A stretch of DNA of 8,854 nucleotides from a virus. Taxonomy: Duplodnaviria > Heunggongvirae > Uroviricota > Caudoviricetes. The DNA lies in the IMG/VR virus record IMGVR_UViG_2778261069_000005, positions 1 through 8,854 of that record; one strand, written 5' to 3'. Of this stretch, positions 1 through 8,854 are shown piece by piece (positions within the stretch are counted from its first letter, which is position 1; each line of letters starts with the position of its first letter). The notes beneath the pieces are model-generated. The model was not told the origin of the DNA, ran no database searches, and was given only the letters and a program-made list of their open reading frames with translations. A program made the translations under genes and the position numbers.

Positions 1-6409: not shown

Positions 6410-6588
6410 AGCATCCTCACGATAATATCCGGGTAGGCGCGATAACTTTCGTCTACTCCGTTACAAAGCGAGGCTGGGTATTTCCCGGCCTTTCTGTTAT
6501 CCGAAATCCACTGAAAGCACAGCGGCTGGCTGAAGAGATAAATAATAAACGAGGGACTGTATGCACAAAGCATCTCCTGTTGAATTAA
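6406..6588 (+). CDS. Lambda orf60a-like small protein (60 aa from ATG 6406)
   Basis: An ATGA overlap with the exo stop gives a 60-aa product, the same length and arrangement as lambda orf60a as I recall the lambda map. The ORF track starts it at an upstream ATG at 6400. Confidence 0.55.
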
Positions 6589-6752
6589 GAACGAGTATCG
6601 GGATGGCACATAGCCTCGCTCAAATTGGAGTCAGGTTTGTGCCAATACCAGTAGAAACAGACGAAGAATTTCATACGTTAGCCACATCCCTTTCACAAAA
6701 GCTGGAAATGATGGCGGCGAAAGCAGAAGCAAACGAGAGAGACCCGGCATGA
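6561..6752 (+). CDS. Lambda orf63-like small protein
   Basis: 63 aa, overlapping the previous gene by 28 nt, the same length and overlap as lambda orf63 as I recall. Confidence 0.55.
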   Translation: MHKASPVELRTSIGMAHSLAQIGVRFVPIPVETDEEFHTLATSLSQKLEMMAAKAEANERDPA

Positions 6753-6832
6753 CAACAACAGAATGCATTTTTCTGGCAGCAGGCTTCATATTCTGTGTGC
6801 TTATGCTTGCCGACATGGGACTTGTTCAATGA
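6749..6832 (+). CDS. Candidate 27-aa hydrophobic peptide (MTTTECIFLAAGFIFCVLMLADMGLVQ)
   Basis: ATGA start/stop overlaps at both ends (with orf63 upstream and the 71-aa ORF downstream). Single predicted transmembrane segment. No other support. Confidence 0.3.
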   Translation: MTTTECIFLAAGFIFCVLMLADMGLVQ

Positions 6833-7044
6833 CACCTCAGCAGGAAAACGCCCTTCGCAGCATTGCCCGTCAGGCTAATTCTGAAATCAAAAAAGCCAGA
6901 CAGCAGTTTCCGGATAAAAACGTCGATGACATTTGCCGTAGCGTACTGAAGAAGCACCGCGAAACGGTAACGCTGATGGGATTCACACCGACTCATTTAA
7001 GTCTGGCGATCGGCATGTTAAACGGCGTCTTTAAGGAGCGATGA
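6829..7044 (+). CDS. Hypothetical protein, 71 aa (alternative start at 6763 gives 93 aa)
   Basis: ORF in the early-left accessory region, start coupled to the preceding small ORF by ATGA overlap. No recognisable motif. Confidence 0.5.
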   Translation: MTPQQENALRSIARQANSEIKKARQQFPDKNVDDICRSVLKKHRETVTLMGFTPTHLSLAIGMLNGVFKER

Positions 7045-7066
7045 ACATGAAAAGCAAAATCATCAG

Positions 7067-7088
7067 GGAGCTACAGGCTCCTTTTTTA
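7067..7088 (+). terminator. Intrinsic terminator
   Basis: GGAGC (7067-7071) pairs with GCTCC (7077-7081), loop TACAG, followed by TTTTTT. Confidence 0.6.
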
Positions 7089-7142
7089 TTGTTCGCATTC
7101 ACCCTCAAGCGTATTAACCAACAATTCAGGGATTAATGGAAG

Positions 7143-7364
7143 ATGGCAGACATCATTGATTCAGCATCAGAAATTGAAGAATTACAGCGCAACACAGCAA
7201 TAAAAATGCACCGCCTGAACCACCAGGCTATATCTGCCACTCATTGTTGTGAGTGTGGCGATCCGATAGATGAACTAAGACGTCTGGCCGTTCAGGGTTG
7301 TCGGACTTGTGCAAGTTGCCAGGAGGATCTGGAGCTTATCAGTAAACAGAGAGGTTCGAAGTGA
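7143..7364 (+). CDS. TraR/DksA-family C4 zinc-finger protein (lambda Orf73-like)
   Basis: 73 aa with two CxxC pairs (CCEC ... CRTC) spaced as in TraR/DksA C4-type zinc fingers. Location and size match the lambda orf73 TraR homologue. Confidence 0.8.
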   Translation: MADIIDSASEIEELQRNTAIKMHRLNHQAISATHCCECGDPIDELRRLAVQGCRTCASCQEDLELISKQRGSK

Positions 7365-7966
7365 GCGAAATTAACTCTCAGGCACTGCGTGAAGCGGCAG
7401 AGCAGGCAATGCATGACGACTGGGGATTTGATGCGGACCTTTTCCATGAGCTGGTAACACCATCGATTGTGCTGGCACTGCTGGATGAACGGGAAAGAAA
7501 CCAGCAATACATCAAACGCCGCGACCAGGAGAACGAGGAAATTGCGCTAACGGTAGGGAAGCTGCGTGTTGAGCTTGAGGAAGCAAAATCAAAACTCAAC
7601 GAGCAGCGTGAGTATTACGAAGGTGTTATCTCGGATGGGAGTAAACGTATTGCTGAACTGGAGAAAAGCGAAGAGCAACTCATTAACGAGCGTGACCATG
7701 CTGAGTCTGCTTTAGCTGATATGTACTTCGCAACAACCGGGGATAGGCCTGAGTGGAGTAACTGTTTCAGTTTTTCAGATGCTGTCGATGCCGTAGTTGA
7801 CAGAATTGCTGATTTAGAAGCCAAACAGCCATCGCCAGTAGTACCGGAAGAAAAACCAATGCCTAACCCTCTTAGCATGTACACAGTTGATGCTGTTGCA
7901 GCTATTGCAGAGGTGAGAGGCTGGAACGCCTGCCGTGCAGCCATGCTTAAGGGAGATAAATCATGA
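7361..7966 (+). CDS. ea22: Ea22-like protein with a central coiled-coil region, GTG start
   Basis: 201 aa. N-terminal part (MSEINSQALREAAEQAMHDDWGFDADLFHELV...) resembles lambda Ea22 as I recall it; the C-terminal part appears different. GTGA overlap with the upstream stop and Shine-Dalgarno GAGAGG upstream. Confidence 0.65.
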   Translation: MSEINSQALREAAEQAMHDDWGFDADLFHELVTPSIVLALLDERERNQQYIKRRDQENEEIALTVGKLRVELEEAKSKLNEQREYYEGVISDGSKRIAELEKSEEQLINERDHAESALADMYFATTGDRPEWSNCFSFSDAVDAVVDRIADLEAKQPSPVVPEEKPMPNPLSMYTVDAVAAIAEVRGWNACRAAMLKGDKS

Positions 7967-8313
7967 TTAATCGAACCAAACTGGAGCACATCCTCGAGTA
8001 TGCCAGGCAGCAGAGGCGCTTTGGCCAGCTTTGTAAAATTCTGCCAGGAGATATGGTTGAAATCGTGGAGATTGCCATGCGTAAGACTGGCAACTCTCCG
8101 GTAAGTCCGGGTGGTTGGATAAGCTGTAGTGAGCGAATGCCCGCTCAAGATGATTGGATTTTAATTTATTCAAAGCACGGTGAGTATATGGCAGGACAGG
8201 TACAAGAGGAATACGTGGAGTTGAGCGACGGCACTTTATCGTGGTTAGGGAACGCCTTGTACTGGATGCTGCTACCAGAACCGCCGCAGGGAGTGAATGA
8301 TGAATTGGCCTGA
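7963..8313 (+). CDS. Hypothetical phage protein, 116 aa (possibly DUF551-like)
   Basis: ATGA overlap with the ea22-like stop and Shine-Dalgarno GGGAG upstream. C-terminal WMLLPEPP-type motif is reminiscent of a prophage DUF family; that assignment is from memory only. Confidence 0.6.
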   Translation: MINRTKLEHILEYARQQRRFGQLCKILPGDMVEIVEIAMRKTGNSPVSPGGWISCSERMPAQDDWILIYSKHGEYMAGQVQEEYVELSDGTLSWLGNALYWMLLPEPPQGVNDELA

Positions 8314-8383
8314 AGCCTTCACCGCTGTAGGAGTTGCAATCGCGGTGGCATTTATTCTGTATTCGCTTTTCCGCTGGGGATAA
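8297..8383 (+). CDS. Candidate 28-aa hydrophobic peptide (MMNWPEAFTAVGVAIAVAFILYSLFRWG)
   Basis: Small ORF overlapping the 3-prime end of the previous gene and ending 5 nt before the next start. Single predicted transmembrane segment. Confidence 0.3.
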   Translation: MMNWPEAFTAVGVAIAVAFILYSLFRWG

Positions 8384-8387
8384 AGGA

Positions 8388-8630
8388 ATGTTCGCTCTGA
8401 TTCAACGTGGTCAGATATACACCGATAGCGCCGGCTACCCGATAAAAATTCTTCGCTGCATAAACAACACTGTGTTGTACAGAAGAATGGATGGGCGAAC
8501 ACAGTCGGTAAAAATAAACGATTTTAATGAACTGTTTGAACGGATCGATCACAAGGAATACCGACAAATTCTGGCTGAAACAGAGCAGGAGAACCATCTG
8601 AAAAAATTACGCGCCATGCAAAGGAGATAA
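8388..8630 (+). CDS. Hypothetical protein, 80 aa (the ORF track uses a TTG start at 8334 for 98 aa)
   Basis: ATG at 8388 with GGGGA 7 nt upstream. No recognisable motif. Occupies the ea8.5/xis-proximal position but does not resemble lambda Xis. Confidence 0.55.
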   Translation: MFALIQRGQIYTDSAGYPIKILRCINNTVLYRRMDGRTQSVKINDFNELFERIDHKEYRQILAETEQENHLKKLRAMQRR

Positions 8631-8668
8631 ACCGGTAAAGGTGTTCGCGATAAAGGTGAATATCGGCA

Positions 8669-8730
8669 ATGAATAACAATCCTCGCACTCGCGGGGATTT
8701 CTTTTATCTGAACTCGCTACGGCGGGTTTT
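8669..8730 (+). pseudogene. Possible 5-prime gene fragment (MNNNPRTRGDFFYLNSLRRVF...) truncated by the IS insertion at 8731
   Basis: ATG at 8669 with AAGGTG upstream. The reading frame runs directly into the IS terminus at 8731, and the continuation is IS sequence. Confidence 0.3.
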
Positions 8731-8854
8731 TGAACCGCCCCGGGTTTCCTGGAGAGTGTTTTATCTGTGAACTCAGGCTGCCAGATCATCGTTTCCGATG
8801 GAAGCATAATAAGCTTTTTCTGCTTCTGCCGGAGGAGTATGGCCCAGCCTTTCC
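8731..8854 (-). mobile_element. Right end of a second IS3-family copy in inverted orientation (partial): transposase C-terminal codons on the minus strand 8773-8853, terminus at 8731
   Basis: Exact reverse complement of positions 4-127. Minus strand encodes the same ...LERLGHTPPAEAEKAYYASIGNDDLAA-stop tail, and the element ends TGAACCGCCCC at 8731. Confidence 0.75.

Follow-up and report, generated by a model that had tools for sequence, protein, structure and literature searches.

The locus described here raises the question of whether a 27-codon open reading frame (ORF), lying between orf63 and a 71-codon ORF in the early operon of a lambdoid prophage, is a gene in its own right. The window, that is, the whole stretch of DNA that was analysed, comprises 8,854 nucleotides of the IMG/VR record IMGVR_UViG_2778261069_000005, and its plus strand carries the early-left (pL) operon with the stretch that is called the exo-xis region in the literature. 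The genes are arranged in the order of a cI-like repressor, an N-like protein, cIII, kil, gam, bet and exo, followed by orf60a (DUF1317), orf63 (DUF1382), the 27-codon ORF (hereafter orf27), the 71-codon ORF (orf71), orf31, the TraR/DksA-type orf73 and an Ea22-like gene (Table 1). Small ORFs of the exo-xis region have been implicated in blocking the initiation of host replication ('bin'), and the region is being actively investigated because of its influence on the induction of Stx prophages in EHEC. An earlier note, made from the sequence of the window, suggested that orf27 could be a small membrane protein gene overlooked between orf63 and the 71-aa ORF. This reading is supported by frame conservation, selection and hydrophobicity, and orf27 is probably a genuine protein-coding gene of the lambda/Stx-type exo-xis block, encoding a very hydrophobic peptide of 27 residues that probably spans the inner membrane once.

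[quoted passage not shown]
Feature	Positions	Strand	pN/pS	Remarks
gam	4525-4941	+		
bet	4947-5732	+		
exo	5729-6409	+		
orf60a (DUF1317)	6406-6588	+	0.27	ATGA-coupled to exo (6406-6409); 28-nt overlap with orf63
orf63 (DUF1382, 63 aa)	6561-6752	+	0.36	PGAP: DUF1382 family protein; PHROG 292, E = 8.5e-35
ATGA junction 1	6749-6752	+		orf63 stop (TGA 6750-6752) / orf27 start; context cccggcATGAcaaca
orf27 (27 codons)	6749-6832	+	0.16	Peptide MTTTECIFLAAGFIFCVLMLADMGLVQ; predicted single hydrophobic helix (core C6-A21), no basic residue
Frame B segment across orf27	6763-6828	+	1.35	Extends the 71-aa ORF to 93 aa (N-terminus of Stx-phage Orf61)
ATGA junction 2	6829-6832	+		orf27 stop / orf71 start; context gttcaATGAcacct
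orf71 (71 aa)	6829-7044	+	0.19	WP_000188870.1; intact counterpart of lambda 'orf61'; start at 6829 in PGAP
A6 run inside orf71	6889-6894	+		A7 in lambda; frameshift creates the annotated 61-aa 'orf61'
orf31	7041-7136	+	0.22	ATGA-coupled to orf71; 31 aa, or 29 aa if the start is ATG 7047
Intrinsic-terminator-like hairpin (7065-7083) and T run	7065-7091	+		Inside orf31
orf73 (TraR/DksA-type)	7143-7364	+	0.23	
Ea22-like gene	7361-7966	+		

The earlier note described orf63, orf27 and orf71 as a chain linked by consecutive ATGA stop/start overlaps and regarded such a chain as unlikely to arise by chance. The chain of overlapping ORFs is confirmed, with orf27 at the coordinates given there, and a third ATGA at 7041–7044 leads from the stop codon of orf71 into the start codon of orf31. 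The same device joins accepted genes of the operon: ATGA overlaps are found between bet and exo (5729–5732), between exo and orf60a and between ea22 and the next gene (7963–7966), and a GTGA overlap is found between orf73 and ea22 (7361–7364). Of the ten gene-to-gene junctions in the exo-xis region, six consist of an ATGA overlap and one of a GTGA overlap. In a simulation with the base composition of the window, the chance that an ORF bridges two genes with ATGA at both ends is about 0.006, in agreement with the expectation of the note. The overlap at both ends of orf27 is kept in 271 loci in which orf27 follows orf63 and in 34 loci in which it follows a methyltransferase gene. Variants at the second junction also keep the coupling geometry: 6829 A>G produces GTGA and is synonymous in orf27, and 6827 C>T (Q27*) produces TAATG.

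The peptide MTTTECIFLAAGFIFCVLMLADMGLVQ has a GRAVY value of 1.62 and ranks first among the 84 ORFs of 20–40 aa in all six frames of the window, so that the description of it as hydrophobic holds well. Its core CIFLAAGFIFCVLMLA (C6–A21) has a Kyte–Doolittle value of 2.81, the highest among the same 84 short ORFs, and the 21 residues from C6 to V26, a hydrophobic stretch of sufficient length for a membrane helix, have a value of 2.42. T occupies the second codon position in 14 of the 27 codons. The only charged residues are acidic ones, E5 and D22. The absence of any basic residue is unusual for a membrane anchor.

Searches of Pfam, NCBIfam, PHROG and PDB sequences with the peptide returned nothing significant, and tblastn against phages returned the same lineage only. 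The suggestion that the gene was missed by standard annotation stands in part. PGAP leaves orf27 unannotated both in the E. coli genome with 100% identity over this region and in the other RefSeq genomes inspected, but the exact peptide has been deposited as a 'hypothetical protein' (UniRef A0A0A2SGE8_ECOLX), and it has been gene-called on 981 contigs. The peptide sequence is absent from the literature searched, including the supplements of two small-ORF surveys. To judge from these searches, orf27 is essentially undescribed, although it belongs to a known kind, namely small hydrophobic phage proteins that are coupled within an operon.

The 741-nt stretch from 6400 to 7140 is 100% identical to E. 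coli TB354 and shares 96–99% identity with lambda, 933W, VT2-Sakai, Phi24B and numerous further Stx phages, and it is found in 3377 of 5426 complete E. coli genomes. Relatives were collected from IMG/VR, RefSeq genomes of E. coli, lambda and metagenomes and were analysed by scripts; the large alignment of relatives was made by MAFFT with fast settings. The haplotype set consists of 128 distinct 971-nt haplotypes, 116 of which carry the 27-codon ORF, and the metagenome set consists of 103 loci with this ORF. Apparently divergent homologues of orf71 (51–73% identity) were found to be two error-ridden assemblies or an IS-interrupted copy and represent no real diversity. A scan of one genome per species returned mostly apparent lambda spike-in contaminants in unrelated 'species' and hence no cross-genus diversity.

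The earlier note proposed conservation of the 27-aa frame in related prophages as a check, and the frame is conserved. The ORF is 84 nt long in all 116 haplotypes, with zero indels, and every neighbouring gene has some indel haplotypes. The peptide is identical in 167 of 196 copies of orf27. Among 26 distinct substitution events, 14 are synonymous in the frame of orf27, compared with 27% expected (binomial P = 0.003), and the same events give 5 and 3 synonymous changes in the other two sense frames (3 in frame B, the frame that extends orf71). The frequent polymorphisms, 6757 A>C, 6760 A>G/T, 6781 A>G, 6820 A>G and 6829 A>G, are all silent third-position changes (n = 147, 95, 52, 151, 35 and 13). 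Amino acid replacements are rare and mostly conservative (T3A, F8L, F15L, A21S and V26I), and the charged replacements I14K and V17E each occur in one locus per data set. The pN/pS ratio of orf27 is much lower in its own frame than in frame B (Table 1) or in the third sense frame (1.41), and the ratios of accepted neighbour genes range from 0.19 to 0.36. Consistently, 12 of 20 events in the metagenome set are synonymous in the orf27 frame (P ~0.002) versus 3 and 3 in the other two, and the peptide is identical in 90 of the 103 loci, although the two data sets share many polymorphisms and are not fully independent. Because the block occurs only in Escherichia, with at least 92% identity among its copies, the selection test of orf27 is based on 20–26 substitution events. 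Within this limit of a few dozen events, the selection signal is as strong as that of accepted genes, and the pattern of substitutions clearly points to frame-specific purifying selection at the protein level.

Such conservation might also arise for a nucleic-acid reason, for example a structured RNA, a binding site for a protein or a gene on the antisense strand, in which case orf27 would be untranslated and its ORF would be there by chance. The overall divergence of the segment is low, and the pN/pS ratio is lowered to 0.32 in the antisense frame that shares wobble positions with orf27 (0.61 and 1.94 in the other two antisense frames); both observations speak for this explanation. However, the variation shows codon periodicity in the sense frame of orf27, and its ratio is the lowest of all six frames. 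The predicted fold of the 151-nt RNA around orf27 is no more stable than shuffled sequences (z = +1.31), and Rfam contains no family matching orf27; of the whole window, Rfam recognizes only the lambda cIII thermoregulator (4281–4339). There is no promoter-like site on either strand between 6300 and 7400, and a double ATGA bridge would still have to arise by the small chance given above. We consider it extremely unlikely that the conservation of orf27 reflects a nucleic-acid element rather than a protein.

According to the earlier note, the lambda map places orf61 here in a different arrangement. This is correct, and comparison with the window traces the difference to a +1 A frameshift. In NC_001416, orf61 (lambdap37, NP_040613) is annotated at 30839–31024, overlaps orf63 by 20 nt and contains the whole of orf27 (30925–31008). 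Lambda orf27 differs from that of the window by 3 nt, all of which are synonymous, and the peptide is identical. The annotated start of lambda orf61 is an ATG inside the 3' end of orf63, where the window has ACG. Because lambda has one extra A in the 71-codon gene (Table 1), orf61 stops shortly after the frameshift. The 61-aa product as annotated is a composite of three parts: it starts upstream within orf63, runs through the frame-B leader into the initial third of orf71 and, after the frameshift, ends in a tail that is out of frame. Since the window has neither the upstream ATG nor the A7 frameshift, lambda orf61 as annotated is not encoded there. About a dozen contigs in non-Escherichia assemblies, taken as lambda contamination, have a match of 214 nt as opposed to 213 nt of the intact gene, and this suggests that the extra A is real in laboratory lambda. 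A review notes independently that Orf61 of lambda 'appears to be truncated' relative to Stx phages and that it models as unstructured. From the sequence comparison, lambda 'orf61' appears to be a frameshift artefact, and the gene map used in studies of the exo-xis region appears to be wrong here.

Stx phages have a second version of Orf61. The 93-aa ORF named vb_24B_7c in Phi24B and L0070 in 933W contains orf27 except for its first 14 nt, and it could be argued that this 93-residue Orf61, starting from the ATG at 6763, is the real product and that the 27-codon ORF is its out-of-frame shadow. Almost every haplotype leaves the 93-aa ORF open, many phage records list it as a gene, and Orf61 of Phi24B has been modelled in the literature as a protein of 93 aa. 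In addition, Escherichia sp. E1V33 has an apparent 13-nt deletion in orf27 that fuses the ATGA-coupled start to the frame of orf71, and this lineage makes a 93-aa protein in frame B. However, the pN/pS ratio of the extension exceeds one, and its common replacements include R>G (n = 151), T>A (n = 35) and H>Y. No Shine–Dalgarno sequence precedes the ATG at 6763, with an anti-Shine–Dalgarno duplex energy of -1.7 kcal/mol, and the start chosen by PGAP is the ATG of orf71. The published models disagree on residues 1–23 and omit these residues from the statistics. In the lineage without orf27, furthermore, the equivalent Met is the start of orf71 and is preceded by a separate ribosome-binding site (RBS). 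The N-terminal extension carried by the 93-aa Stx 'Orf61' is, as judged by substitutions, without sign of protein selection. It is quite improbable that the 93-residue form is the real product, and the 27-codon gene is preferred as the coding unit of this segment.

The distribution of orf27 among relatives is that of a module. A 101-nt segment carrying orf27 is present in 3145 of 5426 complete E. coli genomes (~58%), with up to five copies per genome and ~4,200 copies in total, so even a modest function of the peptide would be widespread. orf27 always lies directly upstream of orf71. It is preceded by orf63 in 271 loci and by a phage Dam methyltransferase gene in 34 loci, and in the latter context the mosaic boundary coincides exactly with the ATGA, and the start codon of orf27 follows a strong GGGAGG. 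Because orf27 keeps company with orf71, occurs behind two different upstream genes and has its boundary at the ATGA, it behaves like an independent gene in mosaic phage genomes. Divergent homologues of orf63 (72–79% identity) run by ATGA or GTGA straight into Ea22-like, DUF4222 or other genes with no orf27 in between, and hence orf27 is not a universal companion of orf63. One lineage of 17 loci has orf71 without orf27. There, orf71 lies behind an unrelated 250-aa gene, has a divergent N-terminus and is preceded by its own TGAGG RBS. On the evidence of these loci, orf27 is optional for orf71.

These features suggest how the chain may work. Ribosomes that finish orf63 (or the methyltransferase gene) at its TGA would restart at the overlapping ATG at 6749, assisted by a modest Shine–Dalgarno sequence, whose anti-Shine–Dalgarno duplex energy is -5.1 kcal/mol behind orf63 and -10.3 kcal/mol behind the methyltransferase gene. 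Ribosomes that finish orf27 at TGA 6830–6832 would in turn restart at the ATG at 6829 of orf71. Because the Shine–Dalgarno sequence of orf71 seems weak (-3.9 kcal/mol, at about the 25th percentile of all window positions), orf71 probably depends on this hand-over from orf27. Thus, orf27 would yield a product of its own and also serve as a relay that passes ribosomes on to orf71, and its peptide would insert into the inner membrane. We infer the translation of orf27, the termination–reinitiation coupling and the membrane insertion from the sequence. If coupling operates as proposed, the locus is a clean natural example of a micro-gene acting as a link in a translational-coupling chain.

The relay might even be the whole role of orf27, which would then be translated solely as a ribosome bridge to the weakly signalled orf71, with a functionless peptide. 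Such a bridge would account for the lineage that lacks orf27, in which orf71 has its own TGAGG in place of the weak Shine–Dalgarno sequence found behind orf27. It would also fit E1V33, where orf27 is destroyed but the in-frame fusion to orf71 keeps ribosome delivery, and the Q27* and GTGA variants, which preserve the geometry of the junction. However, any open frame of the right phase would suffice as a bridge, so that the low pN/pS ratio of orf27 is left unexplained. Nor does a bridge explain why the peptide is identical in about 85% of copies, or why its replacements are mostly conservative hydrophobic ones and only rarely charged. A functionless peptide is therefore unlikely, and orf27 is better regarded as a gene whose peptide product is itself under selection in addition to any role as a relay.

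Small single-pass inner-membrane proteins of enterobacteria include KdpF (29 aa), YohP (27 aa), AcrZ, MgtS and MgrB, and KdpF is also free of basic residues. Like these proteins and the 'Entero67K' intergenic micro-ORFs (PMC11188072), orf27 encodes fewer than 50 residues with one hydrophobic helix, appears to be under purifying selection and is missed by pipelines. Unlike these small membrane proteins, orf27 is phage-borne, lies inside an early operon, overlaps its neighbours at both sides and is unrelated in sequence. The orf27 peptide is not found in those supplementary files of the 'Entero67K' study (PMC11188072) that were searched.

Termination–reinitiation coupling at 4-nt overlaps has been described (Huber et al. 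2019, as cited in PMC11188072). In common with such pairs, the junctions of orf27 are same-strand ATGA or GTGA overlaps within an operon, and the downstream start may be poorly signalled. In contrast to the usual pairs, two junctions flank a single 27-codon gene, and a short ORF would form the link of a chain. The small size and strong hydrophobicity of the peptide, together with its frequency in prophages, also resemble type I toxins (Hok, Ibs, Ldr and TisB). However, such toxins are kept translationally silent, whereas the orf27 peptide is proposed to be co-translated in an operon. A type I toxin–antitoxin system was considered and rejected: Rfam shows no antisense RNA family in the region, neither strand of 6300–7400 has a promoter-like site, the peptide matches no toxin family, and the ORF does not stand alone but is embedded in an operon by overlaps at both ends.

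Ribosome profiling of lambda (Liu et al. 2013, as cited in PMC8614690) added orf2311 (7 aa) and orf2313 (31 aa) to the exo-xis region. These ORFs belong to the same operon and size class as orf27, and the 31-aa ORF is probably the next link of the chain, which also shows coding-type selection, but the new ORFs that this source lists for the region do not include one of 27 aa. The annotations of lambda orf61 and of Orf61 in Phi24B and 933W cover the same DNA but read another frame across orf27. Because orf27 lies inside the annotated lambda orf61, ribosome footprints on orf27 may have been credited to orf61. Ribosome profiling is stated in the literature to confirm orf61, and the footprints behind this statement could lie on orf27 and the 5' portion of orf71.

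The same overlap bears on published genetics. In the Δorf61 mutants (PMC6213356), the annotated ORF was replaced by an 87-nt scar. Because the whole annotated ORF is replaced, such a deletion removes all of orf27 in lambda and all but 14 nt of it in Phi24B, and plasmids with frameshifts in orf61 may also hit orf27. The phenotypes of these mutants, like the ribosome footprints assigned to orf61, therefore need to be divided anew between orf27 and orf71, and, speculatively, some phenotypes of the published 'orf61' deletions may belong to orf27. Lambda is the best-annotated phage, and a conserved gene for a putative membrane peptide of 27 codons lies under both versions of Orf61. It is of note that orf27 occurs even in lambda, where it is hidden by a mis-annotated gene under active experimental study.

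KdpF, AcrZ and MgtS are small enterobacterial membrane peptides that modulate inner-membrane proteins. By analogy, it is tempting to speculate that the orf27 peptide acts on an inner-membrane protein of the host as a modulator in the early phase of lytic growth. That the 27-residue peptide, rather than Orf61 as drawn, is an early lambda/Stx effector on a host inner-membrane target and lies behind part of the phenotypes of orf61 deletion or of the 'bin' block is a doubtful proposition. The phenotypes meant here are the lysis/lysogeny bias, host survival and the block of host replication initiation.

The neighbours of orf27 in the chain are themselves small. An NMR structure exists for lambda Orf63 (PMC10869804). 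The length of orf71 differs from 216 nt in only 5 of the 128 distinct haplotypes, and AlphaFold2 predicts three helices for its product (residues 3–26, 32–49 and 54–64) with a mean pLDDT of 89.6. The RefSeq name of orf71, 'cell division protein ZapA' (PF05164), is not supported: the Pfam match is below threshold, with 16.1 bits against a cut-off of 23.8, and a Foldseek search of the PDB with the predicted fold gave nothing below E = 1, with ZapA missing from the 22 best entries.

The pN/pS ratio of orf31 is likewise low in its own frame (Table 1) and is 1.71 and 1.38 in the other frames. Its anti-Shine–Dalgarno duplex energy is -8.4 kcal/mol, and an AAGGAG lies 8 nt before 7047, a spacing that is best for the ATG at that position. 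A terminator has been predicted between orf61 and orf73 in lambda and Phi24B (PMC4195576), and the terminator-like hairpin of the window lies inside orf31. The orf31 peptide is identical in lambda, deposited proteins of 29 and 31 aa exist, and orf31 is probably the 31-residue ORF (orf2313) of lambda ribosome profiling.

The ORF that follows orf71 in the ATGA-coupled chain, orf31, also carries a signature of coding-type selection, with a Nei-Gojobori pN/pS ratio over the haplotypes of relatives of 0.22 vs 1.71 and 1.38 in the other two sense frames, despite the intrinsic-terminator hairpin within it. Its AAGGAG motif has the best spacing to the ATG at the alternative start, and 29-aa versions of the ORF have been deposited for phages 1H12 and SfI. 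orf31 is probably the 31-aa "orf2313" of lambda ribosome profiling.

Coordinates of the features in the window
Feature	Position (nt)	Strand	Description
orf31	7041-7136; alternative start 7047	+	31-codon ORF 3' of orf71
Intrinsic-terminator hairpin	7065-7083		within orf31
orf71	6829-7044		71-aa gene
A6 run	6889-6894		
orf63	6561-6752		gene upstream of orf27
Lambda_thermo	4281-4339		cIII thermoregulator element, at the start of cIII
Terminal inverted repeat	4-127 and 8731-8854		124 nt, perfect

The A6 run is present in the window and in nearly all relatives, whereas reference lambda (NC_001416, about 30,860) has A7, which shifts the frame of the 71-aa gene. A match one base longer is also obtained from contigs of many non-Escherichia genome assemblies, apparently through lambda contamination. 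Because these apparent contaminant contigs also give the longer match, A7 in laboratory lambda seems to be a true mutation and not a sequencing error. GTDB representative assemblies, among them those of Shewanella, Bradyrhizobium, Pseudomonas, Paenibacillus and Kitasatospora, contain lambda DNA (loci L104-L117). It reaches up to near full length on contigs of about 48.4-48.5 kb and is almost certainly sequencing-control contamination.

Many copies of orf71 are named "cell division protein ZapA" in RefSeq. The Pfam match behind this name lies below threshold, at 16.1 bits where the cut-off is 23.8. AlphaFold2 models orf71 as a three-helix bundle, and comparison of this model with the PDB gave no significant match.

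An apparent 13-nt deletion within orf27, the 27-codon ORF, is seen in Escherichia sp. E1V33 (L103 1330-1716). There, the ATGA-coupled start codon of orf27 is joined to the orf71 frame to give a 93-aa protein, and the gene upstream of the fusion is unrelated and encodes a 355-aa protein. The fusion amounts to a natural experiment: the orf27 peptide would be lost, but ribosome delivery to orf71 would be retained.

The coding-selection signal is weaker for orf63 (63 aa, DUF1382) than for the unannotated orf27. In a crude event count, 14 of 44 events in orf63 are synonymous (P=0.39), which is little excess, and its pN/pS of 0.36 is modestly under the 0.55 and 0.53 of the off-frames. Orf63 is nonetheless a protein of solved structure (PMC10869804). 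The Rfam Lambda_thermo match (88.5 bits) fits a lambda-type pL operon, as expected.

In one E. coli genome, an IS3-family element, which we take to be IS629-like, is inserted within orf71 (L087 1093-2701), leaving orf27 intact and creating a chimeric 108-aa ORF. A perfect inverted repeat is observed at the window termini, and window bases 1-128 share 96.9% identity with the right end of the L087 element. Because the terminal repeat matches this IS end, two inward-facing IS ends flank the 8.6-kb segment of immunity and early-left genes. This arrangement points to a prophage remnant or to a composite-transposon-like geometry.

What the first reader, a model, noticed from the sequence alone, without database searches (positions are those of the whole stretch)
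7143..7364. TraR-like zinc-finger protein encoded next to the recombination genes
TraR/DksA-family proteins bind the RNA polymerase secondary channel and reprogram host transcription. A 73-aa C4 zinc-finger protein of this type lies in the early-left operon, coupled by a GTGA overlap to the ea22-like gene, and could influence host rRNA and stress promoters during induction.
Basis: established knowledge. Interest (0 to 1): 0.35.

Follow-up and report, generated by a model that had tools for sequence, protein, structure and literature searches.

The report
Phage lambda orf73 (TraR homologue)
The 73-codon gene is a natural allele of bacteriophage lambda orf73, a small zinc-finger protein already shown by experiment to bind the host RNA polymerase and shut down ribosome-gene promoters, so the finding is correct but ordinary.

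Summary
The ORF is real: 7143..7364 (+), 73 aa, with a GTGA stop/start overlap onto an Ea22-family gene. It is 70/73 identical to lambda Orf73. It passes the Pfam threshold for the DksA/TraR C4 zinc finger. A profile of phage homologues matches F-plasmid TraR over its full length (E=3e-15). All residues known to matter in TraR and lambda Orf73 are present: D3-x-x-D6-x-A8, C35-x2-C38-x17-C56-x2-C59, R46/R47 and E64. The three differences from lambda (H23, L45, A49) are common natural polymorphisms.

The gene lies on the + strand downstream of an N antiterminator, cIII, kil, gam, bet, exo, orf60a, orf63 and orf61, the lambda pL gene order. Exo ends 734 nt upstream, so orf73 is not directly adjacent to the recombination genes.

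Gopalkrishnan et al. 2022 (PMC9239242) showed that lambda Orf73 binds RNAP at the DksA/TraR site. It inhibits rrnB P1 (IC50 about 50 nM) and rpsT P2, slows host growth and raises phage yield 3-4 fold. It activated the three promoters tested weakly if at all, so the "stress promoter" part is not established.

RefSeq already names this gene a TraR/DksA family transcriptional regulator, and it occurs in 3316 of 5426 complete E. coli genomes. Verdict: confirmed, interpretation supported, already known, low interest.

The parts
7143..7364 (+). orf73 coding sequence (73 codons plus TGA), a TraR-family small RNAP-binding protein
   Evidence: ORF. Pfam PF01258 E=1.1e-8, above the gathering score. PHROG 54 E=1.9e-25. 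70/73 identical to lambda Orf73 at J02459 30395-30613. A near-identical gene (I11T) is annotated 'TraR/DksA family transcriptional regulator' in RefSeq.
7149..7166 (+). codons D3-I-I-D6-S-A8, the DxxDxA motif at the start of the N-terminal helix
   Evidence: D3, D6 and A8 are invariant with TraR in the alignment. D6 and A8 are invariant in 9 diverse homologues. D3N, D6N and D3A/D6A substitutions cripple lambda Orf73 (PMC9239242).
7245..7319 (+). C4 zinc-finger region: C35 (7245-7247), C38 (7254-7256), C56 (7308-7310), C59 (7317-7319). Extra cysteines at C36 (7248-7250) and C53 (7299-7301). R46/R47 at 7278-7283.
   Evidence: C35, C38, C56, C59, R46 and R47 are invariant in alignment A4. They align to TraR C37, C40, C58, C61, R48 and R49. 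The two extra cysteines sit at the TraR 38 and 55 positions, as described for lambda Orf73.
7128..7132 (+). likely ribosome-binding site AGGGA, 10 nt before the ATG of orf73
   Evidence: Read from the sequence. Unchanged in all 82 fetched close relatives. The function is inferred.
7361..7966 (+). Ea22-family gene (201 aa). Its GTG start overlaps the last base of K73 and the TG of the orf73 stop (GTGA, 7361-7364). A likely Shine-Dalgarno GAGAGG at 7349-7354 lies inside orf73.
   Evidence: Pfam Ead_Ea22 E=3.7e-29. Lambda ea22 is annotated with the same overlapping start. The N-terminus MSEINSQALREAAE is kept in frame across mosaic Ea22 variants that lack the downstream ATG (window 7409) that PGAP chose.
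7065..7089 (+). terminator-like hairpin AGGGAGCUACAGGCUCCUU followed by UUUUUUAUU, 54 nt upstream of the orf73 start
   Evidence: Terminator scan. The hairpin forms in the minimum-free-energy fold. It is identical in lambda and present in all close relatives. Whether it terminates transcription was not tested.
7041..7136 (+). 31-codon ORF (ATGA overlap with the orf61 stop) that spans the hairpin and ends 6 nt before the orf73 ATG
   Evidence: ORF. It stays open in 83 of the 84 sequences compared (82 relatives and the window). It has no family match. Ribosome profiling of lambda reported a 31-aa peptide in this gene block (PMC8614690). That this is the same ORF is inferred.
2877..3149 (+). N antiterminator gene at the head of the same-strand operon (context)
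   Evidence: Pfam N_peptide PF25694 E=3.4e-32. A candidate pL lies at 2658-2686.

Best explanation
This is the orf73 gene of a lambdoid prophage of E. coli, a TraR-family protein.

Expression (inferred from the gene order and from lambda): after repressor cleavage, the gene is transcribed from pL as part of the N-antiterminated early-left operon.

Mechanism (shown for lambda Orf73, inferred for this allele):
- The 73-aa protein folds around one zinc ion held by C35, C38, C56 and C59.
- It binds the secondary channel of host RNA polymerase, at the same site as DksA and TraR.
- Its N-terminal helix carries D3/D6/A8 toward the active site.
- Without ppGpp it destabilises open complexes at rRNA and ribosomal-protein promoters. 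Host ribosome synthesis and growth slow, and phage yield rises a few fold.

Its stop codon overlaps the GTG start of ea22, so the two genes are probably translationally coupled (inferred).
For: Sequence tests done here:
- 73-aa ORF at the stated coordinates.
- Pfam zf-dskA_traR above its cutoff.
- Single-sequence match to TraR chains 5w1s_M and 6n57_M over residues 1-64.
- A profile of 8 phage homologues, built without TraR, hits TraR first at E=3e-15 over 1-71 of 73 positions. YbiI follows at 2.4e-13 and DksA at 0.008.
- D6, A8, C35, C38, I42, R46, R47, G52, C56, C59, Q60 and E64 are invariant across 9 homologues including TraR.
- 70/73 identity to lambda Orf73.
- H23, L45 and A49 segregate freely among natural alleles. 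Ten IMG/VR contigs carry the identical protein.
- Synonymous changes outnumber non-synonymous ones 16 to 8.

Context: N, cIII with its Rfam thermoregulator, kil, gam, bet, exo, orf60a, orf63 and orf61 all lie upstream on the same strand.

Literature on lambda Orf73 (PMC9239242):
- It competes with DksA for RNAP.
- IC50 is about 50 nM at rrnB P1, and it inhibits rpsT P2.
- D3N and D6N are defective.
- After pL induction from a defective prophage, precursor rRNA synthesis fell to 29% and rpsT mRNA to 45%.
- Phage yield is 3-4 fold higher than in the D3A/D6A or deletion mutants.
- It complements a dksA-null strain.
Against: - Nothing was measured for this allele. RNAP binding and zinc binding are inferred from 96% identity.
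- The match to NCBIfam TIGR02419 (TraR family) is 55.4 bits, just under its curated cutoff of 59.7.
- The single-sequence AlphaFold model is poor (pLDDT 57.4). It gives only the helix-zinc knuckle-helix order, not a reliable fold.
- The physiological role is disputed. An earlier study reported that orf73 lowers phage yield and favours lysogeny (cited).
- The prophage segment is bounded by insertion-sequence ends on both sides, so whether this copy is ever induced is unknown.
Confidence: 0.92

Rival explanations
1. The main role of Orf73 is not RNAP reprogramming for lytic yield. Instead it has a pro-lysogenic or host-replication-blocking function, possibly through another target. In this reading the effects on rRNA promoters are secondary.
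For: Earlier genetic work cited in PMC8614690 and PMC9239242 found that orf73 deletion lowered survival and lysogenisation. That work also implicated orf73, ea22, ea8.5 and orf55 together in blocking host replication initiation. At high concentration lambda Orf73 inhibits dnaA P2 in vitro, with an IC50 of about 420 nM.
Against: Direct RNAP binding and potent promoter inhibition are demonstrated. dnaA mRNA barely changed in vivo. These phenotypes can all follow from RNAP binding, so this concerns physiological outcome more than mechanism.
Confidence: 0.05
2. This is an intact but effectively silent passenger gene in a decaying, IS-bounded prophage. It is conserved only because the insertion events are recent, and it has no present role in this genome.
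For: The same IS3-family end, in inverted orientation, bounds the 8.6-kb segment at 4-127 and 8731-8854. The left copy lies just beyond the cII stop, where the replication gene O follows in a related prophage. In relatives the neighbouring ORFs are frameshifted pseudogenes and ea22 is often truncated.
Against: The S24-peptidase repressor, the candidate pL, N and every ORF between N and orf73 are intact. Lambda Orf73 expressed from a non-replicating defective prophage still represses rRNA synthesis and slows growth. The allele is identical to copies in many other genomes.
Confidence: 0.03

Closest known systems
Bacteriophage lambda Orf73 (J02459 30395-30613, complement; called Orf2310 in the ribosome-profiling study)
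   Same: 73 aa with 70/73 identical residues. Same DxxDxA motif, same six cysteines and same R46/R47. Same flanking DNA, including the upstream hairpin and the GTGA junction with ea22. Same position in the exo-xis block of the pL operon.
   Different: R23H, R45L and V49A. All three are common natural variants, and L45 and A49 are closer to the family consensus. The upstream orf61 is full length here but frameshift-truncated in the lambda reference. The immunity region and the C-terminal half of Ea22 also differ.
F-plasmid TraR (PDB 5w1s_M, 6n57_M and others)
   Same: Same length (73 aa) and same architecture: N-terminal helix with D3/D6/A8, a C4 zinc knuckle, the RR pair and a C-terminal helix with a conserved Glu. 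The alignment is full length. Lambda Orf73 inhibits rrnB P1 with the same IC50 as TraR.
   Different: Only 32% identical, with two extra cysteines. Lambda Orf73 activated thrABC, argI and rpoH P3 weakly if at all, whereas TraR activates them. It is encoded by a phage early operon rather than a conjugative transfer operon.
DksA (E. coli, PDB 1tjl)
   Same: Shares the C-terminal C4 zinc-finger region (Pfam PF01258) and the RNAP secondary-channel binding site. It also has an analogous pair of aspartates.
   Different: DksA is 151 aa, carries its aspartates at the tip of a coiled coil and needs ppGpp. The profile match is marginal (E=0.008) and covers only the C-terminal half.
E. coli YbiI (PDB 2kgo) and other phage TraR homologues (P2 Orf82-like, Vibrio and Pseudomonas phage proteins)
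   Same: Zinc-finger core and RR pair. P2 Orf82 and the Vibrio phage homologues VP882 Orf61 and VHML Orf8 also bind RNAP and inhibit rrnB P1.
   Different: YbiI is longer (108 aa) and aligns only from about residue 29. The other phage homologues are 38-51% identical and sit in different gene contexts.

Membership tests
TraR family (small DksA-like RNAP secondary-channel factors) | Size of about 70-75 aa, with a single N-terminal helix rather than the DksA coiled coil | tested here: met
   73 aa. It aligns end to end with the 73-aa TraR. The low-confidence model gives helices 7-31, 41-48 and 56-70.
TraR family (small DksA-like RNAP secondary-channel factors) | N-terminal DxxDxA motif | tested here: met
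   D3-I-I-D6-S-A8, aligned with TraR D3, D6 and A8.
TraR family (small DksA-like RNAP secondary-channel factors) | C4 zinc finger CxxC-x17-CxxC | tested here: met
   C35, C38, C56 and C59 are invariant in 9 homologues. Pfam PF01258 scores 35.3 bits against a cutoff of 24.9.
TraR family (small DksA-like RNAP secondary-channel factors) | Arg pair equivalent to TraR R48/R49 (rim-helix and beta-prime Si3 contacts) and an acidic residue in the C-terminal helix | tested here: met
   R46, R47 and E64 are invariant. Their roles are described in PMC9239242 and PMC8614690.
TraR family (small DksA-like RNAP secondary-channel factors) | Score above the curated cutoff of NCBIfam TIGR02419 (C4_traR_proteo) | tested here: not met
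   55.4 bits against a cutoff of 59.7, E=6.8e-15, covering 64/64 profile positions. This is a near miss on a conservative subfamily threshold. PHROG 54 matches at E=1.9e-25.
TraR family (small DksA-like RNAP secondary-channel factors) | Binds RNAP at the DksA site and regulates initiation without ppGpp | not testable with these tools
   Shown for lambda Orf73, which is 96% identical (PMC9239242). Not measured for this allele.
TraR family (small DksA-like RNAP secondary-channel factors) | TraR-like three-dimensional fold | tested here: inconclusive
   The single-sequence AlphaFold2 model has pLDDT 57.4 and pTM 0.30, too poor for a fold search. PMC8614690 reports an AlphaFold model of lambda Orf73 at pLDDT 93.
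DksA proper | About 150 aa with an N-terminal region and a coiled coil, and ppGpp-dependent activity | tested here: not met
   The protein is only 73 aa. The profile matches only DksA residues 100-149, at E=0.008.
Lambda exo-xis block (orf60a-orf63-orf61-orf73-ea22) | Conserved gene order downstream of exo in the pL operon | tested here: met
   DUF1317 (orf60a), DUF1382 (orf63), PHROG 303 (orf61), orf73 and Ead_Ea22 lie in order on the + strand after exo. The block is described in PMC8614690.

The most novel reading that the evidence does not exclude
This reading treats the gene as domesticated by the host. The prophage segment is bounded by IS3-family ends but keeps the repressor, pL, N and orf73. 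If it can no longer replicate or excise, SOS-induced Orf73 would no longer serve phage production. It would instead give the host a ppGpp-independent brake on ribosome synthesis during DNA damage. A related possibility is that translation of the 31-codon ORF across the hairpin at 7065-7089 sets how much transcription reaches orf73 and ea22. Neither idea is excluded by the evidence, and neither is supported beyond the anatomy.
Probability: 0.08. Interest if true: 0.4.

Novelty: already known. Interest (0 to 1): 0.08.

Why it matters
It matters little beyond correct annotation. Orf73 is a published example of a phage small protein that takes over host transcription by mimicking DksA plus ppGpp. 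The gene is present in about 61% of complete E. coli genomes, so SOS induction of lambdoid prophages commonly brings a TraR-like factor into play. This copy adds no new biology. It does show that the H23/L45/A49 allele is a frequent natural variant with every functional residue intact.

Tried and rejected
1. Single-sequence AlphaFold2 gave pLDDT 57.4. I did not run a fold search on it, because a poor model gives meaningless matches.
2. The verdict would not change, and a high-confidence model of lambda Orf73 is already published.
3. The Rfam gathering-threshold scan of the whole window found only the cIII thermoregulator at 4281-4339 and nothing near orf73.
4. The antisense ORFs 7133..7240 and 7292..7507 have no Pfam match. 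No sigma-70-like promoter was found on either strand in 6300-8854. There is therefore no sign of an overlapping gene or a private promoter.
5. PADLOC found no defence-system match for orf73 or its neighbours.
6. A literature search for a named lambda terminator at the 7065 hairpin (terms tL2/tL3) returned nothing relevant.
7. YbiI was the best single-sequence PDB hit, but only over the zinc finger. The profile search put TraR first over the full length, so I rejected a YbiI-like assignment.

Full report
**Observation.** The ORF list gives an ATG-started ORF at exactly 7143..7364 on the + strand. It encodes 73 aa: MADIIDSASEIEELQRNTAIKMHRLNHQAISATHCCECGDPIDELRRLAVQGCRTCASCQEDLELISKQRGSK. In the sequence the last codon AAG (7359-7361) and the stop TGA (7362-7364) overlap a GTG at 7361-7363. 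That GTG opens a 201-aa ORF, which matches Pfam Ead_Ea22 at E=3.7e-29. The reported GTGA overlap is therefore real.

ORF length alone means little, since the window holds 92 ORFs of at least 30 aa. Homology and variation show that this one is a gene:
- Pfam PF01258 (zf-dskA_traR): 35.3 bits against a gathering score of 24.9, E=1.1e-8.
- PHROG 54 'DksA-like zinc-finger protein': E=1.9e-25 over residues 1-71.
- NCBIfam TIGR02419 (TraR family): E=6.8e-15 over the whole profile, although 55.4 bits is just under its curated cutoff of 59.7.
- Among 29 distinct natural DNA alleles from 82 related loci there are 16 synonymous and 8 non-synonymous codon variants, the pattern expected of a protein under purifying selection.

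**Identity.** A tblastn search of phage genomes finds the protein in 409 records. Lambda itself (J02459 30395-30613, complement) is 95.9% identical. The alignment shows three differences from lambda Orf73: H23 for R, L45 for R and A49 for V.
- All three positions are polymorphic in nature. Among the 80 IMG/VR loci, 10 carry exactly the window's protein. The commonest allele is R23/R45/A49.
- A closely related E. coli chromosome (NZ_CP148453.1) matches window 128-8854 at 99.5% identity over 93% of the window. It carries the same gene with one further change (I11T), annotated 'TraR/DksA family transcriptional regulator'.
- The 222-nt gene is found in 3316 of 5426 complete E. coli genomes, with up to six copies per genome, under the same annotation.

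**Family membership.** Against PDB sequences the single protein matches YbiI over the zinc finger only. It matches F-plasmid TraR (5w1s_M, 6n57_M) from residue 1 to 64.

I then built a profile from eight phage homologues. These were the window, lambda, an Stx1c phage, phage Eeyore, a Klebsiella phage, a P2-like Yersinia phage, a Vibrio phage and a Pseudomonas phage, at 38-96% identity, with TraR left out. This profile puts TraR first at E=3e-15 over positions 1-71 of 73. YbiI follows at 2.4e-13, and DksA is marginal at 0.008 over its C-terminal 50 residues.

In the nine-sequence alignment that includes TraR, the invariant residues are D6, A8, C35, C38, I42, R46, R47, G52, C56, C59, Q60 and E64. 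D3 is present in all but one sequence, which has E. These correspond to:
- the DxxDxA motif;
- the CxxC-x17-CxxC zinc finger (TraR C37, C40, C58, C61);
- the R48/R49 pair;
- the acidic residue of the C-terminal helix.

These are the hallmarks listed for TraR and lambda Orf73 in PMC9239242 and PMC8614690. The two additional cysteines, C36 and C53, sit at the TraR 38 and 55 positions, exactly as described for lambda Orf73. In my small sample C53 is also present in several other phage homologues, while C36 is confined to the lambda-like proteins.

A single-sequence AlphaFold2 model was poor (pLDDT 57.4). It gave only the expected helix, zinc knuckle, helix order, so I did not use it for fold searching. 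PMC8614690 reports an AlphaFold model of lambda Orf73 at pLDDT 93.

**Context.** The window is the immunity and early-left region of a lambdoid prophage. The genes are:
- cII (150..449, -) and a cro-position gene (588..821, -);
- an S24-peptidase repressor (935..1639, +);
- two small ORFs of unknown function;
- a candidate pL (2658-2686);
- the N antiterminator (2877..3149; PF25694 E=3.4e-32);
- cIII with its Rfam thermoregulator (4281-4339), then kil, gam, bet and exo;
- orf60a (DUF1317), orf63 (DUF1382) and orf61 (PHROG 303);
- orf73 and ea22, followed by a DUF551 gene and a DUF4222 gene.

Everything from N onward is on the + strand. This is the lambda pL gene order, so 'early-left operon' is right. 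'Next to the recombination genes' is loose, because exo ends 734 nt upstream.

Terminator-like hairpins on the + strand are more frequent than in shuffled sequence: 8 against 2.7 expected in 800-4600, and 6 against 2.6 in 6300-8854. This fits an operon that depends on N. One hairpin (7065-7083, followed by a T run to 7089) lies 54 nt before orf73. It is identical in lambda and kept in all close relatives. No sigma-70-like promoter was found near orf73. Expression from pL through antitermination is therefore the likely route, which is an inference. Lambda Orf73 is reported to be expressed from pL 5-20 min after induction.

**The ea22 junction.** PGAP starts the Ea22-like gene of the related chromosome at an ATG that corresponds to window 7409. 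Lambda's record starts ea22 at the overlapping GTG. The 30 nt before the GTG, including GAGAGG at 7349-7354, are identical in all 82 related loci. The N-terminus MSEINSQALREAAE is kept in frame in mosaic Ea22 variants that have no Met at the PGAP position. The GTG start, and thus probable translational coupling, is the better reading. In 18 of the 83 sequences compared (82 loci plus the window), ea22 is cut to five codons while the junction is retained.

**Mechanism.** This has been established for lambda Orf73 by Gopalkrishnan et al., mBio 2022 (PMC9239242):
- The purified protein competes with DksA for RNAP, with half-maximal competition in the 0.65-1 uM range reported for TraR, lambda Orf73 and two other homologues.
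- It inhibits rrnB P1 with an IC50 of about 50 nM, like TraR and without ppGpp. It also inhibits rpsT P2.
- The D3N and D6N variants are defective.
- After pL induction from a defective single-copy prophage, precursor rRNA synthesis fell to 29% and rpsT mRNA to 45% of the orf73-minus control.
- A wild-type lysogen gave 3-4 fold more phage than the D3A/D6A or deletion mutants.
- All tested homologues complemented a dksA-null strain.
- Lambda Orf73 did not affect the lambda lytic promoters tested. It activated thrABC, argI and rpoH P3 weakly if at all, and the authors tentatively link this to the two extra cysteines.

Because the window's protein keeps every residue tested or conserved, and differs only at naturally polymorphic positions, I take the same mechanism to hold (confidence 0.92).

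**Rivals.** Earlier genetic studies gave orf73 a pro-lysogenic role or a part in blocking host replication. These concern the physiological outcome and can follow from RNAP binding.

The copy could also be silent. The 8.6-kb segment is bounded by the same IS3-family end in inverted orientation (4-127 and 8731-8854, 124 nt, 100% complementary). The left end lies just beyond the cII stop, where gene O follows in the related chromosome. The repressor, N and all intervening ORFs are nevertheless intact. In addition, Orf73 made from a non-replicating prophage is active in lambda.

**Verdict.** The feature is already known and already annotated as such in public genomes, so interest is low.

Noticed in passing
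window 6889-6894 (inside the orf61-like ORF 6829..7044); L001 (lambda) about 2246-2252: The orf61 homologue has a run of six A here and reads on to 7044 (71 aa from the PGAP start; PHROG 303 E=4.7e-36). The lambda reference J02459 has seven A, which shifts the frame and ends Orf61 225 nt before orf73. Of 76 scorable sequences, 75 have A6 and only the lambda reference has A7. The laboratory lambda Orf61 therefore looks like a frameshift-truncated allele.
   Followed up: partly
window 7041-7136 and 7065-7089: A 31-codon ORF overlaps the orf61 stop (ATGA), runs across the terminator-like hairpin and stops 6 nt before the orf73 ATG. It stays open in 83 of the 84 sequences compared (82 relatives and the window). 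It is probably the 31-aa peptide that lambda ribosome profiling reported in this block. Translation through the hairpin might affect termination or orf73 translation; this is speculative.
   Followed up: partly
window 4-127 and 8731-8854: A perfect 124-nt inverted repeat lies at the two ends of the window. It is the same terminus of an IS3-family element (TGAACCGCCCCGGGTTTCC...), pointing outward on both sides. The left copy lies between the cII stop and the place where the replication gene O sits in a related prophage. The right copy lies after the DUF4222 gene, where xis and int follow in the relative. The cause could be two insertions, an IS-mediated inversion or an assembly boundary.
   Followed up: partly
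window 4281-4339: Rfam Lambda_thermo, the cIII thermoregulator RNA element, scores 88.5 bits (gathering score 50). It covers the start of the cIII ORF at 4294..4458.
   Followed up: no
window 7361-7966 and related loci L003-L082: The Ea22-family gene is highly mosaic. After a conserved N-terminus (MSEINSQALREAAE), at least eight different continuations occur among relatives that share a near-identical orf73. In 18 of the 83 sequences compared (82 loci plus the window) the gene is cut to five codons. PGAP's ATG start (window 7409) is probably 16 codons too short.
   Followed up: partly
window 6470-6492: A terminator-like hairpin lies inside orf60a, just downstream of exo. From memory of the lambda map, not verified here, this is about where tL3 lies. 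Overall the + strand carries two to three times more terminator-like hairpins than shuffled sequence, as expected for an N-dependent operon.
   Followed up: no
window 1908-2414 and 3208-3657: Two ORFs lie between the repressor gene and pL, in the rexAB position: 120 aa (PHROG 13858) and 42 aa (PHROG 12503). A 149-aa ORF lies after N (PHROG 3054). All are of unknown function, with no Pfam or PADLOC match. They are candidate morons or superinfection-exclusion genes by position only.
   Followed up: no
window 2643-2688: Two 21-nt direct repeats (TTTATCATTTTGCTATTGTCA and TTTATCATTTCGATAAAGTCA, 25 nt apart) overlap the candidate pL hexamers at 2658-2686. They are possibly oL operator sites for the non-lambda repressor.
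   Followed up: no
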